Shown: positions 1 through 32,000 of the stretch, piece by piece
Position numbering within the stretch: the first letter of the stretch is position 1
Layout of the letters: each line of letters opens with the position of its first letter
NCBI GenBank assembly: GCA_964578845.1
Contig: CAZOEF010000002.1
Span: 220,696 to 252,695 of the forward strand
Length of the DNA: 32,000 bases
DNA from: Candidatus Woesearchaeota archaeon
Lineage (GTDB): Archaea > Nanobdellota > Nanobdellia > Pacearchaeales > GW2011-AR1
Reading direction: 5' to 3'
Program-made: the position numbers and the translations under genes
Notes under the pieces: model-generated
Seen by the model: the letters and a program-made list of their open reading frames with translations, nothing else
The model's database searches: none
Told to the model about the DNA's origin: nothing

Positions 1-1069
1 ATGAAATGTCTGAAGCTTTGACTTCACTCTCCACGTCACCTGCTGCAAAGAAAGGCATCACCGGAGCATTCGCATCTATATAAGTAGTAGACAGAATATA
101 CACTTTGTCATCGATCATTCTTGCATCATTATAGCTTCCTGACAAAGTGAATGTCTCTTCCGGTTCAGGATTTTCCCTATCAGTTATATCATAAACATGT
201 ATCAATGTAACTGGCTCGCTCCTCTCAGGAGTAGGCAATATGCTAGCTACGCCATAATATATTCCCCCGTATCCATAGAAGCTCTCAACCACTATCAGTT
301 TATCACCATTCACAAATATTCCTGTAACAGTCTTATTGAATTCTAACTCGGCCATTATCTCTAAATCTTCAGCAGGAAATGCCTTGGCGATAACAACCTT
401 ATTATCAACAACTGTATAGATGTAACTTCCGTCATTCTTTACAATATCAAGTTCATCCACTCCCTCGACAACTACATTGGTTGTTGAGAAGTCACTCGCA
501 CTCTCAATCTTGTCAGCTCCTGATGAAGGCATTGGAGCATCACTAGCAACAGCAGCTTCAGCGACTCCAAAGCTCCTGTAATACATGTCATTATCCGCTG
601 AGTTCTCCTTCAAAAACTCCCTAAGTTCAGCATAGCTCTCAAAATTCTTCATTCCTATGAAATCATCGCTCTGTGTATTTGGGTAAGATGTCTGTGTAAA
701 TAATATTACAGCAAGAAAAATTGCGCCAAGAACTAATATTGCAGGAACAACTACTTTGTTAACCATTGTCTTTGGGGAGATGATTATCTTCTTATCAGCA
801 ACTCTATACATAGGGATCTTCTTCCCTTTAACGCTCCAGAAAAAATTCTTTGACTTTTCAACTAAGCCTGCATCAATCAATTTTTTCAGGCTATACTCAA
901 CAGTATTTAGCGGCATTCCTAATTTATCAGAAATATCTTTCTGGCTCATTTCTTTGTCAGCCAGTAAAGCGAGAATCTTCTTGCATGATTTATTAGAAAT
1001 AGCCTCTGCTATCTTCCCTGTTCGCGGGTCATCCAGATCAACATTGATCGAGCTTTTCACTTTTCCCAT
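1..1069 (-). CDS. wHTH (ArsR-like) / single TM / extracellular beta-propeller-type protein; partial, with the C-terminus beyond the left edge
   Basis: I translated the minus strand by hand from the ATG (rc of 1067-1069): MGKVKSSINVDLDDPRTGKIAEAISNKSCKKILALLADKEMSQKDISDKLGMPLNTVEYSLKKLIDAGLVEK. A hydrophobic span VVVPAILVLGAIFLAVILF follows, then ...VVEGVDELDIVKNDGSYIYTVVDNKVVIAKAF..., and the frame stays open to position 1. It is missing from the ORF track because it is truncated. The N-terminus looks like an ArsR-type wHTH. The distal part resembles the secreted 'beta-propeller domain' family (recalled, not searched). Confidence 0.6.
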   Translation of the reverse strand, partial: MGKVKSSINVDLDDPRTGKIAEAISNKSCKKILALLADKEMSQKDISDKLGMPLNTVEYSLKKLIDAGLVEKSKNFFWSVKGKKIPMYRVADKKIIISPKTMVNKVVVPAILVLGAIFLAVILFTQTSYPNTQSDDFIGMKNFESYAELREFLKENSADNDMYYRSFGVAEAAVASDAPMPSSGADKIESASDFSTTNVVVEGVDELDIVKNDGSYIYTVVDNKVVIAKAFPAEDLEIMAELEFNKTVTGIFVNGDKLIVVESFYGYGGIYYGVASILPTPERSEPVTLIHVYDITDRENPEPEETFTLSGSYNDARMIDDKVYILSTTYIDANAPVMPFFAAGDVESEVKASDIS

Positions 1070-1204
1070 TGCTTATATAAAAAATTCTAGTTTATAAATG
1101 AATTTAAGACTTCAAGAGTGATTGAACCTATTAGAAATATTTATTTATAACTATAATTTTTGATCCTGGAACAAGTTTATATTACCGTATTAACATAAAA
1201 GGTT

Positions 1205-1477
1205 ATGGAGCACGCAATGAGACTGGATCCAGATCCGTTTGAAAAAATAAAATTGGGAATTAAGAAAACTGAAATCAGATTAAATGATAAAAAAAGAAAG
1301 GGTATTAGAATAGGAGATAAAATAGTGTTCGTAAAACGTCCTGAGCTAAAAGAAAAAATTAAAGTTAAAGTTATTAAAAGAAGAGAAATGGAATCTTATC
1401 CGAATATGGACAAATATTATTCAAAAGAAGAGCAAGACAAGTACGGATTTGTCATGTTTGAAATTACACTTATATAA
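1205..1477 (+). CDS. ASCH (PUA-like) domain protein
   Basis: 90 aa. MRLDPDPFEKIKLGIKKTEIRLNDKKRKGIRIGDKIVF matches the typical ASCH-domain N-terminal pattern. An A/T-rich TATA-like region lies upstream. Confidence 0.55.
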   Translation: MEHAMRLDPDPFEKIKLGIKKTEIRLNDKKRKGIRIGDKIVFVKRPELKEKIKVKVIKRREMESYPNMDKYYSKEEQDKYGFVMFEITLI

Positions 1478-1584
1478 ATGCTGCATAAATTAATTGATTT
1501 CATACAAAAAGTCTTTATTTTAACCACTCTCTCTGACAGAAAACTCACAGCAATATTTATAAATTGTTTTTCTATCCATAGATT

Positions 1585-1782
1585 ATGAATAAATGGGTAG
1601 AACTTTTGGTAGGGCTTGTTTTAATAATCGGAGCTATACTTGCCTGGTATTATTCACTAGGAGCAGGATTCTGGGATTTCGGAACAGCTGCATGGGAATT
1701 CTTCAAAGGCGGTTTAGTCTGGTTTGTCATAATGGTCGGAGTATTATTTGTCCTTCTTGGAATATCTGATCTGAAAGGATAA
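1585..1782 (+). CDS. small two-TM membrane protein
   Basis: 65 aa with two hydrophobic segments. A TATA-like atatttataaatt lies about 25 nt upstream of the ATG, consistent with a leaderless archaeal promoter. Confidence 0.45.
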   Translation: MNKWVELLVGLVLIIGAILAWYYSLGAGFWDFGTAAWEFFKGGLVWFVIMVGVLFVLLGISDLKG

Positions 1783-1811
1783 ATTTAAAACATCTTCATT
1801 GAATAATTTTT

Positions 1812-2117
1812 ATGGTTAAACGTAAAGTTAAAGATAATGGTCTGGCTAAACCTCCGGCAGATCCTATTGTTCCTGAAATAATCTATGTGTTCTTGACAAT
1901 AGATCCAAGAAATAATAATACAAAGAGGTATAATCTTGATGAAACAGTATTTAATCCTGAAGACAAAGAAAGATTCGCTCACGGGGAAAGAGAAGTAACA
2001 ACATCAATTGGAGAGTACAGATTAATGAGGTATCAGGATATCCAAAATAATCCTGATCTTGAGAACATTACACGCGTCCTAACATATGTCTCAAAACAAT
2101 CTAAGATTAAGTTTTAA
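1812..2117 (+). CDS. hypothetical protein
   Basis: 101-aa ORF with normal composition. It is preferred over the overlapping antisense ORF 1785..1982, which is hydrophobic and low-complexity. No motif recognised. Confidence 0.35.
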   Translation: MVKRKVKDNGLAKPPADPIVPEIIYVFLTIDPRNNNTKRYNLDETVFNPEDKERFAHGEREVTTSIGEYRLMRYQDIQNNPDLENITRVLTYVSKQSKIKF

Positions 2118-2140
2118 AACTCTCATAACTTACCAATTCT

Positions 2141-2380
2141 ATGGTTAAAGATTCCGAAAGGTTCGAAAAAGAGAGGACTTTGCTTTCAAACGAGAGGACG
2201 TTATTATCTTACTTGAGAACAGCTTTCGCAGCATTTATCTTTGGATTCGCATTGATACAATTCGGCCAGAACAATCAGACTTTAACTTCAATGGGCTATG
2301 CTGCAATAGTCACTGGAACAGCTTTGGCAATACTAGGGTTTATACATTATTCTATAAATAGAAAAAGAATATCTCGTTAG
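2141..2380 (+). CDS. DUF202 (YidH-like) membrane protein
   Basis: ERTLLSNERTLLSYLRTAFAAFIFGFAL matches the NERTxLAWxRT signature of DUF202, followed by two TM helices. Confidence 0.6.
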   Translation: MVKDSERFEKERTLLSNERTLLSYLRTAFAAFIFGFALIQFGQNNQTLTSMGYAAIVTGTALAILGFIHYSINRKRISR

Positions 2381-2428
2381 TGAAAAAACTATAACAATCC
2401 ATAAATATCCTGACTCTCAATTCGTTTT

Positions 2429-3601
2429 ATGGCAAAGCGCTGCAAGACCTGCGGGGAGTATAATTGCAAAGAGCATGAGTTTATAGTTGGAAAAACAGTG
2501 AATCTAACGGAGTTTTCAGGATCTTCCCCTCCTGAAATATTCGTTGGAAAGTGGAACTACCCCAATGTTTATACAGGGATATTATCCCCTCCTGAATACG
2601 GTGACAATAAAATAATGTCTTCTCCTGAACTATGGCATAAGAACAAGCTTCCGATATCTAATATCATGGAACATAGAAACCAATTGATCTATGGCAGGAC
2701 GCAATCCAACATTAAGAAGCTTGAAACAAGATTTTTAGGAGTGATGAAAGAGATAGCAATGACTCATAAATCAATAGCTACAGAGTTCCATCTGAAAAAG
2801 CCTGTAAAGAAGGTCAATCATCCTGATGCAAGAGTTCCGCTTATTTCTAGGGCAGCCCCTGTGGAAAACGTCAAACTTGAGGAAAACGCTCCGGTAAAAC
2901 CTAAAATAGATTACTTAGTGAATGATACAGAAGTAAAATCTGCTATTGCAATACAGGAACTAGCCAAGTCAAAAATAAACACTTCTAATATAATCAAGAT
3001 ACTATCAGCAGGCCTTCTTGGAATAAAAAAGAACAGGAGGCTAGTCCCGACACGCTGGTCTATAACAGCAGTTGATGATACTCTCTCAAAAAACAAATTA
3101 GAAAAAGTAAAGGAATATCAGGAAATATCGGAGTTCCAGGTCTTCCACGCTGAATACATAGGAAACCATTACGAATTTCTATTATTGCCTGATAAATATT
3201 CTTTTGAAGTCATCGAGATGCGCACTAATTATAATGAGACTGGTGTGTTCTGGCAGGATTACGAAACATTCTTCCCAAGGAAAAAATACGCAGATAACGT
3301 CACCGGAGCATATTACGCAAACAGGTTAGCATTAGTAGAATACCTGGAAAAGATAAAGCGCCAGGCTCAATGCTTAGTGATAAGAGAAATAAGGCCTCAG
3401 TACTATGCTCCTTGTGGAGTAGGAATATTAAGGGAAACCTCAAGAGAAGCATTTACTAAACAGCCTGAAAAATTCAATACCCTTAAAGAAGCATTGGAAA
3501 GCATTCAGTCAAGATTACGCCAGCCAATAACAAACTATACTAATAAATCCTGGCTACTAACAAATTTCGGAAAACAGAAAAAATTATTTGAGTTTATCTA
3601 A
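2429..3601 (+). CDS. NreA-like DNA repair protein (DUF650/DUF651 family) with a C-terminal PIP-box
   Basis: It has an N-terminal Cys cluster (CKTCGEYNCKEH) and FSGSSPPEIFVGKWNYPNVYTGILSPP, as in archaeal Nre proteins. The C-terminus QKKLFEFI fits the PCNA-interacting motif QxxLxxF(aromatic/aliphatic). Confidence 0.6.
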   Translation: MAKRCKTCGEYNCKEHEFIVGKTVNLTEFSGSSPPEIFVGKWNYPNVYTGILSPPEYGDNKIMSSPELWHKNKLPISNIMEHRNQLIYGRTQSNIKKLETRFLGVMKEIAMTHKSIATEFHLKKPVKKVNHPDARVPLISRAAPVENVKLEENAPVKPKIDYLVNDTEVKSAIAIQELAKSKINTSNIIKILSAGLLGIKKNRRLVPTRWSITAVDDTLSKNKLEKVKEYQEISEFQVFHAEYIGNHYEFLLLPDKYSFEVIEMRTNYNETGVFWQDYETFFPRKKYADNVTGAYYANRLALVEYLEKIKRQAQCLVIREIRPQYYAPCGVGILRETSREAFTKQPEKFNTLKEALESIQSRLRQPITNYTNKSWLLTNFGKQKKLFEFI

Positions 3602-4168
3602 CTACTTCTTTTTCTCAAGTCTGGCAAGTACTTCCTTGATGTTCTTGTTCAGTTGAGCCATCGCTTCTTCAAGCTGCTTCCTGCTTTTTGTTCCTGTGCA
3701 GACCAGTTTTCCATTTGAGAAAAGTAAGAATGTTGTAGTAGGCTCATCTAATTTGTAAACTAATCCTGGGAACTGCTCCGGCTCATACTCTGTATTCTCC
3801 AGCTCCAAAGCTAAAATATTGAGGTTAAGATCCACGTCGATACTTCCTGAAGCGACTATATTCTGTACAGTCACTTTAGGCTTATCGGTGATCTTAACCC
3901 CAATCTTTGCAAGTTGTTTTATGACTTGCGCTATCACCTCATTTACCTGTTGCACGGATTTTGTTCCTGTGCAGACAAGATTCCCAGAAGAGAACACCAA
4001 AACAGCGGATTTGGGTTTCTTGACTCTTAAGACTAATCCAGGAAATTGTTCTGGATTGTATTCTGTATTAGAATGCATTCTTGCAAGTTTTGTTAATGTT
4101 ACAGGTTTGCCCAGAGAAGCAGTAGCGACGATATTTTGTACCTTTAGGTCTGATTTGACTTGTGCCAT
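3602..4168 (-). CDS. tbp: TATA-box binding protein
   Basis: 188 aa with two internal repeats. Each repeat contains NIVA(T/S), EYxPEQFPGLV and LVCTGTKS, the classic archaeal TBP signature. Confidence 0.95.
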   Translation of the reverse strand: MAQVKSDLKVQNIVATASLGKPVTLTKLARMHSNTEYNPEQFPGLVLRVKKPKSAVLVFSSGNLVCTGTKSVQQVNEVIAQVIKQLAKIGVKITDKPKVTVQNIVASGSIDVDLNLNILALELENTEYEPEQFPGLVYKLDEPTTTFLLFSNGKLVCTGTKSRKQLEEAMAQLNKNIKEVLARLEKKK

Positions 4169-4183
4169 TTTATAATTATACCA

Positions 4184-4208
4184 TTTATAAAGGGTTACCC
4201 TTTATAAA
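4184..4208. promoter_or_regulatory. palindromic double TATA element in the tbp / membrane-protein divergent promoter
   Basis: The sequence is TTTATAAAGGGT t ACCCTTTATAAA, with 12-bp perfect arms and a 1-nt spacer. One TTTATAAA box faces each way, 16-23 nt from the tbp ATG (4168). Confidence 0.5.
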
Positions 4209-4294
4209 GGTTCTTATTTATAAATGCCTCAAAAATAAATTTTGTTGTAGAAAAAATACTAAATGTTTATATAGGAATTTAATTCAGACATATT

Positions 4295-4702
4295 ATGGAG
4301 GAACTCTTAGACTCTTCAAAAAAGAAGACATTATTTTACATTTATAATTTTCCATTGACCTTCTTTCTTGTGCTGCTTCTGACCTTTATTGCTCAAACAA
4401 TATTAGCTTTCTTCGTATGTACATTATTTGCTGATGGACACATAGAGTACAGGATATCGGGAGTAACTCTTGCCATTTGTGGAGAGAGCATACCTACATT
4501 CGTCGCTATTCTCCCTATATTTATCTTGTTTGCTATAGGTATAGCAATTTGGATTTTAGTAAGGAAGTATAGAAAATTGCAATACCTCCAGATAAGCAAA
4601 AAGGCTTATATGTACAAGATGATAATAGGTATTTTGATGTGGTTGATCTTTGCCTTCCAACTTTCCATCATAATATCTATTCTTTGGGACTTCAGAGGCT
4701 AA
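4295..4702 (+). CDS. multi-TM membrane protein, unknown function
   Basis: 135 aa with an ATG start and four hydrophobic segments. No recognised motif. Confidence 0.45.
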   Translation: MEELLDSSKKKTLFYIYNFPLTFFLVLLLTFIAQTILAFFVCTLFADGHIEYRISGVTLAICGESIPTFVAILPIFILFAIGIAIWILVRKYRKLQYLQISKKAYMYKMIIGILMWLIFAFQLSIIISILWDFRG

Positions 4703-4926
4703 TTATTTCTTATATTTTGTAGAAGCCATAAATTGCTAATAGCAAGCCAGAAAATATTTATCGTAAAGAGGATATGCCCTGTTGAGAAAAGCGTTAGTTC
4801 CGACAAGCAATGATCCGACAAGATTCATTCCCTGATACCATTTAGTAGATAAGTCATGGTGCGTCAACAGAAAAATGCTAAAATCAAAAGGAAAGCACCA
4901 ATCCAACCAATTATCTCTAACATCAT
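4699..4926 (-). pseudogene. small CBU_0592/YgjV-like membrane protein gene disrupted by two compensating frameshifts
   Basis: Frame 1 from the ATG at 4926 reads MMLEIIGWIGAFLLILAFFC then TGA. The frame offset by two nucleotides continues LLTHHDLSTKWYQGMNLVGSLLVGTNAFLNRAYPLY. Frame 1 then resumes with INIFWLAISNLWLLQNIRNN and a stop. Joined, these give the family pattern (IIGWIGA...YQxxNLxGS...AYP...NxxWxxIA) over 76 codons. Both frame switches lie at T/A homopolymer runs. Confidence 0.4.
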
Positions 4927-4939
4927 CCTAATCCGTTCT
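4923..4939. repeat. 17-bp direct repeat, copy A (TCATCCTAATCCGTTCT)
   Basis: Identical to 5236..5252. On the minus strand it reads AGAACGGATTAGGATGA and contains the ATG of the frameshifted membrane gene. Confidence 0.9.
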
Positions 4940-4960
4940 CCCTATCCCCTTTTTGTACCA

Positions 4961-5239
4961 TTATTTACCTGATAAGATTATTTCTATTCTCGAAGCTAAA
5001 TACTGAGCATCTTCAAAACTGGATGATTGTTCAAAACTGAATGTTAGTCTGCTTCCAGGCAAAGCGCGAGTGCTAATCAAGCCAAAAATATCCCTGGCAT
5101 CATATTCCCCTCTTTCAGGATGGGAAACGTTTACTCTCCCATTATAATTACTTAAAATTTCTATTATCTGTGCAGCCGGAGAAAGATGAAGACCTTCAGG
5201 ACTTAAAACAGGTACAGTAAAATCATATGTATTTTTCAT
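4961..5239 (-). CDS. HPr-like phosphocarrier-domain protein
   Basis: 92 aa. It aligns by eye to E. coli HPr: SPEGLHLSPAAQII versus APNGLHTRPAAQFV (His15 kept, Arg17 replaced by Ser), and ARDIFGL versus AKSLFKL (Asp at the Ser46 position). The ATG overlaps the lig stop codon (ATGA). Confidence 0.6.
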   Translation of the reverse strand: MKNTYDFTVPVLSPEGLHLSPAAQIIEILSNYNGRVNVSHPERGEYDARDIFGLISTRALPGSRLTFSFEQSSSFEDAQYLASRIEIILSGK

Positions 5240-5252
5240 CCTAATCCGTTCT
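5236..5252. repeat. 17-bp direct repeat, copy B (TCATCCTAATCCGTTCT)
   Basis: Identical to 4923..4939. It covers the last five codons plus the stop of lig and the ATG of the HPr-like ORF. Confidence 0.9.
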
Positions 5253-6945
5253 TCCTTGTCTTCTGCATTCTCAAAAACTCTTTCTTTATATCTTCCACTG
5301 TTGCGATATCATGCACTCCCCTTTCAGGGCGGTAATGGGTGATTTTAGGAAAGCGTAATGCATACCCTGAACTGTAAGTCGGGCTTGGCTGCACATTCTG
5401 GTAAGTGACAGATACAACGATTTTAGGCTTTACTGTAACCTGGTTTCCTTTCGTTCTTGTGACTAGCGGCTGCAATAATTTATCCATCTCTTTGTAAGTT
5501 ATTCCCTCTTCTCCTTCTTTCTCCTTAAGTCCTGAAGAAGCCTTTCCCACCTCGACAAATTCCTTGTTCCCGTTCTTGCAGGCTAAAATGAAACTTGTTA
5601 ATCCTCCAGATCTCTTACCAGTTCCGTATTCTGCACCGACAATAACTAGATCCAGATCCTTGGCTTCAGGCTTCATCTTCACCATGAAACCTACTCTTCG
5701 TCCAGGCCTGTAAGGAGCATTTAGATTTTTCATCATTATTCCTTCCTCGCCTGTTTTTAATGCATCCTTATAGAATTTCTCGACTTCTTTTTCATTATCA
5801 GTTACAAATTGTGTGGAGTGCCTTATCTTCCATTTTTCAGGCCTGACAACTTTTTCTAAAAGTTTTCTCCTCTCCTTGAATGGCTTGTCGATCTGGCTAT
5901 CACCGTTCCAGAAAATAATATCGAAGACATTTATCTCAACAGGAAGTTTCTTTATTATCTGGTCAATGTCATACTTCCTTCTTATCCTCTGGCTTATTGC
6001 CTCAAACGGCTTGTATTCTTTTTTATTTGGGTCATATCCTACAACTTCAGAATCTAAAACAAAGCTCTTCCCATTCACATGTTTCTTGATAATCTCAACT
6101 ACATCAGGGAATTGTTTAGTAACATTATCTAGTTTACGCGTAAATAAGCTGACATTCTTCCCATCATAGTTTATCAATACTCTAAAGCCGTCATACTTAT
6201 GCTCAACAGCTAAAGGCTTTCCGCAAATCCTAAAACCCTCAGATAAATCAGTCACTTTAACAGGAAGCATGACTTTGATTGGCTTGCCAGGGATTACCTC
6301 AACTTTATTCAATGCTTTTTTTCCTTTAGTTGCTAATTCCAATATCATAGCGAAATCATTCACTTTATCATAAGCTGATTCGATTAATTCAGTAGCTTCT
6401 TTATCCTCTCCGAAAAAGCTCTTTGCTATTGAATCCCTAAGTATAGCGTCAGCCACACCCACTCTTAGATCATTAAGCAATGTCCTGACAATGTACTTAG
6501 CCTCGCTTCCTGAGGATGAAGTCAATAATTCTATAACTAAAGCCAGTTTCTTGTCAACTGCCCCTTTCCCTTCAATAGTTGCCAAATTCCTCAAATTAGT
6601 AAATACTTTGTCAACACTTAGTTTTTTAGTGAATAATGTTGACTGCTGTTTTTTCCCTATCAGTTCTTCAGCTATCTCCCCTAAATCTCCGATCTTATTG
6701 AATTTCTGGACGATTTTCTCATTACTATTTCCTGTTGCCCTTTCAATGGCTTTTATCACTAGCTGCGTTGAGATCCCAAATTCGCTCTCGTCATAATCAG
6801 GAAAAACTCTTCCCCTGAGCAAGTAAACCAATTCTTCGTGCCCTTTTAATTTAGGAAGGAATTTAGAAAGTATCTCGATCTTCTCGAGTTTCTTTGTAGT
6901 AGAAGCTAATTCATCGTATACTTTTATGAAATCTATATACTGCAT
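5236..6945 (-). CDS. lig: ATP-dependent DNA ligase
   Basis: It has the adenylation motif EHKYDGFRV (KxDG) and an OB-fold region, and its length is typical of archaeal ligases. The ORF-track start at 6960 is TTG, so I trimmed to the first ATG (rc of 6943-6945, MQYIDFIK...). A TATA-like TTAAATA (rc of 6967-6973) lies about 22 nt upstream. Confidence 0.9.
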   Translation of the reverse strand: MQYIDFIKVYDELASTTKKLEKIEILSKFLPKLKGHEELVYLLRGRVFPDYDESEFGISTQLVIKAIERATGNSNEKIVQKFNKIGDLGEIAEELIGKKQQSTLFTKKLSVDKVFTNLRNLATIEGKGAVDKKLALVIELLTSSSGSEAKYIVRTLLNDLRVGVADAILRDSIAKSFFGEDKEATELIESAYDKVNDFAMILELATKGKKALNKVEVIPGKPIKVMLPVKVTDLSEGFRICGKPLAVEHKYDGFRVLINYDGKNVSLFTRKLDNVTKQFPDVVEIIKKHVNGKSFVLDSEVVGYDPNKKEYKPFEAISQRIRRKYDIDQIIKKLPVEINVFDIIFWNGDSQIDKPFKERRKLLEKVVRPEKWKIRHSTQFVTDNEKEVEKFYKDALKTGEEGIMMKNLNAPYRPGRRVGFMVKMKPEAKDLDLVIVGAEYGTGKRSGGLTSFILACKNGNKEFVEVGKASSGLKEKEGEEGITYKEMDKLLQPLVTRTKGNQVTVKPKIVVSVTYQNVQPSPTYSSGYALRFPKITHYRPERGVHDIATVEDIKKEFLRMQKTRKNGLG

Positions 6946-6980
6946 ATCTGCCAAAAGCAAAAAGCGTATTTAACCTTTTG

Positions 6981-6989
6981 CCAGTTTGG
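6981..6989. repeat. target-site duplication, left copy (CCAGTTTGG)
   Basis: It directly abuts the left terminal inverted repeat and is identical to 12309..12317 in direct orientation. Confidence 0.8.
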
Positions 6990-7004
6990 GGCTTTGCACA
7001 ATAA
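6990..7004. repeat. left terminal inverted repeat
   Basis: GGCTTTGCACAATAA is the exact reverse complement of 12294..12308. The transposase stop codon follows immediately at 7005-7007. Confidence 0.85.
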
Positions 7005-8123
7005 CTAAACCCCTTTTTGTGCAGGAAAGGCTTTAACGATTTGCGAAAAATCAAACTCAATTTTAAGCTCAAACATTTCGTGAATAAGAACCACGATATT
7101 ATGTGCTAATACCTTGCAGAGAATCTCATTGTTTTGGCTTCTATCAGATTTGCATCTACAACTATCTCCAAATTTTCTCTTAATCATCGCAAAACAGGTT
7201 TCTACATTACTCCTCTTATGGTAGTGTTCGGCAAATTCTAGGTAGTTTTGGGTAAACAATTTGAACATCTTAGCCCAAGTTGGAGAGCCTCTTGCTTTTC
7301 CCGTCACATTGGATTTGAAAGGAATGTAAGGCATTGCTCCAAGTTCTTTAGCTAACTCAAGGTTATCTCTTGATGAATAAGCCTTGTCTGCTGTGACTTC
7401 TTTAATGTCAAAATGTTCTGCTGTTTGTCTAAGTAATGGTTCAAACATAGTTGAATCTCCTATGTTGCCTTTGGTTATTTCTACAGCAGTGATTACATTA
7501 GTTTTAACGCCACAGAGAACATGTGCTTTCTTGTATTTGCCGAGAGGAGACTTTATTCTATGTTTAATGTCCAACCACCTGTCAAATCTTTGTGTTCCAA
7601 ACCCTGTTGAATCAACTGCAAATCTCTTTTCAATGTGTTTAAGAGGTAATGCGGAAATATTGATGAGATAATGAAGTATCATTCTCATTCCACTATCATC
7701 AAAATAGTTCAGGACCGTATTGAAGTGCGGAACGTCTTGAATATATCCTGCTCTCTTTGCAAGTTCTAAATCCGAGATTAATCTTCTTGAAGAAGTATTT
7801 GTATAAATCTTTATCATAGAGCAAAAAATCATATCTCTCAAGGATTTACGAGGCCTTCCAAAAGTGTATGTTCTTTTTGGAACTACATTTAACAGCTCAG
7901 CAAGAAGTTTGTAAAAGATTAGTTTCTCCTTTGTTTGTGCTTGATTGTATTCGGCCCATTGCTGAGTGTGGACTTTATTCTGAGTCAAATTATGATATTC
8001 CATCTGATTATGCTCTAACGAACTAGAAGGAGGTATCTGTAACTCTGAACTGCTTTTTTCAGTCTTCGGAAACGAGTCCGAAAAATCTTTATACTTATCT
8101 TTTCTATTGTTTTTGGAATTCAT
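7005..8123 (-). CDS. IS4-family DDE transposase
   Basis: The DDE candidates are AVDSTGF, TADKAYSS and NVETCF. HYHKRSNVETCFAMIKRKFG fits the IS4 signature Y-(2)-R-(3)-E-(6)-K exactly. The ORF-track start at 8264 is TTG and its first 47 residues (G/P/R-rich) are atypical, so I trimmed to the ATG at 8123 (MNSKNNRK...). Confidence 0.85.
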   Translation of the reverse strand: MNSKNNRKDKYKDFSDSFPKTEKSSSELQIPPSSSLEHNQMEYHNLTQNKVHTQQWAEYNQAQTKEKLIFYKLLAELLNVVPKRTYTFGRPRKSLRDMIFCSMIKIYTNTSSRRLISDLELAKRAGYIQDVPHFNTVLNYFDDSGMRMILHYLINISALPLKHIEKRFAVDSTGFGTQRFDRWLDIKHRIKSPLGKYKKAHVLCGVKTNVITAVEITKGNIGDSTMFEPLLRQTAEHFDIKEVTADKAYSSRDNLELAKELGAMPYIPFKSNVTGKARGSPTWAKMFKLFTQNYLEFAEHYHKRSNVETCFAMIKRKFGDSCRCKSDRSQNNEILCKVLAHNIVVLIHEMFELKIEFDFSQIVKAFPAQKGV

Positions 8124-8250
8124 TTGCGTGGGTTCCTGGGGACTTCGGTCCCCATTAATGATTATGGGCGTAAGAAAGGAGCACCTTGTCCTCAGGGCAT
8201 GTGTTGTTTGGTAACCTCCCCCGACCTTCGGGGGTGCTACCTTCCCTACA
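8124..8250 (-). ncRNA. GC-rich structured leader or ncRNA upstream of the transposase ATG
   Basis: A hand count gives 66 G+C in 120 nt (8131-8250), against visibly AT-rich flanks. The hairpins are GGGGAC-ttcg-GTCCCC (8138-8153) and CCCCCGA-cct-TCGGGGG (8218-8234). A 16-bp long-range helix pairs 8170-8185 with 8233-8249. Read on the minus strand it has 14 Watson-Crick pairs, 2 G-U pairs and one bulged U. On the plus strand the two G-U pairs become A-C mismatches. Confidence 0.4.
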
Positions 8251-8268
8251 AAAAAACTACGCAATTAG

Positions 8269-8372
8269 GGTTTAAATAGTTTACTATGGTGTATATTAAA
8301 CCAATCTAAACCATAATCTGGGTGAAAAAAGGTATTAGTACTGAATGGTTTAGGAAAGATTTATTAAAACCA
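8269..8372. promoter_or_regulatory. iteron-like (T)TAAACC(A) repeats in the transposase / ParB-like divergent region
   Basis: The copies are at 8269-8275 (rc), 8296-8303, 8306-8313 (10 bp from the previous copy), 8346-8352 (rc) and 8364-8372 (one extra A). Confidence 0.35.
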
Positions 8373-8388
8373 ATTACTAAAATGTTCT

Positions 8389-9393
8389 ATGGTAAAGAAG
8401 GAAGAACTCAAAATAAATTTTGAGACGACTGCTGCCGACGTTAAATTAGACGATTTAAAATTAGATTTAAATAATGTGCGGTTTCAACATTTCTCCAAGC
8501 AGATTTCTGATAAAGAAATGGATAAATTAATTTGGGATGAGCCAGGTACAAAAGAATTGTATGAGCAGATAAAATCAGCAAAGGGTCTATACGAAGAACC
8601 GATAATTGACTCTAATAATGTGGTTCTTGAAGGCAACAGAAGAGTGGTGTGTCTAAGAAAGCTTCGCCAGAAAGTCATTGATGGAGAGCTTCAGGGTTTT
8701 GAAAAAGATGCATTCAAAATAATCAAATGTAGGATGATTCCAGGACATATCTCTGATATGGATAAAAGTCTTCTTTTAGCAACCATCCATGTAAAAGGAA
8801 AGAAACAGTGGCCTGCTTTTAACAAAGCGAAACAAATACATGATTTATATAGAACATACAATATCAGCTACGATAACCTAGCAAAATATCTTGGTATGGG
8901 AAAGATTACTGTTATTAGAATGGTTAAGGCATACGAACAAACTTACAAATATGGTCAAAAATATCCTGATGATAAAGCATGGTATAGAAAATATACTTAC
9001 TTTGATGAGCTTTTCAAAAAGAGAGACTTACAAAACTTTGTTAAAATTCAAGCAAACATTGACAAGTTTGCTAAGTGGGTGAGAGATGGAAAGTTTGATG
9101 ATGTACGAGACATTCGTGCGTTAGCTCAAATAATGGAAGATGAAGATGCGATGCAACGCTTTGAGACTCATGGTTTTAAGGAAGCATTTGAATTATTACA
9201 AGAAAAAAATCCTGTTTTGAGGAGTAGAGAATTTAAACAAATTCAGAAAACAATAGAAACTATTAGTTCCTTTCCAAGAAAAGAGTTAATAAAAACTCTA
9301 ACGGACCCAAGGAGAAAAAAGATAATTCGTAAATTAAAGGAGGAGATTGACTCTTTGGTTAGAGATATAGATGCTTTAGAAAAAGAGGAGTAA
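8389..9393 (+). CDS. ParB/Srx-fold N-domain plus HTH protein (ParB-like, no ParA partner)
   Basis: LDLNNVRF...LYEQIKSAKGLYEEPIID...VVLEGNRRVVCLRKL gives the ParB N-domain with a GxxRR box (8632-8643). It is followed by an HTH-like stretch, ISYDNLAKYLGMGKITVIRMVKAY, and a helical C-terminus. Confidence 0.7.
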   Translation: MVKKEELKINFETTAADVKLDDLKLDLNNVRFQHFSKQISDKEMDKLIWDEPGTKELYEQIKSAKGLYEEPIIDSNNVVLEGNRRVVCLRKLRQKVIDGELQGFEKDAFKIIKCRMIPGHISDMDKSLLLATIHVKGKKQWPAFNKAKQIHDLYRTYNISYDNLAKYLGMGKITVIRMVKAYEQTYKYGQKYPDDKAWYRKYTYFDELFKKRDLQNFVKIQANIDKFAKWVRDGKFDDVRDIRALAQIMEDEDAMQRFETHGFKEAFELLQEKNPVLRSREFKQIQKTIETISSFPRKELIKTLTDPRRKKIIRKLKEEIDSLVRDIDALEKEE

Positions 9394-9407
9394 ATCTAAA
9401 ATGCAAA

Positions 9408-10253
9408 ATGAAAATCCCAACAATAAAAAGTCCGCTTCGTTACCCTGGAGGAAAATCTAAGGCTCTGAAAAAGATACTTCCAATTATCTTGGATTTTGAT
9501 GAGTTCAGAGAACCGATGGTCGGAGGCGGCTCTGTTTTTTTTGCATTGAAGCAAAAATATCCTAATAAGAAATATTGGATAAACGATATAAACAAAGATT
9601 TAATTTTGTTTTATCAATATTACCAGAAAGAACCAACTAAACTAATAAATGAAATCAAAACAATAAAAAAGAAACGCCCTAATGGAAAAGTTCTGTACTC
9701 AAACCTTATAAAAAATTCTGATAATCTTGAGGAGTTTCAAAGAGCAACAAGATTTTTTATTCTTAATAGAGTAACTTTTTCTGGATTAACTGAAGCAGGA
9801 GGATATTCCGAAGAGGCTTTCGTGAAGAGATTTACAGACTCTTCAATACAAAGACTGTCTGAAGCTTCTGATTTACTAAAGGGTATCAAGATAACTAACA
9901 AAGATTATTCCGATGCCCTAAAAGAAAGTGGAGGTAATGTTTTCATATTCCTTGACCCACCATACATGTCAAATTCAAAATCTAAACTATATGGAAAAAG
10001 GGGGTGTTTCCATGAAGGTTTTGACCACAAGAATTTTGCAGAAGATATGAAAAGATGCAAACATAAGTGGTTAATAACATACGATGATACTCCAGAAGTT
10101 AGGAAATTATTTTCTTTTGCAAATATTTACAAATGGAAATTGCAGTATTCTATGAAAAATCATAATGGTAATGGAAACCCAAAAGGTAAAGAATTATTTA
10201 TCTGTAATTTTAAGGTTCCACTAGAGGTAAGAAAACTTTTTGTTCAAATATGA
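9408..10253 (+). CDS. N6-adenine DNA methyltransferase, Dam/D12 class
   Basis: LRYPGGKSK near the N-terminus, the SAM-binding motif EPMVGGGSVFF, and the catalytic FLDPPY motif. Confidence 0.85.
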   Translation: MKIPTIKSPLRYPGGKSKALKKILPIILDFDEFREPMVGGGSVFFALKQKYPNKKYWINDINKDLILFYQYYQKEPTKLINEIKTIKKKRPNGKVLYSNLIKNSDNLEEFQRATRFFILNRVTFSGLTEAGGYSEEAFVKRFTDSSIQRLSEASDLLKGIKITNKDYSDALKESGGNVFIFLDPPYMSNSKSKLYGKRGCFHEGFDHKNFAEDMKRCKHKWLITYDDTPEVRKLFSFANIYKWKLQYSMKNHNGNGNPKGKELFICNFKVPLEVRKLFVQI

Positions 10254-10254
10254 T

Positions 10255-10286
10255 TTTGTGCAAATGGATATAGGAGATTGCACAAA
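10255..10286. promoter_or_regulatory. palindrome TTTGTGCAA-n14-TTGCACAAA between the two MTase genes
   Basis: The 9-bp perfect arms are at 10255-10263 and 10278-10286, starting 2 nt after the Dam-class stop codon. The core TTGTGCAA is the same as in the transposon TIRs. Confidence 0.5.
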
Positions 10287-10338
10287 TTAAATAGTAATTG
10301 CTAGAAAATAATAAATACCTTTACTACAAGAATAGATT

Positions 10339-11298
10339 ATGGACACAAGAAAAGAGATGAAAGTTGTTGATTTGTTCTGCGGTGCAGGAGGGCTGTCTTT
10401 GGGTTTAGCTCAGGCTGGTTTTAAGATAGTAGCAGCCTATGATAATTGGAAAAAAGCAATAGAAACGTACAAGAGAAATTTTAATCACAGCAATATTAAA
10501 GTTTTAGATTTAACCCAATTAAAGGATAAAAACCATCCTGAAATACTTGAAATTAAAAAAATTAATCCAGAAATAGTTGTTGGGGGACCACCTTGTCAGG
10601 ATTTTAGTTCTGCTGGAAAAAGAAATGGCGATGGGGAAAGAGGCAACCTAACCCCTCTCTTTGCAGAAATTGTAGTAGCTATCTCTCCAGAATGGGCTGT
10701 GATGGAAAATGTAAATACTATTAAATCAACTGGTGAGGAACAACTAAAGAAAGCTAAAAAGACCCTCCATGAAGCAGGATATGGTATTTCAACCATGGTC
10801 TTAAATGCTGCAGATTTTGGAGCTCCTCAAAATCGCAAGAGATTCTTTCTTATAGCTAGAAAGGGTGGAAAAGATGGCGAGATGGAAGAGTACATAAAGA
10901 GACAAAAAAAACAAAAGATAAGTGTAAAAGATTATTTCTCATCACTCGGAGATAACCTTGGAGGTTTTCAACACTATTACCGTCATCCAAGAAGTTACGG
11001 TAGGAGAGCTATCTTTAGTATAGATGAACTCAGCCCTACAATAAGAGGAGTAAGTCGTCCAATGCCTAAAAATTATAAGTTTCATAAAGGAGATACCATA
11101 AAAAATAGAAATAAAATAATGGTAATGAATTCTGAACAAAGAGCTACAGTCCAAACTTTCCCAAAGGACTTTGAATGGATTGGAGTAAAGTCAGAAGTTG
11201 AACTTCAAATAGGTAATTCCGTCCCTCCTGTTTTGGCTTCAGCTATAGCCAAAGCGATTAAAGATTACGAAAAGAGCAACATATCAAATTATATCTAA
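10339..11298 (+). CDS. DNA (cytosine-5) methyltransferase
   Basis: All the canonical motifs are present in order: I DLFCGAGG, IV GGPPCQDFS, VI ENV, VIII QNRKRFF, X GNSVPP. Confidence 0.9.
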   Translation: MDTRKEMKVVDLFCGAGGLSLGLAQAGFKIVAAYDNWKKAIETYKRNFNHSNIKVLDLTQLKDKNHPEILEIKKINPEIVVGGPPCQDFSSAGKRNGDGERGNLTPLFAEIVVAISPEWAVMENVNTIKSTGEEQLKKAKKTLHEAGYGISTMVLNAADFGAPQNRKRFFLIARKGGKDGEMEEYIKRQKKQKISVKDYFSSLGDNLGGFQHYYRHPRSYGRRAIFSIDELSPTIRGVSRPMPKNYKFHKGDTIKNRNKIMVMNSEQRATVQTFPKDFEWIGVKSEVELQIGNSVPPVLASAIAKAIKDYEKSNISNYI

Positions 11299-12245
11299 CT
11301 TTCATCTAACTCCATGTTAGCAAGAGTAAAAATTATACTGGCATCTAGCCTTCTTTCAGGGCTTAATTGCTTTATAGAGTCTGGCAAGACTATTTTTTGT
11401 AGCTCAGAAAAATTCAGCCTAGGAGCACTGTATATTTTTCCCAACTCTGGTTTGTGCTCAAAAGGATAAAGAGTAATTTTTAGGTGGTCTCTACTGCCTT
11501 CTGAATCTCCTAAATAAGTTATCTTGTCAGAATTCTTAAATTCTTTAATCCAACTGAGAATTTGGTCTACAACTCTGCCGATTCTAGTTTTTATCATTGT
11601 TCCACGAGAAGTTTTCTCATGGGTTGAATTCAAAAGAATTTTAAGATACGCCAAATCTGTGATAGCAACAACATCAAGAGAGTTTTTTTGGTCAATCCTA
11701 GAATCATGGTTAACAGTTTTCCAAATACCATGTAGAATAAATAAGTCTTGATTTTTCTCTTGTTTTGTTAAAATGCTCTTTAGTTCAGATATTGAAGGAT
11801 TTTTACTTAGGTATCTCCCAAATTTGTAGCAAAGTCTTTCAGCAAAATTGAATTGTGTATTTTGTCTGACAATCATTTCAGTAACTTTACTCTCCGCGTG
11901 TGTCGGAACCACTGTGAGCTTAATCTCAAATTCCAGTAAGAATTTATCTCCTAAGGAAGCCCCCATATCAACACCTGGAGCCCTTCTACTTTTAGAATAA
12001 GAAGGATTTCTGCATTCACTTCCCCAAACAATTTCCTTCAATTTGTCTTTTTTAGTTCCAATTAGCTCACTAAAAAACCTTTCCTCTATCTTTAATTCGC
12101 CAGAACCTACCGAAAGCACTGGAAGTCTCAAATTCTTGTCCTCCAAGAATATTGACGCAGATACTGGAACGTAGGTTGTAAATATGTTTTTTGTTAGAAC
12201 CGTGCTAACATTTGTGTTTTTTACTCCGTATAACTCTTCCGCCAT
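11295..12245 (-). CDS. putative type II restriction endonuclease (PD-(D/E)XK candidate)
   Basis: It is convergent with the C5 MTase and the stop codons overlap by 4 bp. GVDMG(D93)...LLEFE(107)IK(109) fits D-x13-E-x-K. No family was recognised from memory, and the specificity is unknown. Confidence 0.5.
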   Translation of the reverse strand: MAEELYGVKNTNVSTVLTKNIFTTYVPVSASIFLEDKNLRLPVLSVGSGELKIEERFFSELIGTKKDKLKEIVWGSECRNPSYSKSRRAPGVDMGASLGDKFLLEFEIKLTVVPTHAESKVTEMIVRQNTQFNFAERLCYKFGRYLSKNPSISELKSILTKQEKNQDLFILHGIWKTVNHDSRIDQKNSLDVVAITDLAYLKILLNSTHEKTSRGTMIKTRIGRVVDQILSWIKEFKNSDKITYLGDSEGSRDHLKITLYPFEHKPELGKIYSAPRLNFSELQKIVLPDSIKQLSPERRLDASIIFTLANMELDES

Positions 12246-12293
12246 AAAAAAAGATGTAATTTAAGATATTTAGACTTTTTGTGCAAGAACTAC

Positions 12294-12308
12294 TTATTGT
12301 GCAAAGCC
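12294..12308. repeat. right terminal inverted repeat
   Basis: TTATTGTGCAAAGCC is the exact reverse complement of 6990..7004. A second TTGTGCAA lies 14 bp inboard at 12283-12290. Confidence 0.85.
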
Positions 12309-12317
12309 CCAGTTTGG
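12309..12317. repeat. target-site duplication, right copy (CCAGTTTGG)
   Basis: It directly abuts the right TIR and is identical to 6981..6989. Confidence 0.8.
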
Positions 12318-12323
12318 AAAAGA

Positions 12324-12331
12324 TTTTTAAA
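12324..12331 (+). promoter_or_regulatory. TATA box of the HEAT-repeat gene
   Basis: TTTTTAAA lies 23 nt upstream of the ATG at 12354, which is leaderless-type spacing. It is outside the transposon. Confidence 0.45.
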
Positions 12332-12353
12332 CACTCAAGAAAAAATCTGTCTA

Positions 12354-12803
12354 ATGGGACACACACTATCTAAGCACTTGCCTGAAATATCAGACGAAAG
12401 ACTCAAGGAGCTACTAGAATATAACTGGAGGAATGTCAACCATAATGTTGAGCAGTTCTATAATGAATCAACCTGGCCAATGCTTGCTGATATAATTCTT
12501 TATCACCCTAACCAGATTGTAAGGCACGAAGCGTCCTATAACGCAGGAGATCTGAATTTGGTTGAATTTATCCCTATCCTGATCAAGGCTGTAAAATATG
12601 ATCCATCTATCGTAGCAAAGCACGAAGCTGCTGAAGCCCTGGGTTTTATGACAGGAGAAAAAGCCAAAGAGGGTTTAGAACTCCTTAAAAAAATAGTAAA
12701 TAAAGAGCCTGGCTTTGATGAATTAGTCTACCACGATGACGTCATAAAGACCGCAGAAGCTTCTGTTCAATTGCTTGAGAAAAATCTAAATATAATCAAT
12801 TAA
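12354..12803 (+). CDS. HEAT (PBS-lyase type) repeat protein
   Basis: It has repeated ...VRHEASYNAGDL... and ...VAKHEAAEALGFM... units. The ORF-track start at 12279 is TTG and reads across the transposon TIR, so I trimmed to the ATG at 12354. Confidence 0.6.
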   Translation: MGHTLSKHLPEISDERLKELLEYNWRNVNHNVEQFYNESTWPMLADIILYHPNQIVRHEASYNAGDLNLVEFIPILIKAVKYDPSIVAKHEAAEALGFMTGEKAKEGLELLKKIVNKEPGFDELVYHDDVIKTAEASVQLLEKNLNIIN

Positions 12804-13176
12804 TAAAAACACATTCCAACTCTTTTATATCTTTAAAATCATTATCTTTAGTAACTAAAATTCCCCTTTCTTCATGAACATGAGATGCTATCAAAAGATC
12901 TGCTAAAGGAAGTTCATATTTTTGTTTAAGTTCAACTAGTATACTTGCAGTTTCCTTGGATGTCTGAATAACTCCAAATTTCTCAAGGAATTCCAAGGAT
13001 TTGCGCTTATTTTTTTCAGATTTATTCCTTAGCCCATATAAAAATTCAAAATAAGAAATAAAGCTTATTTTTGCAGGAGTAGGGTAGATGTCTTTAAGTT
13101 CAGATATCTTATTAATTACTGCCTTATTACCTCTGTCAAGTTCAATCAAGATAGATGTATCAAAAATCAGGTACAT
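12796..13176 (-). CDS. vapC: PIN-domain toxin VapC
   Basis: The acidic residues are placed as in PIN domains: MYLIFDTSILIELDRG, a mid-protein E, and VTKDNDF near the C-terminus. It overlaps the upstream antitoxin ORF by 17 nt. Confidence 0.8.
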   Translation of the reverse strand: MYLIFDTSILIELDRGNKAVINKISELKDIYPTPAKISFISYFEFLYGLRNKSEKNKRKSLEFLEKFGVIQTSKETASILVELKQKYELPLADLLIASHVHEERGILVTKDNDFKDIKELECVFIN

Positions 13177-13414
13177 TCCTAAATCCCCTTTCTTTTCTTA
13201 ATTCCTTTACGCTTTTATGCATATCCTCTGCATCTTTATCAGAGATCCTCCTCTCACCACTTAAGATTTCATCCCAAAATTCTTCAGTTTTCTTTTCATA
13301 CTCCTCAACCATATTCTCAAATAAATCGCCCATGCTGACCCGTTTTCTAGCAGCTAATTCCTTGAATCTCAGCCATTTATCTCTATCAATGCCTCTGATT
13401 GTTCTTATACTCAT
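13160..13414 (-). CDS. vapB: ribbon-helix-helix antitoxin (VapB-like)
   Basis: 84 aa. MSIRTIRGIDRDKWLRFKELAARKRVSMGDLFENMV has a beta-strand/helix/helix pattern. It sits upstream of vapC and overlaps it. Confidence 0.6.
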   Translation of the reverse strand: MSIRTIRGIDRDKWLRFKELAARKRVSMGDLFENMVEEYEKKTEEFWDEILSGERRISDKDAEDMHKSVKELRKERGFRNVPDF

Positions 13415-13415
13415 A

Positions 13416-13438
13416 ATGTATTACATTAATACATGTAT
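13416..13438. promoter_or_regulatory. overlapping palindromes upstream of vapB (candidate operator)
   Basis: ATGTATTA-cat-TAATACAT spans 13416-13434 and the self-complementary ATACATGTAT spans 13429-13438. Both lie directly upstream of the vapB ATG (13412-13414). Confidence 0.4.
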
Positions 13439-13468
13439 TTAAATATTACTATCAGAAATGGGACACTT

Positions 13469-14176
13469 TCAAATCCATCCCCTCTTCTTAACCCCAAGAT
13501 CATAAATCTGAAATGGGAATCTTTTCTCGGGCATGCTTCTATGTTTTTTAAGTAAAGCCGTCCGTCGACCGTTCTCATTCACTAATTCAATCAAGCATTT
13601 GCTCCAATACTTCAGTATATCTCCCCCTACCATCCTGCTCTCAGATTCCCAGTTATAGACCTGGTTCGTTACAATCACTGGAATATTTTGCTTCCTGGAA
13701 ATCTCAGCCAATAATCTCATTTGATGCGTCAATTCAGAATTCACTTTCTGCATTTCCCCTGATTCTCCGTTTCTGGCATCTGCAAAATCTAATCTGTAAA
13801 GCATAGTCATCCCGTCAACTATTATCAAAGAAACATGATTCTTAAGATGTTTCTGTAGCTCCCTAAATGCTTCTATCTGTTCCTTGAAATTTGTAGGCTT
13901 CAACACAAGAATATTCTCAAGAGTCGCCTCCAAGACTCCTTTATCAGAATTCCCCAAAAGCTGCTTGACTCGTTCAGAAGAGAATCCTCCTTCTGTATCA
14001 ATAAAAATAACTTTCTTCCCTTTTTTAGCCTGTGAAACAGCAGCCAATAAACAGAAGTTGGTTTTTCCTGATCCTGCTCCTCCGTAAAGAGTTGTAATAA
14101 TATCTAAGTCATACCCTCCGTGAAGCCATTTATTTAAGTCATAGCTTCCTGCAGAAATCTTATCAGATCTACTCAT
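13469..14176 (-). CDS. radB: RadB-type recombinase paralogue
   Basis: 235 aa. It has LHGGYDLDIITTLYGGAGSGKTNF (Walker A), VIFIDTEGGFSSERV, and Walker B in LIIVDG. The size and motifs fit archaeal RadB rather than RadA. Confidence 0.75.
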   Translation of the reverse strand: MSRSDKISAGSYDLNKWLHGGYDLDIITTLYGGAGSGKTNFCLLAAVSQAKKGKKVIFIDTEGGFSSERVKQLLGNSDKGVLEATLENILVLKPTNFKEQIEAFRELQKHLKNHVSLIIVDGMTMLYRLDFADARNGESGEMQKVNSELTHQMRLLAEISRKQNIPVIVTNQVYNWESESRMVGGDILKYWSKCLIELVNENGRRTALLKKHRSMPEKRFPFQIYDLGVKKRGWI

Positions 14177-14210
14177 CTAAAGACCACAAAAAATGTCTTT
14201 ATAAAAATGA

Positions 14211-14405
14211 TTATCGTTTTTTAGACTGTCCCATTCTTCCGACAGCACATGCATCGCAAGTCTTCCCGGTAAGCTCTCCAACTAATAACAAAGCCAGTAT
14301 CAAAGTTGAGAATAATCCTGCTATCTCTTTTCCAAATCCAAAATCATAGAATAGGAAAGCTAAAGCAAGTAAAATAAAAGCGACTCGATAGTTTTTCGTG
14401 AACAT
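14211..14405 (-). CDS. small membrane protein with CxxC and a basic tail
   Basis: 64 aa with two TM segments, then CDACAVGRMGQSKKR. A GAGG sequence lies 5 nt upstream of the ATG. It has the same architecture as the next gene. Confidence 0.45.
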   Translation of the reverse strand: MFTKNYRVAFILLALAFLFYDFGFGKEIAGLFSTLILALLLVGELTGKTCDACAVGRMGQSKKR

Positions 14406-14458
14406 TTTTCCTCTTTTTATAAATATATGAATAAAAACAAATTAATAAACTTAACTAA

Positions 14459-14902
14459 TTATCTTCTCCTTCTTGCTGGCTTTCTTGTGCTCCTCTTTGC
14501 TTGCTTCCTCACAGGCTTCCTTGCCATAGGTTTAGCACTCATAGGTTTTACAGGAGAGCTTGCTGGCTTGCTCATTGGACTAGTTGCTAAACTAGTAGCC
14601 ATAGGTTTTGCCATAGTACTCATAGCAGGCTTGCTGCTTATAGGAACTGAACTAGGGACACTTCCCATGCTTGAGCTGGCCATAGGTTTTGCCATAGTAC
14701 TCATAGCAGGCTTGCTAACAGGTACTCCGCAGCTCTTGCACCTAGAGCAATTCTTGCATAGCCAAGAATGTATTATTAAGATAGCGCTGATAACCACTAT
14801 TGCCCATTTGGAGATTTCTGCTCCAAGAAGATTAGGGAAAAGTGCCAGAAGAAGAATCACTAAACCAATTATAGTCTCAGTAATTCTGCAGTTATAACTC
14901 AT
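14459..14902 (-). CDS. membrane protein with a Cys cluster, KPM(A/S)-rich repeats and an Arg/Lys tail
   Basis: A strong SD, AAGGAGGTG (rc of 14907-14915), lies upstream of the ATG. It has N-terminal TM helices, CKNCSRCKSC, and SKPAMSTMAKPMA twice. It is preferred over the fully overlapping antisense ORF 14427..14897. Confidence 0.55.
   Translation of the reverse strand: MSYNCRITETIIGLVILLLALFPNLLGAEISKWAIVVISAILIIHSWLCKNCSRCKSCGVPVSKPAMSTMAKPMASSSMGSVPSSVPISSKPAMSTMAKPMATSLATSPMSKPASSPVKPMSAKPMARKPVRKQAKRSTRKPARRRR
14598..14716. repeat. two perfect 38-nt direct repeats with an 81-nt period, in frame within the CDS
   Basis: GCCATAGGTTTTGCCATAGTACTCATAGCAGGCTTGCT occurs at 14598-14635 and 14679-14716. 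Each copy encodes the SKPAMSTMAKPMA unit on the minus strand. Confidence 0.85.
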
Positions 14903-14956
14903 TATACACCTCCTTTTATATAGCAGAAAATAATTAACACTTAATAAATCTAACCC

Positions 14957-15208
14957 TTACTTTAGGGCCTTAAGAATATCATTTGAATCTTTCTCTATTG
15001 TAGCTACAGCCTCGTTAATAGCTTTCTTGACAGTCTTTCCAGAGCTCTCAATCCTAAAGATTATAGGTTTAGAAGGGTGTTCCTTCCTCCAGGCAGCAAA
15101 CTTTATCCCCTGTTCATTGAGATATACTCTGACTATCTCAGCCACAGTTAGATTATCTATTCTCAATTCAACAAATTCTTTTTCCTGCGAAATAAACTCT
15201 ACATTCAT
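14957..15208 (-). CDS. rpoL: DNA-directed RNA polymerase subunit L (Rpo11)
   Basis: It reads MNVEFISQEKEFVELRIDNLTVAEIVRVYL...AAWRKEHP...PIIFRIES, the typical Rpo11/L fold sequence. The ORF-track start at 15220 is TTG, so I trimmed to the ATG at 15208. Confidence 0.8.
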   Translation of the reverse strand: MNVEFISQEKEFVELRIDNLTVAEIVRVYLNEQGIKFAAWRKEHPSKPIIFRIESSGKTVKKAINEAVATIEKDSNDILKALK

Positions 15209-15251
15209 AATATCAACCAAGAAAAGGTATTTTTAAAGCCTTCGGTCATGT

Positions 15252-15965
15252 TTATGGATGCCTATTTACGATAAATATATCTTGATCTGAATGATAATAT
15301 TCATCAGCTAAGCAGGCTACTGCAACTGACACCCTTAAATCAGGATTCAAAACATTATAAACATCTTGGGCAATTTCTTTTGCAGTCAATCCTCTAATCC
15401 TTACATCGAGAGGCTCACCTTTGAACAAAGGCAAGGGGTCGTTTCTCTCTCCCTGATAAGTCGTGATTAATTTACCTTTTCCTGGAATAAAAGGAAACTC
15501 AAAATAACTCCTGGCACTTTTTCCTGCTTCTCCCTCTTGCCTTATGATTGAAAGTCCAAAATTTTTAGGCCACGTTACCCCTGTGATCCTTGGAGTAGAA
15601 CTGGAGTCAGGCTCATAATCCCAATGCCTTAATTGACTATCTAATAATTCAACAGCAGTCAGTTTATCTTTTGACGTTGCTTCTAAAACTCCATCCGTTT
15701 GTTTTCCGTTGCTGACTGCCATTAAAGGATTAAGGCTGGAAATTTGGAGTGCGTTATAAACCAGCAAATCAGGGTTCCCCTTTTCTAACTGCTCTTTATC
15801 AGTAACTTCAACAGAGATATTTGCACTTAAATCTCCTCTATAATTTGTTTGATTAATTAATCTCCTTGCCTGGCTGCTTGCACTCCTGCCAGTTATGCCA
15901 TAAATTGCAACATTCGTTTCATCCATGGTTTCTCCAATAATGATGAATCTTCCAGGATATTCCAT
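15252..15965 (-). CDS. purO: archaeal-type IMP cyclohydrolase-like protein (PurO family)
   Basis: The N-terminus YPGRFIIIGE...VAIYGITGRSASSQAR resembles the PurO pattern MYxGRxxxVG...Y.V.SRS. The assignment comes from memory of the family, not from a search. Confidence 0.55.
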   Translation of the reverse strand: MEYPGRFIIIGETMDETNVAIYGITGRSASSQARRLINQTNYRGDLSANISVEVTDKEQLEKGNPDLLVYNALQISSLNPLMAVSNGKQTDGVLEATSKDKLTAVELLDSQLRHWDYEPDSSSTPRITGVTWPKNFGLSIIRQEGEAGKSARSYFEFPFIPGKGKLITTYQGERNDPLPLFKGEPLDVRIRGLTAKEIAQDVYNVLNPDLRVSVAVACLADEYYHSDQDIFIVNRHP

Positions 15966-16062
15966 TCGTGCGAGTGCTTCGAGTCCTTATGCCATCTGTA
16001 TTATTAATTATCCTTCTTTAAAAACATCTATCAACTAAGAAATATACTTCCGAAAATATACT

Positions 16063-16629
16063 TCACTCGATTATCTCAATATCATCGCCAAATAGGCCGC
16101 TCTCTTTCCCAGAAGAAGAATTAACTTCAGGTTCTTTTTTGAATTTTTCCTCATTTGCTTTCTGCAACTCTGCAAGATTTACTTTTTCCTGTGTGTTCTT
16201 CCTTAATACAATGCCAAGTTTCTCTTCAATCCTGTTTATTAAAACAAAGTCATCTTTTGGCAGGTTTCCCATTTCTATCATCTTCATGTCTTCCTCTGTT
16301 GCATCAATCATTGAAGCTAACTTCGGCCTGCTGAATCCTTTTGACCTTCTGGCCTTAGAAATATGCCAGTTAAAATTAGGGATCAAATCCTTGACAACAT
16401 CATTTTTCTTGTAATCACTGGATCCACTTCTCCATCTTTCAAGGTGTGAGACAGGCCTTACTGCCGGAGCCTTTCTCTCAATTTTCTGCACTTCACTATA
16501 ATCGATAAATTCCCCTGATTCAATGACATTCCTTAAGACAAAAAGGTCTTCTTCTCTTGCCTGCTCTAATGGCATCCTGACGATCTCCCCTTCTTTAATG
16601 ACCTCGACAATCTTATTCATTGAAATCAT
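16063..16629 (-). CDS. XRE-type HTH protein with an acidic C-terminal tail
   Basis: The HTH_3-like segment is ISKARRSKGFSRPKLASMIDATEEDMKMIEMGNLP. The ORF-track start at 16665 is TTG, so I trimmed to the ATG at 16629 (MISMNKIV...). Confidence 0.55.
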   Translation of the reverse strand: MISMNKIVEVIKEGEIVRMPLEQAREEDLFVLRNVIESGEFIDYSEVQKIERKAPAVRPVSHLERWRSGSSDYKKNDVVKDLIPNFNWHISKARRSKGFSRPKLASMIDATEEDMKMIEMGNLPKDDFVLINRIEEKLGIVLRKNTQEKVNLAELQKANEEKFKKEPEVNSSSGKESGLFGDDIEIIE

Positions 16630-16651
16630 AAAGCCTGCTGCTTTAAATTCT

Positions 16652-17314
16652 TTACTGCTGTTCAAAGATTATGTTCTCAATATCATTCAATGATATGATT
16701 CCATTGACAACTTCAGATTCATCAACGATTATTGCAGGAAATTCATCGATCTGATAATCTTTTAATATTAATTCAATCGAGTCAAGATCATTATCTGTGG
16801 CTATTGGTATTAAGATCACTTCATCAGGGTATTTGTCTTTCAGGTCCAATAAAAGCCTTGAATAGAATAACTGCTGTGAATTGATATCTATATCGTCATT
16901 ATTATATTCATAAAGATAAACCAGTGTATGGAAGTTTTCTCCACATCTTTCTTTCAGGTTTATTGTTTCTGTCCAAAGTAATGCCCTGAGCAAGTCATAC
17001 CTCCTATGGAGTGCCAGGAATGAATCACTTAGTTTGCTAGCCTGATCTAATTGCTCGAGTTTCGTCGCCTCTGAATAGATCTTATCTGCGAAATTGAATG
17101 TGCTCTCCTTGGCTATATCACAATCCAGGTTAAAGTCTTCTACTAGTCTATTTCTCAGCTGGTCATCCAGTATATTAGTCTCAGCATTGAAAAGATTATA
17201 CTGTACGTTGTCAGCCCTATAACTCTCAAGAAAAAATCCTAATATCAATCCTATTCCAAATATTAATATTGTTGCAATTAATGCCTGCCAGAATGCGTGC
17301 TTGCTGTTTACCAT
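16652..17314 (-). CDS. N-terminally membrane-anchored protein, unknown function
   Basis: 220 aa with an ATG start and one TM segment (ALIATILIFGIGLILGFFL). It overlaps the GT2 gene by 7 nt, which suggests an operon. Confidence 0.45.
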   Translation of the reverse strand: MVNSKHAFWQALIATILIFGIGLILGFFLESYRADNVQYNLFNAETNILDDQLRNRLVEDFNLDCDIAKESTFNFADKIYSEATKLEQLDQASKLSDSFLALHRRYDLLRALLWTETINLKERCGENFHTLVYLYEYNNDDIDINSQQLFYSRLLLDLKDKYPDEVILIPIATDNDLDSIELILKDYQIDEFPAIIVDESEVVNGIISLNDIENIIFEQQ

Positions 17315-18543
17315 GAATATTTTCCTCTTGCCAATTTATATAATGATGTGACCATTATCAGCGGGTATATTGACAGATATATCAACATATAGAAAGAGAT
17401 ATTAAAAACATTCGTATGTCTTTGCCTTAGCTCTCTCATCACGCCTAAAGCGAATAATGTGAATAATCCTCCTAAGATAAACAAGGTCACTCCAAAGAAA
17501 TTTAGGATTGATGGGCTGAATGTCAGCTCTTGCAGCCTAAGTATGCTAGCGCTCGCATACACTGAATACTTTGTAGACAGATAAGAGATTATTATTCTCC
17601 TGCTTAATAAGTAAACAAATAGCCCTAACCCTACAATGCCTATGAAGAGTGAAGCGCTAAAAAACGGTATAATGAAAGCTCCTAGCATCCCTTTCCTGAA
17701 TATCATTCTTTTATATTTCAGTAAGGTTTGTGTTCCTCCTATATTCCACCTTATTCTTTGCTTCATCCATGCTTTTAATGACGAAGGTGAATATGTATAG
17801 ACTCTGGCGGATAAGCTCATTCTTGCTTTATATCCATAAGAAAGCATTCTCCAGACAATCTCTATATCTTGCGTTAAATTCTTTTTATCGAATAATCCTA
17901 TCTCTAGCAATATTTTCTTTCTATAAAGAGCAAATGGTCCAGGGGTTACATACACCGCATCGACTAAATCAAGAAGTTTCCTGCTCCAGGCGATTACTGC
18001 ATATTCTATTGCCTGTAACTTCTGTAAAAAAGTCTGAGGATCCTTGACCATTACTGCGCAGGTTACTCCGCCAACTTTCTTGTCTTTCTGAAGAAAGCCT
18101 ATCATCCTCATCAATGCGTCTTTGTTCGGGATGGAATCAGCATCTGCCACAGCAATATAGTCATATTTCGCAGCTTTCACACCTATATTTGTCGGTTCTG
18201 CAGCACCCCCTGAGTTCTTTTTATTGACTATGAGCCTTACATTCTTATATTTTTTAACATATTTTTTTATGACATCTACAGAATTATCCTTTGACTTATC
18301 ATCGACAACTATTATCTCAAGCATATTTTTAGGATAATGCATATCAAGTAATGATTCTATGGCATGCCCGATTGTCTTGCTTTCATTATAACAGGGCATC
18401 ACTATGCTGATTTTTTCAGGCTTGCCTTTAGGATAGTCAAACACTTTCATCCTATTTGGCAAATATATTATTATCATTAAGCTAAGCATGTAAAGGCCGA
18501 TGAATGTATAGAAGAAGAAAATAAACTCGATCAGGTTGATCAT
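17308..18543 (-). CDS. processive family-2 glycosyltransferase (NodC/IcaA/chitin-synthase-like)
   Basis: It has VMPCYNE, VVDDKSKD, VADADS and QRIRW (the QxxRW motif), with TM helices at both ends. Confidence 0.8.
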   Translation of the reverse strand: MINLIEFIFFFYTFIGLYMLSLMIIIYLPNRMKVFDYPKGKPEKISIVMPCYNESKTIGHAIESLLDMHYPKNMLEIIVVDDKSKDNSVDVIKKYVKKYKNVRLIVNKKNSGGAAEPTNIGVKAAKYDYIAVADADSIPNKDALMRMIGFLQKDKKVGGVTCAVMVKDPQTFLQKLQAIEYAVIAWSRKLLDLVDAVYVTPGPFALYRKKILLEIGLFDKKNLTQDIEIVWRMLSYGYKARMSLSARVYTYSPSSLKAWMKQRIRWNIGGTQTLLKYKRMIFRKGMLGAFIIPFFSASLFIGIVGLGLFVYLLSRRIIISYLSTKYSVYASASILRLQELTFSPSILNFFGVTLFILGGLFTLFALGVMRELRQRHTNVFNISFYMLIYLSIYPLIMVTSLYKLARGKYSW

Positions 18544-19064
18544 TCTAGATCTCCCTTATTGACATTGAAATAATCATGGAACTCATCAGTCAGGAAAAGT
18601 TCTGCTGTATGGCCCATTTTTTTCTTTCTGACTAGGCCCATTGATACAAAATTCTTAATATGGTCATAAGCCTTGTTCCCCCTGATCTTTATTAGCACAC
18701 TTTGTTTTATTGGCTGCTTATAGGCGATGATAGCTAAAGTCTCCTGTTCAGCCTTAGTGAACTCAGAATTCCCTGTAGCTAACTTATTTACTAAATTCGC
18801 ATATTCACTAACTACATCCATCTTGAACATGTCATCCTTCTTTACTATCTCTATGCCTGAATCCTTATATTTGTCTATAAGGTCATCAAGTATTTTTCTT
18901 AATAATATTGGATTGACATCTGTAAGGGAAACAAGTTCTTTCAATTTCAAGAACCTGCCTGAGATAAAGAGCGTAGCCTCTACTTTTCTAGACAGGTCTT
19001 TTTCTTTTTCACTGTCTAGATCATCTATGCTTTCACTGCTAAAATGAGTATCTTCAGGTTCCAT
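18540..19064 (-). CDS. scpB: segregation and condensation protein B
   Basis: VEATLFISGRFLKLKELV... and TKAEQETLAIIAYKQPI...IRG fit the tandem wHTH pattern of ScpB. Confidence 0.7.
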   Translation of the reverse strand: MEPEDTHFSSESIDDLDSEKEKDLSRKVEATLFISGRFLKLKELVSLTDVNPILLRKILDDLIDKYKDSGIEIVKKDDMFKMDVVSEYANLVNKLATGNSEFTKAEQETLAIIAYKQPIKQSVLIKIRGNKAYDHIKNFVSMGLVRKKKMGHTAELFLTDEFHDYFNVNKGDLE

Positions 19065-19101
19065 TCAGAATAGTATTCAGGCGGATTTAAAAAATCTATC
19101 T

Positions 19102-19620
19102 TTAATCTTCACCAATATACATTTCATAAAGGCCTGATTGCTTAGCTTCTTCATATAGCCTGCGTAAGGCTATCTTCTCTATCCTGTATATATTTTGATG
19201 TGTAAAGCCTAGCTCTAGCCCTATTTGCCTGCTGGTCTTTCCTTCATAAAATCTGGCGATTATGACTGCTGCATATTTTTCAGGCAGGATTTGGATAATT
19301 TCCTTTAATTTAATGATCAAATCTTGAGTATAAGTCCTCTTAGTTTCTAAATACATTTGGTCTATCACATCATCATCTGTACATTCAATAGTTTGTTCAG
19401 GCGGATGGAATCTCCGATTATTCAGCCATGCGTTATATTCTGGGTAAGAATCAAATCCCTTTCTCATTGCTAAGAATGTTAGAAGATCGGCGTGATCATT
19501 AAATCCTCGAAGGGTCGCTAAAAACTCGCGATAATCTCCTGAAGCCATGTTGGATTCAAACCAATTCCTGATGCCCTGGCCATATAATTTCCAGTCCCCT
19601 GTCCTACGTTTCAATTCCAT
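19102..19620 (-). CDS. sigma-70 region-4-like HTH protein
   Basis: The C-terminus LPEKYAAVIIARFYEGKTSRQIGLELGFTHQNIYRIEKIALRRL matches the sigma-70 region 4 / ECF-type HTH consensus. The N-terminal 100 aa are unrecognised. Confidence 0.6.
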   Translation of the reverse strand: MELKRRTGDWKLYGQGIRNWFESNMASGDYREFLATLRGFNDHADLLTFLAMRKGFDSYPEYNAWLNNRRFHPPEQTIECTDDDVIDQMYLETKRTYTQDLIIKLKEIIQILPEKYAAVIIARFYEGKTSRQIGLELGFTHQNIYRIEKIALRRLYEEAKQSGLYEMYIGED

Positions 19621-19655
19621 AAAAAATAGTCTTTATCTGGAGTTTTTAAATCCGA

Positions 19656-20237
19656 TTATCCTATATTGATTAGGATACCTTCAATAATAGCTGCAATAAT
19701 TAACAGGGGCAATACAAAAGCAAAGAATACCTTCATTGAATTCCAGAACCTTCTCTTGAACTCCTCAGTTTTATCCCCTTTTACAAAGATAAACATCCCA
19801 AGTTTTATCCCTAATCCTATTGCAATGAATACTGCCGGAAGCTCAAATATGCCATGTGGAATGAGCAATAATATTACTTCAAACCCTGCAATCGCTGATG
19901 CCCTGGCATAAACATAGCCTAATAATAACCCATTAGTCATTGCATTCACGACAGGAAACACGCCGAGGAATACTCCTAGCACAGTAGCTAGGAAAGCGCT
20001 GGTCAGATTATTCTGGAATATGAACCATATCAATTCAATAGTCCCCTTTCCTTCTACCCTTTCTGAAATGCTTCTCAGGAGTTCATTTAGGAAGGTAAAA
20101 TCTGCATTAAAAATATATCCGAATATTGCGCTGGCAAGGAATATAGATATGGCGAAAGTGATATAATTAACAGATTCTTTTAGGTATTCCCATGCATCTA
20201 CAAATAATCTCTTAATAGGTTTAGATTTTCTTGCCAT
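19656..20237 (-). CDS. SpoIIM/DUF95-family membrane protein
   Basis: IFQNNLTSAF...PHGIFELPAVFIAIGLG is the signature of the stage II sporulation protein M family. Confidence 0.7.
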   Translation of the reverse strand: MARKSKPIKRLFVDAWEYLKESVNYITFAISIFLASAIFGYIFNADFTFLNELLRSISERVEGKGTIELIWFIFQNNLTSAFLATVLGVFLGVFPVVNAMTNGLLLGYVYARASAIAGFEVILLLIPHGIFELPAVFIAIGLGIKLGMFIFVKGDKTEEFKRRFWNSMKVFFAFVLPLLIIAAIIEGILINIG

Positions 20238-20927
20238 TTATCTGAACATCCTCCCCAGCATCCTGACCTTTCTGGCATATTTTTTTCTTAAATAGAACCC
20301 ATAAGCTAACCCTGCAATAAGCCCTCCTAAATGGGCAGTATTTCCTACAGGCAGGCCTGAGCTAATTGAAATGGCCCATAAGCCGAACATTAATACAGCC
20401 ATTGCTAGCCACATAGGCATAGGTATGACAAAGAAGACCAATACTTTAAGTCTGGGTATCAATACTGCTAAAAGCCCGCCAAGCCCGAATAAAGCTCCGC
20501 TTGCCCCGACAGCCCCGATATTTATTCCTCCAAAAATTGATTCTCCTCCTGGAATGAATAATCCCAGGTAAGCGAACAGCACAAATGCCAATCCTGCAGT
20601 TATTCCTGAGATCATATAGAACCAGAAAAATCTTTTTCTTCCGATCAGCCTCTCAACAAAATTGCCGATAAAGAACATTGATATCATATTCACAAACAAA
20701 TGGGTCAAGTTTGCATGCATGAACATGCTGGTTATTAATGTCCAAAAATAGCCATTGACAAAAAGATTAGGGGTTATTGCAATATATTGGCTTATCCACC
20801 CAGCATCCCTGATGAAAAAGCTGATCAAAGAGACTAAAATAAAAACTGTCACATTTATGAAGATCAGAGTTTCATTCAGTGTCAGTTTTGAGAAAAAATT
20901 TTGATTTCTCTTTTTTCTATAAGCCAT
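20238..20927 (-). CDS. rhomboid-family intramembrane serine protease
   Basis: It has HANLTHLFVNM, the catalytic GASGALFG (GxSG) and the catalytic His in AHLGGLIAG. It abuts the SpoIIM-like gene with no gap. Confidence 0.85.
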   Translation of the reverse strand: MAYRKKRNQNFFSKLTLNETLIFINVTVFILVSLISFFIRDAGWISQYIAITPNLFVNGYFWTLITSMFMHANLTHLFVNMISMFFIGNFVERLIGRKRFFWFYMISGITAGLAFVLFAYLGLFIPGGESIFGGINIGAVGASGALFGLGGLLAVLIPRLKVLVFFVIPMPMWLAMAVLMFGLWAISISSGLPVGNTAHLGGLIAGLAYGFYLRKKYARKVRMLGRMFR

Positions 20928-20932
20928 TTTGT

Positions 20933-21748
20933 TTATCTACGCTTCAAAGAAGTCTTCTTTTTTATAGCCTTGGTAGTTGATTTCTTGATCTTCTTTGTGT
21001 TTTTAGGAGAGACTTTTTCCTTTTTCTTCTTTGTAGTCGATTTTTTACTTCTTTTGATTGTTGATTTTTTAGGCTTGCTTGTTTTTTTGGGTTTTGTTTT
21101 TCCTGTCTTTTTCGCCTCTTTAGCCTTGAGTTTCTGCCTTTCTAATCTGCGGGCATCTCTCTCAGCTTTTTTCTTTCTTTCTTCAGCTTTATCTCTACGT
21201 TTTCTGCTCGCTTCCTCTTTTACCCTTATTCCACCTAGCTCCTTATCAATAAGTTCTAGCTTTGCATATAATGAGGTAACTTTGTCTTCTATCTCTTTTA
21301 TCTGATTAGAATTGTCTTTTGCCAAAAAAACCTCGCCGCATTCAGGGCATGTAAAATCATGGAGCAATGCGTTCTCCTCGCTCATTTCAGTATCATCGTT
21401 CGGGCAGTAATAAAATTGTTTTGTCTGCTTGCTTGCGAGCTGCGAATTTAGCCCATTAAGTTCAGAAGTTATCTTTTCCCTCAATACTTGCAGAGATTTT
21501 GCTGTATCAAGAGTCCAAAAATAAGTATACCATCCGCCGTTCTTCTTATCTTTTTTCCTGTTGAAGCTTACCATTCCCTCGTCGGCCATTTTGTAGAGTA
21601 TATTTCTAGCCTGGTTGATTGTTATTTTAAGTTTCTTTGCTATAATGAATTCATTCACATTCTCCTTTCCATACAGAAGGTCGATAATTCCTACCGAACC
21701 GGGATTTACCACAGAACTCACTACATCCTTTAGAAGTTGAACTTGCAT
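20933..21748 (-). CDS. tfe: transcription factor E alpha (TFE) with a long Lys-rich C-terminal extension
   Basis: It has an N-terminal wHTH (EFIIAKKLKITINQARNILYKMADEGMVSF) and a Zn ribbon (YYCP...CPECG). These are followed by ~90 aa of K/R/S/T-rich tail. The ORF-track start at 21754 is GTG, so I trimmed to the ATG at 21748. Confidence 0.75.
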   Translation of the reverse strand: MQVQLLKDVVSSVVNPGSVGIIDLLYGKENVNEFIIAKKLKITINQARNILYKMADEGMVSFNRKKDKKNGGWYTYFWTLDTAKSLQVLREKITSELNGLNSQLASKQTKQFYYCPNDDTEMSEENALLHDFTCPECGEVFLAKDNSNQIKEIEDKVTSLYAKLELIDKELGGIRVKEEASRKRRDKAEERKKKAERDARRLERQKLKAKEAKKTGKTKPKKTSKPKKSTIKRSKKSTTKKKKEKVSPKNTKKIKKSTTKAIKKKTSLKRR

Positions 21749-21855
21749 AGTCACTTGAAAAAAACATCAATTAAAAATCTTTCTAATATTTATGTTACTC
21801 TTCTATAATTAAGATAAACCTATTTATAGTGAAATTTTATATTTTATAAATTAAG

Positions 21856-22410
21856 ATGTGGGGAAAAAAAGAGGATAAAATGAATAAAGGATTGCCTGAT
21901 CTTCCTTCTTCATCAGCTCCGTCTATGAGAAGTTACGGAAAGCTGAACGAAGCCGGGGACGATTTTGCCGAGGATGAAATACATGGCTTGCCATCATTCC
22001 CTGACTCTCCTATGAGCAGAGGCTTTAGCCAGAGTGCAATAAAGGATGCTGTTGAGACTGAGGATGTGAAAGGCATTCCTAGTTTTGATTCTGATAACAG
22101 GTTCATTCCGCCTCCATCCAGGAAGACAATAGAGATTGATGATTGGATGCCTGCTCCCCCTGTTTCTTCAGGAGCTCCTATGCTAAATAAGCCGATCTTT
22201 GTGCGCCTCGATAAATTCACTGAAGCGAGACAATCTTTAGAAAAAGTAAGGGAAAAGCTTGGGGAAATAGATGACCTGTTAAAAACAATCAGGGAAGTAA
22301 AATTAAAGGAAGAGCGTGAGATAACTCAGTGGGAAAAAGAGATAGAATCTGTCAAGGCAAGGATCAGCACTGTTAACTCCGAGGTCTTTGACAAGTCTTT
22401 CCATTACTAA
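21856..22410 (+). CDS. hypothetical protein: disordered N-half with three G(L/I)P(S/D)(F/L)(P/D) motifs, coiled-coil C-half
   Basis: The motifs are GLPDLPS, GLPSFPD and GIPSFDS, followed by KPIFVRLDKF and a heptad-like region. An alternative start at 21880 has GAGG 6 nt upstream. Confidence 0.45.
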   Translation: MWGKKEDKMNKGLPDLPSSSAPSMRSYGKLNEAGDDFAEDEIHGLPSFPDSPMSRGFSQSAIKDAVETEDVKGIPSFDSDNRFIPPPSRKTIEIDDWMPAPPVSSGAPMLNKPIFVRLDKFTEARQSLEKVREKLGEIDDLLKTIREVKLKEEREITQWEKEIESVKARISTVNSEVFDKSFHY

Positions 22411-22411
22411 A

Positions 22412-22744
22412 ATGTCAGGAGAAGAATATGTGTCAATAAATCCTGCACAGCAGGTCTATGGAAAAAAGAATCTTCTTTATTGCGAGATGGAACTTCTTAA
22501 TTCAATAAAGCGATATGAAAGTTATCAAAAATTAAAGAAGGATGAGCATACTCTGAAAAAAGCATTGAAGAAAAAAATAGCAGAGCTTCACGAGGACGTC
22601 AGGAAGATGCTTGAATTAATACCTAAAGTAAAGCAGCCAGAATATCCATCTGAGAAAAAGTCAAATACCTCTAATAAGAGAAAGCTGGATTTAGAGGAAA
22701 AGATCCAGGAAATAAAGAGAAGGATAGCTGAGCTTGAATACTAA
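22412..22744 (+). CDS. small coiled-coil protein
   Basis: The ORF-track start at 22388 is TTG. The first ATG, at 22412, lies 1 nt after the upstream stop codon. The sequence is rich in K/E heptads. Confidence 0.4.
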   Translation: MSGEEYVSINPAQQVYGKKNLLYCEMELLNSIKRYESYQKLKKDEHTLKKALKKKIAELHEDVRKMLELIPKVKQPEYPSEKKSNTSNKRKLDLEEKIQEIKRRIAELEY

Positions 22745-22777
22745 AATCTTTAAAAATGAGCAGTTCTAAGCTTCATT

Positions 22778-24550
22778 ATGATAACTAGAGAAGATTTAGC
22801 AAAAAAATATACTGAGTTCTATAAGTCTAATAACCATAAGGAAATACCTTCAGCTTCGCTTATTCCGGAAAATGATCCTACAGTCCTGTTTACTACAGCT
22901 GGGATGCATCCTTTAGTTCCTTTCTTGACAGGGCAGAAGCATGCTTTAGGAAAAAGGCTAGTCAATGTCCAGAAATGCATACGCACAGGCGATATAGATG
23001 AAGTCGGAGACAAAGTGCACCATACATTCTTTGAGATGTTAGGTAACTGGTCACTCGGAGATTACTGGAAAGAGGATGCTATAAAGTTCTCTTATGAATT
23101 CTTCACTAAAGTATTGAAGCTGAAAAAGGAAAGGTTAGCAGTAAGTTGTTTTGCAGGCGATGAGACTGCTCCGAAAGATGAAGAATCAGCTAAAGTGTGG
23201 GAATCTTTAGGATTCACTAAAGATAGGATTGCTTTCCTTCCAAAAAAAGATAACTGGTGGGGTCCTGCTGGAAATACTGGTCCTTGTGGTCCTGACACTG
23301 AGATATTCTGCTGGACAGGAAAAGAAAAAGCTCCAGAGAAATTCGATCCTGAAAATAAAAAATGGGTTGAGATAGGAAACAATGTATTGATGCAGTACAA
23401 CAAAGTTTCTGATACTGAATACCTTGAATTAAAACAGAAAAATGTTGACTTCGGAGGCGGACTAGAAAGAACTTTAGCGATATTGAACAAAGTAGATGAC
23501 AATTATTTGACTCCTATATTCCTGCCAATAATAAAGGAGATAGAAAAGATATCTAAGAAAAATTATTCATCTAATGAAAAAGCGATGAGGGTTATTGCTG
23601 ACCATATCAAGGCAGCAACTTTCATCTTAGGGGATGAAAAATCGTTAAAACCAAGCAATACTGAACATGGATACGTCCTTAGGAGATTGATAAGAAGAGC
23701 GATCAGGTATGGAAAGCTCTTAGGTATTAAAAATAACTTCACAGCCAAAATAGCTATTTCAGTAATTGAATTATATGAAAAAGCATATCCTGAGTTAAAG
23801 AGAAACAAGAATTTTATATTGACAGAATTAGACGAAGAAGAGAACAAGTTCAATAACACTCTTGAAAAAGGATTGAGGCAATTCGACAAATTAACCTCCG
23901 ATAAAGTATTGTCAGGAAAAGATGCATTCTTATTATTCCAGTCTTACGGCTTCCCTATAGAGATGACAATAGAAATGGCAAATGAGAAAAAAATAAAAGT
24001 AGACACAAAAGCTTACGAAAAAGAATACAAAAAACACCAGGAGCTTTCAAGGACTGCTTCAGCTGGAATGTTCAAATCAGGTTTAGCAGATAATTCAGAG
24101 CAGACAACCAGATTGCATACTGCAACTCATTTATTGAATGAGGCATTAAGAAGAGTTTTAGGCGATGAAGTAAAACAAAAAGGCTCTAATATAACTCCTG
24201 AAAGATTAAGGTTTGACTTTAATTTCTCTAGAAAGCTTACAGAAGAAGAAAAGCAGAAAGTGGAAGATTTAGTGAATGAGAAGATAGATGCTAGCCTTAA
24301 AGTAGAGCGTTCAGAGATGAAATTAAAAGACGCTTTCAAGGCAGGAGCTCAGTCAGAGTTCGGCCATAAATATCCTGAAGTAGTCTCTGTCTATACTATA
24401 GAAGATCCCTCAGAAGATAAAGGCTGGTTTAGCAAGGAGATCTGCACAGGCCCCCACGTAAAGAACACTAAAGAGATTGGTAAATTTAAGATTGCTAAAG
24501 AAGAATCTTCCTCAGCTGGTGTAAGAAGGATAAAAGCTGTTATAAACTAA
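22778..24550 (+). CDS. alaS: alanine--tRNA ligase, short form lacking the C-Ala domain
   Basis: It has ENDPTVLFTTAGMHP and FEMLGNWSLGDYW (class II core), plus the editing-domain zinc motifs HTATHLL and CTGPHV. The protein ends about 35 aa after CTGPHV, at 590 aa. Confidence 0.9.
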   Translation: MITREDLAKKYTEFYKSNNHKEIPSASLIPENDPTVLFTTAGMHPLVPFLTGQKHALGKRLVNVQKCIRTGDIDEVGDKVHHTFFEMLGNWSLGDYWKEDAIKFSYEFFTKVLKLKKERLAVSCFAGDETAPKDEESAKVWESLGFTKDRIAFLPKKDNWWGPAGNTGPCGPDTEIFCWTGKEKAPEKFDPENKKWVEIGNNVLMQYNKVSDTEYLELKQKNVDFGGGLERTLAILNKVDDNYLTPIFLPIIKEIEKISKKNYSSNEKAMRVIADHIKAATFILGDEKSLKPSNTEHGYVLRRLIRRAIRYGKLLGIKNNFTAKIAISVIELYEKAYPELKRNKNFILTELDEEENKFNNTLEKGLRQFDKLTSDKVLSGKDAFLLFQSYGFPIEMTIEMANEKKIKVDTKAYEKEYKKHQELSRTASAGMFKSGLADNSEQTTRLHTATHLLNEALRRVLGDEVKQKGSNITPERLRFDFNFSRKLTEEEKQKVEDLVNEKIDASLKVERSEMKLKDAFKAGAQSEFGHKYPEVVSVYTIEDPSEDKGWFSKEICTGPHVKNTKEIGKFKIAKEESSSAGVRRIKAVIN

Positions 24551-25668
24551 ATAGGCATATTACCAACTTCTTCGGATTCTAGTTCTTCTAAAGAAGGTAA
24601 TTCTGATTCATCAAGCCTTTCAACTATTTCGTGAGCAGTTTCCTCATCTGACTTTATGATTAAAGGCTCGTATCCTGGAGCCCATCTGCTAAGCCTTCTT
24701 AAAAGTTCTATTTGGCTTTTTGTCAGATCTAAGTACCAATTAGGCTTAGTAACGTTTCCATCAAAGATCATTTCTCCATTCAAGTTATGAATTTTCTCAA
24801 GTAATCCTCTGGCCTTCTCTCTTTCCCTTGATATTTCCTCAATTACAGGTATTCTTTCCTCTACAGTAGATCTTACTTGCCGGTCAAACAAATCGACATC
24901 CTCAGGGTTGGCTAATACATACATTTTGGTGCCGTTAGGTCCGGGAATAAGAATTCTTTCAAGCGTATCAAATCCGGGATAATTGTCTCTCAATAATCTT
25001 ATTCTTTCTCTTCCAAATTCTGTAGCAACCTCATCATTATTCTGATGGATTGCTAAAACATCTCTCGCATAAAAATTCTGCCAATCTTGCTTGCCTTTAT
25101 TTTCTTTATAATGTGAATGCTGTTCTTCAATATCTTTTTTCATTTGTTCAAAAAGGAAAGATTTGACATCATCTATTGGTGTTGCATCCCTGAGATGTCG
25201 CGCAATGGCAAAAGCATAGAAAATCATCTCGTGGGGGACAAACATCTGATCCTGCCAGTCTATTTGTATGGATGAATTAGGTTTTCCTACATCTCCTGAT
25301 TTGACTGAACCATCTCTTGAGATTATATCATAATAGTAAGCAACATTACCCCTGGGCAGAACGGTATTCTTTCCTAAGTGGCCGAAAAAATCTATTTCTT
25401 CTACAGGGCAGTCTTCTCCAAATAGGTTGATATAATCCTGTTCGGTCCTGACCCCATAATGTAACTGATAAGAAACTAATGACACCTTCCCGTTTATTCC
25501 TGATTTTACCTCCAAGGATAATTTAGGGTTATATCTTCCGTTTATGGAAACTAAATCGGGTCTTCTATGTCCCTGAGGGTGCTTCATCATCCAAAAGAGT
25601 CTTGCAACGTAATCTTCTGCATCAGTTCCGAAAATACCAGTTTTATGTTTGTAACCTCTCTTGGGCAT
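24547..25668 (-). CDS. PD-(D/E)XK nuclease-like N-domain protein with a large uncharacterised C-terminal region
   Basis: The N-terminus GTDAE(18)DYVARLF...RRPD(38)LVS...LSLE(53)VK(55)SG fits E...PD...ExK. About 300 aa follow without a recognisable motif, and the tail is acidic. It overlaps the alaS stop codon convergently by 4 bp. Confidence 0.45.
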   Translation of the reverse strand: MPKRGYKHKTGIFGTDAEDYVARLFWMMKHPQGHRRPDLVSINGRYNPKLSLEVKSGINGKVSLVSYQLHYGVRTEQDYINLFGEDCPVEEIDFFGHLGKNTVLPRGNVAYYYDIISRDGSVKSGDVGKPNSSIQIDWQDQMFVPHEMIFYAFAIARHLRDATPIDDVKSFLFEQMKKDIEEQHSHYKENKGKQDWQNFYARDVLAIHQNNDEVATEFGRERIRLLRDNYPGFDTLERILIPGPNGTKMYVLANPEDVDLFDRQVRSTVEERIPVIEEISREREKARGLLEKIHNLNGEMIFDGNVTKPNWYLDLTKSQIELLRRLSRWAPGYEPLIIKSDEETAHEIVERLDESELPSLEELESEEVGNMPI

Positions 25669-25772
25669 AACAGCCTAGAAAGTTCAGCCTTAAAAAACAT
25701 TACTGCCCTGGAATATACTATCTAAAAATCCTCGAGATTTGAAGGATAAAAGCTATTCTAGTAAATTAACTT

Positions 25773-26036
25773 CTATCCATAAACATCGCTGAACAAACCG
25801 TGTGAGTATAAAAAATCAACTCTTGAACAACCCCTCGTCCTGGCCCCTTCATTAATTTTATCAAGTAAATCAGGAGGGAAATCTTCTCTTCTTAAAATAC
25901 CCTCAACAAAACCTTTTGGCCCTCCATAATAATGTCTTGGAACAGCTGTTTCCAATTGGAAGTTTCCTATGAAAGGGTGAAAATATTCCAAAATCCTTGT
26001 TAATAATGGTCTTGGAAGTTCTCTGTCGTTATCCAT
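25773..26036 (-). CDS. hypothetical protein
   Basis: 87-aa ORF with an ATG start, lying between uppP and the nuclease-like gene on the same strand. No motif recognised. Confidence 0.35.
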   Translation of the reverse strand: MDNDRELPRPLLTRILEYFHPFIGNFQLETAVPRHYYGGPKGFVEGILRREDFPPDLLDKINEGARTRGCSRVDFLYSHGLFSDVYG

Positions 26037-26070
26037 TTGTCTTCACAAATAAAAAAATATTTTATAAAAC

Positions 26071-26856
26071 TTACGCTAATATCCAGATTAAGACAGATAT
26101 CGAAAGGATAATGCAATAAGCTGCGAACCATCTTAAGTTCTTCTTTGTTACTAATACATACTTGAAAATAATATGTATGCTCAATAATCCGACTATGAAT
26201 GATACAAAGCTTGCCCATATTAATTCAGCAGGCAATGTTTGGTTTCCAAAACTCACAAGGTTTGCTCCAAATATTACTGGTATGGCCATTAAAAAGGAGA
26301 ACTTCATGGCATTCTTCTCATTTAACCCCAGCAATAATCCTGAGGATATTGTTGCTCCTGAGCGGGATATTCCAGGCGCTATTGCTACTGCTTGTGCTAT
26401 TCCTACTAAGAATGATTTTCCATAAGGCATTGACTTAAAGTCATCAATCTTATGCCTAAAATCAAGGCTTGCGATGAATAATAATAATCCTGTTATTCCA
26501 AATCCTAATCCAACAAGAGTCAGATTGCTCAGTACTGAATCAAAATATTTTACGACAAAAAAACCTACAGCTCCGGCAGGTATTGATGCAATTATCAATA
26601 ATACTCCAAGCCTTCCATTCTCACTATCCCATTTTAATAAGACAAAATCCCTGATTATGTCAGTTATCTCTTTTCCAAAATACACAAACACTGCCATTAA
26701 TGTTCCAAAATGCAAGGCTACCTCAAAAGCCAAGCCTCCATTGTCATATCTAAGAATATGCTCAAACAGAACCAGATGGCCTGAACTTGAGATCGGCAGC
26801 CATTCAGTTATCCCTTGTATAATTGCTAAAATCAATGCTGTAATCCATTCAGACAT
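26071..26856 (-). CDS. uppP: undecaprenyl-diphosphatase
   Basis: ILAIIQGITEWLPISSSGHLVL and PGISRSGATI are the hallmark BacA/UppP motifs. Confidence 0.9.
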   Translation of the reverse strand: MSEWITALILAIIQGITEWLPISSSGHLVLFEHILRYDNGGLAFEVALHFGTLMAVFVYFGKEITDIIRDFVLLKWDSENGRLGVLLIIASIPAGAVGFFVVKYFDSVLSNLTLVGLGFGITGLLLFIASLDFRHKIDDFKSMPYGKSFLVGIAQAVAIAPGISRSGATISSGLLLGLNEKNAMKFSFLMAIPVIFGANLVSFGNQTLPAELIWASFVSFIVGLLSIHIIFKYVLVTKKNLRWFAAYCIILSISVLIWILA

Positions 26857-26886
26857 AAGAACTCTTTAAGAGATTAGTTAATAAAC

Positions 26887-28284
26887 TTATTTCTTTGTAA
26901 TTTTTTTCTTGGATTTCTTGCCCTTAGCTGTTGTTTTGCTTAAGATTCTCTTTCTTGTAATACCTACAACAAAATAAGCCCCTACAATAAGTGCGAAGAA
27001 GATCAATATCCCTAGTCCAGTTGGCCTGCCATTAGGGCCTATTACTGCCCCTGTTATCCTGGCTAAAGCGCCTGGTTGTTCAACTGTCTCATTTAAAACC
27101 AAAGGAGTCTCACATTCCTGTACTAATGCAGGCCTGTTAAATGTAGTGCTACAAGAATATTTCTGGGTGCATTCCCTTACCTGTAGTCCGTCAGTGCAAG
27201 CGCTCCATTCTTCGCAAGTCCATATCTCTGAGCATCCCCTACTAGGTCTGTCTTCATCTTCTTCTTCATCTTCAGAAGATACTGAGTTTATTGGTGTATT
27301 TTGGGGAGGATTTTCAACCTGTATTGGATATTCAACCTTTGCTAAATTATTCAAGGCATCTTTTGCAGTGCATTCCAGAATATACCTTCCGTCTTCAGAG
27401 AACCCTGATCCCCCAAAAGTGAAAGTGCCATTTACTTCGAAAGGATTTTGCTCAGTACAATTGCCGTTATCACATGCAACTTTCCATTTGCACATAACTT
27501 CAACATTCCCAACAGCATTAGGCCCAGGATCATCTCCGCTAACAATCAATTCAGCATCACTAGTTATATGATAGCTGCCATTAGTATCAATAGAATTATT
27601 AGTGATCGGAACACCAAAAATAATTATAGGTGCCTGGGAATCGACAATATGTATTTGCCTATCTGGATCAGATCTTACTCCCTCATTATTTCCTGCACCA
27701 TCAGAACAATGGTACTCGACAATATGTTTTCCGTCTTCAGGATAGCTGAAATCCATAAACCAGCTGGAGGATGTCCCGAAACCACGCATCCATATTAGGT
27801 CATTGATGTCAGTTGAGCCTTCAGGAAAAACCCTATAGGATAAATCAACATTGCCTGATTCATCATCACTGCACATTATCCTGATTTCAGTATCCTGGTT
27901 TACATAATAATCACACTCATCTGCTGAGCATTCAACATAATCTCCTGTAAAAGAAATATTGATTTCAGGGGATGTTTCATCCAGCATGCATTGGGAATAG
28001 TCTATTTCACATTCATCAGTGCATCCTATGTCCCCGAAATTATAATCACTGTCATCTGAGCAAGATAGTCCTGTTAAATTCCCCATATCTATCCCGTCAC
28101 ATTGTTCTTCAACAGCATTTACTATTCCGTCCCCGCAATAAGGTTCAGGCAGAGGAACTTCTCCTTCAACATCACTATCAGCAGAATCACTATTACTAGC
28201 ATCAGCAGGCTGAGCTAAAACAAAAGTCAATGAGAAAACTAATACCAGCATCAGCAACATCACCCTGTTCAGCTTAGTCAACAT
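26887..28284 (-). CDS. secreted acidic Cys-rich surface protein with a C-terminal TM anchor
   Basis: It has a signal peptide (MLLMLVLVFSLTFVLAQPA), a YCGDGIVNAVEEQCDG cysteine-rich repeat motif and an acidic linker. A TSP1-like segment (WTCEEWSACTDGLQVRECT) follows, then a TM helix and a Lys-rich tail. Confidence 0.6.
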   Translation of the reverse strand: MLTKLNRVMLLMLVLVFSLTFVLAQPADASNSDSADSDVEGEVPLPEPYCGDGIVNAVEEQCDGIDMGNLTGLSCSDDSDYNFGDIGCTDECEIDYSQCMLDETSPEINISFTGDYVECSADECDYYVNQDTEIRIMCSDDESGNVDLSYRVFPEGSTDINDLIWMRGFGTSSSWFMDFSYPEDGKHIVEYHCSDGAGNNEGVRSDPDRQIHIVDSQAPIIIFGVPITNNSIDTNGSYHITSDAELIVSGDDPGPNAVGNVEVMCKWKVACDNGNCTEQNPFEVNGTFTFGGSGFSEDGRYILECTAKDALNNLAKVEYPIQVENPPQNTPINSVSSEDEEEDEDRPSRGCSEIWTCEEWSACTDGLQVRECTQKYSCSTTFNRPALVQECETPLVLNETVEQPGALARITGAVIGPNGRPTGLGILIFFALIVGAYFVVGITRKRILSKTTAKGKKSKKKITKK

Positions 28285-28316
28285 ATAAAATCGAGAAAAA
28301 ATCAGTATTTAAACAT

Positions 28317-31310
28317 TTACTCTATGTAAATTCCAGGCCTTCCCGGCTTGACTTTCTTGCTCTTCTCTTCAGGATCATGCTTGTTCTTATCTGAGACAGA
28401 ATAGACTATGACTTCCTTGTTTACTCTATTGCTTAATTTTTCAGAATCATAGAATGATAGCTCCTGAGGCAATACATACAAATAGACTTTCTTCGCCTTA
28501 TTCCCTTTGTCTTCTATTATCTTTACAATATTCAATATATCCTCGACAGTCTTATCCACTTGCTTCGCTAGTGCCTCAAGCTTCTCATTTATCTTCTTCT
28601 CGTCATAACTAGGCCATCTCTCTACTGATAGCAATGTCTTGTTTCCTAATTTGCTCCATAATTCTTCAGCTATATGTGGACATATTGGCGAAAGCAGTTT
28701 AAGGAATATCTCTAAGCTCTTCCTGTCACATCCTTCTTCTAATGTTGTGAATAGCTCTCTTAATTTTATTATCGCTAGATTATATCTGAAATTCTCTAAA
28801 TCATTAGTATAATCCCTTATTGTCCTGTGCAATTTGCTTTCTGCTAATTCTGTTAATTTGCTAGGCTTAAAGCTCTTGAAGAAGTTAATAACTCTTAGGA
28901 CAAATCTTAAGCTTCCTTCCATGCCCTTTGTATCCCAATTGAAGTCGTTATCTGGCGAGGCAACACTGATAAGGAACATTCTCAAGGCATCAGTTCCGTA
29001 TTTGACAATCATATCACTAGGATTTATGACATTCCCATATGACTTGCTCATCTTCCTTCCATCTTCTCCGGAAATAAAGCCTTGATTGAACAATCTCACA
29101 ACCGGCTCATCAACATTAATCAAGCCTAAATCCCTTAAGAACTTAGTATAGAATCTAGAGTATATCATGTGCAGCGTTGCATGCTCTCTTCCACCGACAT
29201 AAATGTCGATAGGCATCCAATAGTTTGCCTTTTTAGGATCAAATATCTGTTTCTCATTATGCGGATCAGTATATCTCAAGAAATACCATGATGAGTTTAC
29301 AAAAGTGTCCATTGTATCAGTCTCCCGTCTCCCGTTTCCATTACATTTCGGACATTTGACTTTGACAAATTTATCATTATTCTTAAGGGGATTCTCGACG
29401 CTGTCAAACTTGATATTATCTGGAAGTTTCACAGGTAAATCTTTCTCTGGAACAGGCACAGCTCCGCAATCATCACAATATATTATAGGTATAGGAGTCC
29501 CCCAGAATCTCTGCCTTGACACTAGCCAATCTCTTAATCTAAATTTCACAGTTTTCCTTCCTTTTCCTTTTTCTTCCAAGGCGATTCTTATATGCTCTTT
29601 GGCTTCATCGCTCATCAAGTCACTGAATCCTTCTGAGTTCACTAGTTTTCCAAATCCGGTATAAGCTTTCTTATCCATATCTACCTCATCTAAAGGCTTG
29701 ACAACCTGCTTGATAGATAAATTATATTTCTTCGCGAATTCAAAATCTCTCTGGTCGTGCGCAGGAACAGCCATCACCATCCCACTTCCATAATCAGCCA
29801 CTACAAAATTACCTGTCCAGATTGGAATATCTTGATTAGTCAATGGATGCTTGGCATAACTTCCTGTAAATACTCCTTCCTTGTCTAGTTTATCCATATC
29901 TTCTTCCTTAGTTGATTTTACTTTTTTCAAAAACGCCTCAACATCTTTCTTCTGTTCAACAGTAACCAAAGACATCAAATCAGGATGCTGAACTGAAACA
30001 GCCAAGAATGTAACTCCGAATAATGTATCAGGACGGGTGGTGAAAACTTTCCAGTTATTCAAGCAATTATGCAATACAACAGGCTCTTTCTTTCCAGTAA
30101 TATGCTCATCTTCCGCTGTGAAATCAATGATTCTCCCGCCAAGCTTCTTAGACATTATTTCTGCCTGCGTTTTTGGAATTTCTGTATCACCCTCATCTCT
30201 AAGTAGGATTATTTCTTTGGCATTATTTTTTATCTTGTTAAAATCAAATTTCCAGTCAAATGCCTCGGAATAGGGTTTGTTCTCTACAACCTCTACAAAA
30301 CCTGCAGCCAAAATCAGCTTCTTTATTGGTTTGTCCAAACTTTCAACAACTTTCAATGCGACTGCACCCCCTAAACTATGTCCTAATAAAACAGTATCTT
30401 CATTGAATTCACAATTATCTAAAACATATTTAACCTGATCGACTACTTTAGGATTATTTGTATTCGGTAGCTCCGGGGCGCTTACTCTATAACCTTTTGA
30501 TTCAAGCTCCTTCTTTAACCACGGATGGAAGTCTTCATTAGGATCAGCTGTATATCCGTGTAACAGGATAAAATTAGTTTCCTTACTCCAAGGAACTTCA
30601 AAATCAATCTCTGTTCCATAGCTCTTGCCTATCCAGTTCTTCTGCAGCTTTCTGATCTGTTCAGGCCATTCTGTCAAGCTATCTAGTTTCTCATATAACT
30701 CATCAGCGTATTCAGTCGTCTTGAAGAACCATTGCTCTAAATGCTTCACTTGGACATCAGTATCTTCGTGTCGCCAGCATTTTCCATTGACTACTTGTTC
30801 ATTCGCTAGTACAGTATTACATAACGGGCACCAGTTCACAGGGGCTTTCTTCCTGTAAGCTAAGCCTTTTTCGAACATCTTGAGAAATATCCATTGATCC
30901 CATTTGTAATAGGAAGGGTCGTGGCTTTCTACTTTTCTAGTCCAATCATAGCTTAAGCCTAAACCTTTCATCTGTTCAATATAGTTCTTAATTGCGTCTT
31001 CAGTGAATTTCTTTGGATGGGATTTTGCTTTAATAGCTGCATTCTCAGCAGGCAATCCAAATGAATCAAAACCCATCGGGTGCAATACATTGAATCCTTG
31101 CATTATCTTGAGTCTTGCCTGTATATCTGCAATAGTATAATTAAAAGCGTGCCCCATATGTAAGCCACTCCCTGACGGATAAGGATACATCTCTAAAACA
31201 TAATACTTCGGCTTCTTGCTTTTCTCATTAACTTCAAAGACCTTTTCCTTAGCCCAGCGATTCTGCCACTTCTTCTCAATCTTAGCAAAATCAATCATAT
31301 CTAATGCCAT
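28317..31310 (-). CDS. leuS: leucine--tRNA ligase, bacterial type, with an inserted alpha/beta serine-hydrolase domain
   Basis: It has YVLEMYPYPSGSGLHMGH (HIGH), KMSKS, and the CP1 editing motif TTRPDTLFG. These are collinear with E. coli LeuRS except for about 178 extra residues (aa ~241-418) between WIGKSYGTEIDFEV and TTRPDT. Confidence 0.95.
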   Translation of the reverse strand: MALDMIDFAKIEKKWQNRWAKEKVFEVNEKSKKPKYYVLEMYPYPSGSGLHMGHAFNYTIADIQARLKIMQGFNVLHPMGFDSFGLPAENAAIKAKSHPKKFTEDAIKNYIEQMKGLGLSYDWTRKVESHDPSYYKWDQWIFLKMFEKGLAYRKKAPVNWCPLCNTVLANEQVVNGKCWRHEDTDVQVKHLEQWFFKTTEYADELYEKLDSLTEWPEQIRKLQKNWIGKSYGTEIDFEVPWSKETNFILLHGYTADPNEDFHPWLKKELESKGYRVSAPELPNTNNPKVVDQVKYVLDNCEFNEDTVLLGHSLGGAVALKVVESLDKPIKKLILAAGFVEVVENKPYSEAFDWKFDFNKIKNNAKEIILLRDEGDTEIPKTQAEIMSKKLGGRIIDFTAEDEHITGKKEPVVLHNCLNNWKVFTTRPDTLFGVTFLAVSVQHPDLMSLVTVEQKKDVEAFLKKVKSTKEEDMDKLDKEGVFTGSYAKHPLTNQDIPIWTGNFVVADYGSGMVMAVPAHDQRDFEFAKKYNLSIKQVVKPLDEVDMDKKAYTGFGKLVNSEGFSDLMSDEAKEHIRIALEEKGKGRKTVKFRLRDWLVSRQRFWGTPIPIIYCDDCGAVPVPEKDLPVKLPDNIKFDSVENPLKNNDKFVKVKCPKCNGNGRRETDTMDTFVNSSWYFLRYTDPHNEKQIFDPKKANYWMPIDIYVGGREHATLHMIYSRFYTKFLRDLGLINVDEPVVRLFNQGFISGEDGRKMSKSYGNVINPSDMIVKYGTDALRMFLISVASPDNDFNWDTKGMEGSLRFVLRVINFFKSFKPSKLTELAESKLHRTIRDYTNDLENFRYNLAIIKLRELFTTLEEGCDRKSLEIFLKLLSPICPHIAEELWSKLGNKTLLSVERWPSYDEKKINEKLEALAKQVDKTVEDILNIVKIIEDKGNKAKKVYLYVLPQELSFYDSEKLSNRVNKEVIVYSVSDKNKHDPEEKSKKVKPGRPGIYIE
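30057..30590 (-). other. YdeN/RBBP9-like serine-hydrolase domain embedded in LeuRS
   Basis: The domain reads NFILLHGYTADPNEDFHPWLKKELESKGY...LLGHSLGGAVAL...ILLRDEGDTEIP...EDEHI. It parallels B. subtilis YdeN (IIHGY...WFPWLKKRL...AHSLG...KDDQIVP...GGHF). The GHSLGG codons are the rc of 30366-30383. Confidence 0.7.
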
Positions 31311-31380
31311 AATTGAGACAAAATAAAGAGGGATTTAAAGTTTTCCAACAATTTAAATATCAATTTTCCTTGATCAAAAT

Positions 31381-31893
31381 ATGATCCAAGCCCAATTTTC
31401 AGGAGATAAGATATACTCTAATTCAACAGACGCTTTTTCATTGTTTGAGAAATCAAGGTTCGGAGAAAAGAAGCTAGGGAAAATAGAATACTCTCTTTCA
31501 GAAGGCCTCTTCCTGCAGGCGGAAAATAAGCTGAAAATCTTCTCAGGAAAAAAAGAATTATCCCTGGAAGAAGCAATAAAAAAAGCAAAGAAAATAGACA
31601 AAAGAATAGAAACAAAATTGCCTGTGTTCTCTAACCTAAGAAGGAAGGGTTACATCCTAAAGACAGCATTAAAATTCGGGGCAGACTTCAGGGTCTATAA
31701 AAAAGGCATAAAGCCCGGCCAGGACCACGCATTATGGGTTTTATTTTGCGTCAAAGAATCAGAATCAAACTCCTGGCACGATTTCTCAGCCAAGAACAGA
31801 GTAGCTCACTCAACAAAGAAAAAATTATTATTAGGAATAGTCGATGACGAGGACGACGTCACATATTACGAAGTCTCATGGGTGAAGCCTTAG
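31381..31893 (+). CDS. endA: tRNA-splicing endonuclease
   Basis: LRRKGYILKTALKFGADFRVYKKG...AHSTKKKLLLGIV fits the catalytic C-terminal domain, with Tyr/His/Lys placement as in archaeal EndA. Confidence 0.85.
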   Translation: MIQAQFSGDKIYSNSTDAFSLFEKSRFGEKKLGKIEYSLSEGLFLQAENKLKIFSGKKELSLEEAIKKAKKIDKRIETKLPVFSNLRRKGYILKTALKFGADFRVYKKGIKPGQDHALWVLFCVKESESNSWHDFSAKNRVAHSTKKKLLLGIVDDEDDVTYYEVSWVKP

Positions 31894-32000
31894 CCCTACC
31901 ACCTTATATAAAGATTGGATTATATGAGTAGTTAATATTCCAAATCCAAAAGCTATCCTGATTGATCTGGTAACTTGCTTTTTATAGCTGTTATTTTTAT

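What the first reader, a model, noticed from the sequence alone, without database searches (positions are those of the whole stretch)
6981..12317. A 5.3-kb cargo transposon with perfect TIRs and a 9-bp TSD moves a whole ParB-like/m6A/m5C/endonuclease module
Seen directly: GGCTTTGCACAATAA (6990-7004) is the exact reverse complement of 12294-12308. Each repeat is abutted on its outer side by the direct repeat CCAGTTTGG (6981-6989 and 12309-12317).

The only transposase inside is an IS4-type enzyme with an exact Y-2-R-3-E-6-K signature. IS4-family elements are known to make 9-12-bp duplications, so the TSD length fits.

There is no second TIR copy near 8270, so the element is not just a 1.3-kb IS. 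The four cargo genes lie inside the same pair of ends.

Deleting 6990-12317 in silico rebuilds a compact ~65-bp divergent promoter: the lig TATA at 6967-6973 and the HEAT-gene TATA at 12324-12331.

A unit transposon that carries a complete modification/restriction module plus a ParB-like DNA-binding protein would be an unusual vehicle for spreading defence genes in a reduced archaeon. I do not recognise it as a described element.
Basis: partly seen in the sequence, partly recalled or inferred. Interest (0 to 1): 0.85.

Follow-up and report, generated by a model that had tools for sequence, protein, structure and literature searches.

The report
IS903-like transposon carrying restriction-modification genes
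A 5.3-kb jumping gene in a small DPANN-type archaeal genome carries DNA-methylation and DNA-cutting defence genes, and belongs to a large family of such cargo carriers in archaea and bacteria for which I found no published description.

Summary
A perfect 15-bp inverted repeat (6990-7004 / 12294-12308) is flanked by a perfect 9-bp direct repeat (6981-6989 / 12309-12317). Neither repeat occurs elsewhere in the window.

The segment 6990-12308 is an intact unit transposon. Its single DDE transposase belongs to the IS5 family, closest to IS903, not to IS4. The ends match 12 of 15 bases of the IS903B ends, and the target duplication is 9 bp, as for IS903.

In a search that ignored the end sequence, 58 of 116 related transposase genes from archaea, bacteria and viral contigs had GGCTTTG-type inverted repeats and a perfect 9-bp duplication. 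A displaced-duplication control gave none. These elements are 2.1-10.2 kb long, so none is a plain IS. Their cargo is mostly restriction-modification and other defence genes.

The window element has a backbone of transposase, ParB-fold protein and Dam-family methylase, which recurs in at least four other elements. A C5 methylase plus HindVP-like endonuclease pair fills a variable slot next to the left end. That end appears to supply a promoter.

Decayed end sequences at 10235-10288 suggest the element formed by fusion of two adjacent elements.

No strain-level empty site was found. I rate it a new variant of a known kind.

The parts
6981..6989 (.). Left copy of the 9-bp target-site duplication, CCAGTTTGG
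   Evidence: It is identical to 12309-12317 and has no other exact copy in the window.
6990..7004 (+). Terminal inverted repeat at the transposase end (IRR), GGCTTTGCACAATAA
   Evidence: It matches 12 of 15 bases of the IS903B inverted repeat GGCTTTGTTGAATAA. The transposase stop codon (7005-7007) abuts it.
7013..7025 (+). Inner copy of the end motif at the IRR (CTTTTTGTGCAGG), inverted relative to the terminal copy. It overlaps the last transposase codons (PAQK).
   Evidence: It is conserved in the IRR of 9 of the 11 close (DPANN-subgroup) elements; L014 and L015 carry CTTATTGTGCA.
7005..8123 (-). DDE transposase, 372 aa from the ATG (the open frame continues upstream to a TTG at 8264). IS5 family, IS903-like.
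   Evidence: PF01609 at 5.8e-22. NF033579 at 142.9 bits against a cutoff of 140, the model that IS903B matches best. D171, D246, E308 and Y301/R304/K315 are invariant in 33 homologues. The same 372-aa product was called on the Logan contig.
8138..8153 (-). Conserved G+C hairpin (GGGGAC-CGAA-GTCCCC) in the transposase leader, about 15 nt upstream of the ATG in the window and 23-31 nt in the relatives. A second similar hairpin lies at 8216-8236.
   Evidence: Five of its 7 pairs show compensatory changes across 6 elements.
8124..8388 (.). Divergent control region between the transposase and ParB-like genes, with repeated GGTTT/AAACC motifs
   Evidence: About 68% identical at the DNA level to the same region of element L008.
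8389..9393 (+). ParB-fold protein, 334 aa: N-terminal ParB/Srx-type domain with an invariant EGNRR motif, a helix-turn-helix and a helical C-terminus
   Evidence: The Pfam ddrB-ParB hit is below threshold (22.5 against 27.6 bits). The AlphaFold2 model has pLDDT 92. The top Foldseek hits are Noc, ParB, KorB, Spo0J and pNOB8 ParB. PADLOC gives PDC-M38A at 1.6e-21.
9408..10253 (+). D12-class (Dam-family) N6-adenine DNA methyltransferase, 281 aa
   Evidence: PF02086 at 2.7e-43. TIGR00571 'dam' scores 109.6 bits, just under its cutoff of 114.85. PADLOC MTase_II at 5e-117. It follows a ParB-like gene in L131-L135.
10235..10288 (.). Putative decayed, abutted element ends at the Dam/Dcm module boundary: 10235-10247 ACTTTTTGTTCAA, 10253-10267 ATTTTGTGCAAATGG and 10274-10288 GAGATTGCACAAATT
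   Evidence: (repeat family D2). The 8-mer core TTGCACAA/TTGTGCAA occurs only at the true ends and here, and not once in the 26.7 kb of flanking window. Reading these as relic ends is an inference.
10339..11298 (+). C5-cytosine DNA methyltransferase, 319 aa
   Evidence: PF00145 at 8.8e-66. TIGR00675 at 176.6 bits. PADLOC MTase_II at 1.5e-103.
11295..12245 (-). Type II restriction endonuclease candidate (HindVP family), 316 aa. It converges on the C5 methylase gene and overlaps it by 4 bp. Its ATG is element nucleotide 64 counted from the IRL.
   Evidence: PF09519 at 60.9 bits against a cutoff of 25, matching the C-terminal half only. PADLOC REase_II at 1.2e-12. Position 64 is shared with unrelated first genes in L004, L006, L008, L009 and L131.
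12246..12273 (-). Leader and TATA-like box (TCTAAATATC at 12265-12274, read on the - strand) between the IRL inner site and the endonuclease ATG. Inferred to be an inward-facing promoter built into the end.
   Evidence: An equivalent AAAAAGTCT(T/A)TAA(G/A) box sits at the same element position in L004-L009 and L131. Promoter function is inferred, not shown.
12274..12286 (-). Inner copy of the end motif at the IRL (TTGCACAAAAAGT on the - strand), a direct repeat of the terminal copy 18 nt away
   Evidence: (repeat family D2). In distant family members the inner copy changes together with the terminal copy (L017, L026, L034, L053, L062).
12294..12308 (-). Terminal inverted repeat at the cargo end (IRL), the exact reverse complement of 6990-7004
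   Evidence: The first 37-38 nt of the IRL are 84-100% identical in 9 of the 10 close relatives; no such match was reported for L011.
12309..12317 (.). Right copy of the 9-bp target-site duplication, CCAGTTTGG

Best explanation
Window 6990-12308 (5,319 bp) is an intact, non-composite (unit) DNA transposon. It belongs to an IS903-like branch of the IS5 family and sits in the intergenic region between the DNA ligase gene and a HEAT-repeat gene.

**How it moves.** One DDE transposase, encoded at the IRR end, recognises two-part ends. Each end has a terminal GGCTTTGCACAATAA and a second copy of the core TTGCACAA motif. That second copy is direct at the IRL and inverted at the IRR. The enzyme inserts the whole segment at a 9-bp staggered cut, as IS903 does, which produced the CCAGTTTGG duplication.

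**What it carries**
- A backbone next to the transposase: a ParB/KorB-fold DNA-binding protein and a Dam-family m6A methylase.
- A Type II restriction-modification pair in the variable slot next to the IRL: a C5 methylase and a HindVP-family endonuclease.
- The IRL seems to carry an inward TATA-like promoter. Its predicted transcription start would fall at the first cargo ATG, at element nucleotide 64.

**What the cargo probably does.** The restriction-modification genes probably protect the host from foreign DNA and make loss of the element costly.

**Shown versus inferred.** Shown by sequence: the ends, the duplication, an intact catalytic motif set, the gene identities by homology, and the family-wide architecture. 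Inferred: current mobility, promoter use, enzyme activities and specificities, and the role of the ParB-like/Dam pair. That pair could be a regulator of element genes or a PD-lambda-5-like defence pair.
For: **The element itself**
- A perfect 15-bp inverted repeat and a perfect 9-bp direct repeat, each unique in the window.
- The transposase matches the IS903-type model NF033579 above its cutoff. The profile alignment to IS903B covers 272 columns at 95.8% probability. The ends match 12 of 15 bases of IS903B, which also makes a 9-bp duplication.
- The catalytic D, D, E and Y-R-E-K residues are invariant.

**The family**
- A search that ignored the end sequence found an exact 9-bp duplication plus at least 13 of 18 inverted-repeat matches around 61 of 116 related transposase genes. 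Of these, 58 start with GGCTTTG or a one-base variant of it.
- Displaced-duplication controls gave 3-5 hits, and none of them started with GGCTTTG.
- Element lengths run from 2,140 to 10,154 bp. None is a plain IS.
- Among close relatives only the IRL (about 38 nt) and the transposase plus IRR (about 980 nt) are shared. The cargo differs.
- The inner end motif changes together with the terminal motif in distant members.

**The cargo**
- In the family it is mostly restriction-modification and other defence genes.
- The transposase/ParB-like/D12-methylase backbone recurs in L131-L133, L134 and L135, each with a different gene set next to the IRL. L135 carries an MvaI/BcnI endonuclease and an N4/N6 methylase there. 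L008 shares the ParB-like gene but not the methylase.
- The first cargo ATG sits at element nucleotide 64 in six elements whose first genes are unrelated.

**Host context.** The nearest ligase relatives (L083, L097) have radB directly upstream of lig, with no such element between them.
Against: - No strain-level empty site, second copy or excision product of this particular element was found. Its transposase, ParB-like protein and ligase sequences occur on only one other public contig, from what may be the same sample.
- The nearest ligase relatives are only 60% identical. The synteny argument is therefore coarse, and about 1.15 kb next to the element (12318-13468) is also extra.
- Only the left junction has independent assembly support.
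- The endonuclease matches only the C-terminal half of the HindVP model.
- Enzyme activities, promoter function and transposase binding to the inner motifs are all untested.
- The transposase scores only just above the NCBIfam cutoff, and its close relatives score below it. Placement inside the IS903 group, rather than beside it, is not settled.
Confidence: 0.9

Rival explanations
1. The element is a fusion of two family members that once sat end to end. One was a 2.0-kb cassette without a transposase, carrying the restriction-modification pair (IRL, endonuclease, C5 methylase; about 10274-12308). The other was a 3.3-kb transposon (transposase, ParB-like gene, Dam; 6990 to about 10267). Their inner ends decayed, so the transposase now uses only the outer ends. 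This concerns origin and is compatible with the best explanation.
For: - Three copies of the end motif lie exactly in the Dam/Dcm intergenic region (10235-10247, 10253-10267, 10274-10288). They are oriented like an IRR facing an IRL. One side shows the two-part IRL pattern, with 16 nt between copies against 18 nt in the true IRL.
- The 8-mer core occurs nowhere in the 26.7 kb of flanking window.
- Other genomes hold arrays of family members separated by exactly 9 bp that equal the duplication. One array includes a 1.4-kb unit without a transposase (L082 6518-7940; also L026, L009, L059, L060, L073).
- The 3.3-kb part matches the backbone conserved in L131-L135.
Against: - The relic 15-mers match the true ends at only 10 of 15 and 9 of 15 positions, and the terminal GGC is lost.
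- The gap between them is 6 bp, not 9.
- None of the other close elements examined shows such internal relics.
- The motifs could instead be a transposase or regulator binding site.
Confidence: 0.45
2. An ordinary 1.3-kb IS lies beside a pre-existing restriction-modification island. The distant 15-bp and 9-bp matches are coincidental, or are a general intergenic motif.
For: Only one transposase gene is present, and it is about the size of an IS transposase.
Against: - There is no end-like sequence near 8000-8500; the best match is 8 of 15.
- The joint chance probability of the two repeats is far below 1e-9.
- Neither motif recurs in the window.
- The same long-range architecture with a perfect 9-bp duplication recurs in 58 related loci.
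Confidence: 0.01
3. It is a composite transposon: two IS copies once flanked the cargo, and one copy has been deleted down to its outer end.
For: Composite transposons are the classic way in which IS903 moves cargo (Tn903; my own knowledge).
Against: - There is no trace of a second transposase gene.
- Only 48 bp separate the endonuclease ATG from the terminal 15-mer of the IRL.
- That IRL has a conserved, specialised two-part structure with a TATA-like box, found in about 10 independent elements with different cargo. A random deletion remnant would not look like this.
Confidence: 0.02
4. The element is real but is now a fixed, immobile resident. Its host keeps it for the defence genes, and the transposase is no longer active.
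For: A single copy in the window. No polymorphic empty site or second copy was found in public data.
Against: - The terminal repeats and the duplication are perfect.
- The transposase reading frame is intact, with all catalytic residues.
- The conserved leader hairpin is still present.
- Public sampling of this lineage is too thin for the absence of other copies to mean much.
Confidence: 0.15

Closest known systems
IS903 / IS903B (IS5 family, IS903 group)
   Same: - DDE transposase best matched by the same NCBIfam model, NF033579.
- Full-length profile alignment between the two transposases.
- Ends start GGCTTTG and continue ...AATAA, matching 12 of 15 bases.
- 9-bp target duplication (IS903B ends and duplication taken from PMC10569121).
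   Different: - IS903 is about 1.06 kb with one gene (my own knowledge). This element is 5.3 kb with four cargo genes.
- The transposases are only 26% identical over 204 aa, and the nearest annotated plasmid IS are about 26% identical.
- The ends here have two parts and differ between left and right.
- Hosts are mainly DPANN and other archaea, plus environmental bacteria.
Transporter IS (tIS) of the IS1595 and IS66 families
   Same: IS-like ends, one transposase, passenger genes inside the ends and a target duplication.
   Different: [quoted passage not shown] This one is IS5-family.
- In this clade cargo is the rule, not an occasional derivative: none of the 58 GGCTTTG-type elements is a plain IS.
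Transposon-like restriction-modification units flanked by inverted repeats and 8-bp duplications (Furuta, Abe and Kobayashi 2010; PMC2853133)
   Same: Restriction-modification genes inside terminal inverted repeats, with a short target duplication.
   Different: - Those units (Xanthomonas oryzae, Neisseria gonorrhoeae) came from a set from which systems linked to mobility genes had been removed. Their duplications are 8 bp.
- Here the transposase sits inside the same ends, and the family is large.
Mobile insertion cassettes (cargo between IS ends, with no transposase)
   Same: The putative 2.0-kb sub-unit at 10274-12308 and the 1.4-kb unit L082:6518-7940 look like cassettes carrying family ends but no transposase.
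   Different: In the window the inner end is decayed, and the cassette now moves only as part of the larger element. This is an inference.
Tn7-like transposons with defence cargo
   Same: A transposon lineage whose variable cargo is dominated by restriction-modification and other defence genes.
   Different: Tn7-like elements use several transposition proteins and specific attachment sites. This element has one DDE enzyme and no obvious target sequence.
ParB / KorB / Noc CTP-dependent DNA-binding proteins
   Same: The predicted fold of the 8389-9393 product matches the ParB N-terminal domain plus helix-turn-helix. EGNRR sits where ParB has its GERRxR-type motif, an assignment I make from my own knowledge.
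   Different: - There is no ParA partner in this element.
- Sequence similarity to Pfam ParB models is below threshold.
- The gene is always followed by a D12 methylase, directly or after one gene.
- CTP binding and DNA sites are untested.

Membership tests
IS5 family, IS903 group (ISfinder sense) | DDE transposase of the DDE_Tnp_1 / IS5 type | tested here: met
   PF01609 at 5.8e-22. NF033579 at 142.9 bits against a cutoff of 140. IS903B matches the same model at 356 bits. D, D, E and Y-2-R-3-E-6-K are invariant.
IS5 family, IS903 group (ISfinder sense) | Terminal inverted repeats of the GGCTTTGTTGAATAAATC type | tested here: met
   GGCTTTGCACAATAA matches 12 of 15 bases of the IS903B repeats quoted in PMC10569121.
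IS5 family, IS903 group (ISfinder sense) | 9-bp target-site duplication | tested here: met
   Perfect 9 bp in the window and in 58 related elements. IS903B makes a 9-bp direct repeat.
IS5 family, IS903 group (ISfinder sense) | Simple IS of about 1 kb that encodes only the transposase | tested here: not met
   5,319 bp with four further genes. The shortest clade member is 2,140 bp.
IS5 family, IS903 group (ISfinder sense) | Transposase groups with IS903-group reference sequences in a phylogeny | tested here: inconclusive
   26% identity over 204 aa to IS903B. The hhalign probability is 95.8% over 272 columns. Relatives score 113-131 bits, below the model cutoff. No ISfinder reference set or tree was available.
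Transporter IS / unit transposon | One pair of ends, one transposase, passenger genes inside the ends and a target duplication around the whole | tested here: met
Composite transposon | Two IS copies bracketing the cargo | tested here: not met
   Only one transposase gene, and no second IS or internal functional end.
Type II restriction-modification system | Adjacent endonuclease and methyltransferase genes | tested here: met
   RE_HindVP at 60.9 bits against a cutoff of 25. C5 methylase at 223 bits. The two genes converge and overlap by 4 bp.
Type II restriction-modification system | Matching recognition specificity and enzymatic activity of the two proteins | not testable with these tools
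   This needs REBASE comparison, methylome data or biochemistry. The endonuclease matches only the C-terminal half of the Pfam model.
PD-lambda-5 defence system (PADLOC model set) | Protein A (about 450-500 aa) and protein B (methyltransferase) encoded side by side | tested here: inconclusive
   The Dam-family protein hits PD-Lambda-5_B at 3.5e-37 but hits generic MTase_II much better, at 5e-117. The ParB-like protein hits PD-Lambda-5_A only over its N-terminal ~90 residues (E from 2.7e-5) and is 334 aa long. Its best hit is PDC-M38A at 1.6e-21.
ParB/Srx superfamily | ParB N-terminal fold with a conserved arginine-rich motif, followed by a helix-turn-helix | tested here: met
   AlphaFold2 model with pLDDT 92. 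Foldseek top hits are Noc, ParB, KorB, Spo0J and pNOB8 ParB at E of 4e-5 to 3e-3. E81, G82, N83, R84 and R85 are invariant. The Pfam ddrB-ParB hit is below its gathering score.

The most novel reading that the evidence does not exclude
This element represents a large clade, sister to IS903, of cargo-bearing transposons for which I found no description. The clade occurs in DPANN and other archaea, many bacterial phyla and viral contigs, and acts as a dedicated shuttle for restriction-modification and other defence genes.

Distinctive features of the clade:
- Two-part ends that differ between left and right.
- A portable inward promoter in the left end that places the first cargo ATG at nucleotide 64.
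- Growth by insertion directly next to the ends of resident relatives, followed by loss of the inner ends.

In one sub-lineage there is also a ParB-fold protein plus Dam-family methylase backbone. That pair might control the element epigenetically or through a KorB-like clamp, rather than, or as well as, defending the host.

It would be a clear case of a cargo-carrying DNA transposon in archaea. A 2019 survey stated that this class had not been detected there (PMC6563490).
Probability: 0.5. Interest if true: 0.75.

Novelty: new variant of a known kind. Interest (0 to 1): 0.65.

Why it matters
- **Transposon classification.** Cargo inside a single pair of IS ends has been recognised for only a few IS families; the TnCentral text names IS1595 and IS66. 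The 2019 Thaumarchaeota survey listed transposons with passenger genes among the classes not detected in archaea. Here an IS903-like lineage shows cargo as its normal state, across both domains.
- **DPANN biology.** These archaea have tiny genomes and depend on other cells. This lineage gives a concrete vehicle for exchange of restriction-modification and other defence genes among them.
- **Testable models.** The architecture suggests how transposons pick up cargo: insertion next to a resident end, then loss of the inner ends. It also suggests how they get new cargo expressed: a promoter inside the end.
- **Possible tool.** The short, well-defined ends and single transposase could be useful for archaeal genetics.

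Tried and rejected
**Searches that found nothing useful**
- Exact look-up of the 419-aa TTG-start transposase found nothing. The 372-aa ATG form is on one Logan contig only.
- Look-ups of the ligase and the HEAT protein gave no further contigs, so no empty site or second copy came from that route.
Its relatives are at most 60% identical (64% for one partial match), too distant for a nucleotide-level empty site. Only the radB-lig adjacency could be used.
- The source genome itself was not among the 80 GTDB loci kept.
- There are no tRNA genes and no Rfam families in the window, so tRNA-targeted integration and known RNA elements are ruled out.
- The ParB-like protein has no sequence-level match in the PDB, either alone or as a profile. 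Only the fold comparison worked.

**Ideas tested and dropped**
- A degenerate right end near 8270. None exists.
- An internal end-like 15-mer in L131 (10913, 12 of 15 matches). By my own estimate it is not significant on its own, so I did not use it.
- PD-lambda-5 membership for the ParB-like/Dam pair. The match is too partial.

**Literature.** Searches for IS5-family passenger genes, transporter IS, archaeal cargo transposons, DPANN transposons and the end sequence found no description of this family. The library holds open-access papers only, and ISfinder and TnPedia could not be queried.

Full report
**1. The observation**

GGCTTTGCACAATAA lies at 6990-7004, and its exact reverse complement lies at 12294-12308. 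CCAGTTTGG abuts each on the outer side, at 6981-6989 and 12309-12317.

With up to 3 mismatches, the only other match to the 15-mer in the window is a 3-mismatch site at 19195. The 9-mer has no other exact copy. From the window's base composition (36.6% G+C), 8e-5 copies of the 15-mer are expected on both strands. The same 9-mer at one fixed position has probability 2e-6.

The interior has no second end near the transposase start. The best match in 8000-8500 is 8 of 15.

A Logan contig of run SRR11843827 is 100% identical to window 5139-9678. The left junction therefore has support from a second assembly. The right junction does not.

**2. The genes**

| Window position | Strand | Product | Evidence |
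|---|---|---|---|
| 7005-8123 | - | DDE transposase, 372 aa | PF01609; NF033579 at 142.9 bits, cutoff 140 |
| 8389-9393 | + | ParB-like protein, 334 aa | weak ddrB-ParB hit; fold match |
| 9408-10253 | + | D12-class (Dam-family) m6A methylase | PF02086 at 2.7e-43 |
| 10339-11298 | + | C5-cytosine methylase | PF00145 at 8.8e-66 |
| 11295-12245 | - | HindVP-family endonuclease | PF09519 at 60.9 bits, cutoff 25 |

The flanks are an ATP-dependent DNA ligase (5236-6960, -) and a HEAT-repeat gene (12345-12803, +).

The transposase stop codon abuts the left repeat. The NCBIfam IS4 model reaches only 35 bits. PADLOC labels the two methylases MTase_II and the endonuclease REase_II.

**3. The transposase family**

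I fetched IS903B from plasmid Rts1.

- Its transposase matches the same NCBIfam model, NF033579, at 356 bits.
- BLASTP against the window protein gives 26% identity over 204 residues.
- A profile of 33 homologues aligns to IS903B over 272 columns at 95.8% probability.
- The IS903B ends are GGCTTTGTTGAATAAATC and its direct repeat is 9 bp (PMC10569121). The window ends match 12 of 15 bases, and the duplication length is the same.
- The family alignment has invariant D171, D246 and E308, plus Y301, R304 and K315.

The enzyme is therefore IS5-family and IS903-like, but distant. The nearest annotated plasmid IS are about 26% identical. Close relatives of the window protein fall just below the model cutoff.

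**4. Relatives show that cargo is the rule**

The transposase has more than 6,000 homologues. The closest are 60-79% identical, and the few that carry a source name are from Nanoarchaeota (a more distant one from Woesearchaeota).

I fetched 80 loci from GTDB species genomes and 27 from viral contigs. The closest GTDB loci are mostly labelled Nanoarchaeota, Woesearchaeota or Pacearchaeota. I then ran a search that ignored the end sequence and asked only for an exact 9-bp duplication and at least 13 of 18 inverted-repeat matches.

- It found an element around 61 of 116 transposase hits, and 58 of these begin with GGCTTTG or a one-base variant.
- Controls with the duplication windows displaced by 15-40 nt gave 3-5 hits, and none began with GGCTTTG.
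- Lengths run from 2,140 to 10,154 bp, although the search accepted anything from 900 bp.

In the close (DPANN) subgroup the transposase always abuts the IRR, and 1.8-9 kb of cargo lies between it and the IRL.

At the DNA level the window element shares little with its relatives. With nine of the ten close relatives it shares the first 37-38 nt of the IRL, and with all ten it shares about 980 nt of transposase plus IRR. With L008 alone it also shares the ParB-like gene and the adjacent control region.

**5. What the cargo is**

Close relatives carry the following:

- L004: a weak endonuclease candidate, a C5 methylase, a ParA-like ATPase and a DpnII/MboI-type endonuclease.
- L005: a double D12 methylase.
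- L006: an HNH endonuclease, a C5 methylase and a Schlafen/AlbA_2 protein.
- L008: an HNH endonuclease, a C5 methylase, a Cas4-like PD-(D/E)XK nuclease and a ParB-like protein.
- L007: a HEPN protein, an ADP-ribosylglycohydrolase and a 1,436-aa protein of unknown function.
- L009: an endonuclease split into two reading frames, plus a C5 methylase.
- L011: a papain-like protease with a beta-helix.

Among 91 cargo proteins from 29 more distant elements, the commonest Pfam families are DNA methylases: Eco57I, N6_Mtase, MmeI_Mtase, N6_N4_Mtase and EcoRI methylase. They also include the NgoPII and XcyI endonucleases, DarT, GmrSD, Mrr and HNH.

The C5 methylases of different elements are only 29-42% identical. 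They are different systems, not copies of one.

**6. The ParB-like/Dam backbone**

The ParB-like protein has about 100 homologues, nearly all around 335 residues. None has a Pfam assignment, and the few that are named are from DPANN or other archaea. Contexts for four of them were as follows:

| Loci | Gene order | Ends and duplication |
|---|---|---|
| L131-L133 | transposase, ParB-like, D12 methylase | 5,179 bp, TGTAAAAAC |
| L134 | transposase, ParB-like, D12 methylase | 5,469 bp, CTTGTTTAT |
| L135 | the same three genes, then N4/N6 methylase and MvaI/BcnI endonuclease before the IRL | IRR at the contig start |
| L136-L139 | ParB-like, 438-aa gene, D12 methylase | no transposase, no ends |

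The trio of transposase, ParB-like gene and Dam is therefore a recurring backbone. The region next to the IRL is a variable slot.

An AlphaFold2 model built from 48 homologues has mean pLDDT 92. Its best PDB fold matches are Noc, ParB, KorB, Spo0J and the archaeal pNOB8 ParB. E81, G82, N83, R84 and R85 are invariant. From my own knowledge, this is where ParB proteins carry their GERRxR-type nucleotide-binding motif.

PADLOC gives PDC-M38A at 1.6e-21 and only weak, N-terminal matches to PD-Lambda-5_A. The Dam-family protein also matches PD-Lambda-5_B. I cannot tell whether the pair is a defence module or a KorB-like regulator paired with a methylase.

**7. Anatomy of the ends**

*The IRL.* Read inward, it has the terminal 15-mer and then a second, direct copy of the core motif (TTGCACAAAAAGT) 18 nt further in. 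In distant members the second copy changes together with the first:

- L017: GTTGCA with GTTGCA.
- L034: TTGCTCCT with TTGCTCCT.
- L053: TTGCCCGA with TTGCCCGA.
- L062: TGTTTAA with TGTTTAA.

This covariation argues for two transposase binding sites.

*The IRR.* Here the second copy is inverted. It overlaps the last transposase codons.

*A promoter in the IRL.* Just after the IRL inner site, the close elements have a TATA-like box, AAAAAGTCT(T/A)TAA(G/A). The first cargo ATG sits at element nucleotide 64 in the window, L004, L006, L008, L009 and L131, although the six proteins are unrelated. I infer an inward promoter inside the end that yields a leaderless or near-leaderless message. This is not shown.

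*The transposase leader.* It has a conserved G+C hairpin (window 8138-8153), and 5 of its 7 pairs show compensatory changes.

**8. A possible origin**

Three end-motif copies lie exactly between the Dam and C5 methylase genes:

- 10235-10247, matching 12 of 13 bases of the IRL inner site.
- 10253-10267, matching 10 of 15 bases of an IRL.
- 10274-10288, matching 9 of 15 bases of an IRR.

They are oriented like two ends facing each other. The 8-mer core is absent from the 26.7 kb of flanking window.

Other genomes hold arrays of family members separated by exactly the 9 bp that is also their duplication. These are L026 (twice), L082 (twice, with a 1.4-kb unit lacking a transposase), L009, L059, L060 and L073.

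The simplest reading is that a 2.0-kb restriction-modification cassette and a 3.3-kb backbone transposon once sat end to end, lost their inner ends, and last moved as one unit. I give this 0.45.

**9. The insertion site**

The two nearest ligase relatives (60% identical; L083 and L097) have radB directly upstream of lig, 38 bp apart. In the window, radB and lig are 6.5 kb apart. The 5.3-kb element accounts for most of that distance, and 12318-13468 is also extra. No strain-level empty site exists in the collections I could query.

**10. Comparison with what is known**

The element works like IS903 with cargo, which makes it a transporter IS or unit transposon.

- The TnCentral preprint restricts transporter IS to IS1595 and IS66.
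- Krupovic and colleagues wrote in 2019 that transposons with passenger genes had not been detected in archaea.
- Furuta and colleagues described restriction-modification units with inverted repeats and 8-bp duplications, but from a set that excluded systems linked to mobility genes.
- A 2026 survey of archaeal IS does not use the word 'passenger', and uses 'cargo' only in its reference list.
- My other literature searches found no description of this family. ISfinder and subscription journals were out of reach.

**11. Verdict**

The family label needs correcting from IS4 to IS5/IS903-like. The element is one member of a large cargo-carrying clade. I rate it a new variant of a known kind, with interest 0.65.

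Noticed in passing
window 8138-8153 and 8216-8236 (- strand): Two G+C hairpins with a C-GAA-G loop lie in the transposase leader. The first is conserved in six elements, and 5 of its 7 pairs show compensatory changes. It may control transposase translation or shield the gene from read-through transcription.
   Followed up: partly
L026:7865-7903 and 12220-12258; L082:6494-6532 and 7926-7964; L009:6475-6513; L059:~113-142; L060:~2490-2519; L073:11011-11049: Related elements sit head to tail, separated by exactly 9 bp. Those 9 bp equal the target duplication and are reused along the array. This suggests insertion right next to resident ends, or formation of tandem multimers.
   Followed up: partly
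L082:6518-7940: A 1.4-kb unit with family-type IRL and IRR but no transposase lies between two transposase-bearing elements. It looks like a mobile insertion cassette of this family.
   Followed up: no
L136-L139 (for example L136:8001-11409): The ParB-like gene, a 438-aa gene of unknown function and a D12 methylase occur together next to a thermosome gene. There is no transposase and there are no family ends. The ParB-like/methylase pair is therefore a module in its own right.
   Followed up: partly
window 12318-13468, compared with L083:685-3100 and L097:288-2400: In the nearest relatives radB lies directly upstream of lig. In the window, the HEAT-repeat gene and two small ORFs also lie between them, beside the transposon. 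This spot may be a recurrent site of gene gain.
   Followed up: no
L009:6562-7988: The endonuclease in the first cargo position is split into two ORFs that match the two halves of a single PADLOC REase_II model. It may be an inactivated endonuclease beside a retained C5 methylase, or a sequencing error.
   Followed up: no
L070:1-4088: This 4,088-bp contig runs exactly from IRL to IRR of one element. It may be a repeat collapsed by the assembler or an excised copy.
   Followed up: no
L005 and L011 (about 250 nt upstream of the transposase); L007 and L016 (same position, opposite strand): Small ORFs lie next to the transposase gene. In L007 and L016, triple GGTACCGAAA-type repeats lie next to a TATA-like box. 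From reading the sequences I take the ORFs to be ribbon-helix-helix-like (L005, L011) and AbrB-like (L007, L016). They may be element-encoded regulators that replace the ParB-like gene in these elements.
   Followed up: no
window 8265-8388: The control region between the ParB-like and transposase genes holds repeated GGTTT/AAACC motifs, including the inverted pair GGTTTAA...TTAAACC at 8269-8302. L008 has the same motifs. They are candidate binding sites for the ParB-like protein.
   Followed up: no

Follow-up and report, generated by a model that had tools for sequence, protein, structure and literature searches.

A GC-rich, folded region before the transposase gene of an archaeal IS903-group cargo transposon, with a candidate leader and antisense RNA

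In a DPANN-type archaeon, whose contig is found in sequencing run SRR11843827, a short GC-rich stretch directly precedes the start codon of a transposase gene, raising the question of what this stretch is and on which strand it might act. In the window (the whole 32,000-nt stretch of DNA that was analysed), positions 8124–8250 hold 70 G+C in 127 nt (55.1%) against 36.6% G+C overall, making this the most GC-rich 127-nt stretch present (mean 36.6%, sd 4.9%; 0.02% of positions reach its value); three other stretches attain at least 50% G+C, each within a long ORF. The initial annotation of this DNA had counted 66 G+C in 120 nt, a figure that is exact for 8131–8250. The GC-rich stretch is a real, conserved and folded non-coding region before the transposase gene. 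According to the reading favoured here, to which a probability of about one half is given, it would comprise a structured leader on the sense strand and an antisense RNA of the IS10/IS200 kind restraining translation of the transposase.

To our knowledge, experimental work on regulatory RNAs is nearly absent for DPANN archaea, and we know of no mechanism by which their abundant transposons are quieted. In this locus, an RNA architecture that is conserved and covaries surrounds the start codon of the transposase on both strands, and the interchangeable upstream modules occur within transposons that move restriction-modification and defence genes. If the predicted transcription is true, this would be the first description of antisense/leader control in an IS903-type element of an archaeon, a source of new RNA families for Rfam and a natural case for comparing RNA-based with protein-based control of one enzyme; should neither RNA be produced, what is left is an unusual conserved GC-rich spacer.

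Position in a cargo transposon and non-coding character

The segment sits inside a 5.3-kb cargo transposon of the IS903 group (IS5 family), spanning 6990–12308 of the window. This enclosing element is absent from the initial annotation. Its neighbours are a ligase gene on one side and a gene at ~12340 on the other. Its parts are the following:

6981–6989: left copy of the target-site duplication CCAGTTTGG, an identical 9-mer abutting both transposon ends
6990–7008, plus strand: terminal inverted repeat GGCTTTGCACAATAACTAA, adjoining the transposase stop codon
7005–8123, minus strand: transposase CDS, 372 aa, DDE_Tnp_1, IS5 family (Pfam PF01609, E=5e-22)
8286–8314: operator-like inverted repeat ATGGTTTAG...ACCAT between the divergent promoters
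8389–12245: cargo block as a whole, its genes assigned by Pfam/PADLOC matches
8389–9393, plus strand: ParB-like gene
9408–10253, plus strand: D12 N6-adenine methyltransferase gene
10339–11298, plus strand: C5 cytosine methyltransferase gene
11295–12245, minus strand: HindVP-like restriction enzyme gene
12290–12308, minus strand: terminal inverted repeat at the far end
12309–12317: right copy of the target-site duplication CCAGTTTGG

With 5319 bp and four cargo genes, the element departs from the compact, ~1-kb, transposase-only plan of the IS903 group and is a cargo-carrying derivative of this group of the IS5 family. The 19-bp terminal repeats begin with GGCTTTGCACAATAA, both ends reading GGCTTTGCACAATAA(C/G)TA(A/G), the far one reverse-complemented; they agree at 17 of 19 positions, the first 15 included, and start with GGCTTTG, as do those of the IS903 group. 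The repeat at 6990–7008 resembles the inverted repeats of IS903B, GGCTTTGTTGAATAAATC (PMC10569121). A related element, L088 (L numbers denote related loci), has the same ends and its own 9-bp target duplication, GGCTATTCC. Two sequences near the segment, TTTTTGTGCAGGAAAGG and TTTTTGTAGGGAAGG, were rejected as IS ends, the true ends lying at 6990 and 12308. The transposase scores 143.3 bits against NCBIfam transpos_IS5_2 (cutoff 140) and 6629 homologues of it were found. Viral contigs contain only distant relatives of it, devoid of these leaders. Further copies of the segment itself were found neither elsewhere in the window, nor in viral contigs by exact pattern, nor in plasmid and phage collections. 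On the cargo side, a separate conserved TATA-like box precedes the ATG of the ParB-like gene by ~25 nt. Moreover, the operator-like repeat is kept in L005, L085 and L099, where its arms vary together (GGTTCAG/CTGAACC in L099).

Although ORFs are present on both strands, a coding role for the segment, either as a TTG-initiated N-terminal extension of the transposase or as a small protein (a 51-aa plus-strand ORF or an upstream ORF), carries a practically negligible probability. As initially annotated, the ORF crosses the segment only by means of a TTG start, located at 8264, while the real ATG lies at 8123–8121. Conservation of the extension as a peptide, which had been named as the observation that would count against an RNA, is not seen in L005: the corresponding stretch is out of frame there, carrying an indel of 1 nt and, ahead of the ATG, a stop, by which the N-terminal extension is refuted, and all of 24 homologues keep M1 of the 372-aa protein unchanged. 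Pfam gave no match for the 51-aa ORF. An 11-codon upstream ORF (8155–8120) overlaps the start of the transposase at its end (AUGA), but L005 and L097 lack its start, and relatives differ in its frame and stop; an AUG-CCC-stop mini-ORF was rejected as well, since it is not conserved across relatives. Judged from its sequence, the segment is non-coding.

The segment matches no catalogued RNA family. Rfam returned no match at the gathering threshold over the whole 32 kb, a chance RUF1 match only (16 bits vs 70) at E below 10 over 7900–8450, and nothing for the leaders of L005, L007, L084, L085 and L088, while ARAGORN gave no tRNA match. A box C/D or kink-turn reading of the hairpin flanks was rejected by inspection because the geometry is unfit, the kink-turn being defined by tandem sheared G–A pairs beside a 3-nt bulge, formed from RUGAUGA and CUGA boxes. 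The window copy has no CUGA, and leaders of the ribbon-helix-helix-like (RHH-like) type carry AUGAUAA and CUGA, but at a spacing to the stem that disallows such a turn.

The folded domain on the sense strand and its relatives

The candidate sense promoter and the domain following it consist of these parts:

8271–8282, minus strand: candidate sense promoter, with a BRE-like AAACTA (8277–8282) and a TATA box TTTAAA (8271–8276)
8170–8249, minus strand: closed GC-rich RNA domain, called type B (MFE -33.8 kcal/mol, z = -2.4)
8170–8185 with 8233–8249: long helix of 16 bp with one bulged U and two G–U pairs on the minus strand
8186–8217, minus strand: conserved loop GGGAGG-UUACCAAACAACACAUGCCC
8218–8234: 7-bp hairpin CCCCCGA/TCGGGGG
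8138–8153: 6-bp hairpin GGGGAC/GTCCCC, between the domain and the transposase ATG

The long helix and the two hairpins had been proposed in the initial annotation and were all recovered where it had placed them. In type B, the long helix (8233–8249 with 8170–8185) encloses the 7-bp hairpin and the conserved loop. Against dinucleotide shuffles, the minus-strand fold reaches z = -2.3 for 8124–8250 and -2.4 for 8160–8250, and that of the plus strand is weaker (-1.5 and -1.2, respectively).

The 80-nt domain shares 92.5% identity with that of L005 (98% in its core), the flanking genes being 67–69% identical at the DNA level. Conservation of the helices among homologous elements, proposed beforehand as a test, is borne out, the helices being both kept and compensated: substitutions in the 3' strand of L005 rebuild the long helix with its register shifted by one. 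Only two distinct type-B sequences are available, and covariation for the exact type-B helices rests on a handful of substitutions. Four further transposons hold a related domain in the same place, here referred to as type A. Over these four, the window and L005, the helices P1 and P2 are paired in 96 of 97 cells, with 14 of 19 pair columns changed on both sides, in a cross-type alignment fitted by hand, its pairs counted by hand and without a covariance model because MAFFT misaligns the outer helix of the type-A domains. RNAalifold independently recovers P2 and P3. Moreover, the related domains each fold with z = -3.5 to -6.

These compensated changes bear on whether the region might act as DNA, that is, as a site or structure bound by the transposase or a regulator, or as a signal for recombination or replication. 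Such a function could be suspected from the operator-like repeats that adjoin the region and from the likeness of CCCAAUAA in the type-A RNAs to CACAATAA in the terminal repeat. In DNA sites bound by proteins it is the sequence that is conserved, whereas these stems alter their sequence, keep complementarity and tolerate G–U pairs; besides, in all eight leaders the first base of the outer helix coincides with the predicted transcription start, and a DNA-level element is considered very unlikely.

As to the strand, the preference of the long helix for the transposase sense, suggested in the initial annotation, holds: the hand-defined P1 and P2 helices of the same six elements include six G–U pairs on the sense strand against one A–C mismatch. 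The sense strand is the more stable in five of seven domains, with the antisense domain of L085 being more stable. This stability in L085, together with the folding of the plus strand in the window, the ParB-like operon located downstream on that strand and the lack of oligo-T between 8115 and 8389, could indicate that the whole GC-rich region is read on the plus strand, as a long antisense RNA or as an extra outward leader into the ParB-like/methyltransferase operon. Nevertheless, the two G–U pairs of the long helix become A–C mismatches on the plus strand and the helix is missing from the plus-strand MFE, the ParB-like gene owns a conserved TATA-like box, and the five domains and the 6-to-1 ratio given above point to the other strand, all of which leaves this plus-strand transcription quite unlikely.

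The position of the candidate sense promoter agrees with a leader that begins with the domain. In the window, 24.5 nt separate its TATA box from the first base of the long helix downstream; the distance from the TATA centre to the first base of the outer helix is 23.5–28 nt in all eight leaders, and the GC-rich domains of related transposons follow a similar plan, starting 23.5–28 nt after the TATA box. The sequence AAACTATTTAAA is kept in the window, L005, L085 and L099. Both this promoter and the antisense one described below are consensus matches only. No T run of five or more precedes the ATG in any of the eight leaders. A read-through fold-back (UUGCGU at 8259–8264 with ACGCAA before the AUG) was discarded, since it precedes the predicted start and L005 does not preserve it.

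The domain may also be a functional RNA in itself, P1–P3 serving as a protein-binding or riboswitch-like module or as a processed small RNA through its conserved unpaired motifs. Unpaired stretches are conserved in sequence: UGGAGG (with GGAGG as the shared motif) and (A)CCCAAUAAU in the four type-A RNAs, and the whole loop in type B, with its 98% identical core. This conservation suggests a trans-acting partner, which the leader/antisense model does not name. Furthermore, the domain is modular, the window combining a type-B domain with an L088-like 3' leader, and other sister elements fill exactly this slot with a small RHH-like ORF, whose protein the domain might replace, and a palindromic operator, ATACACC-N3-GGTGTAT being the candidate binding palindrome of the RHH-like protein. 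At least four interchangeable upstream modules are found, three kinds of structured RNA and the RHH-like gene. On the other hand, there is no terminator or processing signal between domain and ORF, no Rfam riboswitch or RNA family match and no ligand or partner that could be named; types A and B are seen only beside a ParB-like gene, but this link is partly ascertainment because several loci were fetched via that gene. A function of the domain in its own right is regarded as possible, with an appreciable though low probability. A broader version would make the GC-rich 5' domain a new class of archaeal riboregulator, acting as a sensor or protein-binding module by means of GGAGG- and CCCAAUAAU-type loops, interchangeable with the RHH repressor gene of sister transposons and travelling with ParB-like/methyltransferase defence cargo; this is put forward as speculative and rather unlikely.

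The hairpin next to the start codon and the opposite strand

Between the domain and the first codons of the transposase, the following elements are located:

8137–8154: ATG-proximal hairpin, comprising the 6-bp hairpin and an additional U–A pair, with loop CGAA on the sense and C(UUCG)G on the antisense strand
8151–8168, minus strand: alternative helix P4, CCCAU (8164–8168) with AUGGG (8151–8155), competing with hairpin 8137–8154
8115–8136, plus strand: antisense hairpin 1 (GGAAUUCAU-UUGC-GUGGGUUCC), spanning the complement of the start codon
8088–8093, plus strand: candidate antisense TATA box TTTATA, with GAAAAA ahead of it at 8080–8085, inside codons 11–12 (Tyr-Lys)

The ATG-proximal hairpin covaries strongly: its cells are paired to 97.8% in a set of 14 distinct sequences, in which six of the seven pairs are changed on both sides, a covariation score reached by none of 500 shuffles. 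Moreover, its covariance model (R1) has matches solely upstream of these transposases.

On the antisense strand, hairpin 1 comprises 9 bp, three of them G–U pairs that correspond to A–C mismatches on the sense strand. An equivalent is predicted in all 11 relatives, with 95% of cells paired across the nine long-type relatives that were aligned (A7); its G–U pairs, three to five per relative, are mostly invariant, and double changes occur at two pairs only. In silico, the antisense strand of all 11 relatives forms two adjacent hairpins that are 7–9 kcal/mol more stable than on the sense strand. A TATA(A/T)N motif begins at CDS nt 31 in each of these 11 relatives, its centre 24.5–25.5 nt from the first base of hairpin 1, although it is a match to consensus that overlaps conserved Tyr-Lys codons. 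Types A and B lack an oligo-T terminator after the antisense hairpins, so a transcript of this strand might continue towards the ParB-like gene.

The initial annotation had envisaged a single switching leader on the sense strand, a scheme that is probably too simple, the 6-bp hairpin being better explained as an antisense structure. Among the competing pairings invoked for the switch, CCCAU/AUGGG finds backing in L005, where CCCUA/UAGGG amounts to two compensatory double changes, and the pairing of CCUGAGGAC with GUCCCCAGG is not conserved there.

All of these features could still belong to the sense strand; hairpin 8137–8154 and the conserved GAUUCACACAUCCCGCAAAGAAC would then both be parts of the leader (a stabiliser or a binding site), with no antisense RNA at all. 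The hairpin forms equally well on the sense strand, where it covaries too, and it comes after the upstream unit in every architecture, including that of an IS6-like transposase in L090; in addition, the Tyr-Lys codons can explain the antisense TATA box, and antisense terminators are lacking in types A and B. The details of the conservation make this explanation doubtful. The loop CGAA is invariant, and its complement, together with the invariant C–G closing pair, yields C(UUCG)G in 13 of 14 sequences; C(UUCG)G is a classic hairpin cap, whereas we know of no special stability of a CGAA loop. Similarly, the stretch upstream of the ATG makes a 9–13-bp helix on the antisense strand only, since three to five of its pairs are G–U, and this stretch is kept whether it is coding (L007, L008, L011) or non-coding.

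Proposed control of the transposase and known systems

Taken together in the favoured reading of a sense leader with an antisense RNA, a sense RNA would be transcribed on the minus strand from the BRE/TATA element at 8271–8282, starting at ~8249. Its first ~80 nt would fold into the closed GC-rich domain, and the transcript would run on into the transposase ORF because no oligo-T lies in between, so that it would form a 126-nt structured leader of the transposase. In turn, a short plus-strand RNA would start at ~8115 from the TTTATA box and fold as the hairpins 8115–8136 and 8137–8154, the second capped by C(UUCG)G; this RNA would pair without mismatch with the start codon and the ~30 nt preceding it. 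Leader and antisense RNA together may keep transposase translation low, as RNA-OUT does in IS10 and as art200 and the 5'UTR structure do in IS200. The production of either RNA, and any regulation by them, is what we infer from this arrangement. In the window, the sense MFE and centroid structures leave the AUG and a weak AGGA (8134–8137) unpaired or marginally paired, so the effect of the leader on translation is not obvious; occlusion of the ribosome-binding site as in IS200 and ISPpu9 is not seen in this leader, and partial Shine-Dalgarno occlusion is found only in other leader types (L105, L012).

Structured non-coding RNAs encoded beside a transposition gene inside the element are also known as the bridge RNA of IS110 and the omega RNAs of TnpB/IscB, and a guide or bridge-type RNA that steers the transposase to target or donor DNA was considered for this locus, whose loop shares CCAAAC with the target site in the window and ACAACACAT with the flank of L005. 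Those RNAs carry guide segments and use DEDD, serine or RuvC-type enzymes, whereas the enzyme here is an ordinary, classical DDE transposase with terminal inverted repeats and a 9-bp target-site duplication. Moreover, the short loop matches lie at differing distances from the element end, no match to target GGCTATTCC is seen in the L088 RNA, many sister elements lack an RNA of this kind, and the window and L005 carry loops 98% identical at unrelated insertion sites. A guide role is highly improbable, and the idea was rejected on finding the same RNA at different targets.

The transposon as a whole resembles bacterial IS903 and ISAba12 (PMC10569121, PMC6382973). The repeats of IS903B (GGCTTTGTTGAATAAATC) and ISAba12 (GGCTTTGTTGCACAAA), like those of the window, start with GGCTTTG and contain ..AATAA., the target duplication is 9 bp, and a DDE_Tnp_1 transposase gene runs into the repeat with its 3' end. 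The differences reside in the archaeal host and in the 5.3-kb length, the promoter being separated from the far repeat by four cargo genes, in contrast to a ~1-kb single-gene IS. No description of a structured leader was found in the literature on bacterial IS903.

Among elements with leader and antisense RNAs, ISPpu9 of Pseudomonas putida has a long folded 5'UTR together with the antisense Asr9 and sense Ssr9 sRNAs (PMC8450116). A long structured 5'UTR and a complementary antisense sRNA are likewise predicted here within one IS, but Asr9 activates by unfolding the UTR, and the IS families are unrelated, with no homology.

Another comparison is IS200, in which the antisense sRNA art200 lies opposite the tnpA 5'UTR, itself forming a stem-loop (PMC4513863). 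Both systems place a structured 5'UTR before the transposase gene and, by prediction in the present case, a short structured RNA of the opposite strand across the translation start, with both layers proposed here, too, to act on translation. IS200 is nevertheless a bacterial element with a Y1 transposase, unlike the archaeal DDE element, and there is no homology in sequence or structure and no Hfq here; in addition, the sense domain occupies the very 5' end, at a distance of 45–125 nt to the ATG, with no obvious masking of the start site. The system in the window is a prediction from sequence and folding.

Also comparable is the RNA-IN/RNA-OUT pair of IS10/Tn10 (PMC5006887). RNA-OUT is one long stem-loop, unlike the two short hairpins predicted here, one of them UUCG-capped; in the archaeal element, moreover, the promoter is of archaeal type and the transcript a predicted one. 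What the two would have in common is an outward promoter, here a candidate, a short way into the transposase gene from its 5' end, and a stable stem-loop RNA, here predicted, whose complement is the part of the transposase mRNA around the start.

The transposon that holds the GC-rich segment

The GC-rich segment lies 5' of the ORF of an IS5-family transposase (DDE_Tnp_1), whose nearest relatives occur in MAGs of Woesearchaeota, Pacearchaeota and Nanoarchaeota. All transposase relatives share the 3' end ...TTGTGCAAAGCC immediately beyond the stop codon, and a search for its complement located the far transposon end 5.3 kb away. The terminal repeats are identical at 17/19 positions and CCAGTTTGG flanks the element at both ends. 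A 6.3-kb element in the related locus L088 shares these termini and is flanked by a 9-bp duplication of its own, GGCTATTCC. Such GGCTTTG-type repeats and 9-bp duplications are hallmarks of the IS903 group (PMC10569121, PMC6382973). Window positions 6981-12317 are a complete 5.3-kb IS903-group transposon including its 9-bp target duplication, inserted between an ATP-dependent DNA ligase gene (5236-6960, minus strand) and the next gene. The transposase promoter and the far repeat enclose four cargo genes; the GC-rich segment is therefore an internal part of a defence-carrying transposon, located between two divergent promoters.

Features of the region
6990-12308: transposon, terminal repeats GGCTTTGCACAATAA(C/G)TA(A/G)
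7005-8123, minus strand: transposase ORF (ATG 8123-8121)
8124-8250: GC-rich segment
8170-8249: type-B domain, long helix 8233-8249/8170-8185, 7-bp hairpin 8218-8234
8137-8154: ATG-proximal hairpin
8115-8136, plus strand: antisense hairpin 1
8088-8093, plus strand: candidate antisense TATA box TTTATA
Cargo gene: ParB-like
Cargo gene: D12 adenine methyltransferase
Cargo gene: C5 cytosine methyltransferase
Cargo gene: HindVP-like restriction enzyme

The cargo is a type II restriction-modification set plus the ParB-like gene. The ParB-like protein (pair at 8389-10253) matches PADLOC PD-Lambda-5_A (E=3e-5; best match PDC-M38A, 2e-21) and the adjacent D12 methyltransferase matches PD-Lambda-5_B (4e-37). 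Together they may form a PD-lambda-5-like defence module instead of representing a simple orphan methylase. About 100 homologues make up the ParB-like family, almost all without annotation or Pfam domains. Between the divergent promoters, directly 5' of the sense BRE/TATA, lies an operator-like inverted repeat (8286-8314, GGTTTAG/TAAACC-type arms), found at the matching place in L005, L085 and L099, with co-varying arms in L099 (GGTTCAG/CTGAACC). In L084 (8044-8143), the far end of the transposon is 25 nt from a tRNA-Arg(CCT) gene, and a gene for a PTS HPr-like protein, uncommon in archaea of such kind, adjoins the DNA ligase gene in the window (4961-5239, minus strand; PF00381, E=5e-10).

Interchangeable leaders between promoter and start codon

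With 70 G+C in 127 nt (55.1%), the segment is the highest-G+C stretch of its length in the entire window (mean 36.6%, sd 4.9%), and the remaining stretches of at least 50% G+C are all within long ORFs. The count of 66 G+C in 120 nt in the initial annotation proved exact, and its 6-bp hairpin, 7-bp hairpin and long helix were all found in place, the latter two having two C residues (8233-8234) in common. Folding of both strands, which it had proposed, beats shuffles on the minus strand (z = -2.3 to -2.6) and is weaker on the plus strand over identical stretches (z = -1.2 to -2.1).

The annotation also held that the ORF runs through the segment only from a TTG start. This extension is not conserved, and M1 of the 372-aa protein is invariant in 24 homologues. 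The extension is rejected as coding: the L005 stretch has a 1-nt indel and terminates at a stop codon 21 nt short of the ATG. Upstream AUGs are likewise rejected as coding starts, their presence, frame and stop being variable among relatives. An 11-codon uORF, MGTEVPRNPRK (8120-8155, minus strand), whose UGA stop overlaps the transposase AUG (AUGA), has no start in L005 and L097 and differs in frame in others. The 51-aa plus-strand ORF was assigned no family. Rfam and ARAGORN searches gave no match, and the RNAs are without catalogued relatives.

In related loci, collected via transposase and ParB-like homologues, the slot between the conserved BRE/TATA and the ATG holds interchangeable modules.

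Leader types in the slot
Type A (L084, L085, L088, L099): P1, bulge, P2, P3 with UGGAGG loop, single-stranded (A)CCCAAUAAU
Type B (window, L005)
Type C/D (L007, L105, L109, L004): hairpins with UUAUGGG loops
RHH type (L001, L002, L008, L009, L011, L097, L098): 57-aa ribbon-helix-helix (RHH)-like ORF preceded by a palindromic operator

Because MAFFT aligns type-B GGGGGAGG-UUACCAAACAAC with type-A GGAGG...UACCCAAUAAU, common descent of types A and B is suggested. In the P1/P2 helices of six sequences, defined by hand, 96/97 cells are paired, both sides have changed in 14/19 pair columns, and six G-U pairs stand against one A-C mismatch. RNAalifold recovered P2 and P3 from the unedited alignment, and per-domain folding reaches z = -3.5 to -6. 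The eight RNA-type leaders all place the TATA centre 23.5-28 nt from the base at which pairing begins, and none has five or more consecutive T ahead of the ATG; this spacing and the lack of T runs fit an archaeal transcript that would begin with the domain and run on into the ORF.

The window's domain was found otherwise only in L005/L006, and this small number of type-B sequences limits the finding.

Nucleotide identity, window versus L005
ParB-like CDS: 68.7%
Transposase CDS: 66.9%
Domain 8170-8249: 92.5%
Domain core 8186-8240: 98.2%

In L005, four substitutions fall in the 3' strand of the long helix; three pairs would be lost in the old register, but a near-perfect helix is rebuilt in a register shifted by one. 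The alternative pairing CCCAU/AUGGG proposed initially becomes CCCUA/UAGGG, and the ATG-proximal GGGGAC/GUCCCC becomes GGGGGGC/GCCCCUC. These changes keep the pairing of the helices, whose conservation in homologous elements had been in question. The sole substitution in the 55-nt core converts the UGA of a mini-ORF, AUG-CCC-UGA (8192-8200, minus strand; GGAGG 16 nt 5'), into UAA, keeping the stop; this mini-ORF, within the conserved loop, could be chance.

A guide-RNA role was rejected: window and L005 loops are 98% identical and the insertion sites unrelated. The type-B loop CCAAACAACACAU (8200-8211) has CCAAAC in common with the window target site (6981-6989) and ACAACACAU with the L005 flank (3036-3055). 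These short matches (CCAAAC; ACAACACAT) lie at differing distances from the end of the element, and the targets bear no relation to each other; the matches are therefore judged to be probably chance.

In the RHH type (in L001, region 2700-2945), the RHH-like ORF occupies the exact slot of the window's RNA domain, has no Pfam or NCBIfam match, and is separated from the TATA box by the perfect palindrome ATACACC-TTT-GGTGTAT. Type C/D leaders (L109 ~2395-2490, L004 ~1935-1990, L007 1585-1650, L105 2340-2420) carry two or three hairpins each, of varying stems and with every loop (G)UUAUGGG(A). The tRNA-Met anticodon loop is CUCAUAA, to which UUAUGGG is complementary with one G-U; this heptamer also resembles the window's CCCAUAA/UUAAUGGGG pairing. 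A very GC-rich 540-nt spacer between the ParB-like and transposase genes of a Micrarchaeota contig (L102, 1210-1747) opens with a hairpin whose loop, CCCAAUAAUACCUU, is the type-A motif, and includes a T-arm-like GCGGGTCCAAATCCCGC, with no tRNA by ARAGORN.

The start codon and the antisense strand

The ATG-proximal hairpin has very divergent stems and a constant loop in 14 distinct sequences, one of them from L090 (97.8% of cells paired, double changes at 6/7 pairs), and its covariation score was reached by 0/500 shuffles. A covariance model found no further occurrence in 430 kb. In L090 (8029-8059, after a 91-aa ORF), this CGAA-loop hairpin, whose flanks are also similar (AUGAA...GCAUUUCAC), precedes an IS6-like (DDE_Tnp_IS240) transposase and is therefore not limited to one transposase family.

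The invariant CGAA loop and its C-G closing pair read C(UUCG)G in antisense. The hairpin-to-ATG stretch GAUUCACACAUCCCGCAAAGAAC is conserved both when non-coding and when coding (L007, L008, L011), and in antisense it base-pairs with the sequence opposite the start codon and the initial 8-9 nt of the ORF, in a helix of 9-13 bp with 3-5 G-U pairs that cannot form on the sense strand. In 11/11 relatives, the antisense strand folds into two adjacent hairpins and is favoured over the sense strand by 7-9 kcal/mol (-22.4 versus -14.3 kcal/mol in the window). In nine aligned long-type relatives, hairpin 1 is paired in 95% of cells, and its G-U positions hardly vary. TATA(A/T)N begins at CDS nt 31 in 11/11 relatives and reads as a TATA box in antisense, with hairpin 1 beginning 24.5-25.5 nt from the centre of the box; it overlaps conserved Tyr-Lys codons. 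No oligo-T follows the antisense hairpins in types A and B. Overall, the ATG-proximal part points to the opposite (antisense) strand.

Proposed control of transposase synthesis and known systems

The analysis shows where the segment lies, that it does not code for protein, that it is conserved and covaries, that some of its G-U pairs are specific to one strand, and how promoters and helices are spaced; that the RNAs are transcribed and regulatory is inferred. A structured sense-strand leader starting at ~8249 and a short antisense RNA starting at ~8115 and spanning the translation start would jointly limit transposase synthesis. This two-layer proposal has two weak points: the start codon is not hidden in the sense MFE structure, and the sequence-conserved loops hint at a partner. 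For these two reasons, a sizeable rival reading is retained, in which the domain acts as a sensor or binds a protein and substitutes for the RHH-like protein.

In bacteria, control of a transposase by RNAs acting at its start region is a familiar kind of system. The two-layer control proposed here has among its closest known counterparts IS200, with art200 and a 5'UTR structure (PMC4513863), IS10, with RNA-IN/RNA-OUT (PMC5006887), and ISPpu9, with a folded 5'UTR and Asr9 (PMC8450116). The RNAs described here belong to an archaeal IS903-type cargo transposon and occur in swappable structural types that alternate with a protein gene.

What the first reader, a model, noticed from the sequence alone, without database searches (positions are those of the whole stretch)
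30057..30590. LeuRS carries a complete YdeN/RBBP9-type serine hydrolase domain immediately before the CP1 editing motif
Compared with E. coli LeuRS, where ...GRSEGVEITF is followed within about 15 residues by YTTRPDT, this protein has about 178 extra residues between GKSYGTEIDFEV and FTTRPDTLFG.

The insert is not low-complexity and not intein-like. It has the ordered signature of the small alpha/beta 'Ser_hydrolase' family:
- ILLHGY and HPWLKKEL
- the nucleophile elbow GHSLGG
- an Asp in RDEGDTEIP
- a His in EDEHI

So a full catalytic triad appears to be retained.

An esterase fold grafted onto the hydrolytic editing module of an aminoacyl-tRNA synthetase suggests an additional or replacement deacylation/proofreading activity, or a moonlighting one. 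I am not aware of this architecture being described.
Basis: partly seen in the sequence, partly recalled or inferred. Interest (0 to 1): 0.75.

Follow-up and report, generated by a model that had tools for sequence, protein, structure and literature searches.

The report
Serine hydrolase nested inside leucyl-tRNA synthetase
The leucyl-tRNA synthetase of this tiny archaeon carries a complete, apparently active esterase-type enzyme inside its proofreading module, and because hundreds of ultra-small archaea and bacteria keep the same enzyme either inside or right next to this gene, it may be a new helper for translation quality control.

Summary
The 997-aa LeuRS (28317-31310, minus strand) has 183 residues between GTEIDFEV and FTTRPDT, where insert-less orthologues have 7-8.

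**What the insert is**
- It is a YdeN/RBBP9-family alpha/beta serine hydrolase: Pfam PF06821 36 bits (cut-off 22), profile versus PDB YdeN E 5e-29, AF2 pLDDT 95, TM 0.85 to YdeN.
- Ser312, Asp375 and His403 are among its most conserved columns.
- The CP1 editing motifs, HMGH and KMSKS are intact. The hydrolase is therefore an addition, not a replacement.
- It is not an assembly chimera. The architecture recurs in dozens of independent DPANN assemblies and in CPR LeuRS and IleRS.

**Link to LeuRS**
- Of seven informative free-standing close homologues, four lie 6-49 nt upstream of an insert-less leuS.
- A fifth lies in an operon with a YbaK-type editing domain, Ham1 and an archaeal-type LeuRS.

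**Caveats**
- The insert is gained or lost often: at least 15 events on the LeuRS tree, including a pair about 90% identical.
- The same domain is also nested in UvrB, SecA, TsaD, EngA and a glycosyltransferase.

**Mechanism and novelty**
- Most likely it is an active aminoacyl-ester hydrolase partnered with LeuRS. The chemistry is inferred from RBBP9 and untested.
- I found no published description.

The parts
28317..31310 (-). leuS ORF, 997 aa: bacterial-type LeuRS core with a nested hydrolase and an archaeal-like C-terminal domain
   Evidence: ORF list. TIGR00396 leuS_bact 914.6 bits, cut-off 548.4. Pfam tRNA-synt_1, tRNA-synt_1_2 and Anticodon_1.
30045..30593 (-). Inserted segment, aa 240-422 (183 aa), absent from insert-less orthologues that have a 7-8-aa hairpin
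   Evidence: Alignment of 120 homologues. Syntenic insert-less orthologue L093.
30114..30569 (-). Core of the YdeN/RBBP9-type alpha/beta serine hydrolase domain (aa 248-399 by Pfam)
   Evidence: PF06821 36 bits on the insert alone. Profile versus PDB: YdeN E 5e-29. AF2 pLDDT 94.9, pTM 0.92. Foldseek 1uxo TM 0.85, rmsd 2.0 A.
30558..30560 (-). His251 of the HG motif (LLHGY), the predicted oxyanion-hole turn
   Evidence: H in 74 of 77 DPANN inserts. Invariant in alignment A1.
30375..30377 (-). Ser312 codon (AGT), the nucleophile in the GHSLG elbow
   Evidence: Read directly. S in 75 of 77 inserts and 189 of 192 LeuRS-embedded domains. Aligns with the HS(L/S)G elbow of YdeN and RBBP9, Ser75 in RBBP9.
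30186..30188 (-). Asp375 codon (GAT), the triad acid
   Evidence: Read directly. D in 70 and E in 6 of 77 inserts. Aligns with the DD of YdeN and RBBP9.
30102..30104 (-). His403 codon (CAT), the triad base
   Evidence: Read directly. H in 75 of 77 inserts. Invariant in A1. Aligns with the GHF His of YdeN and RBBP9.
30024..30044 (-). CP1 T-rich editing motif FTTRPDT (aa 423-429), starting one residue after the insert
   Evidence: F, T, T, R, D and T invariant in all 120 homologues, with or without the insert.
29586..30059 (-). CP1 editing domain body (Pfam PF13603, aa 418-575)
   Evidence: PF13603 E 1.3e-58. This half of the AF2 model matches A. aeolicus, E. coli and T. thermophilus CP1 with target-normalised TM 0.81-0.83.
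29745..29771 (-). Editing-site motif AVPAHDQRD (aa 514-522), holding the conserved Asp residues equivalent to E. coli D342 and D345
   Evidence: H518, D519, R521 and D522 invariant in all 120 homologues. The E. coli numbering is from my own knowledge.
31149..31160 (-). HMGH (HIGH) signature of the synthetic site
   Evidence: Conserved in 76 of 77 insert-bearing and 43 of 43 insert-less homologues.
29040..29054 (-). KMSKS signature of the synthetic site
   Evidence: MSKS invariant.
28320..28724 (-). C-terminal domain (aa 863-997) of archaeal type, ending KPGRPGIYIE
   Evidence: 42% identity, E 1e-31, to the C-terminus of an archaeal-type LeuRS from L083. CPR LeuRS end instead in the bacterial form ...VNGKVR...LVNFVV.

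Best explanation
The insert is a folded, catalytically competent YdeN/RBBP9-family alpha/beta serine hydrolase. It is nested in the first beta-hairpin of the CP1 editing domain of an otherwise complete LeuRS, which has a bacterial-type core, an intact CP1 and an archaeal-type C-terminal domain.

It is an accessory partner of LeuRS, not a substitute for CP1. Lineages of DPANN archaea and CPR bacteria encode it in one of two ways: in cis, nested in LeuRS and also in IleRS, ValRS and AlaRS; or in trans, as a small gene immediately upstream of leuS.

The most likely chemistry is hydrolysis of an alpha-aminoacyl ester or acyl bond carrying a free alpha-amine. Candidate substrates are (mis)aminoacylated tRNA 3' ends, aminoacyl-adenylates or close mimics of them. 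That would make it an extra quality-control or clean-up activity tethered next to the editing pocket.

- Shown: domain identity, fold, triad conservation, intact CP1, wide distribution, and genomic linkage to leuS.
- Inferred: the substrate class, by analogy with RBBP9, and action in concert with CP1.
For: **Identity and fold**
- PF06821 scores above its cut-off.
- The insert profile hits YdeN at E 5e-29 and RBBP9 at E 1e-23.
- The AF2 model has pLDDT 94.9. Foldseek gives TM 0.85 to YdeN and 0.82 to RBBP9.

**Activity retained**
- The Ser/Asp(Glu)/His triad and the HG motif are the most conserved columns in 77 DPANN inserts.
- Across 321 domains from all contexts, 189 of 192 LeuRS-embedded copies keep the Ser.

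**Addition, not replacement**
- TTRPDT, HDxRD, HIGH and KMSKS are invariant with and without the insert.
- The CP1 half of the two-domain model matches solved CP1 structures.
- The two-domain model has pLDDT 89 and pTM 0.84.

**Link to LeuRS**
- Free-standing close homologues P0275, P0125, P0129 and P0134 lie 49, 25, 36 and 6 nt upstream of insert-less LeuRS genes, on the same strand. The contexts are both bacterial and archaeal.
- P0126 heads an operon: hydrolase, hydrolase, PF04073 tRNA_edit, Ham1, archaeal-type LeuRS.
- The best 80 species-level loci are all inside LeuRS (62) or IleRS (18).
- In IleRS the domain sits at the equivalent place, just before WTTTPWTLP.
- Copies also occur in ValRS and AlaRS.

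**Chemistry precedent**
- RBBP9 forms acyl-enzymes with single Leu/Ile, Met, Phe, Tyr and Trp residues and needs a free alpha-amine. [quoted passage not shown]
- RBBP9 has been reported as a valacyclovir-activating enzyme (Shenoy 2020, title seen). Valacyclovir is an L-valyl ester of a nucleoside analogue (my own knowledge).
Against: - No biochemical data exist.
- The orientation of the active site relative to the CP1 pocket or the tRNA path could not be measured, because the tools return no coordinates.
- The insert is dispensable and labile. There are at least 15 gain/loss events on a tree of 177 LeuRS.
- P0089 (with hydrolase and NUDIX) and P0100 (with neither) are 87-93% identical and lie at syntenic loci.
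- The syntenic orthologue of the window gene lacks the insert and has no hydrolase gene within 4 kb.
- The same domain, 45-61% identical to LeuRS or free copies, is nested in UvrB, SecA, TsaD, EngA and a GT2 glycosyltransferase and is fused C-terminally to a Ham1 domain. This fits a generally insertable enzyme module.
- Two of seven free-standing genes have no aaRS neighbour.
- RBBP9's alpha-amine anchor Glu108 has no clearly conserved counterpart in the loop alignment.
- No conserved motif specific to the LeuRS-embedded copies was found.
Confidence: 0.45

Rival explanations
1. Passenger domain at a permissive loop. The hydrolase is an autonomous housekeeping esterase or aminopeptidase whose function has nothing to do with tRNA. 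It is simply tolerated in a surface hairpin of CP1, as it is in loops of other large essential proteins. The gain is co-expression or resistance to gene loss in very small genomes.
For: - The same domain is nested in UvrB, SecA, TsaD, EngA and GT2, fused C-terminally to a Ham1 domain, and fused to peptidase S51, a methyltransferase and other hydrolases.
- The copies in different hosts are interleaved by similarity.
- Within LeuRS the domain occurs at three or more different sites.
- CP1 also hosts NUDIX, nucleotidyltransferase-like and unknown modules, and even an IS200-like transposase domain.
- Gain and loss are frequent.
- The conserved core is the same in every context.
Against: - Four of seven free-standing genes lie immediately upstream of leuS in divergent lineages, and a fifth lies in an operon with a YbaK-type editing domain and LeuRS. 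With about 1 chance in several hundred per gene, this is far beyond random placement.
- All 80 best species-level loci are in LeuRS or IleRS.
- Insertion at the equivalent pre-T-rich site in two different synthetases.
Confidence: 0.25
2. Amino-acid supply. Like RBBP9, the domain is an aminopeptidase that removes N-terminal hydrophobic residues from scavenged peptides. It would deliver Leu (or Ile, Val, Ala) locally to the synthetase in organisms that cannot make amino acids.
For: - RBBP9 is an aminopeptidase that traps Leu/Ile, Met, Phe, Tyr and Trp (PMC8866121).
- The synthetase hosts are those for hydrophobic or small amino acids: LeuRS, IleRS, ValRS, AlaRS.
- One relative is fused to a peptidase S51 domain.
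Against: - The RBBP9 pocket residues are not conserved.
- The model does not explain the co-operon with a YbaK-type editing domain and Ham1.
- It does not explain the co-inserted NUDIX modules or the non-synthetase hosts.
- No channel between the sites is evident or testable here.
Confidence: 0.12
3. Self-protection. The hydrolase, like the GNAT, NUDIX and nucleotidyltransferase-like modules found in the same CP1 loops, inactivates natural synthetase inhibitors that mimic aminoacyl-adenylates or carry ester bonds. It would do so right at the target enzyme.
For: - The modules nested in CP1 of LeuRS and IleRS belong to small-molecule-modifying enzyme classes: GNAT, NUDIX, PF10706 nucleotidyltransferase, esterase.
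- NCBIfam files 'ileS_w_GNAT' as an 'exception' model alongside the mupirocin-resistant MupA and MupB.
- From my own knowledge: MccE (GNAT) and MccF (serine peptidase) detoxify aminoacyl-nucleotide antibiotics.
Against: - The case is purely circumstantial, with no homology to MccF.
- The non-synthetase hosts are unexplained.
- The insert's wide, ancient distribution argues against a narrow resistance role.
Confidence: 0.08
4. Artefact or selfish element: an assembly chimera, an intein, or an intron-borne ORF that is removed before the mature enzyme forms.
For: - Precise presence/absence between close relatives.
- An 8-nt repeat (CTATTTTC) at both junctions in one locus.
- An IS200-like domain in-frame in one LeuRS.
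Against: - The frame is continuous and the composition uniform.
- The architecture recurs in many independent assemblies.
- There are no Hint, intein or homing-endonuclease hits and no Cys/Ser...His-Asn junctions.
- No Rfam intron is present in the window.
- The triad is under purifying selection.
- AF2 folds both domains together with confidence.
Confidence: 0.02

Closest known systems
B. subtilis YdeN (PDB 1uxo) and human RBBP9 (2qs9, 7oex): Pfam PF06821 'Ser_hydrolase'
   Same: - The same minimal, lid-less alpha/beta hydrolase fold of about 180-190 aa (TM 0.85 and 0.82).
- A full-length profile match.
- The same order of HG, GHSxG, D and H motifs.
   Different: - YdeN and RBBP9 are free-standing proteins. 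This copy is nested inside another enzyme's editing domain.
- Sequence identity is only 19-24%.
- RBBP9's substrate-pocket residues (Glu108, Tyr99, Phe140, Leu141; PMC8866121) are not recognisably conserved.
- YdeN's substrate is unknown.
Bacterial LeuRS with CP1 post-transfer editing domain (E. coli, T. thermophilus, A. aeolicus)
   Same: - Equivalog-level match.
- CP1 placed after the zinc hairpin.
- T-rich and HDxRD editing motifs, HIGH and KMSKS all present.
- The CP1 fold matches with target-normalised TM 0.81-0.83.
   Different: - A 183-aa hydrolase lies between the first two strands of CP1.
- No PDB entry covers both halves of the model (query-normalised TM 0.45 or less).
- The C-terminal domain is archaeal-like rather than bacterial.
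Chimeric haloarchaeal LeuRS, NmLeuRS1/2 of Natrialba magadii (Fang et al. 2014, PMC4005665)
   Same: An archaeon using a LeuRS with a bacterial-type N-terminal region and an archaeal-type tRNA-binding C-terminal domain.
   Different: No nested hydrolase is reported there. The lineage is different (DPANN rather than Halobacteria).
NCBIfam NF040702 'isoleucine--tRNA ligase, N-acetyltransferase domain-containing'
   Same: A curated case of an unrelated enzyme domain carried by a class Ia synthetase, and so the nearest catalogued analogue of the architecture.
   Different: - A different host (IleRS) and a different guest (GNAT).
- The window protein scores 110 bits against a cut-off of 1999.
- The Saccharibacteria IleRS that carry the hydrolase are not members either.
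Free-standing trans-editing factors (YbaK/ProX, PF04073; AlaX) versus cis editing domains (INS, AlaRS editing domain)
   Same: - The same cis-or-trans genomic logic. The module is either embedded in the synthetase or encoded as a small separate gene next to it.
- One operon contains both a YbaK-type domain and two of these hydrolases.
   Different: - The fold and catalytic machinery are unrelated.
- To my knowledge and within the searches run, no alpha/beta-hydrolase Ser-His-Asp enzyme is known as an aminoacyl-tRNA deacylase.

Membership tests
Pfam PF06821 Ser_hydrolase (YdeN/RBBP9 family) | Profile match above the curated gathering score | tested here: met
   36.0 bits on the insert alone and 31.2 bits in the full protein, cut-off 22. 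The 32-sequence profile hits YdeN at E 5.3e-29 and RBBP9 at E 1e-23.
Pfam PF06821 Ser_hydrolase (YdeN/RBBP9 family) | Compact lid-less alpha/beta-hydrolase fold of about 180-190 residues | tested here: met
   AF2 pLDDT 94.9, pTM 0.92. Foldseek: 1uxo TM 0.85, rmsd 2.0 A over 177 columns. RBBP9 TM 0.82-0.83.
Pfam PF06821 Ser_hydrolase (YdeN/RBBP9 family) | Ser-Asp-His triad in canonical order, with a G-H-S-x-G nucleophile elbow | tested here: met
   S312, D375 and H403 align with the HS, DD and GHF motifs of YdeN and RBBP9. They are conserved in 75, 70 (plus 6 Glu) and 75 of 77 inserts, and across all hosts.
Pfam PF06821 Ser_hydrolase (YdeN/RBBP9 family) | RBBP9-type substrate pocket (alpha-amine anchor Glu108, hydrophobic cage) | tested here: inconclusive
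   The loop alignment places K/R345 opposite Glu108, and E377/I378 opposite Phe140/Leu141. The alignment is unreliable in this loop.
Pfam PF06821 Ser_hydrolase (YdeN/RBBP9 family) | Hydrolytic activity dependent on the Ser nucleophile | not testable with these tools
   Requires enzyme assays or activity-based probe labelling.
Bacterial-type LeuRS (TIGR00396 leuS_bact) | Equivalog HMM above cut-off; HIGH and KMSKS signatures | tested here: met
   914.6 bits against 548.4. HMGH and KMSKS are present and conserved.
Bacterial-type LeuRS (TIGR00396 leuS_bact) | Functional-looking CP1 editing domain (T-rich motif, conserved Asp motif) | tested here: met
   FTTRPDT and AVPAHDQRD are invariant among 120 homologues. 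PF13603 E 1.3e-58. Structural match to solved CP1 domains.
Bacterial-type LeuRS (TIGR00396 leuS_bact) | Bacterial C-terminal tRNA-binding domain | tested here: not met
   The TIGR00396 match ends at profile position 800 of 843. The C-terminus is 42% identical (E 1e-31) to that of an archaeal-type LeuRS. The enzyme is therefore chimeric.
Known aaRS editing or trans-editing domain families (CP1, INS/YbaK PF04073, AlaX/tRNA_SAD, DTD) | The insert itself belongs to one of these folds | tested here: not met
   The insert alone hits only alpha/beta-hydrolase families in Pfam and NCBIfam. Its structural neighbours are all alpha/beta hydrolases.
Inteins and intron-encoded inserts | Hint/intein or homing-endonuclease domains, Cys/Ser at the N-junction and His-Asn plus Cys/Ser/Thr at the C-junction, or a group I/II intron RNA | tested here: not met
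   No such Pfam hits. The junctions read FEV|PWSKE and NNWKV|FTT. No Rfam family is found in the window.
NCBIfam NF040702 ileS_w_GNAT | Score above the curated cut-off | tested here: not met
   110.3 bits against 1999 for the window protein. It is an analogue only.

The most novel reading that the evidence does not exclude
This YdeN/RBBP9-type hydrolase would be a previously unrecognised class of aminoacyl-ester hydrolase for translation quality control. It would act as a third hydrolytic site that clears mischarged tRNA, or noncognate aminoacyl-adenylates or their mimics. Ultra-small symbiotic archaea (DPANN) and bacteria (CPR, including human oral Saccharibacteria) would deploy it in cis, nested in LeuRS, IleRS, ValRS or AlaRS, or in trans, as a leuS-adjacent gene. 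It would be the first alpha/beta-hydrolase-fold editing factor.
Probability: 0.3. Interest if true: 0.88.

Novelty: new variant of a known kind. Interest (0 to 1): 0.72.

Why it matters
Aminoacyl-tRNA synthetase editing is carried out by a small, well-catalogued set of folds: CP1, INS/YbaK, AlaX/N2, DTD and the PheRS B3/B4 domains. A catalytic-triad alpha/beta hydrolase that is physically nested at the entrance of CP1, or encoded next to leuS, in hundreds of species would add a new player to translational fidelity if it acts on aminoacyl esters.

It would also give an orphan family a physiological context. YdeN has no known substrate. RBBP9 was shown only in 2022 to cleave single N-terminal amino acids.

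Even if the function proves unrelated to tRNA, three things remain of interest:
- CP1 and other housekeeping proteins of CPR and DPANN organisms act as hot-spots for in-frame insertion of whole enzymes (hydrolase, NUDIX, GNAT, nucleotidyltransferase-like).
- These inserts turn over quickly, with precise gain and loss. That is a notable mode of protein evolution in minimal genomes.
- The LeuRS and IleRS of oral Saccharibacteria are potential drug targets with unusual architecture.

The hypothesis is directly testable with a Ser312Ala mutant.

Tried and rejected
- **Assembly chimera: rejected.** The frame is continuous and GC uniform. The identical protein sits on a 284-kb contig, and many independent assemblies show the same architecture.
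- **Intein or intron: rejected.** There are no Hint or endonuclease hits, no splice-junction residues and no Rfam hit.
- **Replacement of a degenerate CP1: rejected.** The editing motifs are invariant with and without the insert. Only one leuS with an adjacent free hydrolase (L084) has a degenerate T-rich motif (VYDSIPQT), and it keeps HDERD. That is a single case, not a pattern.
- **N-terminal hydrolase-LeuRS fusions as a third 'Rosetta' state: not supported.** Most proteins that start with the hydrolase align to LeuRS only from the insertion point onward. They look like fragments of nested genes.
- **Mapping RBBP9 pocket residues onto the insert: inconclusive**.
- **Motifs specific to LeuRS-embedded copies: none convincing.** The only difference seen was EQ versus W after the PxxP turn.
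- **Target-site duplication:** an 8-nt repeat flanks the insert in L081. No comparable repeat is evident in the window, so it was not pursued.
- **Literature:** six searches found no description of the architecture. Shenoy 2020 could not be opened, so only its title is cited.
- **Look-up of the window protein's contig:** not on record, so the organism's name remains unknown.
- **One wasted query:** a mistyped locus range, repeated correctly.
- **Geometry:** whether Ser312 faces the CP1 pocket could not be assessed. Structure prediction returns no coordinates or PAE, only pLDDT and pTM.

Full report
**1. Observation**

The minus-strand ORF at 28317-31310 encodes a 997-aa protein.
- It is a leucyl-tRNA synthetase of bacterial type. 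TIGR00396 scores 914.6 bits against a cut-off of 548.4, and the match falls into two stretches separated by the region in question.
- I aligned the 120 best database relatives. In 77 of them, 164-377 residues lie between the strand GKSxGTEIDFE(I/V) and the CP1 motif FTTRPDT. The window protein has 183 (aa 240-422, window 30045-30593).
- The other 43 have only a 7-24-residue linker there, usually 7-8.
- GC content does not change across the junctions.
- The identical protein is on a 283,760-bp NCBI contig.
- A syntenic orthologue has the same neighbours as the window gene: a tRNA-intron endonuclease divergently upstream and BacA downstream. It lacks the insert.

The insert is therefore a real, lineage-variable feature and not an assembly artefact.

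**2. What the insert is**

- The insert alone matches Pfam PF06821 (Ser_hydrolase) at 36 bits against a cut-off of 22. It gives weaker hits to generic alpha/beta-hydrolase families.
- A profile built from 32 inserts (alignment A1) finds B. subtilis YdeN at E 5.3e-29 and human RBBP9 at E 1e-23, over essentially their full lengths. The next PDB hits are worse by 17 orders of magnitude or more.
- AlphaFold2 folds the segment with pLDDT 94.9 and pTM 0.92.
- Foldseek returns YdeN (TM 0.85, rmsd 2.0 A) and RBBP9 (TM 0.82-0.83) as the top structures.
- Ser312 (in GHSLG), Asp375 and His403 align with the triads of YdeN and RBBP9. Together with His251 of the HG turn, they are the most conserved columns of the insert: 75, 70 (plus 6 Glu) and 75 of 77.
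- Across 321 domain copies from all contexts, the triad is retained almost everywhere.

**3. The host enzyme is intact**

- The T-rich motif, the GxGxVMAVPxHDxRD editing motif, HMGH and KMSKS are invariant or nearly so in LeuRS with and without the insert.
- A two-domain AF2 model (aa 224-598) has pLDDT 89.4 and pTM 0.84.
- Its CP1 half superposes on the solved CP1 domains of A. aeolicus, E. coli and T. thermophilus, with target-normalised TM 0.81-0.83 and 43-47% identity.
- No PDB entry covers both halves of that model.

The hydrolase is therefore an addition to a complete editing synthetase, not a replacement. In passing, the C-terminal domain is of archaeal type: 42% identity and E 1e-31 to an archaeal LeuRS C-terminus. 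The enzyme is thus chimeric, like the haloarchaeal LeuRS described by Fang et al. (PMC4005665).

The neighbouring genes place the window in an archaeon. They include a tRNA-intron endonuclease, TFIIE-alpha, Nre, an ATP-dependent DNA ligase and a RadB-like protein. The named relatives are Woesearchaeota, Pacearchaeota and Nanoarchaeota, all DPANN.

**4. Distribution**

- A scan of one genome per species found 435 loci encoding a relative of the insert. The best 80 are all inside class Ia synthetases: 62 LeuRS and 18 IleRS.
- Many of these are CPR/Patescibacteria: Saccharibacteria (including oral Nanosynbacter), Paceibacterota, Doudna-, Kaiser-, Vogel- and Levyibacteria.
- In CPR LeuRS the insert is at the same place as in the window protein.
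- In Saccharibacteria IleRS it sits at the equivalent place, just before WTTTPWTLP. It is often accompanied by a second hydrolase copy plus NUDIX- or GNAT-like modules.
- An exhaustive profile search of 1.84 billion cluster representatives gave 5,455 hits at E 1e-3 or better, and 276 at E 1e-30 or better.
- Of the best 150 hits, 75 are free-standing proteins under 230 aa (nearly all 167-214 aa) and 51 are in LeuRS. Others are in ValRS and AlaRS. The domain is also nested inside SecA, TsaD, UvrB, EngA and a GT2 glycosyltransferase, is fused C-terminally to a Ham1 domain, and is fused to other enzymes.
- Copies in these unrelated hosts are 45-61% identical to LeuRS-embedded or free copies. They are not a separate branch.
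- LeuRS itself carries the domain at three or more different sites, and in one case as a tandem pair.
- A second CP1 loop, at window aa about 546, hosts NUDIX, nucleotidyltransferase-like and unknown modules in relatives.

**5. Dynamics**

- On a neighbour-joining tree of 177 LeuRS with the insert masked, presence or absence needs at least 15 changes.
- The extreme case is P0089 (1181 aa, with hydrolase and NUDIX) versus P0100 (834 aa, with neither). They are 87-93% identical in protein sequence and 85-90% in DNA, and their loci are syntenic.
- Both indels in that pair are precise to the domain boundary.

The insert is therefore not essential to LeuRS function and turns over quickly.

**6. Link to LeuRS**

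I looked up the genomic context of the top-ranked free-standing homologues in rank order.
- Four of the seven informative ones lie directly upstream of a LeuRS gene that lacks the site-1 insert, on the same strand. These are P0275, P0125, P0129 and P0134, which belong to different 50%-identity clusters. The gaps are 49, 25, 36 and 6 nt, and the contexts are both bacterial and archaeal.
- A fifth, P0126 from a Pacearchaeota genome, heads a tight co-directional cluster. The order is hydrolase, a second hydrolase of another subtype, a PF04073 (YbaK-type) tRNA-editing domain, Ham1, and an archaeal-type LeuRS.
- Two have no synthetase nearby.

For genomes of several hundred genes, this adjacency cannot be chance. 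Taken with the nested forms, it is the classic 'fused here, adjacent there' signature of a functional partnership. It is the strongest evidence that the domain does something for, or together with, LeuRS.

**7. Mechanism**

Shown:
- The domain is an intact catalytic-triad hydrolase.
- It is tethered within one residue of the T-rich strand that forms part of the editing pocket.
- CP1 is retained.
- The hydrolase is genomically linked to leuS and, in one case, to a YbaK-type editing factor and a nucleotide house-cleaning enzyme.

Inferred:
- RBBP9 is the only family member with defined chemistry. It forms acyl-enzyme intermediates with single Leu/Ile, Met, Phe, Tyr or Trp residues and requires a free alpha-amine. 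[quoted passage not shown]
- RBBP9 has also been reported to activate valacyclovir (title seen), an amino-acid ester of a nucleoside analogue (my own knowledge).
- An aminoacyl-tRNA 3' end or an aminoacyl-adenylate is the same kind of substrate.

I therefore favour an accessory aminoacyl-ester or acyl hydrolase that serves quality control around LeuRS, with confidence about 0.45. The layers carry different confidence: the nested, active-looking domain about 0.95, the partnership with LeuRS about 0.8, and the substrate class about 0.4.

The main rival (about 0.25) is an autonomous passenger enzyme tolerated at permissive loops.
- For it: the unrelated hosts, the many sites, the rapid turnover, and the lack of any motif specific to the LeuRS-embedded copies.
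- Against it: it does not explain the conserved adjacency to leuS.

Lesser rivals are an aminopeptidase supplying hydrophobic amino acids, and a detoxifier of aminoacyl-adenylate-like inhibitors. The chimera, intein and intron readings are excluded.

**8. Comparison with what is known, and novelty**

- The guest domain is a member of PF06821. Sequence, fold and triad all pass. The RBBP9 pocket comparison is inconclusive, and activity was not testable.
- The host is a bacterial-type LeuRS except for its C-terminal domain.
- The insert does not belong to any known editing-domain family.
- The nearest catalogued architectural analogue is NCBIfam's IleRS-with-GNAT model. Neither the window protein nor the hydrolase-bearing IleRS are members of it.
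- Public annotation calls these proteins 'leucine--tRNA ligase', 'class I tRNA ligase family protein' or 'alpha/beta fold hydrolase'.
- Six full-text searches found no paper describing the architecture or any alpha/beta-hydrolase tRNA deacylase. The library is incomplete, so this is absence of evidence only.

I rate the finding a new variant of a known kind: a synthetase with an accessory hydrolytic module.

**9. Verdict**

The hydrolase is additional rather than a replacement. The link to LeuRS is supported. The chemistry and geometry are untested, and the domain is not exclusive to editing sites.
- Interest is 0.72.

Noticed in passing
window about 29673-29675 (LeuRS aa ~546, loop after 'IKQVV' inside CP1); homologues P0003, P0042, P0080, P0115, P0097, P0008, P0020, P0053: A second insertion hot-spot in CP1. 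The window protein has no insert there. Relatives carry 85-170-aa modules at this point: NUDIX (PF00293), a nucleotidyltransferase-like domain (PF10706), and at least three unrelated modules with no Pfam hit.
   Followed up: partly
L037, L050, L056 and 15 other loci (Saccharibacteria, including Nanosynbacter): IleRS of oral and environmental Saccharibacteria carry the same hydrolase just before the WTTTPWTLP editing motif. Usually there is a second hydrolase copy after it. L056 adds a NUDIX-like module, and L037 adds GNAT and nucleotidyltransferase-like modules. These proteins reach about 1,450-1,500 aa.
   Followed up: partly
P0146 (SecA), P0152 (TsaD), P0194 and P0206 (UvrB), P0198 (EngA), P0200 (GT2), P0190 (Ham1), P0169 (AlaRS), P0172 (ValRS): The same hydrolase domain, with an intact triad, is nested in-frame inside unrelated housekeeping enzymes and follows a Ham1 domain in P0190. 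All of these hosts bind nucleotides. Whether that is meaningful is unknown.
   Followed up: partly
P0178 (Parcubacteria LeuRS, NCBI MCX6741383.1): An IS200-like Y1 transposase domain (PF01797) lies in-frame at CP1 site 1 (aa 269-374), with a hydrolase further downstream (aa 644-816). It could be a mobile element or IStron-like insertion read through by the gene caller.
   Followed up: no
L083:5001-9882 (Pacearchaeota, GCA_020049755.1): A co-directional gene cluster: hydrolase (subtype A), hydrolase (subtype B), YbaK-type tRNA_edit domain, Ham1, archaeal-type LeuRS. It reads like a 'sanitation' operon.
   Followed up: partly
L084:5607-8060: This CPR LeuRS has a free-standing hydrolase gene 49 nt upstream. 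Its own T-rich editing motif is degenerate (VYDSIPQT instead of FTTRPDT), although it keeps HDERD. It may be a case where CP1 editing is weakened.
   Followed up: partly
L081 and L082 (syntenic loci of P0089 and P0100): An 81-aa GIY-YIG nuclease-domain ORF lies divergently just upstream of leuS in both the insert-bearing and the insert-less locus. In L081 an 8-nt direct repeat, CTATTTTC, flanks the hydrolase insert.
   Followed up: partly
window 28320-28724 (LeuRS aa 863-997): The LeuRS is chimeric. It combines a bacterial-type catalytic core and CP1 with an archaeal-type C-terminal tRNA-binding domain ending KPGRPGIYIE, as reported for haloarchaeal LeuRS.
   Followed up: yes
window 7005-8264 (-) and 9408-12245: An IS-type DDE transposase gene lies next to a restriction-modification cluster. 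The cluster holds a D12 N6-adenine methylase, a C5-cytosine methylase and a HindVP-like endonuclease.
   Followed up: no
window 22778-24550 (+): The AlaRS is only 590 aa, with the catalytic domain plus the SAD motif. It is much shorter than the usual roughly 870-900 aa and has no hydrolase insert. A relative elsewhere (P0169) carries the hydrolase between its catalytic and editing parts.
   Followed up: no
window 26887-28284 (-): A 465-aa ORF lies directly downstream of leuS. It has an N-terminal signal-like segment, a Cys-rich repeat region, an acidic stretch and a C-terminal membrane anchor, with no Pfam match. It is probably a surface protein.
   Followed up: no
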